Shown: positions 1 through 64,000 of the stretch, piece by piece
Position numbering within the stretch: position 1 is the first letter of the stretch
Layout of the letters: each line of letters starts with the position of its first letter
Assembly: GCF_963921235.1 (NCBI RefSeq)
Contig: NC_086097.1
Location: forward strand, 142,292,001 to 142,356,000
From: Mobula hypostoma
Lineage: Eukaryota
DNA: 64,000 nucleotides
Direction of reading: 5' to 3'
Notes under the pieces: model-generated
Told to the model about the DNA's origin: nothing
What the model saw: only the letters and a program-made list of their open reading frames with translations
Databases searched by the model: none
Position numbers and translations under genes: made by a program

Positions 1-3000
1 GGTTTGGCCACGCTAATGGGCAGTCCTCTGTTGCTCATGTCTGTAGTCGCCTCCTCCACTGTCTGGTACAGTCGCATCCCTTCTTGGTAAAATACCCTCA
101 GTTTAGCAGGGTACGGGGTTTGGAATTTAATCTTTTCTTGCTTTAATATTCGTTTCGTTTTGGAATATTTCTTCCATTTCTGTAGGACCACTAGGGGGGT
201 AATCATGATCGAAGTATATTAACTTCCCATTCCAAAACACCCTCTTCTTACCCCAGGCCCTTCGTAGAATCTCCGCCTTGCTCTTGAATTGAAGGAATTT
301 AAGCACAATTAAGCGCAGCTTATCTTCTCTGTCTCTGGGAGGCCGCTGGACAAGCGAACGGTGCGCCCTTTCAATTCCAATCTCCGTAGTCTGAGGAATC
401 TCCAGCGCCTTCCGCAGCAGCTTGTCTACAAAGTCCATCATTGACAATCCCTCCGCTCCTTCGGGAACGTTATAAATCCTGATATTTTTCCGTCGTGATC
501 TTCCCTCCTGGTCAAGCAATTTACTTTCCTGTTGATTTAATATTTTTATCGTCTTACTTAGTACCTGTTCCACGTTTTGCACGCGAGTTTACATAGAACA
601 TAGAATAGTACAGCGCAGTGCAGGCCCTTTGGCCCACAATGTTATGCCGACCCTCAAACCCTGCCTCCCATATAACCCCCCCACCTTAAATTCCTCAATC
701 TACCTGTCTAGTAGTCTCTTGCTATTCTACGACAGACTCAGGCAGTGCATTCCACGTACCAACCACTCTCTGAATAAAAAACCTTCCTCTAATATCCCCC
801 TTGAACTTCCCACCCCTTACCTTAAAGCCATGTCCTCTTGTATTGAGCAGTGGTGCCCTGGGGAAGAGGCGCTGGCTATCCACTCTGTTCCTTTTATTAT
901 CTTGTACACCTCTATCATGTCTCCTCTCATCCTCCTTCTCTCCAAAGAGGAACGCCCTAGCTCCCTTAATCTCTGATCATAATCCATACTCTCTAAACCA
1001 GCCAGCATTCTGGTAAATCTCCCCTGTACCCTATCCAATGCTTCCACATCCTTCCTATAGTGAGGCGACCAGAACTGGACACAGTACTCCAAGTGTGGTC
1101 TAACCAGAGTTTTATAGAGCTGCATCATTACATCACGACTCTTAAACTCTATCCCTTCATTTATGAAAGTTAACACACCATAAGCTTTCTTAACTACCCT
1201 ATCCACCTGTGAGGCAACTTTCAGGGATCTGTGGACATGTACCCCGAGATCCCTCTGCTCCTCCACACTACCAAGTATCCTGCCATTTACTTTGTACTCT
1301 GCCTTGGAGTTTGTCCTTCCAAAGTGTACCACCTCACACTTCTCCGGGTTGAACTCCATCTGCCACTTCTCAGCCCACTTCTGCATCCTATCAATGTCTC
1401 TCTGTAATCTTTTGACAATCCTCTACACTATCTATAACACCACCAACCTTTGTGTCATCTGCAAACTTGCCAACCCACCCTTCTACCGCCACATCCAGGT
1501 GGTTAATAAAAATCACGAAAAGTAGAGGTCCCAGAACAGATCCTTGTGGGACACCACTAGTCACATTCCTCCAATCCGAATGTAATCCCTCCACCACGAC
1601 CCTCTGCCTTCTGCAGACAAGCCAATTCTGAATCCACCTGGCCAAACTTCCCTGGATCCCACGCCTTCTGACTTTCTGAATAAGCCTATCATGTGGAACC
1701 TTGTCAAATGCCTTACTAAAATCCATACAGATCACATCCACTGCACTACCCTCATCTATATGCCTGGTCACCTCCTCAAAGAACTCTATCAGGCTTGTTA
1801 GACATGATCTGCCCTTCACAAAGCCATGCTGACTGTCCCTGATCAGACCATGATTCTCTAAATGCCCACAGATCCGATCTCTAAGAATCTTTTCCAACAG
1901 CTTTCCCACCACAGACGTAAGGCTCACTGGTCTATAATTACCCAGACTATCCCTACTACCTTTTTTAAACAAGGAGACAACATTCGCCTCCCTCCAATCC
2001 TCTGGTACCATTCCTGTGGACAAGGACATAAAGATCCTAGCCAGAGGCTCAGCAATCTCTTCCCTCACCTTGTGGAGCAGCCTGGGGAATATTCCGTCAG
2101 GCCCCGGGGACTTATCCGTCCTATTGTATTTTAACAACTCCAACACCTCCTCTCCCTTAATATCAACATGCTCCAGAACATCAACCTCACTCGTATTGTC
2201 CTCACCATCATCAAGTTCCCTCTCATTGGTCAATACCGAAGAGAAGTATTCATTGAGGACCTCGCTCACTTCCACAGCCTCCAGGCACATCTTCCCACCT
2301 TTATCTCTAATCGGTCCTGCCTTCACTCCTGTCATCTTTTTTTCTTCACATAATTGAAGAATGCCTTGGGGTTTTCCTTTACTCTACTCGCCAAGGCCTT
2401 CTCATGCCCCCTTCTTGCTCTTCTCAGCCCCTTCTTAAGCTTCTTTCTTGCATCCCTATATTCCTCAATAGACCCATCTGATCCTTACTTCCTAAACCTC
2501 ATGTATGCTGCCTTCTTCCATCTGACTAGATTTTCCACCTCACTTGTCACCCATGGTTCCTTCACCCTACCATTCTTTATCTTCCTCGCCGGGACAAATT
2601 TATCCCTAACATCCTGCAAGAGATCTCTAAACATCGACCACATGTCCATCGTACATTTCCCTGCAAAAACATCATCCCAATTCACACCTACAAGTTCCAG
2701 CCTTATAGCCTCATAATTTGCCCTTCCTCAATTAAAAATTTTCCGGTCCTCTCTGATTCTATCCTTTTCCATGTAATGCTAAAGGCCAGGGAGTGGTGGT
2801 CACTGTCCCCCAGATGCTCAATCACTGAGAGATCTGTGACCTGACCCGGTTCATTACCTAGTACTAGATCTAGTATGGCATTCCCCCTGGTCAGCCTGTC
2901 CACATACTGTGACAGGAATCCGTCCTGGACACACTTAACAAACTCTGCCCCATCGAAACCCTTGGAACTAATCAGGTGCCAATCAATATTAGGGAAGTTA

Positions 3001-3360
3001 AAGTCACCTATGATAACAACCCTGTTATTTTTGCACCTTTCCAAAATCTGCCTCCCAACCTGCTCCTCTGTATCTCTGCTGCTACCAGGGGGCCTATAGA
3101 AAACCCCCAGTAGAGTAACTGCTCCCTTCCTGTTCCTGACTTCCACCCATATTGACTCAAAAGAGGATCCTGCTACATTACCCACCCTTTCTATAGCTGT
3201 AATAGTATCCCTGACCAGTAATGCTACCCCTCCACCCCTTTTTCCACCCTCTCTATCCCTTTTAAAGCACTGAAATCCAGGAATATTGAGAATCCATTCC
3301 TGCCCTGGTGCCAGCCAAGTCTCTGTAATGGCCATTACATCATAATTCCATGTATGTATC

Positions 3361-5896
3361 CAGGAAATTAGAAATGTGTGCAATAAAGGAACAGCAGTTA
3401 TAATGGGTGACTTCAATCTACATGTAGACTGGGTGAACCAAATTGGTAAAGGTGCTGAGGAAGAGGATTTCTTGGAATGTATGCGGGATGGTTTTTTGAA
3501 CCAACATGTCGAGGAACCGACTAGAGAGCAGGCTATTCTGGACTGGGTTTTGAGCAATGAGGAAGGGTTAATTAGCGATCTTGTCGTGAGAGGTCCCTTG
3601 GGTAAGAGTGACCATAATATGGTGGAATTCTTCATTAACATGGAGAGTGACATAGTTAATTCAGAAACAAAGGTTCTGAACTTAAAGAGGGGTAACTTTG
3701 AAGGTATGAGTCGTGAATTAGCTAAGATAGACTGGCAAATGACACTTAAAGGATTGACGGTGGATATGTAATGGCAGGCATTTAAAGGTTGCATGGATGA
3801 ACTACAACAATTGTTCATCCCAGTTTGGCAAAAGAATAAATCAAGGAAGGTAGTGCACCCGTGGCTGACAAGAGAAATTAGGGATAGTATCAATTCCAAA
3901 GAAGTAGCATATAAATTAGCCAGAGAAAGTGGCTCACCTGAGGACTGGGAGAAATTCAGAGTTCAGCAGAGGAGGACAAAGGGCTTAATTAGGAAGGGGA
4001 AAAAAGATTATGAGAGAAAACTGGCAGAGAACATAAAAACAGACTGTAAAAGCTTTTATAGATATGTAAAAAGGAAAAGACTGATAAAGACAAATGTAGG
4101 TCCCCTGCAGACAGAAACAGGTGAATTGATTATGGGGAGCAAGGACATGGCAGACCAATTGAATAATTACTTTGGTTCTGTCTTCACTAAGGAGGACATA
4201 AATAATCTTCCAGAAATAGTAAGGGACAGAGAGCCCAGTGAGATGGAGGAACTGAGTGAAATACATGTTAGTAGGGAAGTGGTGTTAGGTAAATTGAAGG
4301 GATTGAAGGCAGATAAATCCCCAGGGCCAGATGGTCTGCATCCCAGAGTGCTTAAGGAAGTAGCCCAAGAAATAGTGGATGCATTAGTGATAATTTTTCA
4401 AAACTCGTTAGATTCTGGACTAGTTCCTGAGGATTGGAGGGTGGTTAATGTAACCCCACTTTTTAAAAAAGGAGGGAGAGAGAAACCGGGGAATTATAGG
4501 CCGGTTAGCCTAACGTCGGTGGTGGGGAAACTGCTGGAGTCAGTTATCAAGGATGTGATAACAGCACATTTGGAAAGCGGTGAAATGATCGGACAAAGTC
4601 AGCATGGATTTGTGAAAGGAAAATCATGTCTGACGAATCTCATAGAATTTTTTGAGGATGTAACTAGTAGAGTGGATAGGGGAGAACCAGTGGATGTGGT
4701 ATATTTGGATTTTCAAAAGGCTTTTGACAAGGTCCCACACAGGAGATTAGTGTGCAAACTTAAAGCACACGGTATTCAGGGTATGGTATTGATGTGGATA
4801 GAGAATTGGTTGGCAGACAGGAAGCAAAGAGTGGGAATAAACGGGACCTTTTCAGAATGGCAGGCGGTGACTAGTGGGGTACCGCAAGGCTCAGTGCTGG
4901 GACCCCAGTTGTTTACAATATATATTAATGACTTGGATGAGGGAATTAAATGCAGCATCTCCAAGTTTGCAGATGACACGAAGCTGGGTGGCAGTGTTAG
5001 CAGTGAGGAGGATGCTAAGAGGATGCAGGGTGACTTGGATAGGTTGGGTGAGTGGGCAAACTCATGGCAGATGCAATTTAATGTGGATAAATGTGAAGTT
5101 ATCCACTTTGGTGGCAAAAATAGGAAAACAGATTATTATCTGAATGGTGGCCGATTAAGAAAAGGGGAGGTGCAACGAGACCTGGGTGTTATTATACACC
5201 AGTCATTGAAAGTGGGCATGCAGGTACAGCAGGCGGTGGAAAAGGCGAACGGTATGCTGGCATTTATAGCGAGAGGATTCGAGTACAGGAGCAGGGAGGT
5301 ACTACTGCAGTTGTACAAGGCCTTGGTGAGACCACACCTGGAGTATTGTGTGCAGTTTTGGTCCCCTAATCTGAGGAAAGACATCTTTGCCATAGAGGGA
5401 GTACAAAGAAGGTTCACCAGATTGATTCCTGGGATGGCAGGTCTTTCATATGAAGAAAGACTGGATGAACTGGGCTTGTACTCGTTGGAATTTAGAAGAT
5501 TGAGGGGGGATCTGATTGAAACGTATAAGATCCTAAAGGGATTGGACAGGCTAGATGCGGGAAGATTGTTCCCGATGTTGGGGAGGTCCAGAACGAGGGG
5601 TCACAGTTTGAGGATAGAGGGGAAGCCTTTTAGGACCGAGATTAGGAAAAACTTCTTCACACAGAGAGTGGTGAATCTGTGGAATTCTCTGCCACAGCAA
5701 ACTGTTGAGGCCGGTTCATTGGCTGTGTTTAAGAGGAAGTTAGATATGGCCCTTGTGGCTACAGGGGTCAGGGGGTATGGAGGGAAGGCTGGGTTCTGAG
5801 TTGGATGATCAGCCATGATCATAATAAATGGCGGTGCAGGCTCGAAGGGCCGAATGGCCTACTCCTGCACCTATTTTCTATGTTTCTATGTTTCTA
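3361..5896 (+). mobile_element. Young, 5'-truncated CR1 LINE nested in the opposite-strand CR1
   Basis: ORFs 3376-3771 and 3793-5799 are in the same frame, separated by one TAA. Tail TTTCTATGTTTCTATGTTTCTA. The host reading frame rejoins exactly across the insert (TGTATCCA|AGCTCTCAG). Confidence 0.95.
3793..5799 (+). CDS. CR1 ORF2 reverse transcriptase region, 668 aa uninterrupted (endonuclease N-terminus missing)
   Basis: PGPDGLHPRVLKE, NYRPVSLTS, LDFQKAFDKVPH, GVPQGSVLGP, KFADDTK and RPHLEYCVQFWSP motifs. Confidence 0.9.
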   Translation: MDELQQLFIPVWQKNKSRKVVHPWLTREIRDSINSKEVAYKLARESGSPEDWEKFRVQQRRTKGLIRKGKKDYERKLAENIKTDCKSFYRYVKRKRLIKTNVGPLQTETGELIMGSKDMADQLNNYFGSVFTKEDINNLPEIVRDREPSEMEELSEIHVSREVVLGKLKGLKADKSPGPDGLHPRVLKEVAQEIVDALVIIFQNSLDSGLVPEDWRVVNVTPLFKKGGREKPGNYRPVSLTSVVGKLLESVIKDVITAHLESGEMIGQSQHGFVKGKSCLTNLIEFFEDVTSRVDRGEPVDVVYLDFQKAFDKVPHRRLVCKLKAHGIQGMVLMWIENWLADRKQRVGINGTFSEWQAVTSGVPQGSVLGPQLFTIYINDLDEGIKCSISKFADDTKLGGSVSSEEDAKRMQGDLDRLGEWANSWQMQFNVDKCEVIHFGGKNRKTDYYLNGGRLRKGEVQRDLGVIIHQSLKVGMQVQQAVEKANGMLAFIARGFEYRSREVLLQLYKALVRPHLEYCVQFWSPNLRKDIFAIEGVQRRFTRLIPGMAGLSYEERLDELGLYSLEFRRLRGDLIETYKILKGLDRLDAGRLFPMLGRSRTRGHSLRIEGKPFRTEIRKNFFTQRVVNLWNSLPQQTVEAGSLAVFKRKLDMALVATGVRGYGGKAGF

Positions 5897-6532
5897 AGCT
5901 CTCAGTTTATCACCTTTGTTCCTGATGCTTCTTGTATTGAGGTACACACACTTCAACCCTTACTGTCTTTACACCGTTTATTCTGCTTCTTTTTCCTCAA
6001 AGCCTCTCTATATGTTAGATCTGGGTTTACTCCATGCACTTCTTTCACTGTTCTATCGCTCTGGGTCCCATTCCCCTTGCAAATTAGTTTAAACCCTACC
6101 GAACCATGCTAGCAAACCTACCTGCAAGGATATTGCTCCCCCTCGAGTTCAGGTGCAACCCATCCAATCTTCTCAATTCGAGTCTCTGCCACCACTATTT
6201 TCTGATTGACGTTGGTGAGCTCTGACTTTATATCATGGAGCTGCTGCTTTATATCTTTTTGGACTTCCCTTATCTCTTCCAAAATTCTTATCATATTTGC
6301 AGCTTCACCTGCACGAGGCCCAGCGTCAGCCTCGCCGCCACGCGCACGTGTAGGAGAGCTGCGCGTTGTACCTCTCTCTTCCATAGGCTCCGCAGTGGTG
6401 CGTTTTTTAATCTCCAATCTTTCTCCCCATTCTTGCCCCCCCCCTTATCAATTCAGATATTTTCAAAAGATCTTATATTTAATAGATTAACGGGGCAAAA
6501 TATGCGTTTTTCCAGAGGAGCTGTTGATTTAA

Positions 6533-6557
6533 GCTGCCATTCTGAACAATGACGTCA
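6533..6557 (-). promoter_or_regulatory. Putative L1 internal promoter motifs: CRE/ATF palindrome TGACGTCA (6550-6557) and YY1-like AATGGCAGC (6533-6541)
   Basis: Both motifs lie in the first ~40 nt of the L1 5'UTR. A YY1 site near the 5' end is established for mammalian L1; function here is inferred. Confidence 0.4.
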
Positions 6558-6604
6558 CTGGAACAATGACGCCCCCTCCTTTATTCTCTGCATACCCATG
6601 ACTG

Positions 6605-7113
6605 GGAGTACAAAGAAGGTTCACCAGATTGATTCCTGGGATGACAGGACTTTCATATGATGAAAGACTGGATCGACTAGGCTTATATTCGTTAGAATTT
6701 AGAAGATTGAGTGGGAATCTTATTGAAACATATAAAATCCTAAAGAGATTGGACAGGCTAGATGCAGGAAGATTGTTCCCAATGTTGAGGAAGTCCAGAA
6801 CGAGGGGTCACAGTTTGAGGATAAAGGGGAAGCCTTTTAGGACCGAGATTAGGAAAAACTTCTTCACACAGACAGTGGTGAATCTGTGGAATTCTCTGCC
6901 ACAGAAAACAGTTGAGGCCAGTTCATTGGCTATATTTAAGAGGGGGTTAGATATGGCCCCTGTGGCTAAAGAGATCAGGGGATATGTGGGGGGAAGGCAG
7001 GTACAGGGTTCTGAGTTGGATGATCAGCCATGATCATACTGAATGGTGGTGCAGGCTCAAAGGGCCAAATGGCCTACTCCTGCACCTACTTTCTATGTTT
7101 TCTATGTTTTTCT
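6605..7113 (+). mobile_element. CR1 3' fragment with TSD ATGACTG
   Basis: ORF 6629-7033 is homologous to the end of the 668-aa ORF. Tail (TTCTATGTT)n. ATGACTG at 6598-6604 and 7114-7120. Confidence 0.9.
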
Positions 7114-7256
7114 ATGACTGTGTTGCCACCCACAGCTCCAATCTAATTAAATTTGCTGACAATACTACATTGATTGGCCTTATCTTAAATAAAAACGAGG
7201 AAGCCTACAGAGAAGAAGTCATCACCTTGACACAGTAGTGTCAAGAAAACAACCTC

Positions 7257-7635
7257 GATCCAGGACTTATATGCACCTAGAGTCAGGAAGCAAGCAAGCA
7301 GCATCATTGTAGACCCATCACACCCTGGACATCACCTGTTCCAACTCCTTCCTTCTGGTAGGCGCCTTAGATCACTGCATGCCAGGACAAATAGGTACAA
7401 GAACAGTTTCTTTCCGTATGCCATCAGTCTTATGAACACTTGAATTTTAGTCTATTATAAACCAAGTCCACTTGTAAATACATAGGCATACCTCATTGTA
7501 TATAGTTCACGATTATTTGCCCTATTGTTTTGTTTGCTTTTTGATTCTGTACAGCGACAGCTCAGGGAAACCGGCATCAAATTCCCTGTATGTGTCCACT
7601 TACTTGGCGATAATAAAGGATTCTGATTCTGATTC
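7257..7635 (+). mobile_element. 3' fragment of a second Rex1/Babar-type LINE
   Basis: DPSHPGHHLFQLLPSGRRLRS-type C-terminus, followed by AATAAA and a (GATTCT)n tail. Confidence 0.75.
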
Positions 7636-9295
7636 TCCCTCAATGTCGCATAAAACAAAGGAGCTGGTTGTAGACTACAGCAGGAATGAAGGCAGGCTAA
7701 CCCCTATTGACATCAATGGATCTAGGTTTGAGAGGGTGAACAGGTTAAGTTCCTCAGCATACACATCACCAAGGATCTCATATGGTCTGTACATATCAGC
7801 TGTGTGGTGAAAAAAAGCACAACAGCACCTCTTTCACCTCAGATGATTGAATTAGTTTGACATGAGTCCTCAAATCCTTGGGAATTTCTATGAGGGCATA
7901 ATTGAGAGCATCCCGACTGGCTTAACACTGCCTGGTATGGGAACTTCACTTCCCTCAATCGCAGGACTCTGCAGCAAGTGGTGCGGACAGCCCAGTGCAT
8001 CTGTAGATGTGAACTTCAGACTATTCAGGACATTTACAGAAACAGGTGCATGAGAAAGGCCCGAAGGATCATTAGGGACCCAAGTCAACCCAACTACAAA
8101 CTGTTCCAGCTGCTGCCATGCAGGAAACAGAACCACAGCATTAAAGCCAGGACCAACAGGTTCCAGGACAGCTTCTTCCACCAGGCCATCAGACTGATTA
8201 ATTCACACTGATACAATTGTACTGGCAGGACTTGAATGCTATTACCTCTTACAAAGTGAAACCAAGCGAAACGGGTGACAAACAAGGCTTCGCTCCCAGA
8301 TGAACTCTATGCTTTCTATGTTTGTTTTAACTATCAGAACATGGAGGAACCTTCACAAATTCCCACAGTCCCCGATGACCCTATGATTTCAGTCTCTGAG
8401 GCCAAGGTGAGAGCATCCTTCAGGAGGGTGAACACAAGGAAAGCATCTGGCCCAGATGGGGTACCTGTCTGAGTACTGAACCCCTGTGCTGATCAACTGA
8501 CTGGAATGTTCACTGATACCTCTGGCCTCTTGCATCAGCAGTCTGAGGTACCCATCTGCATCAAGCAGGCTTCAATTATACCGTGCCAATGAAGAACATG
8601 GTGACCTGCCTCAAGGACCGTCATCTAGTGGTATTTATATCCACTGTGAATAAGTGCTTTGAGAGGCTGGTGATGAAACATAGCAACACCTGTCTGAAGT
8701 GACTTGGATTCACTCCAATTTGCCTAAAGCACAACAGGTCTACAACAGATGCCATTTCATTGGCTCTTCACTCAACCCTGAAACATCTAGACAGCAAAGG
8801 TGTGTACATTAGTACCTTTATCAACTACAGCTCAGCATTCAACACTATCATCCCCTCAACACTAATCAATAACCTTCAAGGCCTTGGCCTCAATACCTCC
8901 TTGTGGAATTAGATCCTTGATTGCATCACTTCTAGACCCCAGTCAGATCGGATTGACAACATCTCCTCCACATTCTCCACCACAAGGCAGTGTGCTTAGC
9001 CTCCTGTTGTACTCGCTTTATACTTATGACTGTGAGACTACGCACAGCTCCAATGCCATATTTAAGTTTGCTGACAACACCACCATCATTGCCCGAATCA
9101 AAGGTGATAATGAATCTGCACATAGGAGGGAGATTGGAGGAGACTTCCGGTAGCGCTCATGGAGTGAAGTCGCGTTCTTGACTCGCTCCATTACCTCTGA
9201 GTTTTTTTTTCTCTATGGTCAGCTATACTTTAATTAACCATTAAGGCATCAATTTTTACAATACTTTGAATTAAACTGAATTCTCTGACAATTGG

Positions 9296-10195
9296 ATGAT
9301 ACTTAGATCTGCTATGTCTAAGAACGGGAAAAACGGCAAGGATGGTAAACCTCCGGTTAAACCGAAAGCTACGGATCTCCCCCCGACTGAATCACCGGTG
9401 ACTTTGAAAGCAATATCGGAGTTAATTCAGAGGGAAATTTCAACCTCTGTTAGGGAGATGATTCGTACGGAAATTGCAGGCTCTGTTAAAGACCTGATTC
9501 ATACGGAAATCTCAACTAATTTCCAGAAAATTGCCGATTTAATTGATAAGATGCAAACATGTATTGCGGAACATCAGTCGGCTATATCTGATCTTCAAAA
9601 ATTCGCGCAACAAAGTGAGCTTAAGATGGGGAAAATCGAAGAAACAATTAATGTAATGAAGAAGAAACTTGACTTTTTGACTTTTAAAAACTCTGACTTG
9701 GAATCTAGAATGCGACGGCAGAATTTACGAATGATTGGCGTGAGGGAAGCTGTTGAAGCCAACAACCCCATGAAATATTTCTCTCAACTTTTAAAAGATG
9801 CATTCCCTACTGTATTTCCTGACCAACCACCGCTACTGGATCGTGTTCACAGAATCCCATCATACTCGTCTAGGTCAGATAGACCTAGGCATGTTATTTT
9901 ACGTTTTCATTATTTTCAAGACAAGGAGAGACTGTTTCGATTCGCTCGATCTAAAGGTTTCATTGATTTTTCGGATCTTAAGTTCCGATTCGTGGAAGAT
10001 TTCAGTAAACCAATCTGGGACCAATGGGTCCGTTACAGATCCGTGATGTCGGAATTCTATAAGATGGATTTAAGACCAGCGCTGCTGTACCCTGCACGTC
10101 TAAGGATTCGCATGTTAGATGGAGCCCTTCGTTTTTTTGATTCTCCATCGGATACCCAGAGTTATCTGGATCAACTTTCATCTTCAACATCTTAA
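9296..10195 (+). CDS. L1 ORF1p (Transposase_22-like: coiled coil, RRM, CTD), intact 299 aa
   Basis: DLESRMRRQNLRMIGVRE, LDRVHR, PRHVILRF and LLYPARLRI motifs. Confidence 0.92.
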   Translation: MILRSAMSKNGKNGKDGKPPVKPKATDLPPTESPVTLKAISELIQREISTSVREMIRTEIAGSVKDLIHTEISTNFQKIADLIDKMQTCIAEHQSAISDLQKFAQQSELKMGKIEETINVMKKKLDFLTFKNSDLESRMRRQNLRMIGVREAVEANNPMKYFSQLLKDAFPTVFPDQPPLLDRVHRIPSYSSRSDRPRHVILRFHYFQDKERLFRFARSKGFIDFSDLKFRFVEDFSKPIWDQWVRYRSVMSEFYKMDLRPALLYPARLRIRMLDGALRFFDSPSDTQSYLDQLSSSTS

Positions 10196-10915
10196 TTGCC
10201 TTTTTTTAATTATCTCCGTTGATCGGAGGCTGTGAATTGGTTGGTTTTAACTTTTCTGTGCCCTATTTGGGCAGAAAAGTTTACTTTTGATTTCTTAATA
10301 TGGCTGCTAAACTTTCTTTTTAACTGTGTCATTTCTTTCTTTTCCCAGGGGATTCTGGGTGGTTACTTCCCTTTTGTCATCTTACGTATTTCCTGTGCGG
10401 CCTTAAATTTTGTAGTTTTTTTTTAAATTTTATTCTGTTTTGCTTTTTATAATCACTTTATGTTAATAATCCTATTTTTTTTGTTGCTGTGTCTATTCAT
10501 GAGTTTGAGGTTTATTGTGGTTTTTTTTAATATATATTTTCCGGCTTTTGTTCTGTTCTGTGTGTATTTTAATTGAGCTAACTTTTTTTTACTTATTTTT
10601 TTACTGTTTTACAATTAGCTGATCCTTTTCATATTTATACCTTTTTTTTAGGGAGCGTATACCGGAAGTCATGGGGGTAGTTTTAGCGCTTGCTTCTTTC
10701 TGGCGGGTCTGCTTTAGATTTTGCCTTGGGGTCTTGGGGTGGGGGGTGGTGGGAGGGGCTTCACGTTTTAGTTTGTTTCTCTTTGGGCTATATACATTAT
10801 TGAAGTACTGGTTGCGTCCTTTTCCCCGGTATCTTTTGTATGTTCTGTTTCCTCTCCGGGTTTGTGGGTCGCGACTATTGTCAATCCTCCTTGTTGTGGG
10901 TTGACTTTAGGATTT

Positions 10916-13900
10916 ATGGAGTCTATTATTAATTTTGTCTCCTGGAATACTAATGGTCTTAATCATCCTATTAAAAGGAAAAAAGTTTTTAAAGTGTTCC
11001 GGAGACTTAAAGCACAAATTTTATTTTTACAAAGACCCATGTACGGAGGGGGGACAGACTACGTTTTTTCAAATTCTGGAAGGGACAACAATTTCATTCG
11101 AACTCCAATGCTAAGATTCGAGGCGTCTCTATTTTTATAGATTCCTCAGTTACTTTTATACAACAGGATATTATCTCTGATCCGAATGGTAGATTTTTAT
11201 TGGTTAGTGGTTTACTATTTAATAAAAAAGTAGTTTTGGTTAATGTTTATGCTCCTAATATGGATTGTCCGGAATTTTATAAATCATTGTTTGATCAGTT
11301 TCCGAATTTGAACGAGTTTTCATTGATTTGGGGCGGAGATCTTAATACCTGTTTATCTCCAGCTTTGGACCGTTCGGCTCCTTTACGGACTTTACCTAAT
11401 AAATCTGCAAATTTGATTAATTTTTTCCTTTCTGATTCTGGGTCGACGGACATTTGGCGTTTTCTGCATCCTCAGGAAAAAGATTTTTCCTTCTTTTCAC
11501 ATGTTCATCATTCCTATTCAAGAATTGATTATTTTTTCATTGATTCTCGTCTCATTCCTTCAGTGATTAAATGTGATTATGATTCTATAACCATTTCGGA
11601 TCATGCTCCACTTAAGCTTTCTATTAAAATTATGGCCAATATACCAAACAATAGACAATGGCGTTTTAATTCGCTGTTGCTTCAGGACTCGGACTTTGTT
11701 AATTTTATGAATGAACAGATTGAGCTTTTTTTTTTAACAATTAACCATACAGAAGATATTTCGGTTAACACTCTTTGGGACACTTTTAAAGCCTATATTC
11801 GGGGTCAGATTATTTCGTATTCCGTTGCTTTGAGGAAGAAACAGAAGCAGGAGGAGATGGCAATTGTGGACAAGATTAAAGAAATTGATAAGAAATATGT
11901 TATGGCTCCTTCTGAGGAGCTATACAAACAAAGAACTGAACTTCAAATGGAACACAGTTTACTACTCTCGTCCTCGATTGTAAACCAATTAAAGAAAACA
12001 AGAAGTGATTTTTATGTTCACAGTGATAAAATTGGCAAGCTGCTGGCTAATCAATTGAAATCTAATTATGTTAAATCTCAAATCAATCAGATTTATAACC
12101 AAAATGATCGATTGATATTGGATCATGTGGGGATTAATCAAACCTTTTGTGATTTTTATTCTTCTTTATATCAATCAGAGTCTCCTCGAGATTCTAAATA
12201 TATGAATGATTTTTTAGATAAGTTAGACTTCCCTCAGATTTCACAGGATATGTCTTCTTTATTAGATACTTCCATTACAATGGATGAGATTAAGAATGTT
12301 ATTTTTTCTATGAATCTGGGGAAAGCTCCTGGCCCTGATGGGTTTACCGTTGAATTTTATAAATGTTTTGCTTCTTTATTGATTCCTTGGCTCTATAAGG
12401 TTTTTGAGGCTTCTTTGAAACTTGGTAAACTTCCGGAATCTTTTAATAGAGCATCAATTTCTTTAATACTAAAGAAGGATAAAGACCCTGCTCAGTGTGC
12501 ATCTTATAGACCAATATCTTTATTAAATGTTGATTCTAAAGTTTTTTCTAAGTTATTAGCAAATAGACTAGAAAAAGTACTTCCTTCTATTATTTCGGAA
12601 GACCAAACGGGTTTTATTAAAGGTCGTTACTCTTTTTATAATATTCGTACATTGTTAAATATCGTTTATACTCCCTCACAAAATGTTCCTGAGTGTGTTA
12701 TTTCTTTAGATGCCGAGAAAGCTTTTGATAGAGTAGAATGGCCTTATTTATTTAAGGTGCTTGAAATGTTTAATTTTAGCTTGAAATTTATATCCTGGAT
12801 TAAACTGTTATATCACTCCCCTGTAGCCTCGGTTCATACTAACTCTTTAAACTCACCTTTTTTTCCTCTCTTTCGTGGTACTCGACAAGGCTGTCCTCTT
12901 AGTCCCCTATTATTTGATATTGCATTAGAACCTCTTGCAATTGCTATTCGAGAATCTTCAAATATTACTGGGATAACTCGGGGATTAAAGTCCCATAAAT
13001 TATCACTCTATGCTGATGATTTACTTTTATATATTTCTAATCCTGAGAGATCCATTCCTGCTGTTTTAGAGTTATTAGCACAATTTGGTCTTTTCTCAGG
13101 TTATAAATTAAATCTTAGTAAGAGTGAACTTTTTCCGATTAATAAACATCTTCCCTTATATTATAAATTTCCATTTAAATTGATTAATAATTACTTTTCA
13201 TATCTTGGGATTAAAATTACTTGTAAACATAAAGATTTATTTAAGACTAACTTTTTACCATTAATAGACCATATTACTCAACTTTCATCTAAATGGTTTC
13301 CCTTATATTTAACTTTGATTGGTCATATTAATGCAGTTAAGATGTTTTTTTTGCCAAAATTTTTATATGTGTTTCAGGCATTACCAATTTTCGTTCCTAA
13401 ATCTTTTTTTGATAAAGTTGACTCTAAAATTTCTTCATTTATTTGGCAGAATAAGAATCCGAGACTGGGTAAAATACATTTACAGAAAGCTAAGAGAGAT
13501 GGAGGTTTAGCATACCTAACTTTAGATTTTATTATTGGGCTATTAATATTCGACATATGAAATTTTGGTTACTTGACCGGGACATACTATCTATTCCTAA
13601 ATGGGTAGCATTGGAATTACAATCTGTTCAGGGTTATACACTTGGTTCTATTTTAGGTTCCTCTCTTCCTTTTGATTCGAAACGCCTTAAGCAGGTCTCT
13701 AACCCGATAGTTAAATATGCTTTGCGTATTTGGTTTCAATTCAGAAAATGTTTTGATCTTAATCAATTCGGGTTAGCGATTCCTATTTTAGGTAACATAT
13801 TTTTTCCTCCCTCTTTTACGGATCGCGCTTTTCAAACTTGGAAGACTAAGGGTATTTTACGGTTTTTGGATTTATTTTTAGATGGTTCCCTTATGTCTTT

Positions 13901-14694
13901 TGAACAATTATCTAATAAATATAACTTATCAAGAATACATTTTTTTAAGATATTTACAAGTTAGAAATTTCCTAAGTACTATACTTTCTTCCTTTCCAAT
14001 GCTTCCTCCTATATATATTTTAGATTCGATAATTAACCTTAATCCATGTCAGAAAGGTGCATCGGCTATGATTTATAATATTATTATGAAACTTAGGAAA
14101 GCTCCATTTGATAAGATTAGGGTAGATTGGGAACAGGAATTGGGGCTTACCATTTCTGTGGATGATTGGGGGCAGATTTTACAATTAGTTAATACTTCCT
14201 CTATTTGTGCTAAACATTCCCTAATTCAATTTAAAGTGGTTCATAGAGCACATATGTCCTAAGATAAGTTAGCGCGTTTTTACTCGCATATTAATCCTTT
14301 CTGTGATAGATGTTCGGGGCAGATAGCCTCTTTAACTCATATGTTTTGGTCTTGCCCTACTTTGGAAACTTTTTGGAGAGATATTTTCAATATTATTTCT
14401 AAGGTATTAAATATAGATATCTCTCCTCACCCTATTACTGCTATCTTTGGACTACCTAAAATTTCTAGTAATCTTTCCCCTTCAGCCCGTAGAATGATTG
14501 CATTTCTTACTTTAATGGCGAAAAGATGTATTTTACAACATTGGAAAGAGCTTAATGCTCCAACTACCTTTTTTTGGTTTTCTCAGACGATTTTATGTTT
14601 GAATTTGGAGAAAATTAGAAGTAACCTTTATGATTCTTCATTTAAATTTGAACAGATTTGGGGACCTTTTATTCGATATTTTCATTTAATGTAA
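10916..14694 (+). pseudogene. L1 ORF2p (APE endonuclease, RT, CCHC knuckle) with 3 frameshifts (~11033, ~13513, ~13947) and 1 stop (14260-14262)
   Basis: MESIINFVSWNTNGLN, NVYAPN, GGDLN, SRIDY, SDH, YRPISLLN, QGCPLSP, YADD and CDRC..HMFWSC motifs across ORFs 10862-11140, 11200-13560, 13557-13964, 13882-14262 and 14341-14694. Confidence 0.93.
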
Positions 14695-16329
14695 TATTTA
14701 CCCTTCTTGTTTTTTTTTCACTGTTTTAATGGAGGTCGGGATTGAGGACGTGATTTTAAGTTTAACTCTGTTTGGTTTCAAGTTAGCCCATTGCTTTGCC
14801 TTGCTTTTAGTTAGCTGCACGGTGGGTTTTTTTTTTGGGGTTTTTTTTTCTTTTTTTCCATTGATATATATAAAATTTAGTATACTATTATGTTATCTTG
14901 GTTTCTTATGCTTAAATTACATTGTTTGTAGTATTTTCTTTTTGGTATTGTTATCTTTTGGAATTTTATTATACTTTAACATTGTATTAATGTTTATATG
15001 GCTTACCTTTTTTGTATACTTACTCAATAAAAAGATTTAAAAAGAAAGAAAGGAGGGAGATTGGAAATCTGAATGAGTGGTACCACAACAACAACAACAA
15101 CCTCTCCCTCGATGTCAAAAGACCAAGGAGCTGATTATTGACTTCAGGAGGAGAAAACCAGTGGTTCGTAAGACAGCCCTCATTGGGGGAATCGGAGGTG
15201 GAGAGAGTCAGCAACTTTAAATTCCTCAGTTTTATCATTTCAGAGGAACAGTCCTGGGTCCTGGGTTAGCATGTAAGCGCAATTATGAAGAAAATATGGC
15301 AGCACCTCTACTTACTTAGAAGATACCATGCTGATGCTTCACAAACTAAAACTCTGACAAATTTCTACAGATGTGTGGAGGAGAGTACTTTCGTTGCATC
15401 ATGGCCTGGTATGGAAACATCCATGCCCTTGTTTAGAAAATCCTACAAAAAGAAGTGGATATAGTTAAGTCCATCATGGGTAAAGCCATTCAGCACATCT
15501 ACACAGAGTGCTGTCACAGGAACGCAGTATCCATCAAGTATCCCAATCATCCTGGCCATCTCTCTTCTCACTGCTGCCATCAGGAGTCTCAGGGCCCACA
15601 CCACCTGGTTCAGAACAGTTATTATCCTCAACCATCATGCTCTTGAACCAAAGGGGATAGCTTCACTCAATTTCACTTGCCCAATCACAGAAATGTTCCC
15701 TCTGCCTATGGACTCACTTTCAAGGACACTTATCTCATGTTCTCATTATTTATTGCTTATTTATTATCTTTTTTCTGTCTTTCATATTTGCAGTTTGTTG
15801 TCCAATCCATTCTACTGGGTGCAGTCTTCTATAGATGTTATAGTGTTTCTTTGATTTATTGTGTATGCCTGAAAGAAAACAAATGTCAGGGTTGTATATG
15901 GTGCCATATATGTACTTTGATAATAAATTTACCTTGTACTTGGTGTATGATTCAGAAAATCCAAAGGATAATGATTAAAGAAATAAGTGCAGAGGGCAAA
16001 ATAAAGACCATCTTAGCAGTGGATTCTGCCTCCTAGTATATTAGTACAAAACCAGGAAAATTAGGAACTGTGTTGTTTTAAGTCTTCACTTGAACTGTGC
16101 CGGCATAGATGCTGTATGACCAAATGACAAGGAGATAGACACAACTTTAAGCTATTTAATGAAGTAAGAGATCAAATGTACAAACATTTATGGCAGAGAG
16201 GAGAAAAAAGACCTGAAGGAAAGGTAGTAATATGGAAATGATAAACAGTCTGGGATATACAACAATAGAGTACAAAGAGCAAATCAGTGGATTAGATTAG
16301 AAAGTTACAAAGATAATCGAAGGCCTGTA

Positions 16330-17955
16330 CAGGTGTCCCCCGCTTTTCGAACGTTCGCTTTACGAAACCTTACTGTTACAAAAGACCTACATTAGTTCCG
16401 TTTTCGCTAACAGAAGATGTTTTCACTGTTATGAAAAAAGGCAGTGCGCGGAAAAAGCAGCGTGCGTCCCGAGCAGCCACTCTCCCCCGGATTCGGAACT
16501 GCATTCTCGCCGGCACTGCTTAAACACATGCCTGTGAGCAGCCATTTGCAAGATAAGTTCTAAGGTATCGAAAGCCTGAAAGAGCTCATAAGGGTGTTAC
16601 ACTTAGCATAAAACTAGATATAATTAAGCGTTTCGATCATGGTGAACGAAGTAAGGACAAAGTGAGTTTGGCTTGTGGAAGCTGACGAAGATGATGTTGA
16701 AGAGGTTTTGGCATCCCATGATCAAGAACTGATAGATGAAGAGCTGAAGCAATTGGAAGAGGAAAGGATAACAATTGAAACCGAATGCAGTAGCGAACGG
16801 ACCGAAAGTGAAGTCGTCCAGGAATTGAACTTGAAGCAACTGTGTGAGATTTTCGCTGCAATGATAAAGTACGACTTTAATTTTGAAAGGATACATCAGT
16901 TTAGGGCAAATTTGCAAGATGATTTGAGTGTGTACAAAGAACTGTATGGTAGAAAAATGTGCGAGGCTAGCAGTCAAGCAAGCCTTCCACATCAGCCAGA
17001 GCAGACGACGAACCTCGACCTTTGACATCGAGGCAGGCAGACATAGAAGAAGATGACCTGCCTGCCCTGATCGACGATGAGATGACACCCCAGTGTCCCA
17101 CAACCCCAACCCCCGGGCCGCGGACAGATACCAATTCGCGGAGAATACAGCGCTAGCTGGGAGGCACCCGACACATCTTTAAGAAAAAGCCAAAATAAAC
17201 AAGCTAATTAATTAGGTGCTGACCGGCACGCAATTGTTGGCCCAGAACAGAGCCGACTGTGACGCGTCTGATCTGGGCTGACATTTACGTGCTGGGGCAG
17301 CACCTAATTAATTAGCTTGTTTATTTCAGCTTTTTTCTTAAAGATATGCTGGGTGCGATCCGGCCACCGCTGGACCCCTGCATGCTTTGCGGATCGGTAT
17401 CAGGTCGCTGTCCGGAGGGTGGGGGCCACTGCAGCACCCCAACCTCCGATGACTCAGCCTAACACACTATCATCAGTGTGCTTGATGTCTTCCTGATTCC
17501 CGTAAGTGATACTACACTGTACATACATTATTTCTACTTTATATAGGCTGTGTATTTTTACGTGTTATTTGGTATGATTTGGCAGCTTCATAGCTTAAAG
17601 GTTACTGGAGAGTGCTTGCGCCGTGTTTTTACCAACAGCACTTGCGTGAGATGTTCTGCCGACGGCGCTTGCGTGAGATTTTCGCTACAGAGAACAGTGC
17701 AGTAATGATTGCGGAAAAGTATTTCTACTTTATATACGCTGTGTATTTATCATATCATTCCTGCTTTTACTATATGTTACTGTTATTTTAGGTTTTGTGT
17801 TATTTGGCATGATTTGGTAAGTTATTTTTGGGTCTGCGAACGCTTACAAATTTTTCCCATATGAATAAATAGTAATTGCTTCTTCACTTTACGACCTTCC
17901 GGCTTACGAATCGTTTCATCGGAACGCTCTACCTTCAGGTGGCGGGGGAAACCTG
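16330..17955 (+). mobile_element. Tigger/pogo DNA transposon, internally deleted
   Basis: TA|CAGGTGTCCCCCGC ... GCGGGGGAAACCTG|TA. N-terminal HTH remnant KGVTLSIKLDIIKRFDHGE at ~16590-16645 is joined directly to an acidic Tigger-type C-terminus (ORF 16675-17025). The DDD domain is absent. Confidence 0.88.
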
Positions 17956-17957
17956 TA

Positions 17958-19790
17958 TGTGAATGCAAGTAGATGAATAGAGGATAAATAAATAGGAAAC
18001 CACAGCTACTAAAATATGATTGCAGGATGACATGGATTGGAACACAAATACTAAAGAGTACATGCCATTAGGCAAGAACAGAAAGCTAAAAAAAAATGGA
18101 ATAGTTCTGTAATTAATGGTGTAAGATTATCAAAATTCACAAAATCCAAGGACACAGAAATGGCTTGGGTGAAGATTAAAAAAAAATAAAGGCATGTAGT
18201 CTCTTGTGGGAGAGGTGTACTCGCCCACTTTCTTAATAATGTATAATTCTGTTTTTAATAAAATTTCTCTTTATATAATTTTTATTTTATCTAATTGTTG
18301 AATTGTGTTGTTTCCTGTTGCATGGCATACACTGACCAAAACACCACAGCAAATTCCTAATACATGTAAATGTATACAGTGAATAAAGATGATTCTTGAT
18401 CCTTGACATGGTAAAACAGTATAAAAAGAATTTTTTTTAAAAAACAACAGAAGCTTATCAGAATAGTGCACCTGTAGCCTTGGGAAATACAATTTGTTTT
18501 ATGAAAATAAATTACATGAGCAAAAATAAACTAGATGAAGAATTTAGTGCATTATCAGAGGCAGTTGTATTTTCTTGAGCTAATCAGAGAGCAAGTTAAA
18601 CTTGACTTGATATTGTGTAATGAGGTGGAATTAGATATTGATTTCATTGTGACGACAGCACCAATAACAATGTGTTTGAAAGAGACCAGAGAGAAAAATT
18701 GGAGACAATTGGAACAAAATACAAACTACTGAAGGAACAAAATAGTCCAAAGTATCTTAGAGAGAAATGGACAGTTGACATTTTGGTAGAGACTCCAATT
18801 TCATCAGTCCAGCTGAAAGGTATGTATTATAAAGTTAATCAAAAATGAGGATGGTACAAGTTTTTGCAGATATTTTTAAAAATCAGATATATTACTAAGT
18901 GAGCAATGATCTCAAGGTAAGGGGGTCCAAGGAATTAATACAATGGAAACAAAATAGTTAAACAGTGCAAACGAGGAAATCTGCAGATGCTGGAAATTCA
19001 AGCAACGCACACAAAAAAATGCTGGTCAACACAGCAGTACCTCTTCCTTTGAGTGTGTAAATTAAACAGGGATTTTGTATCAGTCCGCAATTAGCTGCAA
19101 ATACATAAATGCAAAGGAGGGAAGTGGAATAAACAAATTGTTGGAGCGTAGGGCCTTAAGGACATCATCCTAGAATGTTAAAAATATTAACTCGTGAGAT
19201 AATTGAGGTGTAGGTTTTATATTTTCTAAAATTCTCTAGAATCCTCTTCAGAATCAATCAAATTGGGGAAAAAAAGATACAACTTCTTTATTCAGTTTGC
19301 AAGTCTTTCAGATGCAGAGACTTAATTTCCTGGAGCATACAAGGATTGTACAATAAGTATATAAGAAAGATAATGGAATGTAATCACTTTTTTTGCTAGA
19401 GCAACTAAATAAGAGGTTAAGATATAATTGAAGCAATGTTGGGATGACTATTGTGCCTAGCATTATACTCCTTAACAAAGGAGTTAATGAATTCGTTAGT
19501 TTTGAGAAAATTTACGAGTAAATAGAATGGGCAATATCTTATGTAGAAAGGCCAGACAGGCTAGGTCAGTATCTATTGGAATTGAGAATGAGGTTGGGGG
19601 GTGGTCTTGAATTATATATAGGATTCTGGTGGTCTTCACAAGGTGATTGAGAAAGTTTTCTATATTGTAGAACTTATAACTATGCAGACAAATTTAAAAT
19701 ATGGGATTTCCCAATTATAATAGGCAAAATTTCTTTTGAGGATCGCAAATTAGTGATTTGAATATTTAAGGCAGGGGTAGATGGATTTGT
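17958..19790 (+). mobile_element. Old, heavily decayed CR1 with small inserts (Rex-type tail ~18240-18405; Penelope-like ends ~18690-18820 and ~18965-19060)
   Basis: AAGGCCTGTA|TGTGAATGCA (KALYVNA) rejoins across the Tigger. LDLILCNE and other CR1-like remnants are present. Confidence 0.5.
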
Positions 19791-19792
19791 GA

Positions 19793-20855
19793 TGCAATTG
19801 GACCTTGGACTTTCTGACTAACAGACCCCAATCAGTTAAGTTAGACAACCTCTCCTCCTCCACTCTCACCCTGAACATCAGCATGCCTCAAGGCTGTGTT
19901 CTGAGCCCTCTTCTGTACTCCCTTTTCATCTATGACTGCATTCCTGTACATGGTTCTAACTCCATAATCAAGTTCACAGACGACACCACGGTGGTTGGCC
20001 AGATCAGAGGGGATGACGGGACGGCCTACAGGGACAAGGTCCAGCTCCTGGCCGCGCGGTGTGTCGACAACAACTTAGCCCTCAACACCCAGAAGACCAA
20101 GGAGATCATTGCGGACTTCAGGCATGCTAGGAGCCACACTCACATCCACATCTACATCAATGGAGCTGTAGTGGAGCGTGTATCAAGCTTCAAATTCCTT
20201 GGTGTCCACATTTCCAAGGATCTCACCTGGTCCCTGGACTTCTCCATCCTGATCAAAAAGGCGCAACAGCACCTTTATTTCCTGCAGAACATCAAGAAAG
20301 CTCACCTCTGTCCCAGGATACTGACGGACTTTTACCGCTGTACTATTGAGAGTATACTCACCAACTGCATCTCAGTGTGGTATGGCAATTGTCCCGTATT
20401 GGACCGCAAAGCACTCCAGCGGGTGTTGAAAACTGCCCAGCGGATTATCGGCACCCAATTGCCCACCATTCAGAACATCTACCATAAATGCGGCCTGGGC
20501 AGGGCGAGAAACATTATCAAGGATGCATCTCACCCTAACTATGGACTTTTTACTCTCCTCCCATCTGGTAGGTGCTATAGGAGCCTCCGCTCCCACACCA
20601 GCAGGCACAGGAAGAGCTTCTTCCCTGAGGCTGTGACCCTGCTGAACCTCACATCACAGCGCCAAGCAGTATTGCACGCATATTGTACTGTCCCAGTACT
20701 TTTATATTTGTGTGCTGTAGCACTTCCTTTTTATTCGCAGTGTTTTTTACAAAATAACTATTCTTTGCATTTCTGGTCAGATGCTAACTACATTCCATTT
20801 GCTTTGTATCTGTACTCGGCACAATGACAATAAAGTTGAATCTAATCTAATCTAA
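19793..20855 (+). mobile_element. Young 5'-truncated Rex1/Babar-type LINE; open frame 19805-20827
   Basis: [29 protein letters not shown] and [11 protein letters not shown] motifs. Tail AATAAAGTTG(AATCT)n. Confidence 0.9.
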
Positions 20856-20984
20856 GTGGGTGAAGCATTAATGTGGGTAGACTAGTTATGCAGACTTAAG
20901 ATTGCAAATCATATATGACTTACTAAATGGTGGAGCAGACTCAAAGCTGGGTGGCATAATCCTGCTCTGTCATTTGTATATTAG

Positions 20985-23340
20985 ACCATAAAACCACAAG
21001 CTATAGAAAAAGAATTAGGCCATTTGGCCCATTGAGTTTGTTCCACCATTATATCATGGCTGATCTATTTCCCTCCTAGCCCCAATCTCCTACCTTCTCC
21101 CCATAACCTTTCATGCCTTGACTAATCAAGAACCTATTAACCTCTGTCTAAATTATACCCAATAACTTGGTCTACACTACTACCTGTGGCAACAAATTCC
21201 ACAGATTCACCACTCTCTGGCTAAAGAAATTCCTCCTCATCCCTATTCTAGATGGACATCACTTTATTCTGAGCCTGTGCTCTCTGGTTTCAGACTCCCT
21301 CACTATAGGAAATATCCTCTCCACATCCACTCTTTCAAGGCCTTTCTACATTTGATAGGTTTCAATAAGATTTCTCTTCACCCCTCCCCCCATTCTTCTC
21401 AATTCCACTGATTACAGGCCAGAGCTATCAATTGGTCCTTGTATGGTAACCCTTTCATTCCCAGAATCATTCTTGCAAACTTCTGAACTCTCTCCATTGT
21501 TGGCACATCCTCTTAGACAAGGGATCCAAAACTGTTGACAATATTCCAAGTGAGGCCTGCAAGAGAATGGGTTTGAGATGGGCCAATCAGCCATGATTGA
21601 ATGGTGGAGCAGACTGGTGGGCCGAATGGTTTAATTCTGCTCCGTTGTCTCATGCTCACTAGTGCCTTATAAAGCCTCAGCATTACATCTTTGCTTTTAT
21701 ATTCTAGTCCTCTCAAAATGAATGCTAACATTGCATTTGGCTTCCTTATCACCCACTCATCCACCAAATTAACCTTTTGGGAACCCTGCTACACGCTGAT
21801 TCTCAAGTCCTTTTGTACTTCAGATTTTTGAATTTTTTCTCCATTTAGAAAATAGCCTACACTTTTATTTCTTCTACCAAAATGCACAACCATACACTTC
21901 CCAACATTGTACTCTATCTGCCATTTCCTTGCCCATTCTCCTAATTGGTCTCAGTTCTTCTGCAACCTCCCTGTTTCCTTAACATTACCAGCCCCTCTGC
22001 CCATCTTTATATCATCTACAAACTTGGCTACAAAGATATAAATTCCACCATACAAATAGTTGACAAATAACAGAAAAAGAAGTAGTCCCAACACAGTGGA
22101 ACACCACTAATCACAGGGAGCCAACCAGAAAGGGCTCACTTTATTTCCCACTCTTCGCCTCTTGCCAATCAGCCAATGCTCTATTCATGCTAGTAATACA
22201 TCCTGTAAAACCATGGGCTCTTAACCTGTTAAGTAGCCTCATAAGTGGCACCTTGCTAAAGGCCTTCTGAAAATCCAAGTATGGCAACATCCACCAGTTC
22301 TCCTTTGTCCATCCTTGTTATTTCTTCAAAGAATTCCAACAGATTTGCGAGATAAGACGCTCCCACAAGGAAACCACGCTGACTTCAACCTATTTTATCA
22401 TGTGACTCCAAGTACCACGAAAAATTCTCACAATCAACTCCAACATCTTCCCAACCACTGAGGTCAGACTAACTGGCCTATAAGTTCCTTACTTCTGCCT
22501 CTCTCCTTCTGTGAAGAATGGAGTGACATTTGCAGTTTTCCAGTCCTCTGAAACCATGCCAGAATCTACTGATTCTTGAAAGATCATTACTAATGCCTCT
22601 ACAATCTCTTCAGCTACCTCTTTCAGAAGCCTGGGGTGTAGACCATCTGGTCCAGGTGATTTATCCACCTTCAGACCTTCCAGTTTCCCGAGCACCTTCT
22701 CCCTAGCAATGGCAACTTCACTCATTTCTGGTCCCTGCCACTCTTGAACTTCTGACATACTGCTAGTGTCTTCCACAATGAAGACAGATGCAAAATAGCA
22801 TTCAGCTCGTCCGCCATTACTATCTCTCCAGTGGTCTCATATCTATTCTCAATTCTTTTATTCTTTATATACCTGAAGAAACTTTGTGTCCTCTTAATAT
22901 TATTAGTTATCTTACCTTCGTATTCCATCTTTCCCTCCAAGTTTTTTTTGTTGCCTTCTGTTGGTTTTTAAAGCTTCCTAATCCTCTAACTTCCCACTAA
23001 CTTTTACTCTATTATTTTTCCCTCTTTGCCTTTATGTTGACTTTGACTTTCCTTGACAGCCACATCTGCATCATCCTGCCCTTAGAATACTACTTCTTTG
23101 GGATGCATCTATCCCGCACCTTCCGAATTACTCCCAGAAATTCCAGCCATTACTGCTCTGCCGTCAACCCTGTTACTGTCCCCTTCCAATCAACTTTGAC
23201 CAGATACTCTCTCATGCCTCTGTAATTTCCTTTACTCCACTATAATACTGATACATTTGACTTTAGCTTCTCCCTCTCAAATTGCAGGGTGAATTCTATC
23301 ACATTAAGATCACTGTCCCCTAAGGGTTCCTTTACCTTAG
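20985..23340 (-). mobile_element. Decayed CR1 ORF2 + 3'UTR, with a ~100-bp plus-strand CR1 tail inserted at ~21558-21655
   Basis: ORF 22489-22776 (KSPGPDGLHPRLLKEVAEEI) and ORF 21513-21767 (LEYKSKDVMLRLYKALV). Confidence 0.85.
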
Positions 23341-23801
23341 TGCTCTATGAATGTTTGTAAATATCAAGGATGATTAACAGTGGTCAATATCTCACCAGCT
23401 ATAAAAGCCATCTTAGTCTGTCTCCCTTCAGTGTTGAAGCACTCCATACCGGACAACATTCTGATCAATCTCCTCTGCCCCCTCAACGGTGCAATCATGT
23501 CCTACCTATATTGTGGCAGCAACTAATAACTGCCTGAGGTTTTCAATTGTGGCCTAACCAATGTTTTAGAAGGCCTGAACTATAGTTCCATTCTCTATGC
23601 CTTAATTAACAAAGACTGCAAGTCCTAAGTCTTATTAATTCCTTGGTGGGCCTCAACAATGCCCGCCCACAACATCCAGGGACAAAATAAAAGGCATAAA
23701 TACAGAAGACAGTCAAAATCTGTTTCCCAGGTTAGAAATGTTAACACTGTGCATTTACAGTGAGAGGGGGAATTCTACTCTGCCCCTGGTTACTCACTTA
23801 C

Positions 23802-23825
23802 CTTCAATATACAGGTACAAAATAC
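23802..23825 (-). other. Candidate 24-nt host-gene microexon
   Basis: Minus strand reads TTTCCTTCATTTTGTTTGCCAG|GTATTTTGTACCTGTATATTGAAG|GTAAGTGAGT, in non-repeat sequence. Confidence 0.5.
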
Positions 23826-24074
23826 CTGGCAAACAAAATGAAGGAAATTGAACACATATGTGTAAGTACATCCACCCCCACTTTCTTTACATCTGAAGTG
23901 CCTTCATCTTTTCTAGCCTTCTATGTCTCTTTGCCTTTTTTTTAAATTCAACTATCAACATCCCTTGATGCCCAGGATTCCTTGGATTTGCTCCTAATGG
24001 AAACACTTTGAATCTGGACTCTCATCTTTTTACTTCTAATTGACTCTCATATTTAGACCTATCTAAATCCAGCT

Positions 24075-25575
24075 CCAACAAAAAAAATACTGCACAAGCT
24101 TGGCAGATCAGTCAGTAGCTGTGGACAGAAATGGACAATCAATATTGTTTCAGGTCAAGACCCTTCATCTGGACTGAAAGACAGATGGGAGATGGCCAGT
24201 AAGTGGTGAAGGGGTGAAGGGTGAAGCAAAACTTGGCAAGCAATACATAGATCCAAGTGAGGAGGGTGATAAGCAGATGGAGGAAAAAGTGGAAATAGTG
24301 AGAAGCTGCAAGATGATAATGGCTGCAGAAAATGGAATCAGATAGAAAAGGCGTAACAGTGAATCAAGGGAAGTACAGTGGGCAGATGGCAACAGCAGGA
24401 GGAGGAGATCCAGTGGGAAGAGTCCATGCGTGACTGGCAGATTGAATGGATAGAGGAGGGGAAAGCTGTTGAGTATGGGAGTGGGTGAGAGGGGTCGGTG
24501 GATGAGGAAACGGGTAGTTCAAGAGGAGAAAGAAATAAGACAGATTAGTTTACCTGAAACTGAAGAATTCACTGTTCATATCATTGGGTTGTGGAGTACT
24601 GAGGCAGAATAGGAACGCTGTTCCATTAGTTTATGTTTAGCCCTCGCAGTGGAGAATGCAGAGACAGAGAGGTTGGTGAAAGAATGGGGAGGGAATAGAA
24701 GTGTCTACTAACTAGAGCTGCAGAAGACCCAGACAGATGGAATGCAGGTGCTCTGAAAAGTGGTTACTTAGTCCATGCTTAGCCTCACTGATATAGAAGC
24801 AACCCCATCAAGAGCAACCAAATGCAATAAGATTTGAGGAGATGCATGTAAATCTCGGCATTAGCTGGAACAGCTGTTCAGGGCGCTGAATGGTGGCGAG
24901 AGTCGAAAAGGTGTTACACCTTCAGCCATTGCAGAGGAAAATGCCAGGCAGGGTATGGTTGAGTGAACCAGGTAGTCATGGAGTTAGTGATCCCTGCAGA
25001 AACTGATGGGAAAGGAGATTCTGCCCGATGGCAAGACATTCATTTTTACAGTTTCAGGTAAGCTCCTCTATCCCTTTTAACTTTCTTCCTGGTGTTCCTA
25101 GTTCCACTACATCCTCCATCACTGTTTCTTTCCCATCCTCCATTCACTCCATGTGCCCATTTTCCATATGCAGCCCCCCAGAGTCTCTCACACTATTCAC
25201 ATCTGCCCAACCCACCTCCCTTATTTCATTCACTGCTCCACCTTTGTTTCCTATAATATCCCACCTTCTGCAGTCCTTTATATCTTCCACCTATCACCTT
25301 CCAGCCTATTAATATTTCCACTTCTCCTTCCTCCACAGATCTATCACCCCTCCTCACCTGGATCCATCTATCACCCCTCCTCACCTGGATCCATCTATCA
25401 CTTACCAGCGCTTCATCATTATACAAGTCATGTCTCCTCTATTATTCCAATTCAGATAAAAGATTTCAACCTTAAGTATTATCTGCCCACTTCCCTCCAC
25501 AGATGCTGCCTAACAAACTAAGTTTCTTCAGCATTTTGTTGATCCAGTCTTCAGCATCTGTAGTCTCTTGTATCT
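24075..25575 (-). mobile_element. Decayed Penelope-like element remnant (GIY-YIG C-terminus) with inverted terminal copies
   Basis: Minus-strand remnants resembling NL.YCI.CS.CGLLYI.E (~24785-24835) and KLEEQHLIF.L...QP.GMN.EFS.FR (~24550-24640). Similar end sequences occur in opposite orientation at ~24085-24180 and ~25440-25570. Confidence 0.65.
25339..25402. repeat. 27-bp tandem duplication (ATCTATCACCCCTCCTCACCTGGATCC, ~2.3 copies)
   Basis: Directly visible; translates as IYHPSSPGS x2. Confidence 0.85.
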
Positions 25576-27639
25576 CAATAAAATTAGTTTCTCTAATCTA
25601 CATATGCCAATCCTGTCTTAATATTGAATTCTTTCCTAAATTAAGGACCTTAAATTCCAAACCATCCTCACCTCGTTCCATAATCTTGCTCTAGTGTTTA
25701 AAAAGGGCAATCCAAATGACATCACAAAGAACTTTCATTACAGCTCTGATTTGATATTCACTTTTGGAAGATTATAACTGATTTCCTTTTAATATTGCTA
25801 ATTGCACCTCTATCAATATTTCAAACAGTGCATTTTTGTTTTAAATAAAGTCTTTCAAATCTGGGCTCAGCTCCCAAATATTCTGCTAACAAGTATTTTT
25901 CGTTGCTTACAATGGACACAAGATATGGGAGCTGGAGAAAGTAATCCAACTCTGAAAGCATGTTCTGTCACTTATCAAGATCATGGCTAATCCTATTTTT
26001 TTGGTACCATTTTCCAGTACTATTCCCATATCCATCAATTCCCTTAGTGAGCAGAAACCAATACATTTGAAATGGATAAACTCAACAACTGAGAATCCAG
26101 AGCCCTTTGGAGTATAGAATTCCAAACGAGTCAACAGCCTTCTAGTACAGGCACACTTCCAACTGAGCAGAGCATTTCACCAATAAATCCAGCCTGGGAA
26201 CAAAGAAATGGATGAATGTTAACAATATCCTTGGGTCCACCAAGTGTTTTCAAACCAAGTTCTCTGATTGTGATTCTGCAGTAAAGTAAGAAAGCTACAA
26301 GTTTTTGTTATGAGCATGCTCACCAATTAAGGCCCCAGTCTTTTCACATAATCAAGGCAGCCTCCAATATTAGTTGTTACATCTGGATATCTTTCAGTTT
26401 TGAATAATTAAGTTGGAACCCAAAAGGACAATAAACTATCTGTCATTTTGCAAAGTCTCAAAATGAGATGGCTTTTTGGTAAAGTCATTTACAAGTTATT
26501 TTAATTCTTATTTAATTATCATTCATCAATAAACAGTGCATCAAATTAGCAGACTTGTATTAAAGCAAATCCACCAGAAAACTGGTGAAAGATTTTCCTC
26601 TAGTTAGCAACAAAAGAGCTACTTCATTTTGAGACTTCCTCAAAATAGTAGACATTTCACTTTGCTTTTAAGATTCCAGCACAATTACTCAAAACAGGAA
26701 GATATCGAAAAATAATAGAACCAATTTTGGAGGCTTACTTCATTGGGTGAACAAAGCTGGGCCTTATTTGGTAGGGTAGGATCATAATGTCAAAACTTGT
26801 AGTTCCCCTTCTCCAATGATACAAAAAAAAATCAATCTGAAAATTTGGTTTGAGTTAATTCCACTCATGCCACTTTATCTGTAGCTTTTCTAAGAGCAGG
26901 TAACTCAACTGCTGTATCATCTGTTTTAAAAAGCCAAGCAATTCCACATAGCACCTTTAATCTTCTGCCAGAGTACAAGATTCTAATCTCCACATCTTTT
27001 AATGCACAATAGAAAATCTGGTTCATCTCATTCGGTACATCTGAAAGCTGCCACTGAAGAAAGCATCTCCAAATCAAAATATGCAGCTTTCAAATACAGG
27101 CCAAGAGAAACTTGAAGGTGAAGAAGAAATAATTGTTTTTTTGTTCCTGTGAAAGCCTGCAAGAAAACACATCTCAATGTAATATACGGTAACATACAGT
27201 ATGTACTTTGATTATAAATTTACTTGAATGTTAGAGGATAATTTACAGCATTCAATTAACAACTCCCTTCAGTTCATTTGTGGAAAAATATTAAAGCTAT
27301 GTAAACTATATACGACACTGACAGGGACCAAGAACAAATCCAGATTAAAACTAACAAAGTATTGATCCTATACCAAGAGTCATATATACTTCAGTGACAA
27401 TTTGGGGCAGTACAGCTGATAGGGATGTGCATGTAGTCTGCACAGCCTCTCTCACGTACCAAAGGTCTGCAGAGGGGGGTGAGGGGGTTGGTAGGAATGT
27501 GGGTAGAACAAAATGGGATTGGTATTGGATTGATGTGTAATGGGTGATTGTTGGTGAGCTACACGGCCCAATTGGGTACTATATTTCTGACTTTGAGTAA
27601 CCAGGGTCAATGAGAGCAGGGTGGTAGACACACCCATTG

Positions 27640-28460
27640 GGAGAATGGGTAAATAAGTGGCAGATGGAATATAGATAGAATCAGAGAGTTAGCATATGAG
27701 GAGCATTTGATGGCTCTGGACCTGTACTCACTGGAGGTTATAAGAATTGGCGGGGGGGGGGAGGGGGAGAGAAGAAAGACATCTCACTGAAACCAATCGA
27801 ACACTGAAAGGCCCAGATAGACTGGATGTGGTGAGGACGTTTCCTAGAATGGGGTAAGTCAAGAATCATAGGGCACAGCCTCAGAATTGAAGGGCATTTG
27901 AAACAGAGATTAGGATACATTTCTTTAACCAGAGGGTAGGGAATCTGCTAAATGCATTGCTACAAATGGCCGTGAAGGCCAAGTCATTAGGTATATTTAA
28001 AGTGGAGCTTGATAGGTTCTTGATTAGTCAGGGCATCAAAGGTTATGGGAAGAAGGCAGCAGAATGAGGTAGAGAGAGATAATAAATCAGCCTTGATAGA
28101 ATGATGGAGCAGACTCAATGAGCTGAATGGTCTAATTCTGCTCCCAAATCTTACGAGTTTACTTGCAGCCTTTTTCACAAGGTTGGGGAATCAAGAACTA
28201 GGATGTCATTGGTTTAAGGTGAAAGTGAAAAAATTTAATAGAAACTGAGGGGCAACTTTGCAACCAGAGTATGGTTAGTATATAGGATAGACTACCAGAA
28301 CTGGTTGAGGAAAATAACATCAACATTTCAAAAGCTATCTAGACAGGTATGTGGATATAAAAGATTCGAGGGATATGGGCCAAACAAGGGCAACTGAATC
28401 AAGCTTAGATAGGAAAAGTTGGTTGGAATGGACCGGCTGGGCAGAAGGGCCCATTTCCAT
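27640..28460 (+). mobile_element. Two decayed CR1 3' fragments
   Basis: Typical CR1 3' region (TATGAGGAGCATTTGATGGCTCTGG; AATAAATCAGCC..GAGCAGACTCAATG). Confidence 0.7.
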
Positions 28461-28669
28461 GCAGTAGGATTGTGACCCTAACAGAAGGGCAGACAGCCCA
28501 AATCCATTTAGCTTCTTTAAGCCACTGTATAAAGTGAGATGGGAAAGTGTACTCAATAAAATTAAAAGATTAACAACCTAATGGCAATACTCTCGGGCTT
28601 CTATTATTCAGCGCTTTCAGAAGCTATAGAATTCAGTACAGCTGGAAGCACAATGACAATTTGTGCTCG

Positions 28670-29495
28670 AAGATTCAAAGTACATTTATTATCAAAGTAT
28701 GTACACAGAATACAACCGAGATTTGTCCTCCCACCAGCAGCCACGAAACAAAGAATCACCACAGAACCTGTTCAAGAAAACGTCAACCATCCAATACACA
28801 AAAAAAGAACAAATTGAGCAAATGGCAAAAAGCAAGCAAATACAAAGGATATCAAACACCAAATCAGGAGTCCAGTAGTATTCAGTTCAGTTCAGCGCCA
28901 TGCCACTAGCCCACCGCAGGCTGCACACAGAGCCATTCTCCACTGAAGCACCCTATGTCCACATTGATCGCCCTGATCAAATCGCTCAAAAATAGTGAAG
29001 AGTAACAAGACTCCAGAAATACATGCATCATGAACCTTAAAGTTCCCCAAAATGACTCCACAGCCTCGTTGATCAATCCTTGCAGCATGGAGCAGAAGGC
29101 TCCTGCACGCTTCTCCAACGGCAGCTAGCGAGAGGGAGAGGAAGACCGGTCAAATGCACACATGCCATACACCCGGCTGTCCTCCACTCTCATCCTCGTC
29201 GACTTCAACTTTGCTCGGTACCTCAGAGAGAAGTAATGGAGTCAATCAGAATCAGAACCAGGTTTATTATCACAGGCATGTGACAATCCCATCTCCAGGC
29301 TACACACACCACTCCATACCTCACCAAACTCCCTCAGAGATAGCAAAGCACCTGATCACTCAATCGCTCAAAACACACTATCAAAATGTAACTCATAGGT
29401 TCCAATCACATGCAGCTCAGAAGAATCATTTTTGAAAGTAGTAAAAAAAGTAGTGTTGTGTATTGTCTGCAGAACGTCACCCTTAGCCATCTTGG
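28670..29495 (-). mobile_element. Probable short non-autonomous non-LTR element with a Rex-type tail
   Basis: Minus-strand tail CTTTGATAATAAATGTACTTTGAATCTT at ~28670-28697 and a GCCAAGATGGC start at ~29495. Confidence 0.35.
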
Positions 29496-31483
29496 CATCA
29501 GCGAACAATGAGTTGCTCATGCTATGGGTCAGAAAAAGAGATGGGTAACATCACAATGACACAGCATTCACTCAGACAGAGGGATAGATAATGTTATGAT
29601 GTAATTACAAAGGGAAGAGGGGGCAAAATTATCATACTTTTGAAATTTTAAATTCCAGTTTACTACAGAATCACTGACTTCTAATCTTCCTCAATACTGT
29701 GACAAACATAATCCTACCCTGTTTGAAATCGTGTAGTTACAAATGAATGCAAGAATCACCAGTAAATTTTGAAAACTATAAAAGAATTTAGATGGATCAT
29801 CAGCCATCAAGTATGTACAGCAGTTAAATCACGTAACAATTAAGGATCAATCTTGCTTTTCTTTGCATGAGTATTGGATCCAGACTGACCAAAGTAGTAC
29901 AACACGTTGTACAATAATAAGATGATAAACCAAGAGCACATTGACCCAGTAATGTTATAAAAGATCTTTTGACTCTGTTCAAGGTGTAATGAGGGTTTTG
30001 CCCAAAGCCCCAGGCAATATTTATCATCTTTCCACCAGCAAAAACAAGATACCATCTTGTCATTATTGAAGCTTTACTTAAGTTAATTTGTAAATATTGA
30101 TTGCCACTCTTTATGCACCTCAAGTGGGACCAGACCTTTTAAGAGACCAGCATTTACTACTATATATAAATGCTGATCTCTTACTTTTACCGAGTCCCAG
30201 CTAAGAACCTTGCCATTGGTATCTAGGGAAAAACCTCAGGAAAGTCCCACCCACTTCCACTCAAAGAATTGGGGGTGTTTGAGCTTCAAGAGCTTACAAG
30301 CAACTTAACAGAAGGGAGGGTTCTTCAGAATAAATTCTGGCCACCAGCCACATGATTCCAGAAAACAGCCGTCTTAACTAAGCTCTGATAATTTTCAGAA
30401 ACATCATTTATGCTGATAACTTTTCTTCCCATAAGTATATGCCCAGAACACTGAAACTGCAAAACCACAACTTCCATCTCAAAAATTAACTCAGTTACCC
30501 AAATGATCTGCTCCAATGTGTAGCACATACGAAAAAGAACACTTAAAATGGAACAAATATCCTTCTGCTAGAGAGTATTAAACTCTGTTCAACAAAAGAT
30601 ATCACCAACCAATATTTTTACAGGAAAAAAATACAAATATTATTGGCAAAATTTGGTGGGGAAATATTGCCTAACATCTCCAAGCATTTCTAAAATTGCA
30701 AACCTCTTCCCACACAAAATTGTAGGCGCCAGAGATATGGCACCAGTCTCATGTTTAAAAAAAAATGAACAATTAGCCATTTTCCAAAAAAAAGTAAACA
30801 AACATTATTCCATATCTTTTAAAATAGCAAATAAAAAACACAATCAGACACAGAATACTTAAGAACTAGCACCATAGTTGTGTGAAAGCAAAAATCTCAT
30901 TTTATTGAATTCTTTGGTTTCTAAGTTTGACCAAGGCAGGGCAACAAGAAGTGGACTTTCAGAGGGCATTCTGAAGGGCTCATCACAAATATAGAAGTCA
31001 AAAGGCAGTGACAGAGAGGGGTGCATTTGCAGATGAAGACTTTTTTTTAAATGGCAGATGCTCCAATTGGCGTTTAACAAGAACGAAGTTTATAGTAGCA
31101 ACATTATAAAGTTTGCGGCATATACATAGCTTAGCAGGACAGTAAATAGCAACAGGGTGTGTAGACATCACAAAACAATGCCAAGGTTATTAAAGTGGCA
31201 GATTTAGATCAATATGGAGAAACAAATATACTTTGGGAGAGTTTTTTAAATTTTGAGGTAATGGATTATAATTTTTTTTTTAAAAAGGGGATGGTTTTGC
31301 TCTTTAAAAAGAAAAAGCAGGGAGAATAGCACATAAAAAGGATGAGGCATCTGCAGACAGAACCAAGCAGAAGGGACCCTCAAAAAGTCAGCACATCAGG
31401 CCAACTCTCCTCCTCCTCACTGCAAAGATTCAATGGCATTGACAAGCTTATATACATGTCAATAGTCTCAAAACCTATTAGAC

Positions 31484-33543
31484 AGAAACATAGAAAATAG
31501 GAGCAGGAGTAGGCCATTCGGCCCTTCGAGCCTGTACCGCCATTCAGTATGATCATGGCTGATCATCCAACTCAGAACCCTGTACCTGCCTTCCCCCCAC
31601 ATACCCCCTGATCTCTTTAGCCACAAGGGCCATATCTAACTCCCTCTTAAATATAGCCAATGAACTGGCCTCAACTGTTTCCTGTGGCAGAAAATTCCAC
31701 AGATTCACCACTCTCTGTGTGAAGAAGTTTTTCCTAATCTCGGTCCTAAAAGGCTTCCCCTTTATCCTCAAACTGTGACCCCTCATTCTGGACTTCCTCA
31801 ACATCGGGAACAATCTTCCTGCATCTAGCCTGTCCAATCCCTTTAGGATTTTATACGTTTCAATCAGATCCCCCCTCAATCTTCTAAATTCCAGTGAGTA
31901 TAAGCCTAGTTCATCCAGTCTTTCATCATATGAAAGTCCTGTCATCCCAGGAATCAATCTGGTGAACCTTCTTTGTACTCCCTCTATGGCAAGGATGTCT
32001 TTCCTCAGATTAGGGGACCAAAACTGCACACAATACTCCAGGTGTGGTCTCAGCAAGGCCTTGTACAACTGCAGTAGTACCTCCCTGCTCCTGTACTTGA
32101 ATCTTCTTGCTATAAATGCCAGCATACCATTCGCCTTTTTCACCGCCTGCTGTACCTGCATGCCCACTTTCAATGACTGGTTTACAATGACACCCAGGTC
32201 TCGTTGCACCTCCCCTTTTCCTAATTGGCCACCATTCAGATAATAATCTGTTTTCCTGTTTTTACCACCAAAGTGGATAACTTCACATTTATCCACACTA
32301 AATTGCATCTGCCATGAATTTACCCACTCACCTAACCTATCCAAGTCACCCTGCATCCTCTTAGCATCCTCCTCACAGCTAACACTGCCACCCAGCTTCG
32401 TGTCATCCGTAAACTTGGAGATGCTGCATTTAATTCCCTCATCCAAGTCATTAATATATATTGTAAACAACTGGGGTCCCAGCACTGAGCCTTGCGGTAT
32501 CCCACTAGTCACTGCCTGCCATTCTGAAAAGGTCCCGTTTATTCCCACTCTTTGCTTCCTGTCTGCCAACCAATTCTCTATCCACATCAATACCATACCC
32601 TGAATACCGTGTGCTTTAAGTTTGCACACTAATCTCCTGTGTGGGACCTTGTCAAAAGCCTTTTGAAAATCCAAATATACCACATCCACTGGTTCTCCCC
32701 TATCCACTCTACTAGTTACATCCTCAAAAAATTCTATGAGATTCGTCAGACATGATTTTCCTTTCACAAATCCATGCTGACTTTGTCCGATGATTTCACC
32801 GCTTTCCAAATGTGCTGTTATCACATCTTTGATAACTGACTCTAGCAGTTTCCCCACCACCGATGTTAGGCTAACCGGTCTATAATTCCCTGGTTTCCCT
32901 CTCCCTCCTTTTTTTAAAAAGGTGGGGTTACATTAGCCACTCTCCAATCCTCAGGAACTAGTCCAGAATCTAACGAGTTTTGAAAAATTATCACTAATGC
33001 ATCCACTATTTCTTGGGCTACTTCCTTAAGCACTCTGGGATGCAGACCATCTGGCCCTGGGGACTTATCTGCCTTCAATCCCTTCAATTTACTTAACACC
33101 ACTTCCCTACTAACATGTATTTCCCTCAGTTCCTCCATCTCACTGGACCCTCTGTCCCCTACTATTTCCGGAAGATTATTTATGTCCTCCTTAGTGAAGA
33201 CAGAACCGAAGTAATTATTCAATTGGTCTGCCATGTCCTTGCTCCCCATAATCAATTCACCTGTTTCTGTCTGTAGGGGACCTACATTTGTCTTAACCAA
33301 TCTTTTTCTTTTCACATATCTTTAAAAGCTTTTATAGTCAGTTTTTATGTTCCCTGCCAGTTTTCTCTCAATTTCTTTTTCCCCCTTCCTAATTAAGCCT
33401 TTTGTCCTCCTCTGCTGAATTCTGAATTTCTCCCAGTCCTCAGGTGAGCCACTTTTTCTGGCTAATTTGTATGCTTCTTCTTTGGAATTGATACTATCCC
33501 TAATTTCCCTTGTCAGCCATGGGTGCACTACCTTCCTTGATTT
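31484..33543 (-). mobile_element. Young 5'-truncated CR1, same family as 3361-5896
   Basis: ORFs 31553-32860, 32914-33315 and 33322-33570 are nearly identical in protein sequence to the 668-aa ORF. Tail AGAAACATAGAAAATAG at ~31484. Confidence 0.95.
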
Positions 33544-33919
33544 ATAATAATATGCTGACCAATGCAACACTGGGCAACTTAAAGATGTCTTATCTCCTCA
33601 AATTATTCCCCAAGCCAGTAACCACTTCGACCAATTTCAGTTGGATTGACCTGCCATTCAAATTGGATAATACTCCCCCATCTCGTCTCACATAAAGACT
33701 GGGCACTCAAGTGAGATATTAGGTGGTAGTACTTAAATTACAGACCTCAATTCTGGGTCTACAAGGTCCAGCCAAAAAATCTGAATGCCTGTACTAACCA
33801 GTTATTTTGGTAAAGGACAGCAGAGAAAGGACCATTGAATAATTAATGTAGATAAAGGTAGTCATTTTAACTTCATGTCAGACAACAATAGAAAAACTTA
33901 TTTCCCCACACATTCCACT

Positions 33920-33961
33920 CTGTGTGTGTGTGTGTGTGTGTGTGCGTGTGTATGTATGTAT
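33920..33961. repeat. (TG)n/(TATG)n microsatellite
   Basis: Directly visible. Confidence 0.95.
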
Positions 33962-34149
33962 AAATTAAACTTTCCTCCCAGATCTTTTGCCCATTAGACT
34001 GATCTTATATTCTCCAGTCTATGAATCATTAAATGGAAACAGCCTTTTTCTTTTATTTACAGTGCATCTCTATGCAATCTCTTCTAAGCCTTCTTTGATT
34101 CCCCCAGCGAACCCTAATCTGGGACACTGTAGAAAGCTATGAAAGATAG

Positions 34150-36465
34150 CCAGGGCATCAAAGGGTAAGGGGTGAAGGCAAGGGACTGGGGATGACTGGA
34201 AGAATTGGATCAACCCATGATTGAATGGCAGAGCAGACTCAATGGGCCGAATGGCCTACTTCTGCTCCTGTGTCTTATGGTCTTAAGAAAATATCGGTGC
34301 CCTGGCAAGGATGTTCGTATCACCTTTAGAAACGAGAAAGGTACTGGAATAAAGTAATACTAATGTTGTATCTTTATTTAAGGAAGGCTGCAAGAACAAG
34401 TCAGGGAACCAAGGGCCAGTGAGCCAAACATCTGTGGTAGAAAATTTACAGAAGGAGATTCTAAGGAACAGGATCTACCTGCATTTAGAAAGACAAGGAC
34501 TGGTTAGGAATAGGCATGGCTTTATGCATGGTAAATCATGTCTCACAAATTTGAGTAGTTTGAAAAGGTGACTATGACTGAAGTCAGAGCAGTAGACATT
34601 GTCTACATGAACTTTAGCAAAGCCTTTGATGAGGTCGTGCATGGTAGTCTAATCGGTTCAGACCCCACCTGTGGAAAAGAAACATTTAAGGATTCAGGAA
34701 GAAGTTGCTTTTTCAGAACAGAGTGGTGGTAATGGATAGAGACTGGATTGGTCTCCCTTCAAAGAAGAAGCAAAGGCTGTCTTGATCAAAACTTCAGATG
34801 TGGAGGGATTTAGTGATCCGTAGTTTTAAAAAAAATAAATTGGATAGGACGAAAGTTAGGAAACAGGTGGCAGAAAGCATCAGAAGAACCACAGATATTG
34901 TTCAGAAAGGACAAGAATATAAAAGCAAGGATGTAATGCTGAAGCTTTATAAGACATTGGTCAGACCACACTTGGAGTGTTATGGAGTATTAGAAGAATG
35001 AAGGGGGATCTCATTGAAAGCTATAGAATATTGAAAGTAGAGGTGGAGATGTTTCCTATAGCGTAAAGTCTAGAACCAGAGAGCCCAGATTCAGAATAGA
35101 GGGATATACATTTAGAACAGAGTTGGCGAGGAATTTCTTTAGCCAAAGGGTAGTAAATCTGTGGAATTCATTGCCACAGTCACTGTGGAGGCCAAATCAG
35201 TGGGTATATTTAAAGTGGAGGTTGATAGGTTCTTGATTAGTTAGAGCATTAAATGTTTCTGGGAGAAGGCAGAGATAATAAATCAGCCATGATGGAATAC
35301 GGCAAAGTAGACTCAATGGGCTGAATGGCCTAATTCTGCTCCTATGCTTTATGGTCTTATGATCTAGACAGTTAGGTCACATGAGATACAGAGTGATCTA
35401 GCCAACTGTATACAAAGTTGGCTTAGAAAAAGTCAGAGGGTGATTAATGGAAGTCTGCTTTTTCAGATTGGAGGCCTGTGACCTGTGGTATGCTGCAGAG
35501 ATTGGTACTGTTGTTTATCAACTATATTAACAACATTGTCAACCAAGTCCTTAACACAGCATGTAAACTTACAATGTAGTGGACAGTGAAGAAAGTTATT
35601 CAAGATTACATGAACTACAGAAGTGGGCTAAGGAATAGCTTAGCTGATGAAATTTAACTCCGATAAGTGCGAGGTATTGAATTTTGGTTAGTTAAATCAG
35701 GAAAGGACTTGCATGTAAATGGTAGGGCCCTGGTGAGGGCTGTGAAAAACACCCAGGGGAACAGGTGCAGCTCCCTAAAGCGACACAGTTATGGCATACA
35801 TGCTTTCATCAGTCAGTGCTTCGAGAACAGGAGGTGCAATATTCGGTGAGATTGCACTTGATGTATTACATCAGTTCTAGTAACCCAGATATAGGAAGGA
35901 TGTCATTAAACTGGAAAAAGTGTGGAAAAGATTCATAAGGATGTAATGACTAAATTGAAAGGTGAGGATGGGACTTTAATCCCCCCTGCAGCATAGGAGG
36001 TTGAGGGGTGGGTGATCTCATAGAGGTATATCAAATCATCAGAGCTGTAGGTAAGGTGGATGATTACAGTTGCTTTCCCAGGATAAAGAGCAGTGGTGAG
36101 AGTGGACAGATATTAAAAATACTAGAGGTACAACTTTTTCGTGCAGAGGGTGATTAGTTGTTAGAAACTATAGTGGAAGGTACAATTAGCTGATTCTGTT
36201 GGAAGCTATAGTGGAAAGTACAATTATAATGTTTAAAAGACATTTGGATGGGTATGTGGACAGAAAATGCCTATAGAGCAGGAGTTCCCAATCTTTACTA
36301 TGCCATGGACCAATGCCATTAAAGTAAGGCATCTGTGAACCCCAGGTTGGGAATCCCTGTTATGGAGGGACATGGGTCAAACTCAGAGAAATGGGACCAG
36401 CTCTGATAGATATCTTGGTCCACATGGACGAATTGGGTTGAAGGCCCTTTTTCCATGCTGTATAA
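34150..36465 (+). mobile_element. Cluster of decayed CR1 fragments (tail 34150-34285; old RT ~34300-36465 with a nested insert at ~34651-35361)
   Basis: HGFMHGKSCLTNL-, FSKAFDEV- and EYKSKDVMLKLYKTLVRPHLE-type remnants. Confidence 0.7.
36279..36359. mobile_element. 81-bp hAT (Charlie-like) MITE
   Basis: TIRs CAGGAGTTCCCAATCT / AGGTTGGGAATCCCTG. 8-bp flanks CTATAGAG / TTATGGAG (6/8 match). Confidence 0.7.
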
Positions 36466-37510
36466 CGTTATAACCTCTGCAATTTAACTTTCTACCACAA
36501 ATCTCTTGCTTTGGTACCTCTCTATTCTAGAACTTTTACTTCCTTCTAAAGAGGAGGCAACCAGAATGCCATCATCAGAACTCTATGCAATTTTCAAGTT
36601 ATGGCTCAATTAAATATTTTGACAAGGTTCAGCACTACTGTTTTTGAAGCTCAGATTCCCTTATATTTACTATGTTTTTCAAAAATTTATGCCATATACA
36701 CCCAAGTTCCACTCTTCTCATAGATCTTTTTGAATCTCTTAAATGTATAGTTTTTCCCTCTACAGCCAATATATAGCAAAATGAACAATTCACACTGAGC
36801 AAAATTAACTGAATAAAATTTAAAACTGCAAATTGACCAAGATTTCAATTCCAGCATGCCTTGAGGAACCAAGAGGTCTATATAATTTAAAAAGCAGATT
36901 ATGAACTGAAGCAGCTAAGCATACAAACTTATACGTTATAAGAGGCCATTCAGCTCATCAAGTCTAGACCAGATGGAGCCCCTGACTATGTCCTTAGATC
37001 CAGAGCAAATTATCTGCTGGAGGTATTTGCAGACATTTTTTTTTAAAATCACTCCCTGCCTTCAGTCTGAGGCTCTTACTTTAGGATGACCACCATCATC
37101 CCTGTACCCAAGAAAAACATGCAACATACCATAAAGACCTCTGCCGAATAGCTCTTACATCTAACATCACAAAGTACTTAAAGACTCTGGTCATGACACA
37201 CATCAACTCCAGCCTCTCAGATAACTTTGACCCACTGCAATTTGCCTACTCCTGAAACAGATACATCTCCCTGGCCCTATGTTCATCTCTGAAGCATCTG
37301 GACAGTACAAGACACCTATGTTACACTATAGTTTATTGACTGCAGTATACTTTTTAATATTATAATTCCAAGGAAACTCACCTCCACACTCCTAAACCTG
37401 GGACTCAACACCTTCCCTTGCAAATGGATCCTCAACCTCCTGACCAACAAACTCAATCAGTAAGGACAGGCAGAACACCTCCAAAACAATACTCAACACT
37501 AGCATCCCAA

Positions 37511-38547
37511 AACGGCAGGATACTTGGTAGTGTGGGCACGTGGCCAAGTGGTTAAGGCATTGGACTAGTGACCTGAAGGTCGTGAGTTCCAGCCCCAGCC
37601 GAGGGAACGTGTTGTGTCCTTGAGCAAGGCACGTAAACACACATTGCTCTGCGACAACACTGGTGCCAAGCTGTATGGGTCCTAATGCCCTTCCCTTGGA
37701 CAACATTGGTGTCGTGGAGAGGAGAGACTTACAGCATGGGCAACTGCTGGTCTTCCATACAACTCCATACAACTTTGCCCAGGCCTGCACCCTGGAGAGT
37801 GAAGACTTTCCAGGCGCAGATCCATGGTCTCGCAAGACTAACGAATGCCTTTAATTAATTCAGAAGGAGCAGAGGGATTGGGGGTACATGTCCACAGATC
37901 ACTGAAAGTTGCCTCACAGGTAGATAGGGTAGTTAAGAAAGCTTATGGGGTGTTAGCTTTCATAAGTCGAGGGATAGAGTTTCAGAGTCGCGATGTAATG
38001 ATGCAGCTCTATAAAACTCTGGTTGGGCCACACTTGGAGTACTGTGCCCAGTTCTGGTCGCCTCACTATAGGAAGGATGTGGAAGCATTGGAAAAGGTAC
38101 AGAGGAGATTTACCAGGATGCTGCCTGGTTTAGAGAGAATGGATTATGATCGGAGATTAAGGGAGCTAGAGCTTTACTCTTTGGAAAAGAGGAGGATGAG
38201 AGGAGACATGATAGAGGTATACAAGACATTAAGAGGAATAGAGAGTGGATAGCCAGCACCTCTTCCCCAGGGCACCACTGCTCAATATAAGGGGACATGG
38301 CTTTAAGGTAAGGGGTGGGAAGTTCAAGGGGGATATTAGAGGAAGGTTTTTTACTCAGAGAGTGGTTGGCGCGTGGAATGAACTGCCTGAGTCAGTGGTG
38401 GAGGCAGATACACTAGTGAAGTTTAAGAGAAGTATATGGAGGAATTTAAGGTGGGGGGGTTATATGGGAGGCAGGATTTAAGGGTCGGCACAACAATGTG
38501 GGCCGAAGGGCCTGTACTGTGCTGTACTATTCTATGTTCTATGTTCT
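37511..38547 (+). mobile_element. CR1 3' fragment (family of 590-6165), itself split by a SINE
   Basis: GGCAGGATACTTGGTAGTGTG|..GGAGCAGAGGGAT matches the reverse complement of 1248-1285. ORF 37845-38252. Tail TATTCTATGTTCTATGTTCT. Confidence 0.9.
37534..37860 (+). mobile_element. tRNA-derived SINE with a CORE-like segment and an RTE-like 3' end
   Basis: A box TGGCCAAGTGG (37541-37551), B box GAGTTCCAGCCC (~37584-37595), TGTGTCCTTGAGCAAGGCAC, and 3' GATCCATGGTCTCGCAAGACTAACG. Confidence 0.8.
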
Positions 38548-39429
38548 TAAAAGGGCACAATGTCAGCCCTCTACTGCATACACTCATGGCTGTGGCCAAA
38601 TTTCGCACCAACTCCATTTACAAATTTGCAGATGATACCGCAGTGGGCTGTATGACAAATAATGATGAGTTGGGGTACAGGAAAGAGCACCCAGAGGAAT
38701 TATGTCGTAACAAAAACTTTTTCCTCATAGTTAGCAAAACAAAAGAACTGGTCATCAACTTCAAGAATGAGACAAGTGGTACACATGCTCCTGTTTGCAT
38801 GAACACTGTTGAAGTTGAGAATTTCAACTTCCCATGAGTAATCATTACCAAAAGCCTGTCCTGGTTCAACCATGTAGGATCTATGGTCAAAAAGAAAGTG
38901 CACTAGCACCTCTACTTCCTCAGGAGGTTATCGAATTTCAGCACATCCCTATTGAACCTCACCAATTTTTAGTGGATGCTTTCTATTGTGCAACCATCTG
39001 GTTGTATCAGTTTGCTATGGCAACCGCTCTGCCAGAAACTGCAGAGAGTTGTATATACACAGAGCAGCAATACTGAAAACCAACCTCCCCACCACGGACT
39101 CTGCCTATAGTTCTGACTGCAGCCAGCATAATCAAAGACCTCTTCCTTCCCAGGAATTTTTTCTTCACCCTTCTCTCATCAGGCAGACGATACAAAATAT
39201 CCGAAAGCACACATCAACTAGCTCAAGGACAGCTTCTATCTTCCTGTTCTCAGATAACTAAGCAGACACTAATGTAAGATGGACTCTCGACCTCCCTCCA
39301 TTTTCTCTAACTGTAACACTTTATTTGGCACTATTTTACCTTGTGCTCAATGGACTGTTGTGATGAATTGATCTGTATGGAGTGTCCAAGACAAGTTTTT
39401 CCCACTGTACCTCAGTACATGTGACAATG

Positions 39430-40202
39430 ATCATCCACTTTGGAAGGGATAATAGAAGAGCAGATTATTATTTAATTGGTGAAAGACTGCAGCATGCTGT
39501 TGTGCAGAGGGACTCGGTGTATGAATCATAAAAAGTTGGCTTGCAGGTAAAACAGTTATTAAGGCGGCAAACAGAATGTTGGCCTTCATTGCTCGAGGGA
39601 TTGAATTCAAGAGCAGGGAAGTCATGCTGCAACTATACAGGGTACTGGTGAGACCGCACCTGGAGAACTGTGTGCAGTTCTGGTCTCCATACTTGAGAAA
39701 GGGTATACTGGCTTTGGAGGCAGTGCAGAGGAGATTCGCCAGGTTGATTCCAGAGATGAAGGGGTTAACCTGTGAGGAGAGATTGAGTCGCCTGGGACTA
39801 TACCCTCTGGAATTCAGAAGAATGAGAGGGGATCTTATAAAAATATACATTTTGAAAGGGATAGATAAGATAGAAGTAGGAAAGTTGTTTCCATTGGCAG
39901 GTGAGACCAGAACTAGAAGACATTGCCTCAAGATTCAGGGGGAAAGATTTAGGACGGAGATGAGGAGAAACTACTTTTCCCAGAGAGTGGTTAATCTGTG
40001 GAATTCTCTGCCCAGGGAAGCAGTTGAGGCTTCTTCACTAAATATATTTAAAATACAGTTAGATAAATTTTTACATATTAGGGGAATTAAGGGTTATGGG
40101 GAAAAGGCAGGTAGATGGAGCCGAGTTCGCAGACAGATCAGCCATGATCTTATTGAATGGCAGGGCAGGCTTGACGGGCCAGATGGCCTACTCCTATTTC
40201 TT
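39430..40202 (+). mobile_element. CR1 3' fragment
   Basis: ORF 39576-40226 (LAFIARGIEFKSREVMLQLYRVLVRPHLE..FSQRVVNLWNSLP). Confidence 0.9.
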
Positions 40203-40636
40203 AGGTTAAACCAATTCACCAATTAACCTTTTGAGAATCAAGAACTTCTGACTCTGCATGTCTCTCACGATTTAGATAATATACTTTATTGTTCTTGCCA
40301 ACAGGACAATTTTACATCATCTGTAATGCTCCTTTTGCCAGAAATTTACAATTCTAAAGTACAACCAGAACATATGAAAGTAGGAGCACTTAAGGCCTTT
40401 CAAGCCTATTTTGATTTCCAGCACTATCCAAATAATCCCCAAATTCCAGTAATATTTCAGAATCTAAACAGATCTCTATTATACATAAATTCAGAAAGTG
40501 TTATCTATAGTCCTCCAAGGCAGAAAATTGCAAAAGACTCACCACCTACTTTATTAACAAATTCAGATTTCTATACAAGCTCTTATCATCTACTTTTATA
40601 CTTCTACAATAAACTTTCATCAAGTCAATTAATGTA

Positions 40637-41463
40637 CAGGTCCACAATCCCTTACCCGAAATCCTTGGGGCCAGTTGCGTTTCGGAATTCAGAATTTTTT
40701 GGATTTCACACCCCCCCCAATACGAAAAAACAAGTATGCTCAAGTCCCTTATTTAAACTGTCTCAGTGTGGTGGATTTTAAGACCCAGCGGCGCACCAAA
40801 CCTACAGACATCCTCCCATATACTTTAAACCATCTCTAGATTACTTATAATACCTAATACGATGTAAATGCTATGTAAATAATTGTTATACTGTATTGTT
40901 TAGGGAATAATGACAAAAAGAAATTTTATTTCCAACAAAAACATTCAATAAAACATAAAAATATACAGCTTCAAACGAACCGAATCAAACACATGGTAAA
41001 TGACTTATTGGAATAAATGCAGAACCTCACTGTCACTATAGAACTTCAGTAACTTGTCTTTCTGCTTATTTAAATCAGATACAGTGGTAGTACCGACACT
41101 ATTTTCCTCAGTCAGACGTCGCACAGACAAACCACGATCAAGCTTCTGCAATAACTCCACTTTGTGTTATTGATAATGATAGATGCTCCCTTCTCTTTTT
41201 CTCTTTCTTACCCGTAGGGGTATCTGCAGCTCTTTTTGACATTTTCACAGTGAAATTAAACACAAAGTCAACAGTGAACACAAAATATCAGTGAACAGCA
41301 AATGCACGTGTAACCAGTACGAGCGCTGAGCCACAACTGACTTCTGGCGGCCTCTGCTAGTGCTGCCACGTCACACCTGAGTGGCATCAGCTGTTGGCGG
41401 AAAAAACATCGGCTTTCAGAGCTTTTTGGACTTCAGAATTTCAGATAAAAGAATGTGCACCTG
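40637..41463 (-). mobile_element. Tigger DNA transposon deletion derivative (Tigger4/Zombi-like ends and HTH; MER2-like internal segment)
   Basis: TA|CAGGTCCACAATCCCTTACCCGAAAT ... ATTTCAGATAAAAGAATGTGCACCTG|TA. The minus strand from 41242 encodes MSKRAADTP..KKRREHLSLSITQ/VELLQKLDRGLSVRRLTEE..VGTTTVSDL.KQKDKLLKFYSDS (CENP-B/jerky-type HTH, one frameshift). Confidence 0.88.
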
Positions 41464-43129
41464 TACTTAAAAAATTATGTTACAATTAATAGACAATTGT
41501 AATTTCTGCATTATAGAATAAGTGTTCAGAACAAACTGACAACTAGCAAGGAGGTTCAGACATATTCAAATCCCATGTACATCTTCACTAGTTAAAAATG
41601 TGTGAATAATATTAGAAGGGAGTGTGCAAGGGAACAGGGACTGGGGTGATTGCCTGTACAAGTGGACAGGGGTTGCCTCCAGTGATTCTCAGAGTGAATA
41701 ACAATCAGAGCTAAGTACACACAAGCTAAAATTACATTCAGGGGTTTAAAAACTACAATGTTATTAGAGTGCAGAAGTTATATTGGAGCAAAATATGTTG
41801 AACATGTATTACCTTCACTAGTTTTTTGTGATATAGTGTGTTATTTGCAGTTCCTGTTCAGGCCTATTTATTTGTGGTGTACAACCAAGTCTTGATTAAT
41901 TTTACTCCAACCAGACAGAAATTCTGAGAATAGGTGCAAGAGAAAACAACTAACAGCACATTTTTCTAATAATATATCACTTCATACTTCTTGCCTGCTC
42001 TGTATAGCAACTTCATTCTTAGGTGACAGTGTAGTGGTCAGAAAAGTGAGGAAATGGTCCTTTAAGATCTATCTCATTTAACAGCAAGGTAATATGGAAT
42101 AAATGGAAAGATATATCTTCAAAATTATTTCATTGTCACTTAATTCACTAAAGTTAATCATAATAAAATCAAAGACAAAAAGGACATGCAACTTATGTTT
42201 ATTAAAATTCCAGAAGCTGGCTTTTGAAATAGTGCCAAAGGACATTTTACATCTACTTTCATTGATACACAGGACCTTGTGTTAAATTTTCATCTCAAAA
42301 TGTGCAACTCGAACAGCATTTCCTCTGTCTTCTGCCAAAATTTTTAGTTTATTAGCTAATTTGCAGCAGAATGCAGATCCAAGAGTTTCACTCACAAAAG
42401 CTTAAGCACTATGGAACTTTCTCAGATCAAAAGTTTTGTTGATGAACTCATACTACATATAAAGATTGGCATGTGCTCATTGCAGCAGCAGTTAGAAACT
42501 CCTGGAGAGCAAAGAAAATTAATGGAAAGCACCTCACTACACATCTGATAAACCCACAAACCAGTACCCCTTAAGTTTATCAAAATACAGTGCTATTCCT
42601 ACAAGTGCTTATGATGTGACAAGTAAAGCAACTGCCATTTGCACATCCTATAAGGAGAAATAAGCAGAATTAATCAACACAATGAGTGATTGCAGTTAAT
42701 GTACAGCTTCCTATGTGAAGTAGTACAGGCCAAGCATTCCAAAAGACCACTGTACTTAAAGGAGTTTTAAAAGAGAGCATAGTCTAACACCTTAAAGATT
42801 GCATGTGCTGCGGCAAATCAAATCAACTGAGGAGAATCATCTGTGACTGTTCTTGCCAACTGAAAATTTGACCATCATATGAGAGCTATAAAAAAAATTA
42901 ACCAATTGCCACTTTTTCGACATCAGAGGTATACAATAGGAGAATGTGGTTTAGAAATTAAGAATCAGAAAGCTAAAAACCAACTTCACTGTGTTGACTC
43001 CACAGCCTCACACAGTTTTTAAAAAAAGAGATTTTGGAAACTCAATGAATGAACAGCAGTCTGGGATTGCAACAGAAAAAATATAGCTGCTGTATACAGT
43101 GCTAGATAATCAAAGTAATGAATACTCCA

Positions 43130-45935
43130 GATTCAGATTTAATATCACGGGCATATGTCATGAAATTTGTTAACTTAGCTGCAGCAGTACAACACAATAC
43201 ATGACATAGAAAATAATAAAGTACATAAGTATATTAAATAGTTAAAATTAAAAATAGTGCAGCAACAGAAATAATAAAAGTGAGGTAGTGTTCATAGGAA
43301 CAATAAACATTTAGGAGTCGGATGGCAGAGTGTAAGAAACTGTTCCTGAATCACTGAGTGTGTACCTTCAAGCTTCTGTAGCTGCTTCCTGACAGCAACA
43401 ATGAGAAGCGGGCATATTCTGGGTGATGGACACCACCTTTCTGAGGCACTGCTCCATGAAGATGTCTTTATACTACAGAGGCTAGTACCCAAGATGAGCT
43501 GACAAATTTTTCAAAGTTTCGTAGCTTCTATCGATCCTGTGCAGTAGCAACCACACCCCTCCCCATACCAGGCAGTGTTGCAGCCTGTCAGAATGCTCTC
43601 CACGGTACATCTGTAGAAGTTTAAGCGCCTTAGTTGACAAACTACATCTCCTCAAATTCCTATGAAATATAATTGTTGTCTTGCCTTCTTTATAACTGCA
43701 TCACTATGTTGAGACTAGATTAGATCCTCAGAGATCTTGACACCCAGGAACTTGAAACTGCTCACTCTCTCCATTTCTGATCCCTCTATGAGGATTTGTT
43801 CGTATTTTCTCATCCCACCCTTCCTAAAGTCCACAATCAACTCTATGGTCTTACTAACGTTGAATGCAAGACTGTTGCTGCACTAGCTAGTATATCTCGC
43901 TCCTATACGCCTTCTCATCGCCATCTGAGATCCTGCCAGCAATGGTTGTAACTTCAGCAAATTTATAGAAGGCATTTGAGCTATGCCTAGCCACACAGTC
44001 ATGAGGATAGAGAGTAGAGCAGTGGGCACACATCCTTGAAGTGCACCAGTGTTGATCATCAGTGAGGTGGTGGTCTTCTGGTTAAGAATTTGAGGGTCTA
44101 ATTGCACAGACAGGTAGACGCCCAGGATCCATAGCTTAGTAATCAAGACTGTAGTATTGATGGTGTTAAACAATGAGCTATAGTCAATGAACTGCATCCT
44201 GACATAGGTGTTTGTATTGTCCAGTTGATCCAAGGCCATGTGAAAAACCACGAGATTGTATCTGCTGTAGACTTATTATGGCGATAGGCAGATTACAGTG
44301 GGTTGAGATCTTGCTGAGGCAGGAATTGATTCTGGCCATGACAACCTCTCAAAGCATATAGATGTGAGTGCTACTGGATAATAGTCGTTAAAGCAGCTCA
44401 TACTGCTTTTCTTGGGCACCAGTATAATTATTGCCCTTTTGAAGCAGGTGGATCTTCCAACCATAGCAATGAGAGGTTGAAAATGTCCTTGAATACACCC
44501 GCCAGTTGGTTGGCACAGGTTTTCAGAGCCTGACCATGTACTTCATTGGGGCCTGCCACCATGCGAGGGTTCACCCTCCTGAAAAACAGCCCGACATCAG
44601 CCTCAAAGACAGAGATTACAGGGTCACTGGGTGCAGTGATAAAGTTTAAGGGAATGGGGGGGGGGGGATTCTCAAGATTTCTGTAAACAATGAAGTACTG
44701 ACTATGTCTGTGACTGCAGTGTGTTTGAATAATGTCTCACAGCTGCCTTCTTTGGAGCAAGATGACTAAAGTTCACCCAGATCCACATCAGATGCCTCTG
44801 GGCTTTTCACACCTTTTGATTTTGACAAAAAGCAGTACCTGATGGAAATTAGACAGAACATTCTTAATTAAAGCATAAATTTGACAGATGTTCTTATCTT
44901 TGTAATTAAGTTGTGGCTCCAGCAAACCAGGTAGGGCATTCTTTTCTTTAATTAAGGTGGCTGGAGTGTCTAACAAATTGATTGTTCTTTGTATCAATAG
45001 TCCATTGACTTGGCCGGAATGGCTATCAAGTTGATTGTTCTTTTGTATCGGTGGCCTTATAGCTTCTGACAATTCTGACGTCAAGCAGTGAACTTGTAGA
45101 ACCGCCAGGGAGATGAGAAAGGGTCTCTTCCCTGATGTCAGGTCCCAAGTTCACTCGCCGGCTGAGCGCGAAGAAATAAACGGGTGATAAGTAACGATCT
45201 TTTTGTGCTGTCGTTATTTGATCCAGCAAAGTTATGTTTACAGCAGCAAGGATCCTCACAGCTGTAGTCATATTCATCCTTTCAAAGCAGGCATAAAAGT
45301 TGTTGAGCTTGTCTGGTAGTGAAGCATCACTGCCATTCATGCTATTTGGGTTTTGCTTTGTAGGAAGTAATGTCCTACAAACCCTCCTGGGGTTGATGCA
45401 CATCCAACGTTGCCTCCAACCTTGCTTCGTATTGTTTCTTTGCTCTTGAAATAGCCCTCCGCAAGTCACACCCGATTTTCTTGTACAGGCCTGGATCACC
45501 AGACTTAAATGCCACAGATCTAACTCTCAAGCAAACAACAAACCTCCTGGTTCACCCATAGTTTTTGGTTTGGGAATGTGCAGGAAGTTTTCGAATGCAC
45601 ACACTCATCCACACAGGATTTAATGAAGTCGATAATAACTGTGGCATACTCATCCAGGTTTGAAGATGAATCCCTGAATACATTCCAGTCCACCAATTCA
45701 AAGCATTCCTGTAGGTGCTCCTATACTTCTTAGTCCTCACTACTGGTGCTACAGTCTTCATTCTCCGCCAATACTCAGGGAGAAGTAGTACAGCCAGGTG
45801 ATCAGACTTTCCACAAGTGTGCATGTGGAATAGCACGGCAAGCACTCGTGATCTTAGTGTAACAGTGATCCAGTGTGTTGTTTCCTCTGGTACCACAAGT
45901 GGTTTGTTGATGATAATTGTTTAGTGACTTTTTCC
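43130..45935 (-). mobile_element. Decayed Rex1/Babar-type LINE, interrupted by a solo LTR
   Basis: ORFs 43883-44251, 44276-44464, 45026-45499 and 45552-45896 (GKSDHLAVLLLPEY). Confidence 0.85.
44637..45242 (+). mobile_element. Solo LTR, 606 bp (ERV or Gypsy)
   Basis: TG...CA ends; TSD GCAG at 44633-44636 and 45243-45246. The host LINE rejoins exactly. AATAAA at 45175-45180; TGACGTCA at 45076-45083. Confidence 0.8.
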
Positions 45936-46299
45936 AGCATACACATATACACAATGCCCACCCTTCATTTTGTTTGTTAATATTCCCAGCACATGGCTAT
46001 TCAAAATCTAAATCAGCCTGTCATTTCCTACCAATTTATACAAGTGAACAAACCAGTAATAGATTAAATACAATATAATGCAATGCAAACTGCATCAAAA
46101 TTGACTCTATGCATCTGCTTTCTGCAAAAACTGAAAATATACCTACAAAGTTTTATACTCCATTGAGGAGTAACAGAAAATTCAAAAGGAGTATTTCAAT
46201 TTATAAAACTAGAAGTATGGGGGGGGAGGGGGGAATCATTATTAATACTCAAGCTTCTCTACAGTTTGCTCTTTTTGTAAAATGCAGAGGCTCACGAAA

Positions 46300-46765
46300 A
46301 TAATCACAGGAATAAAAGGGTTAACATATGAGGAACATTTGATATCTCTGGGCCTATACTCATTGGACTTTAGAGGAATTGTGTGGGGGGGGGGTAAGAG
46401 AGAAATCTCGTTGAAACTTATTAAATATTGAAAGGCCTAGATAAAGTGGATGCAGAGAGGATGTTTTGTATTTTGGGGAAGTCCAGGACCAGAGGGTACA
46501 GCCTCAATAGAAGAGAGATGAAGAGGAATTTCTTTAGCCAGAGATTGGTGAATCTGTGGAATTTGTTGCCATAGTTGACTATGGAAGCCAAGTCATTGAG
46601 TATATTTAAAACAGATAGACAGATCCTTGATTAGTCAGGATGACAAAGGTTTTAGGGTGAAGGCGAGAGAATGGATCGAGAGGAATAATAAATCAGCCAT
46701 GATGGAATGGTGGAGCAGACTCAATGGGCCAAATGGCCTAATTCTGCTCATATTTCTTATGGCCT
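46300..46765 (+). mobile_element. CR1 3' fragment
   Basis: Typical CR1 3' coding end and 3'UTR (CAGCCATGATGGAATGGTGGAGCAGACTCAATGGGCC). Confidence 0.8.
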
Positions 46766-46774
46766 TAATGTAAT

Positions 46775-47048
46775 TAAAACATATAGTGCACAGCTACATC
46801 AAAACGTACAGTGAAATGTGTCATATGGTTCAAATCAGCAACTGTGCTGGCAAGCGTCATGATTTTGGTGCCAACATGGCATGCCCACATCTTACTCACC
46901 CTAACCGTTCTTAGGAATGAGAGAGGAAACCTACACAGTCACATGGAGAACTTACTAACTCCATAACAGACAGCGGTGCAAATTGAATCCTGATCTTACA
47001 TCTGGTGCTGTAAGGTGTTACACTAACTGCTATGCTGCCATGCCCCCC
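46775..47048 (-). mobile_element. tRNA-derived V-SINE-like element
   Basis: Minus strand has GGCAGCATAGCAGTTAG (A-box-like) and GGATTCAATT (B-box-like), then the V-domain-like GTTCTCCATGTGACTGTGTAGGTTTCCTC. Confidence 0.55.
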
Positions 47049-47569
47049 CCAACAATTAGTTTCTAAACAATGGCAACATATCACCTACATCTTGCCAAAC
47101 ATTATTAATGTTGGTTTGGGATGGGGGGGGGTCGCGGTGCAGGAGGGAAGAGTTGAGAACTATTATCACTAGTCAACTGCATTTAAATTATGGGGCATAG
47201 TTAGTTGTTATGAATGAAACTGCAGCTAAGCACAGGATTATTCTATTTTCCCTTCCTCTTCTCAAGATACTAATTTAAAATTGCCATAACTGCAACACCT
47301 TTAGATGTGTGCTCAAAATTCTGTGTTAAGTGGTTTAGGGAATGGGAGACTTGTAGCTCTACAATAACCTATTCCTCCTACATTTTTAGCAAGGGTCATC
47401 CTGCATCATTAAGGGAAATCCTCAACTCTTCCTTCCTCTTTAACCTTAAGAATAATTTCCTTTGTGAAGTGCCCCCAGAGGACTCCTGAGATGAGCTAAC
47501 TCAATCAATAGGAAATACAATTTTTAAAAAAACACGTAACTCAATCCACAAGCAAAAATTTCTGGTATG

Positions 47570-48720
47570 CTTATCAGATGATCTGTTGTGGAAACAGCGC
47601 GCAAGAGCCATCACAAAGAAAGCACAAAAGTGCCTCTACTTTCTTACAAGTTTGTGTAGATGTGGCATGTCACATGAAACTTTGACGAACTTCCACAGTG
47701 GAGTGGAGTATCTACAGTGGAGAGCATCCTAACTGGTTGCACCACAGCCTGGTCTGGAAATACCAATGCCCAGGAATGGAAAAGTCTACAGAAAGTGGTG
47801 GATACTGCCCAGTCCCTCACAGACAAAACCCTCCTCACCATTGAGTAAGTTTACACAGAGCACTAGCACAAGAAAGCAGCTGATTCCACAACCTACAAAT
47901 TCATTTTCAAGGATTCTATATATTGCATGTCACACATTATTTAATTGCAAAATTATTCACTATGCCATGGATGCGACTTAAGAGATTAGCTCGCCTTCGG
48001 AGTTCCGGGATCTCGTGGCTCTGGAGACGGGCAGACCAAAGGTAGGTGTCCCAGCAGGAAATCAGTTTGTCATGAGAGACAGGAGATCTCTGGCTGTGTG
48101 CCCAGAGACCCGAGATCTTTGGGCACAGAGCTTGGAAAAAGCAACACAACAGATTTTTAACGGCATAATCAGTGAGTTGTTTGTTAGGTCTCCTCTCTTG
48201 CTGTGAAACGGAAACATCTCTTTCTCACATTAGGGAGAGAGAGCCTGTAGTATGTCGAATACTGGGTGAATGTGTAGTCTTTGTGGGGGGGGGGTATTGC
48301 AAGTCTGTGTCTTTGTTGCTGCACACTTGAGTGCTCAATGGTGGGTGCCGATGTTTTCTTTTGCTGGTGGGGGAGATCATTGCTTTGCTGTTGCTTACGT
48401 GTTGGGGGGGGAGCTGGGGAGGGCTGTGGGGTTCTAACATTTAATTGTCATTCATTCTTCCAGGGCACTCCTGTTTCCTTGGATGGTTGTGAAGAAAAAG
48501 TATTTCAGGATGTTTATTGTATGCATTTCTGACATTAAATGTACCTTTGAAACTCTGAACCTCGGAATTTGTCTTCTTTTGCACATCCATTGTCATTCAT
48601 TTATGTACAGTTTTTCATAAATTCTATTGCACTTCTTTTTCCTATAAATGCCTGCAGGAAAATAAATCTCAAGTACATTATATATTTAATGGACTTTGAT
48701 AATAAATTTACTCTGACCTG
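47570..48720 (+). mobile_element. Rex-type LINE 3' fragments (nested)
   Basis: TVESILTGCTTAWSGN remnant. Two tails: CATTAAATGTACCTTTGAA (~48535-48550) and GATAATAAATTTACTCTGA (~48698-48716). Confidence 0.6.
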
Positions 48721-49704
48721 TACTTTTCTATGTTGATTTTCCAAAGCAACCATTTATTCCTTTAAGATCTACAATACAAACATTTTCTGTCAAGATCATC
48801 ATCATTATCAATGCTCATGTGGACTTTTTCCTAACAGATATTAAAAGGATCCCAATTGATTTTACCAGCCTTCACGTATAGATTTGTTTTTGTTGCCGAG
48901 TGGCTGGGAATAAGCTAGCTCAATAAAAAGCAACAGGTTTGTTCAGTTTAAGTTTCCTCTTTATACAATAAATAAAACATAGAATAGCCATCGGAACCCA
49001 AGTAAACACCACGTAGCTTGAGATCTGCCAAGACTGACTGCTCAACATCCATCTTCTTTGTTTTGCAACACCATTTGTAGAACAATCCCATCAGGATGGT
49101 CACAAGTTCAAATTCAACTCATGCTGAAGCAAGCTTTGCACTAGACACAACAGTCATGACATCATCTTCAACACTAGTCCTCAAGCAGTTAAACTCAACA
49201 CTAAAATATGGGAGGAAGGTTTTCTCAATGATTTCGAGCTCAAGGAGAATGTGGTAATTGTAATAAATCTGACAGATATGACATAAGCTAATCCACACAG
49301 AAAGGCACATTTTAACAGTAATTGCTATATCATATTGGCAACCATTGTTTCCAGTGTCAGCTAATTTCTTTGCAGCAAAAAAAAATGAACAGGAAGTACA
49401 AAGATCTCTCAGTTTCACAATTTCTTTGTGGATACACCATCAAGGCCAAGCAATCTTTTGTTTTTTCACCCAAAGTCTAGTATTTATTAAATCAGGTGGT
49501 AAATACATCAAAAATGGAAAAAACATTAAATCCAAATTTATATACCTTTACAGGGAAGCTTTATAAAGGAAACTATAACCTTGAGTTGGAATAGAAGGAA
49601 AAAAAAGTATAACTTAGTCCGAAGGTCTGATTGATATGTCACTTTTTCCTATAGATGTTGCAATACTTCAGATTTTCTTTTTGCAGTTTTACTGATATAC
49701 CAAG

Positions 49705-51072
49705 AGACCGGTAGCACTCATATCGACAGTGATTAAATGCTTTGAGAGGTTGGTCATGAGTAAACTGAACTCCTGCCTCAGCAAGGACCTGGACCCATTG
49801 CAATTTGCCTATTGCCACAATAGGTCGACTACAGACACAATCTCAATGGCTCTCCACGCTGCTTTAGACCACCTAGACAATACAAACACCTACGTCAGGA
49901 TACCGCTCATCAGCTATAACTCAGTATTTAGTACCATCATTCCCACAATCCTGATTGAAAAGTTACAGAACCTGGGCCTCTGTACTTCCCTCTGAAATTG
50001 GATCCTCGACTTCCTAACTGGAAGACCACAGTCTGTGTGGATTGGTGATAACATATTCTCCTCACTAATAATCAACACTGGTGCACCTCAGGGGTGTGTG
50101 CTTAGCCCACTGCTCTACTCTCTGTATACACATGACTATGTGGCTAGGCATAACTCAAATACCCTCTATAAATTTGCTGACAATACAACCATTGTTGGTA
50201 GAAACTCAGGTGGTGTCAAGAGGGCGTACAGGAATGAGATATCCCAACTAGTGGAATGGTGCCGCAGCACCAACCTGGCACTCAACGTCAGTAAGTTGAA
50301 AGAGCTGATTGTGGACTTCAGGAAGGGCAAGACGAAGGAACACATACCAATCCTCAGAGGGATCAGAAGTGGAGAGAGTGAGCAGCTTCAAGTTCCTGGG
50401 TGTCAAGATCTCTGAGGATCTAACCTGGTCCCAACACATCGATGTAGTTATAAAGAAGGTAAGACAGCGGCTATAGTTTATGAGGAGTTTGAAGAGATTT
50501 GGCATGTCAACAAATACATTCAAAAACTTCTATAGTTGTACAGTGGAGAGCATTCTGACAGGCTGCATCACTGTCTGATATGGAGCGGCTACGGCACAGG
50601 ACCAAAAGCTGCAGAAGGTCATAAATCTAGTCAGCTCCATCTTGGGCACTAGCCTACAAAGTACCCAGAGAGCAGTGTCTCAGAAAGGCAGCATCCATTA
50701 TTAAGGACCTCCAGCACCCAGGGCATACCCTTTTCTCACTGTTACCATCAGGTAGGAGGTACAGAAGCCTGAAGGCACACACTGAGTGATTCAGGAACAG
50801 CTTCTTCCCCTCTGTCATCCAATTCCTAAATGGACATTGAAGCTTTGGACACAACTTCACTTTTTCTTAAAAAAAAGTATACAATATTTCTGTTTTTGCA
50901 CATTTTTAAAATCTATTATACATCTTATTATATATTGATTTACTTATTTATTGTTTTATTTTATTTATCATTTTTTTCTCTCTGCTAGATTATGTATTGC
51001 ATTGAACTGCTGCTGCTAAGTTAACAAATTTCACATCATATGCCAGTGATAATAAACCCGATTCTGATTTTG
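49705..51072 (+). mobile_element. Rex1/Babar-type LINE, 5'-truncated
   Basis: ORFs 49729-49995 and 50035-50415 ([26 protein letters not shown]). Tail AATAAACCCGATTCTGATT. Confidence 0.9.
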
Positions 51073-51482
51073 AATTGCAACCTTTATATTACATCAGTTG
51101 GAATGGATTTTGAAAAGACAGCAGGTTAATCATTAAACTCAGAACTTAGGTTAGGTTAGTGCATTTCAATCTTTCAAATCTTGTACAAATGAGTAACTGA
51201 TTACAAAATAAATTTTATAAAAGGTACTAAACTGCGACCCATTTATGTTATGAACTATATACCAAAGGAGAAAATGGAATTCTAATATCTTAACATCTGA
51301 AATGCTTGTTACTAACTGAATCATGGCACTCAATGCTCCCGTTCTCTTACACCATCTAGCTCACTCTACCCTCCCAAATATGTACTCTCACACAAAAGAC
51401 ATGGTGGCCAAGATTATTGGGGGGGGGGTCGAGGAGAAATAAAGAGGGAAAGATTGAAGATACCTTTGTGCTGTATTAGTAG

Positions 51483-52344
51483 TGTTACGAGAATACACAT
51501 AAAATTAAGATGTTTGCTGGCCTGGGTTAGCATCAGTGACATCAGCAGTTGGTCTGCCACCTGCCCTCAGGGGAAGGAGAGATAAGGAACAGTGGAGCAG
51601 CGTCTGGAGATGTGTGGTGAGGGGACGTGGGAGAGAGAGAGCTGTCTGGAGCGGCTCCCCCTTTGAACCCTGAGCTGTTTGAAGTGATGGACAGGCGGTA
51701 CCCCAGCAGGGGGATAAAAAGGGACAGGTTCGCTAAGACAGACACACACGCCACCCGAGGTAACGAGACCCTGGAAGCGGTGCGCCTCTCACGAGTGGGT
51801 GAGAAGTACCAGACAACGACAAGGGTGGAAAGGTACGATCAGCGGGAACCCGGTGTGTGTCCGCCCTTGCCTGGGTGCCGGGTTCACTGCAGAGGATCGA
51901 CCGCATCTGGAGGAGGGGTCACAGTCGGTGACCTCAGGTGACATCACCAAGGACCCGCCCAAGAGTTGCTCGTGAGCATCTCGTCGGTCTGTGAGTGAAG
52001 CTGTGCTGAAGGATGAGTTGTTCCTGTTCTCTCTGTCTCTCTTCCCGCACGTTGTCCATCGCCATGGCAACGATTACTGCGAACTGAACTACTAACTGGA
52101 CTGAACTTTGAGTCATTTTGAAATTTGGTCATTTACCCCTAGACAACGATAGAGCTTGATTGATGCTGTTATCTTAATGCTGTGCACATGTGTGTTTATC
52201 ATCACTGAACTGTTGCATTTATTATCCTTTCGATTACTGTGTTGCTTGTTTCTTTAATAAAACTTTCTTAGTTCTAGTACTCCAGACTCCAACTGAGTGA
52301 TCCATTTCTGCTGGTTTGGCAACCCAGTTACGGGGTACGTAACA
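51483..52344 (+). mobile_element. Solo LTR, 862 bp, Gypsy-like
   Basis: Perfect terminal inverted repeat TGTTACG...CGTAACA; TSD GTAG at 51479-51482 and 52345-52348. GATAAAAA at ~51713 and AATAAA at 52256-52261. CpG-rich. Confidence 0.92.
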
Positions 52345-52394
52345 GTAGCCAGTGACACAAATCAAACTGAAGAAACTCAGCAGATTGAACATCT

Positions 52395-54075
52395 CAGAAT
52401 CAGATTTAATATCTTTAGCACGTCATGAAATTTGTTGTTTTGCAGCAGCAGTGCAGGACATTGCAAAATATTAATTAAAAACACATATATAATTAAATAA
52501 TTGGTGGAAGGAGATGGAAAAGTACTGCCTGAAATAGTGCTCATGGGCTCTTTGTCCATTCAGAAATCTAACAGCAGAGGGGAAGAAGTTGTTCCTAAAA
52601 TGTTGAGAGTGTGTCTTCTGGCTCCTGCACCTCCTCCTTGATAGCAGCAATGAGAGAAGGACATGTGCTGGGTCCTTAATGATGGATGCCATCTTTTTGA
52701 GGCACAGCCTTTTGACAGTGTCCTCGATGCTAGGGAGGCTAGTGCCCGTGGAGCTGGCTAAGTCTACAAGTTTCTGCAGCTTTTTCCCCCAATCCTATTC
52801 AGTGGCCCCCTCCATGCCAGAAAGTGGTGCAACCACTTAGAATGCTCTCCACTGTAAATCTGTAGAAATTTGCAAGCATCTTCAGTGATACGCAAATTCT
52901 CCTCAAACTCCTGATGAAATATAGCTGCTGCCAAGCCCTCTCTGTAATTGCATCAATATGTTGAACTTAGGATAGATCCTAAGAGATGATAACACCCAGA
53001 AACTTGAAAATGTTCACCCTTTCCACCTTCTGATCCCTCAATGAGGACTGGTGTATTCCCCTGACTTCCTCTTCCTGAAGTCCACAATCAATTCATTGGT
53101 CTTATTGATGTTTGGTGCAAGGTTGTAGCTGCTACACCACTCAACCAGCTGATCTATCCCACTCCTGTATGCCTCTTCATCACCACCTGAAATCCTGCCA
53201 AAAATAGGTGTGTCACCTGCAAATTTATAGATTGTGTTTGACCTGTGCCTAGCCACACAGTCATGGGTGTGGAGAGAGCAGAGCAGTGGGCTAAGCATGC
53301 ATCCTTGAAGTACACCAGTATTGGCTGTCAGCAAGAAGGGAATGTTATTTTCGATCTGCACAGATTGTGGTATCCTGCTGAGGAAGTCAAGGATCCAGTT
53401 GCACAGGGAGGTACAGAGACCCATGTTTTGGAGCTTGTTGATTAGAAGTGAAGATATAATTGTGTTAAATGCCGAACTGTTGTCAATAAGCAGCACAGCA
53501 ACATAGGTATTATTATTGTCCAGGTGATTCAAGGCCTAGTAGAGAGCCTGTGAGATTGCATCTATTGTAAACCTATTGTAATGACAGGCAAATTGCAGCA
53601 GGTCCAGGTCCTTGCTTAGGCAGGAGTTGATTCTAGCTATGACCAACCTCTTAAAGCACCTCATCAATGTAGATGAGAGTATCACTGGGTGATATTCATT
53701 GAGGCAACTCACCCTGATCTTCTTGGGCACTGGCATGATTGTTGACCTTCTGAAGCAGGTGGTAACCTTCAATTGAACAGTAAGAGATTGAAGATATCCT
53801 CCTGCCAGTTGGTTGGCACAGGTTTTCAGAGGTACACCCAGCTCCACCATCAGAGCCTGATGCCTTGCAAGGATGCACTAATGTCAGCATACAAGACAGA
53901 GATCATAGGGTCACCAGATGTTGCAGGGATTGCTTTGTTCAAAGCATGCGCAAAAAGGCACTGAGCTCATTTCGGAGTGAAGCACCTTAGGCATTCATGT
54001 TATGTTTCGCTTTGTAGGGATTAATGGCCTCAAACTCTACCAGAGCCGACGTACATTCAATACAGTCTCTAAACT
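52395..54075 (-). mobile_element. Decayed Rex1/Babar-type LINE
   Basis: ORFs 53038-53532, 53536-53850 and 52471-52692. Tail TCAGAATCAGATTTAAT at ~52395-52410. Confidence 0.88.
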
Positions 54076-54282
54076 CAATCTGAATTTTTGGGCCAGAAAA
54101 GAAATTGTTAATGTTTCAGGTCAAGATCCTGCATTGGGATGTAGTGAAAAGTCCTGATGCAGCACCTTGACCCACAATGTCAACAATTCCCCCACCCACC
54201 CTCAGATGCTGCTCCAGCAGCTCATTTCTTGCGGGATACTCCAACATCTGCAGTCTCATATATCCAATGATAAAACCAGTTA

Positions 54283-55991
54283 TAGTCCGTGAGCCAGTAG
54301 GGTTGGTCCATACCATCTGAGGGGAATAATGCTCAGTGATTTTTGGCAAGGTATACATCTCTAGAGTTAGAAAATATGATAGCATTGCACCAGTGGTAGC
54401 TTTATTACTTCAAATAAGTAATCACTTTTTGTATATATTCCATATTAACATCAGTACAGCAGAAAATGTTACCCCACCCCCCAAAAGGTAAGAAACCTCA
54501 TTTGGAGAGATTTCTGGAGTTTTATCAATGTCATGATATTTCCCATATTATTTTATCAAATCAAAACAATCTTAAGCTTTTGTCATAGCATACAGAATTA
54601 CAGTACAATAATTCAAATGTGGGGTTCCACACGGCCATAGCCTAGACCCCATTTGGTTGTGAAATGAATATATTTAATCAAAGACTGTTTTCCATACTTT
54701 CATAACTTATTAATAATCATAATAATTTTCCAAGTCTTCCACATCTTCATCTGAACCTTCCACACACTCTGAGGTGGATGCCTTGGTTCTCACAGTCTGC
54801 CAGTCTACACATGTCAGTACACCGAGGCCATTTGCAACACACATACATCTTGGGAGTGAACATTTTTTTTGGACAGTTTCAGGCCAGTAGATCCAGGACG
54901 GCATCGGGTGCTGGCTGGCCTTCCATCCAGTGCACCACCAACTGTTCAGCTTCCTCTTCTCTCTCCATCTTCCATCCTCTGCCAACAGGGCTTGGCACTT
55001 GTGGGTCCTTCTCCAAACACCAGCCTGGTAGTTGGCTTGTTGTGCATGTTTTGTTAAGCAGTCCTTGCATGGTGGGAGTTGATGACTTTCAATTTCACCT
55101 TTTTTAGCACAGAAAAGGTGATACCTGAGCTCACTGACCTTGATAATCGATGCTTTTGGGGCATACAGGAGACGTTTAAATGCCTCCAGTTTGTCCATCA
55201 GTTCTGGGGAGAGGTCCCATGCCTGACCCAACTCTATGAATGTGTCCTGAGTTTTCCTGTCGCTGGTCACAGGTTTTAGGGCACTTGTCTTCCCTTTGCC
55301 TGCAAAAGCGCTTACAGTGTCACATCTTGTATATGCGTGCAACCCAATGAGAGCCCTACAAACCTCTATGCCAACAGTGGCAGCAACCTTCCTGGTGTCT
55401 ACACGTCTTGTACGGGTTCTAGTGCCACACTTCTGGAACAATGGAGCCTCAATCTTGTCACAAAATGCTAAAGACGTGATAAAGGCATCTGTGTCTTCTG
55501 AGCAGATCGCTACAGATCGGTACCCCTCTCTTGTGGCATGGGCAGCATGGAGAAGTAGGCAGCCATCTGCTTCTTGTTGACACTGAAGAGCTGACACCTC
55601 CTCACTGTCTTGAGATGTGATTCTGTAACATCTGTCATTCACAGTCGCATACAGAATCTTCTCCTGTAGCTTTGCTCTATACTCCGCCTTCCTTCATTCA
55701 TGGAGTATGAAGCTAATGAGTCTATTTTTGTTACTGACTTTGGTCAGGAAGCTCCTCCACTGCCTCACCAACTGTGTGCCTGTGATACCCTGCAACTCGT
55801 GACCAGTCTCTTCACCCCGCAGAGATCTTTCACTATTCTTGATAGAGTTCTACACAGAAAGCTACCACTGCTGCAATGCTATCACATATTTTCTAGCACT
55901 TGGGGAGTATACCTTGCCAAAAATCACTATAAGAATTATTCCCCCCAGATGATACCAGTGGCCCAAATTTGAGGTCCTGGCTCACGGACTA
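54283..55991 (-). mobile_element. Academ (AcademX-type) DNA transposon, internally deleted
   Basis: Termini TAGTCCGTGAGCCAG ... CTGGCTCACGGACTA with ~125-bp imperfect TIRs. The internal ORF carries XPG-like nuclease motifs. Confidence 0.85.
54710..55830 (-). pseudogene. C-terminal part of an Academ transposase (XPG/FEN1-like domain + Cys-rich tail), frameshifted near 55010
   Basis: QEADGCLLLHAAHA, SEDTD, LIGLHAYTRCDTVSAFAGKGK, LPPC...H...ANYQAGVW, PSPVGRGW, W...QPAPDAVLDLLA and KKCSLPRCMCVANGL motifs. Confidence 0.82.
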
Positions 55992-56914
55992 TAACTCTGT
56001 GCCTGGTTGCCTGCTTCAAAGGCATAGGCCAAACTGTAGTGGTGATCAGGCTAAATTAAAAGCACTTCCAATAAAGACACAGTGGCCATTTCATACTCTG
56101 GTACAAGTCATCAGCTTGAATACTGACATTTGTCCTTTTAGCTAAATATAGGATATCAGTCATTGGTTAGAAACACTAACGTCTCACCATCCTGGCTCTG
56201 ACTGGCCTTCAATCAGAGTGAGCTGGTTTATAGTACATGCAGTGTAGAATGATTTAAAATTGCACAATATTTCAATTACCATGGAATATAACAGTTTAAT
56301 TATTCAAATCAAACACACATCAGACATACATACATCAATTAAACTGTAGGCTCTTTTCCCATCTCTGGGCCTGTTAATAGGACATTTAACGGAGTGAAAT
56401 ACAGAACCACCAAGTATTTGGAATGTGACATTCTACACCAGCTGCTGCAATCATCACTGTAGCTTAGTGTCATTCTTTTTAAAAACATATACACATAAAT
56501 ACTTCCAAGTATAGAAAGATGAAAACTTAAAGGCAGGAAAAAATGGAGAATGCTAGAAATACTCAGCAGGTTGTTCAACATCTTCCAGGTTATACTTTTA
56601 AAACCAACCAAACTAGGAAAAGATTTAAAGTAATTAGCAATCAAATGTTTTCATCCCTAATATTTCCTCATTTAGTAGGAAAAAACATTCTAGATATAGC
56701 AATGACTGACTCACTCAGAAAATGACAATAGGATTATGCAAAGTCAACATAGACTATTGAATGGGAAAATCACTTAACAAAATTATTACCGTTCTTTAAG
56801 GTTGTAACAGATTAAAAAATGAGAGTTGATTTAATAAAGTTACATTTCAACTTTCAGAATGCCTTTAACACATGAAGACTTATCAAACCAAGCTAGATTT
56901 TACAGCATTGAGAA

Positions 56915-58180
56915 CAACAGGAAATTACAAGCCAGTTAGCCTGACTTCAGTGGATGGGAAGATGTTGGAGTCCATTTTTAAGGATGAAGTTTCAGGGTAC
57001 CTAAAAGCACAAGATACAATAGGCTAAAGTCAGCATGGTTTCCTTAAGGGGAAATCTGACAAATCTGTTGGAATTCATTGAGGAAATAACAGGTAAGACA
57101 GGTAAAGCAGTCAGTGAATATTGTATACTTGGATTTTCAGAAGGCCTTTGACAAGGCTGCACATGAGGATGATAAACAAGAACCCCTGGTGTTACAGGAA
57201 AGATACAATGCACAAAAGGGTGGAATAAAGGACACCTTTCCAAGTGGCAACTGGTGTTCTGCAGGGATTGGTGTTAAGACCACTTGGTTTCATGTTATTC
57301 ATCATTGATATGGTTGACAGAATTGATGGGTTATGGTCAATTTTGTGGACAACTAAGATAAATGGAGGAAGCAGGGAGTTTTCAGTTAAGAGAATGGACA
57401 AAGTGGCAGATAGAATACAGTATAGGGAAATATATGGTCATGCACTTTGGTAGATGGAATAAAAGCAAAGACTATTTTCTAAATGGGAAGAAAATTCAGA
57501 AATCAAAAGGTGCAAAGAGACTTGGGAGCCCCCATGAAGGACTCCCTAAAATTTAACCTGCAGGTTAAGTCAATGCTAGCATTCATTTTCCAAGACCTAC
57601 AATATAAAAGCAAGGATATGATGCTGAGGCTTTTTAAGGCATTGACCAGACAGCACTTAAGAGTATTGGGCCCCTTATCAAAGAATAGATGTGCTGGCAT
57701 TGGAGAGAGTCCTGAGGATGTTCACAAAAATTATGCCAGGAATTAAAGGGATAACATGAGAAGCATTTGATGGCTCTGGGCCTGTCCTTGCTGGAATTTA
57801 GAAGAATGAGGGAGGATCTCATTGAAACTTCACAAATATTGAAAGACCTAGATAGAATGAATGTGGAGAGGATGTTTCCTATAATGGGCGAGTCTAGAAC
57901 CAGACAGCACTGCCTCAGAATAGAGGGATGTCTCTTTAGAACAGAGATGAGGAAAAATTTCTTTGGGGGGGGTGGTGAATCTGTGAAATTCATTGCCATT
58001 GACTGCTGTGGAGACCAAGCAGAGGTTGATGGGTTCCTGATTAGTAAAGGCATCAAAGGTTATAGAGAGAAGGCAGGAGAATGTATTGAGAGAGATAATA
58101 AATCAACAATGAATGAATGGCAGAACAGACTTGATGGGCCGAATGGTCTAATTCTGATGCAATGTCTTGTAGTCTTATAA
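56915..58180 (+). mobile_element. Decayed CR1 RT + 3'UTR
   Basis: VYLDFQKAFDK and QYKSKDMMLRLFKAL motifs; ORF 57767-58180. Confidence 0.85.
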
Positions 58181-58224
58181 TACAAGGGATTGACGACTGA
58201 TTACAGAAGAAATAAGAGGGTCAT

Positions 58225-59860
58225 TTTCCAAGTGGAGAGTCTGCCAGATAGCATCTGCTGTAGAGTTATTCTTGCACATTTCAGCAGGTACAGATCCTTG
58301 ATCAGGTAGGAGTTAATTATAGCCAAGACCAATGTCTGAAAGCACTTCATCACAATAGATCCGAGTACTACTGAGCTACAGTCATTGATGCAACTCATCC
58401 TGCTCTTCTTTAGCATTGGTATGATTGATGGTCTTTTGAAGCAGGTGGGAACCTCCAACTTCAGGTTCAAAGGGTTGAAGATGTCCTCAAACATTCCAGC
58501 CAGTTGGTTGACACAAGTTTTCAGTATCCTGTCAGGTACACAATTTGATCCCAATATCTTGCAAGGGTTCACCCTTTGAAGGATGCTGTAATGTCAGTCT
58601 ACAAGACAGATCATACAGTCATCAGATGCTCTGCAGATTCACCCAGGTGTAGTTTTATTCTCCCTTTCAAAGTGAGCATAAAAGGCATTGAGCTCAGAAA
58701 GTAAAGCATCACAGACATTTATGCTATTTGGTGTTTCCTTATAGGAAGTAAAGGCATGCAACCCTGCCACAGCTGCTTTTCATCTGATTGTGACTCCAAC
58801 TTCACTGGGAATGTTTTTTCACTCTCACAATGCCTTCTGTAGATCGTACCTGACTTCGTGTAGGGTTCTACATCACCAGTATTAAATGCCATACGGCCCT
58901 CAGCAGGCTATGAATCTCCTGGCTCATCCACAGCTTCTGGTTTGTGCATGTTCTTGAAGGCACACATTTATCCTTGCAGGTCTTGATAAAGTCTGAGACT
59001 ACTGTGGCATATTCATTCAGAACAGAGGTTGAATGCCCGAATATAGTCCAGCACACCAATTCTATGCAGTCTTGCAAGTGCTCTGCTGCTTTCATTGACC
59101 ATACCTTTACGGTCCCCACCACAGCTGTTGCAGTTGTCAGTCTCTACCTATATACTAGGAATAGAAGTACAGCCAGATGATCAGACTTGCCAAAGTGCAG
59201 GTGTGGAATGGCACAGTAAGGATTCTTGATGGTGGTGTAACAGTGATCATGCACTGGCTCCTCTGGTACCATGGGCATCATGTTGGTGGTAGTTTCTTTG
59301 AGACTTCTTTACACTGGTATAGTTTAAGCCCCCACAATGATCAGGAAAGCATTAGGGTGTGCTGTCGTGTGACAGCCGATCACGGTGCTCAGCTCCTCTA
59401 TTGTCAGCTTCATGTTTGCAGGGGTGGCAAGTACACTGCAGTGAGGATGATAGCAGAGAACTTCCTTGGCAGGTAAAATGGACCACACTTGATTGCAGGG
59501 TATTCAAGGTTGGGGGAGCAGGATTAAGACAATTGAAACATCTGTGCACTACATTGAGTCAACCATGAAGCAAACGCTGCTGCCTCTGCCTTCACTCGAT
59601 ATTGATGTCCAGTCCACGTGGTGGAAGTTAAAGCCTTCAGTCTGGAGTGCTGTGTTCAGAGGGCTAGGGGCAAGCCTCATCTCTATGAAGCAGAATACAC
59701 AGTAGTCTCCGGTGCCCTCTGGTATTGCAATCTTACTTGGAGGTCTTCAAATTTATTTTCCAAAGATTGTGCATTAACCAGGACAATAGTACAGAGGAGG
59801 AACCTTAGGGCCCTGCATTTCAGTTGTATCTGCAGCCCTGCCTAGCAAGCATGTTTCCTG
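58225..59860 (-). mobile_element. Decayed Rex1/Babar-type LINE (5'/central part)
   Basis: ORFs 58201-58572 (LKTCVNQLAGMFEDIFN) and 58868-59122. Confidence 0.75.
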
Positions 59861-59974
59861 AGACAATGAAGACATTCCTAAGCTTCTTGCTACTCACTCA
59901 CCCCCCAGGTGGCCTGCAGTCAAGTCTGTTGATTTTGAAGATAGCGCTTTTTTTTAAATGACTTGAAACAACGT

Positions 59975-60080
59975 TCAAGCAACACACACAAAATGCTGGT
60001 GGAATGCAGCAGACCAGACAGCATCTATAGGAAGAGGTACAGTCGACATTTTGGGCCAAGCCCCTTCGTCAGGACTGATG
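59975..60080 (-). mobile_element. Penelope-like terminal repeat containing a decayed minimal hammerhead ribozyme
   Basis: Minus strand reads CAGTC-CTGACGA-AGGGGCTTGGCCC-AAAA-TGTC-GACTG. Confidence 0.65.
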
Positions 60081-60387
60081 GGGGGGCGGGGGGGGGTAGT
60101 TTGTCCATCCAGTGGGAGATTGGGAGATGAATATATGAATATAGGTGAATATCCAGTGAGAGCTGCTACAGATGGAGGAGGGGCACATTCCAACAGGTAT
60201 GTGGATAAGGAAGGTGTAGAGAGACACAGACCTAATGCAGGCAAATAGAATTAGTTTCGACAGGCACCAGTCAGCACAAGAACGAAAAAGTGAAGAGCAG
60301 CAGTAGACCAGATAAGATGAGCTGAACGGGTCTTTTCAGTGTTGTGTTTCAATAATTCCATAAATATTTTTAATGGTGTGTTAATTC

Positions 60388-63300
60388 CACTGGACAACCA
60401 AGATTTTGTTTCCTGAATACTCTTGGGTGTATCTTATGGATTTTAGGCTGCCAATCATGAAAATCACCATGAAATTTCCCCATCATGCACCTTTGTATTG
60501 GAATTGCCTAGATTAGTTACTTCAATTCATTACTGAAGTCAATTGAAATGTTGGCCACAATGCATGTTGAAAAGTTTTCCATCTTATCCAGGAATGCCTG
60601 GGCATGTTATGGGTTGCCAGCATGACCCACAACAATAACATCTTTTTACTGATTCTTCAGTGTTAAGCCTGAAAGCTGTGCTGCTACACAATGGCAATGT
60701 CCACCCTTCAGTACCAATCAGCCATGCAGTACACATGAAACAAAACTACCAAAATTTGGAAGTCTTGTTGAAACACATGCAGTGTAGCAACTACAAATGA
60801 GCATCTGTGGTGATCTGAAAGTGAATGCAGCTCTGATACCCCAAATCCTGTTGTTTCGTTTACGAATGGGATAGCCATGCTAAAGAAACTCATTACAATA
60901 ATAAGGATTGGCCACCCCATAAGCGATTGGTTCCACAGCAGTGAAATGTGGCACACAAGCCACTTGTAGACCCAATGAAGATATTTTTGCCTCCTCTTCA
61001 TACAAAACTGGGACTTACGAAACATTTCTTTCAAAGCAATAAACAAGGAAGGTAAAGAATTTCAATACTTGAGACAGAGGTTTCCCAGAGTAACCAAGAT
61101 TAAGGCAGGCATTTTTGTTGGTCCACAAATCAAACAGCTCATTAATGACAGGCAATTCAAAGAACTTCTAGTGGAACCTGCAAAAGTCACATGGAATACA
61201 TTCAACGATAATGCTGAAGATTTCCTTTTGACAACGACAGAGCACAAAACTACATGCAGATGGCTAACAACATGCTTCAGGCATACAAAACCATGAAGTG
61301 CAACATGTCACTAAAGATTCATTTTCTGCATTCCAATTTGACATCTTTCCTGCAAATCATGATGCCGTCAGTGACGAGCACAGTGAAAGGCTTCACCAGG
61401 ACATTACAGTCATGGGGAAATCAGAATCAGGTTTATTATCATCTTGAAATTTGTTAACTTAGCAGCAGCAGTTCAATGCAATACATAATATAGAACAAAA
61501 AATATAATAATCAATTACAGTATATATTGAATAGATTAAAAATCTTGCAAAAAACAGAAATATATGGGAAGAAGATGTTCCTGAATTGCTGAGTGTGTGC
61601 CTTCAGGCTTCTGTACCTCCTACCCGATGGCAACAGTGAGAAAAGAGCATGCCCTGGGGTGCTAGAGATTCTTAATAATGGGCGCTGCCTTTCTGATACT
61701 GCTCCTGGGTACTTTGTGGGCTAGTACCCAAGATGGAGCCGACCTGCTGCAGCTTCTTTCAGTCCTGTGCAGTAGCCCCCCACCCCCCCACCAGACGGTG
61801 ATGCAGCCTGTCAGAATACTCTCTCCAAGGTACAACTATAGAAGTTTGAGTGTATTTGTTGACATACCGAATCTCTTCAAACTCCTAATGAAGTATAGCC
61901 ACTGTCTTGCCTTCTTTATAACTGCATTGATACGTTGGGACCACATTAGATCCTCAGAGATCTTGACACCCAGGAACTTGAAACTGCTCGCTCTTTCCAC
62001 TTCTGATCCCTCTATGAGGATTGGTATATGTTCCTTTGTCTTACCCTTCCTGAAGTCCACAATCAGCTCTTTCGTCTTACTAATGTTGAGTGCCAGGTTG
62101 TTGCTGCGACACCACTTCACTAATTGGCATATCTCGCTCTTGTACGCCCTCTCGTCACCACCTCAGATTCTACCAACAATGGTTGTATCATCAGCAACTT
62201 TATAAATGGTATTTCAGCTACACCTAACCACACAGTCATGTGTATATAGAAAGTAGAGCAGTGGGCTAAGCACACACCCCTGAGGTGTGCCAGTGTTGAT
62301 CATCAGCGAGGAGGAGATGTTATCACCAATCCATACAGATTGTGGTCTTCTGGTTAGTAAGTTGAGGATCCAATTGCAGAAGAAGGTACAGAGGCCCAGG
62401 TTCTGCAAATTCTCGGTCAGGATTGTGGGAAAGATGGTATTAAATGCTGAGCTAATGTCGATGAACAGCATCCTGATTATAGGTCTGTGTGTTGTCCAGG
62501 TGGTCTAAAGCCATGTGAAAAGCTATTCAGTTTGCATCTACCATTGATCTACTGTGGCGATTGGCAAATTACAATGGGTCCAGGTCCTTGCTGAGGCAGG
62601 AGTTCAATCTAGTCATAACCAACCTCTCAAAGCATTTCATCACTGTAGATGTGAGTGCTACTAGGTGATAGTCATTAACGCGGCTCACATTCTTCTTCTT
62701 CTTAGCCACTGGTATAACTGTTGCCTTTTTGAAGCAAGTGGGAACTTCCGCCCATAGCAGTGAGAGGTTGAAAATGTCCTTGAATACTCCCGCCAGTTCA
62801 CTGGCACAGGTTTTCAGAGCCTTACCAGGTACTCCATCAGGACCTTCCACCTTGTGAGGGCTCACTCTCTTTAAAGACAGCCTAACATCAGCCTCTGAGA
62901 CAGAGATCACAGGGTCATCAGGTGCAGCAGGGTTCTTCACAGCTGTAATTATATTCTCCCTTTCAAAGCAGGCATAGAAAGTGTTGAGTTCATCTGGTAG
63001 TTAAGTATCAGGGCAATTTATGCTTTGGTTTCACTTTGTAGGAACTAGTGTCTTGCAAACCCTGTCAAGAGTTGTCGTATATCCAATGTCACGTCCAACC
63101 TCATTCGAAATTGTCTCTTTGCCCTTGAAGCAGCCCTCTGCAAATCATACCCGGTTTTCTGGTACAGGCCTGGATCACCAGGTTCAAATGCCACAGATCT
63201 AGCCTTCAGCAGATGACATACCTCCTGGTTCATCCACGGCTGTTGGTTTGGGACTGTACAGTAAGTCTTCGTAGGCACACACTCATCCACACAGGTTTTA

Positions 63301-63695
63301 ATGAAGTTGGTAACAACTGCAACATACTCATCCAGGTTCAAAGATGAATCCCTGAATACAGTCCAGTCCACTGATTCAAAGGCGTCCTGTAGGTGCTCCT
63401 GTCCATACCTTCTTGGTCCCCACTACAGGTGCTGCAGTCTTCAGTCTCTGCCCATACTCGGGCAGTAGAAGTTCAGCCAGGTGATCAGACTTCCCAAAGT
63501 GAGGGCATAGAATAGCACATAGGCATTCAGCACCATTATGCAATATATTCAATAAAAGTTAATTTCTTGTTTCTCCAAATTCCTACGTCATACAAGTAGT
63601 CTGAAATTATATTTGTGTTCAGCTTCAAGTGCTCTATCATAACCACAAAAACATTCTGAGGAAGCAAAACCTTTGAAAATATTTGCTGTCCAATG
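60388..63695 (+). mobile_element. Chapaev3-type (CMC) DNA transposon remnant, interrupted by a Rex LINE at ~61419-63527
   Basis: Ends CACTGGACAAC.. / ..GCTGTCCAATG. Transposase motifs LPPLHTKLGL, KIKAGIFVGPQIKQL, MKCNMSLKIHFLHS and AVSDEHSERLHQDI at ~60960-61415. Confidence 0.82.
61419..63527 (-). mobile_element. Rex1/Babar-type LINE inside the Chapaev element
   Basis: ORFs 61836-62120, 62214-62471, 62569-62940 and 63045-63371. Tail TCAGAATCAGGTTTATT at ~61421. Confidence 0.9.
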
Positions 63696-64000
63696 CTACT
63701 GCTAACAGTTGCTCACTAGATTTCCATGTGCAGTCTCATTTTTGTATTTGAGTTTTTTTTTTAAGTATTGTCTCTTATTTTTCCTCTGTTGATCCAATTT
63801 TTCTTCTACTCATTGGTGCCAATTATTTTTATTAACTGGATGGAAACTCAAAACTCCAGAGCAAAGCCTAAGTGCTGACCTCAGAACACCTGCACTTTGC
63901 TCGTAGACACTTCAAGATAGCGCAGACTTCCTCAGATTTCACCTTTTTAAAAAAAACAGTGGGCTGCCTTCTAAATGAATGGTATGACATGGCTGTGAGA

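Follow-up and report, generated by a model that had tools for sequence, protein, structure and literature searches.

Known routes to a downstream reading frame

Ribosome shunting that depends on a short ORF (sORF) is known from CaMV, RTBV, RTSV and prototype foamy virus. In the sections of PMC5902531 used here it is characterised by a 5'-proximal short ORF which stops just ahead of the helix at the foot of a long-range stem (7-8 nt in the pararetrovirus-type shunt) and by arm and peptide sequences that are not conserved, and RTBV and RTSV have GAG UAG UCG in common. The same sections report for duck hepatitis B virus, likewise a bicistronic retroelement RNA, that the Pol/RT ORF is reached by a shunt from near the 5' end, with landing near the Pol AUG, an undefined take-off and no relay uORF among the described parts (PMC5902531). 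For mammalian L1 ORF2 and for SART1, termination-reinitiation has been put forward, the stop of an upstream ORF lying close to the ORF2 AUG; according to the part of PMC5972666 considered, this upstream ORF is ORF1, whereas fish-type L1 has a separate, unconserved uORF in this place.

The L1s of fish, frogs and lizards treated in PMC5381506 belong to the same class as the element reported here, with a short 5'UTR, a GACTTCCGG-type start and a T-rich spacer of 257-1032 nt. For these a cripavirus-like IRES was proposed and no shared spacer structure was found, and the sections used make no mention of a sORF, a uORF or a pairing between 5'UTR and spacer (PMC5381506). Our literature search likewise found no description of this layout for fish L1s.

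A fish-type L1 in the window

The window, i.e., the whole 64-kb stretch of DNA analysed, holds the following element, and a search of it for a second copy found none.

9124..9138, + strand: 5' target-site duplication, 15 nt, inside a host repeat; recurs at 15051-15065
9139..15050, + strand: L1 of the fish type, full-length but decayed, with ORF1 and ORF2 domains, target-site duplication, AATAAA and A-rich tail
9296..10195, + strand: ORF1, 299 aa, open, with Transposase_22 domain
10196..10915, + strand: inter-ORF spacer, 720 nt
10916..14694, + strand: ORF2 (EN-RT), its frame interrupted in this copy by a stop as well as by frameshifts
15051..15065, + strand: 3' target-site duplication, matching 9124-9138

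The element is a member of the fish-type L1 clade. Its ORF1 matches the L1 RRM/Transposase_22 domain (E 1.2e-9), its ORF2 matches RVT_1 (E 4.9e-39) and, weakly, Exo_endo_phos, with 47-71% identity to fish L1 ORF2, and the conserved vertebrate-L1 5' start is present along with the target-site duplication, the polyadenylation signal (AATAAA, 15026-15031) and the tail. Viral contigs scanned with ORF1 and with a single-protein RT gave no match; the ORF1 alignment was too variable for use as a scan query.

The terminal helix and its surroundings

The sequence-only reading of this DNA had proposed that the 5' end of the element pairs with the spacer, forming a long-range helix around ORF1, directly ahead of a uORF which hands ribosomes on to ORF2. 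The parts concerned are:

9142..9158, + strand: 5' arm of the terminal helix, holding the GACTTCCGG start motif of vertebrate L1s
9159..9167, + strand: sORF of two codons (Met-Glu-stop), directly after this arm
9159..9191, + strand: local hairpin adjoining the terminal helix, enclosing the sORF and a GCTCC motif (9184-9189)
9217..9225, + strand: 5' arm of an inner collinear helix, pairing with 10616-10624; alone not above chance
9245..9260, + strand: 5' arm of a second inner helix, predicted to pair with 10563-10579
10625..10652, + strand: U-rich stretch between the inner and terminal 3' arms, a candidate landing zone
10653..10670, + strand: 3' arm of the terminal helix, containing ACCGGAAGT
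10671..10904, + strand: relay uORF, 77 codons, starting directly after the 3' arm
10840..10932, + strand: further AUG frame of 30 codons that reaches 17 nt into ORF2
10880..10905, + strand: 8-bp hairpin with the uORF stop codon (fold of 10800-10930, z -3.15)

Both arms were confirmed letter by letter, and since the element starts at 9139, right after the 15-nt duplication, the 5' arm indeed comprises its nt 4-20. The helix counts 17 bp with a duplex energy of -28.0 kcal/mol (-30.9 if nt 1-25 of the element are taken), which was matched by 5/2000 spacer shuffles and by 1/300 block shuffles of the whole element, and it ranks second best of 1029 sampled 25-nt element windows against the spacer. 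In the minimum-energy fold of 9139-11000 all of its pairs are present (17/17, pair probabilities 0.64-1.0), and ACCGGAAGT and its complement occur once each in the 64 kb. The uORF is also as the earlier reading had it, with its ATG at 10671 and its end at 10904, 11 nt ahead of the ORF2 ATG at 10916; it is hit by 0/8 indel rows among the variant rows listed (40 of 208), Pfam gave no match for its peptide, and three more AUGs lie upstream in the spacer.

The inner helices of this copy are not above chance, as 5/28 other spacers score equally well. The GCTCC motif serves as spacer-pairing partner in relatives; freeing 9139-9180 in the folding did not give the expected GCTCC register, and a hand-over of the 3' arm to 9184-9189 was not predicted by folding.

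Pairing between 5'UTR and spacer in other families

The first complementarity scoring turned out to be too permissive and was tightened once, ahead of all tests. Across 28 other families, which share ancestry but are only about 50-60% identical in ORF2 DNA, cognate 5'UTR-spacer pairs reach a mean score of 26.4 vs 21.7 for non-cognate pairs, a value as high being found in 0/100000 permutations, and the cognate partner takes top rank in 10/28. This signal is also significant by energy (0/20000), exceeds that of the family's own spacer when shuffled and persists without the best 8 families (p 0.002); no such signal was obtained with direct repeats, with ORF1, with distal ORF2 or with other parts of the spacer. 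At 9 loci lacking a recognised 5' start, of which 6 were testable, no arm stood out clearly, the best ranks being 4 of 29. Between families the paired arm sequences are unrelated; judged by the tests of cognate against non-cognate pairs, a structure appears to be kept while the sequences of its arms differ, as in the viral shunts. Compensatory and G-U-type changes were seen in two close family pairs. Spacer lengths range from about 430 to 1280 nt, and the pairing sites lie mostly 160-350 nt ahead of ORF2, the 3' arm occupying a constant zone next to the uORF start in 23/28 vs 35% of non-cognate pairs.

The 5' arm of the relatives is usually located at +35..+66, in some at +61..+100. The family comparison speaks for the proposed helix around ORF1 and the putative uORF-ORF2 relay, both of which might have been missing from relatives (pairing occurs in the 28 other families, the uORF in 34/41), but not for the terminus as the usual place of the 5' arm. 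The window copy is a minority variant, the strongest helix of which uses the 5' terminus upstream of its own sORF. Sense and antisense strands score alike in the pairing tests, and pairing at the RNA level is therefore an assumption; a G-U strand test yielded 30 GU vs 12 AC (background 64%, p 0.20).

As an alternative, both arms had been taken for ETS sites and the spacer for the seat of a second promoter. A subgenomic ORF2 message beginning with the uORF could arise from an ETS promoter at 10661 or by splicing to an acceptor at 10651, and the window copy does possess a perfect ETS-like site and a strong acceptor-like signal, the U-rich stretch 10625-10652 resembling a 3' splice site (AG 10650-10651). 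Moreover, runs of two other organisms cover this island at depth, with a renewed rise of contig depth at 10654-10727. As a general feature the promoter is not supported, the ETS core being found in 3/29 spacers, though paired ETS sites may still be at work in the family of the window copy; the direct-repeat signal is absent, and the terminus of one family (L062) pairs without an ETS core. Acceptors near the arms are not enriched in 29 families (Fisher p 0.30, with approximate weight matrices), so that the splicing model is not supported, and a matching joint was seen in 0/7 listed cases (contigs only). Such a message is thus considered improbable.

A short ORF near the cap

Beside pairing and relay uORF, the 5' sORF is newly noted here as a third shared part. 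In 27/28 other families the first AUG opens a sORF of 1-5 codons (null 2.7, max 8), any AUG being present in that 5' region in 28/28 vs 13.3 and a purine at -3 of the sORF AUG in 24/28. Past +45, the AUG met first is that of ORF1 in only 8/28. A strong arm follows 3-22 nt past the sORF stop in 14/28 families, compared with 7-8 nt in the pararetrovirus-type shunt; in 14/28, the window among them, no arm downstream of the sORF ranks clearly first. Among sORFs of two or more codons 11/23 carry GAG before the stop, reminiscent of RTBV and RTSV. By eye, mammalian L1s with short spacers have a sORF of 3-4 codons as well, hence the sORF may do another job.

This last observation would also suit internal entry or tethering, in which the spacer itself recruits ribosomes to the uORF, IRES-like or through cap factors bridged by the helix, and the sORF only tunes ORF1. 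Most long spacers were flagged by IRES programs in the part of PMC5381506 considered, and in the window the relay AUG adjoins the end of the helix nearest to the cap. Yet the predicted IRESs lie <=10 nt from ORF2, so that a stop-free uORF would serve no purpose, an Rfam scan of 9100-11000 (E up to 1) identified no IRES family, including the dicistrovirus-type IGR IRES, and the sORF stop keeps a narrow distance to the arm in half of the families. Internal entry is therefore regarded as unlikely.

A proposed relay uORF ahead of ORF2

A uORF of 40 or more codons ending at the ORF2 start was identified in 34/41 families (null 4.1, max 10), the controls giving 0-4 of 35-41 for shifted anchors and 1/41 for antisense. 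In 35 elements, the window included, its stop ends at -14..+28 relative to the ORF2 start, near the downstream AUG or in overlap with it, as would be anticipated for coupled termination-reinitiation, and the frame of this stop varies (1/16/18 of 35), which is expected for reinitiation and not for frameshifting. The calicivirus-type TURBS (UGGGA) is not enriched (4/42 vs null 2.5), and the relay AUGs show no Kozak bias. The peptide is not conserved, as blastp of 35 peptides against each other gave only 1 weak pair; a function for it was considered and found unsupported, hydrophobicity being equal in all frames and the window's peptide having no Pfam match. At -360..-150, 131 AUGs were counted vs 96.8 expected. 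Positions of arm and uORF start do not correlate (rho 0.03; 0.28 for strong arms), although 8/13 strong arms are located 0-50 nt from the uORF start (p 0.003, window included).

The uORF could also be reached serially, if ribosomes having finished ORF1 move on through the spacer by scanning and restart at ORF2 once the uORF has been translated, the helix serving RNP folding, packaging or first-strand cDNA pairing. This would agree with a pairing strand that the statistics do not fix, and with the megabat L1, where removal of spacer AUGs lowered retrotransposition 3.3-fold in a construct which, according to the section of PMC4072516 used, was rebuilt without the native UTRs, the effect thus arising in the absence of the native 5'UTR. 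The same megabat effect of spacer AUGs also counts in favour of the shunt with relay proposed below. Scanning of this kind is at odds with the upstream spacer, in which AUGs are not depleted and which lacks a lane free of AUGs behind ORF1 (198 vs 185), and with a 3' arm zone that stays constant beside the uORF start despite the variation in spacer length; serial reinitiation is accordingly rated as quite unlikely. A reading in which the terminal helix arose by chance or was left behind by a small inversion, with base composition or promoter motifs giving rise to the shared features as a side effect, is very improbable. A p of about 0.003 for a single feature chosen from 64 kb, the missing cognate signal for UTR +1..+24 across families (p 0.31) and a uORF hydrophobicity that is not frame-specific would fit this, but all three features far exceed composition-matched nulls.

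Proposed mechanism

Long-spacer L1s combine a cap-near sORF, a complementarity enclosing ORF1, an enrichment of AUGs beside the 3' arm and a uORF that runs to ORF2, a layout which looks like the pararetrovirus ribosome shunt. With a probability of roughly 60%, we infer that their ORF2 is translated by a shunt over ORF1, followed by the relay uORF and reinitiation. Here, a cap-loaded ribosome would first translate the sORF, after which the majority of post-termination 40S subunits would continue to ORF1 and a minority would traverse the long-range stem at its base and land in the spacer. The landed ribosomes would translate the relay uORF and then reinitiate at ORF2, this final step being termination-reinitiation as proposed for mammalian L1, and the ORF1:ORF2 ratio would be set by stem strength. 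In the window copy, the terminal helix would dock the relay AUG beside the cap and would need opening during cap loading.

Unlike the shunts of CaMV, RTBV, RTSV and foamy virus, L1 would skip an entire translated gene of more than 1 kb, namely ORF1, and its landed ribosomes would enter a relay uORF handing on to ORF2; in the window L1, the strongest helix moreover precedes the sORF. More tentatively, and with odds somewhat below even, the ancestral vertebrate L1 may have been a four-frame RNA (sORF, ORF1, relay uORF, ORF2) shunting over ORF1, of which mammals devoid of the long spacer would retain, as remnants, reinitiation and a 3-4-codon sORF that lies within the YY1 site; long spacers would then seem inhibitory in assays only because the cognate 5'UTR is missing.

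Significance for L1 biology

How L1 produces ORF2p is a long-standing question, and the long spacer, probably ancestral in vertebrates, fits ill with both leading models. Three exact, mutable parts recur in families with only about 50-60% identity in ORF2 DNA, which renders this question testable with simple reporters. If the proposed mechanism holds true, a cellular retrotransposon shunts ribosomes over a translated gene, fish and probably frog L1s gain one unannotated frame, the persistence of the 'inhibitory' megabat spacer is given a reason, and L1 assays in which the native 5'UTR is exchanged would destroy the control of ORF2.

The element and its relatives

The L1 at 9139-15050 is full-length, bounded by 15-nt target-site duplications and inserted into a host repeat. 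ORF1 (9296-10195) is an open frame with a Transposase_22 match; ORF2 starts at 10916, gives an RVT_1 match and is disrupted by frameshifts and one stop. The closest named relative of this ORF2 is a stingray protein (71%); the stingray gene model P0159, labelled IQ calmodulin-binding motif-containing protein 1 isoform, contains an RT 71% identical to the window ORF2 and is probably an exonised or misannotated L1. Both the GACTTCCGG start and the length and T-richness of the spacer have been described before for fish L1 (PMC5381506). The L1 lies between two inverted 2-kb repeats of 95% identity (3836-5887 and 31484-33545, ~26 kb apart).

By ORF2 alignment search, 412 stretches were confirmed in metagenome contigs, of which 79 loci were kept; with 5 loci from genome contigs and 4 from viral contigs, this gave 88 plus the window. 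ORF1 and the ORF2 start were present in 45 of the 88 loci plus window, and a 5' start could be recognised in 35 of the 45 (34 through the motif, 1 hand-set; 10 without). Leaving out L072, a locus with a 35-nt spacer, and removing 5 near-duplicates resulted in the window and 28 families, with ETS, E-box and GC start types. These 29 elements are deeply diverged (one pair 71%, others at most 62%). L072 (3220-3334) is a fish-type L1 with 35 nt from ORF1 stop to ORF2, a shortened ORF1 match and a retained 5' short ORF, and may represent an internal deletion. L1-like RTs of 37-42% identity were found in four viral-collection contigs (L001-L004), three of ~190-210 kb, and a near full-length fish-type L1 within a bacterial MAG record (L084) is likely host contamination.

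An open frame ends at ORF2

The ORF2 start with 350 nt upstream was available for 49 loci, from which 7 duplicates were removed; 8 distant loci had been excluded beforehand and 4 were dropped for lack of an assignable start. An AUG frame of at least 40 codons stopping between -20 and +30 of the ORF2 AUG, an interval picked after a first look at these frames, occurs in 34 of 41 other families, as compared to 4.1 in block shuffles (maximum 10 in 300). With anchors shifted 60-200 nt upstream, 0-4 of 35-41 families gave such a frame versus 29/41 with unshifted anchors when the span was shortened equally; on the antisense strand the count was 1/41. The stops occur in both alternative frames, and no homology between families was found among the relay peptides, whose hydrophobicity is a by-product of U-richness; the conserved property is an open frame ending at ORF2. 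Most relay uORFs contain a G-tract followed by a U-tract (window 10728-10790), and at 10880-10905 a predicted hairpin covers the uORF stop, 11 nt before ORF2 (z -3.15, last 130 nt).

When 9100-11300 was compared with contigs of four public runs, the uORF substitutions among the 40 of 208 variants listed were mostly amino-acid changing and none created a stop, and none of the 8 indels listed there fell into the uORF; a single loose end, present in 2 contigs of one run, points to an earlier stop.

Pairing of the 5'UTR with the spacer

Over the 28 families, window excluded, the first 100 nt reached a score of 26.4 when matched to the reverse complement of the whole own spacer, as compared to 21.7 with the spacers of other families; the own spacer ranked first in 10/28, and 0 of 100000 permutations reached the observed value. 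Controls gave 85331 (direct repeat), 98046 (ORF1), 73728 (ORF1 as query), 4198 (first 600 nt of ORF2), 17163 (ORF2 1500-2100), 27931 (spacer upstream of -360) and 82665 (last 150 nt of the spacer) per 100000. The signal also holds when scored by duplex energy, and persists without the best 8 (p 0.002) or best 10 families (p 0.026). In 23/28 cognate pairs the best site falls 160-350 nt ahead of ORF2, versus 35% of 756 non-cognate pairs; this interval was picked after the hits were known, whereas the whole-spacer test was set without that knowledge. The signal originates from UTR +35..+66 and +61..+100, with no contribution from +1..+24. One C-G/U-A double change distinguishes the helices of the pair L016/L021, and L025/L026 retain theirs despite several changes, some through G-U; G-U statistics do not fix sense versus antisense as the pairing strand. 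Two motifs recur in the 5'UTRs of different families (L008-L067): GACG/GTCG near +30 (9167-9172 in the window), which we take to be the position expected for a downstream promoter element, and GCTCC near +45.

Among the consensus sequences inspected, by eye and without controls, a match ~200-330 nt before ORF2 was identified in zebrafish 13A, 13B, 13C, 13D, 16B, 10B, 7C, 12A and 12B, a weak one in L1-8 and none in 11Aa; of 12 frog elements, L1-11, 15, 17, 18, 35 and 38 have one. In PMC5381506 supplement S4, zebrafish L1-16B and frog L1-29 are printed with spacers that seem to enter the ORF2 endonuclease, so their listed lengths appear too long.

A short ORF at the 5' end

Within the first 45 nt, the first AUG starts a frame of 1-5 codons (the sORF) in 27/28 families (2.7 expected, maximum 8 in 1000). 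The position of this AUG varies from +11 to +28 and each of the three stop codons is represented, while the stops concentrate at +23..+32 (one clade +38..+42), a pattern better explained by a translation event than by a fixed DNA motif. A purine occupies -3 in 24/28, and a top-ranked arm begins 3-22 nt past the sORF stop in 14/28. A short upstream ORF reportedly exists in human L1. Judged by eye on consensus sequences, the sORF is present in 17/17 zebrafish, 11/12 frog and 2/3 long-spacer lizard elements; lizard clade 1, with little or no spacer, has longer 5' frames. In the mammalian consensus sequences (PMC5381506 supplement S1), an AUG within the YY1 site opens by eye a 3-4-codon frame in 12/14, often ending Glu-stop; these frames are absent in rat and mouse.

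The window copy as a variant

The sequence-only reading had proposed that the element's 5' terminus pairs with the spacer ahead of a uORF; its arms, uORF and distances were all recovered; the sORF listed with them here was not part of that reading:
9142-9158, 5' arm
9159-9167, sORF of 2 codons, its start being the base directly after the 5' arm
10653-10670, 3' arm
10671-10904, relay uORF

The duplex energy was matched by 5/2000 spacer shuffles and 1/300 whole-element shuffles, the 5' arm ranks 2 among 1029 windows of the element, and RNA folding likewise predicts the helix within the global fold of 9139-11000, where a 5'UTR hairpin is predicted to start right after this arm. The window copy is a variant in that its strongest helix involves the 5' terminus; L062 shares this trait, and L043 and L035 do so in part. 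The helix precedes the sORF and brings the relay AUG close to the cap. The copy still has 6 bp of complementarity to the usual GCTCC site, as well as two inner helices, none of them above chance; with 9139-9180 freed, the UTR is predicted to pair with the G-tract (10728-10743) instead of the GCTCC register. An ETS core occurs in 3/29 spacers, all in elements with an ETS-type start, and the window site may have a dual role, including that of a promoter. In two other organisms' contigs, depth is low over the T-rich spacer and high again from 10654. An internal promoter or splicing, as the source of an ORF2 message, is regarded as improbable.

Suggested mechanism

A cap-loaded ribosome would initially translate the sORF, whereupon some ribosomes would go on to ORF1 and others would shunt across the base of the stem; the shunted ones would translate the relay uORF, and its termination would allow them to reinitiate at ORF2. 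There is an excess of AUGs next to the 3' arm and no AUG deficit downstream of ORF1, hence landing is favoured over scanning. Serial reinitiation, with the helix serving another role, is held to be unlikely, internal ribosome entry or tethering only slightly less so, and chance very improbable. Termination-reinitiation is the mode proposed for mammalian L1 ORF2 (PMC5972666), and in megabat L1, using a construct rebuilt without UTRs, spacer AUG removal lowered retrotransposition 3.3-fold and spacer shuffling 8.8-fold (PMC4072516).

Rfam gave no noteworthy match, and no L1 5'UTR-spacer pairing, spacer relay ORF or shunting was found in the openly available full-text literature (subscription papers, Repbase/Dfam notes and preprint supplements lying outside this scope), including parts of PMC3894237 and PMC5203782. 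The arrangement resembles the CaMV and RTBV shunt, where a short ORF ends ahead of a long-range stem with no constraint on the sequence of its arms, and the duck hepatitis B virus polymerase ORF is reached by shunting on a bicistronic RNA (PMC5902531). We class the element as a true L1; by analogy, its translation may combine a shunt of the pararetroviral type with termination-reinitiation, which would make it a candidate member of the shunt class.
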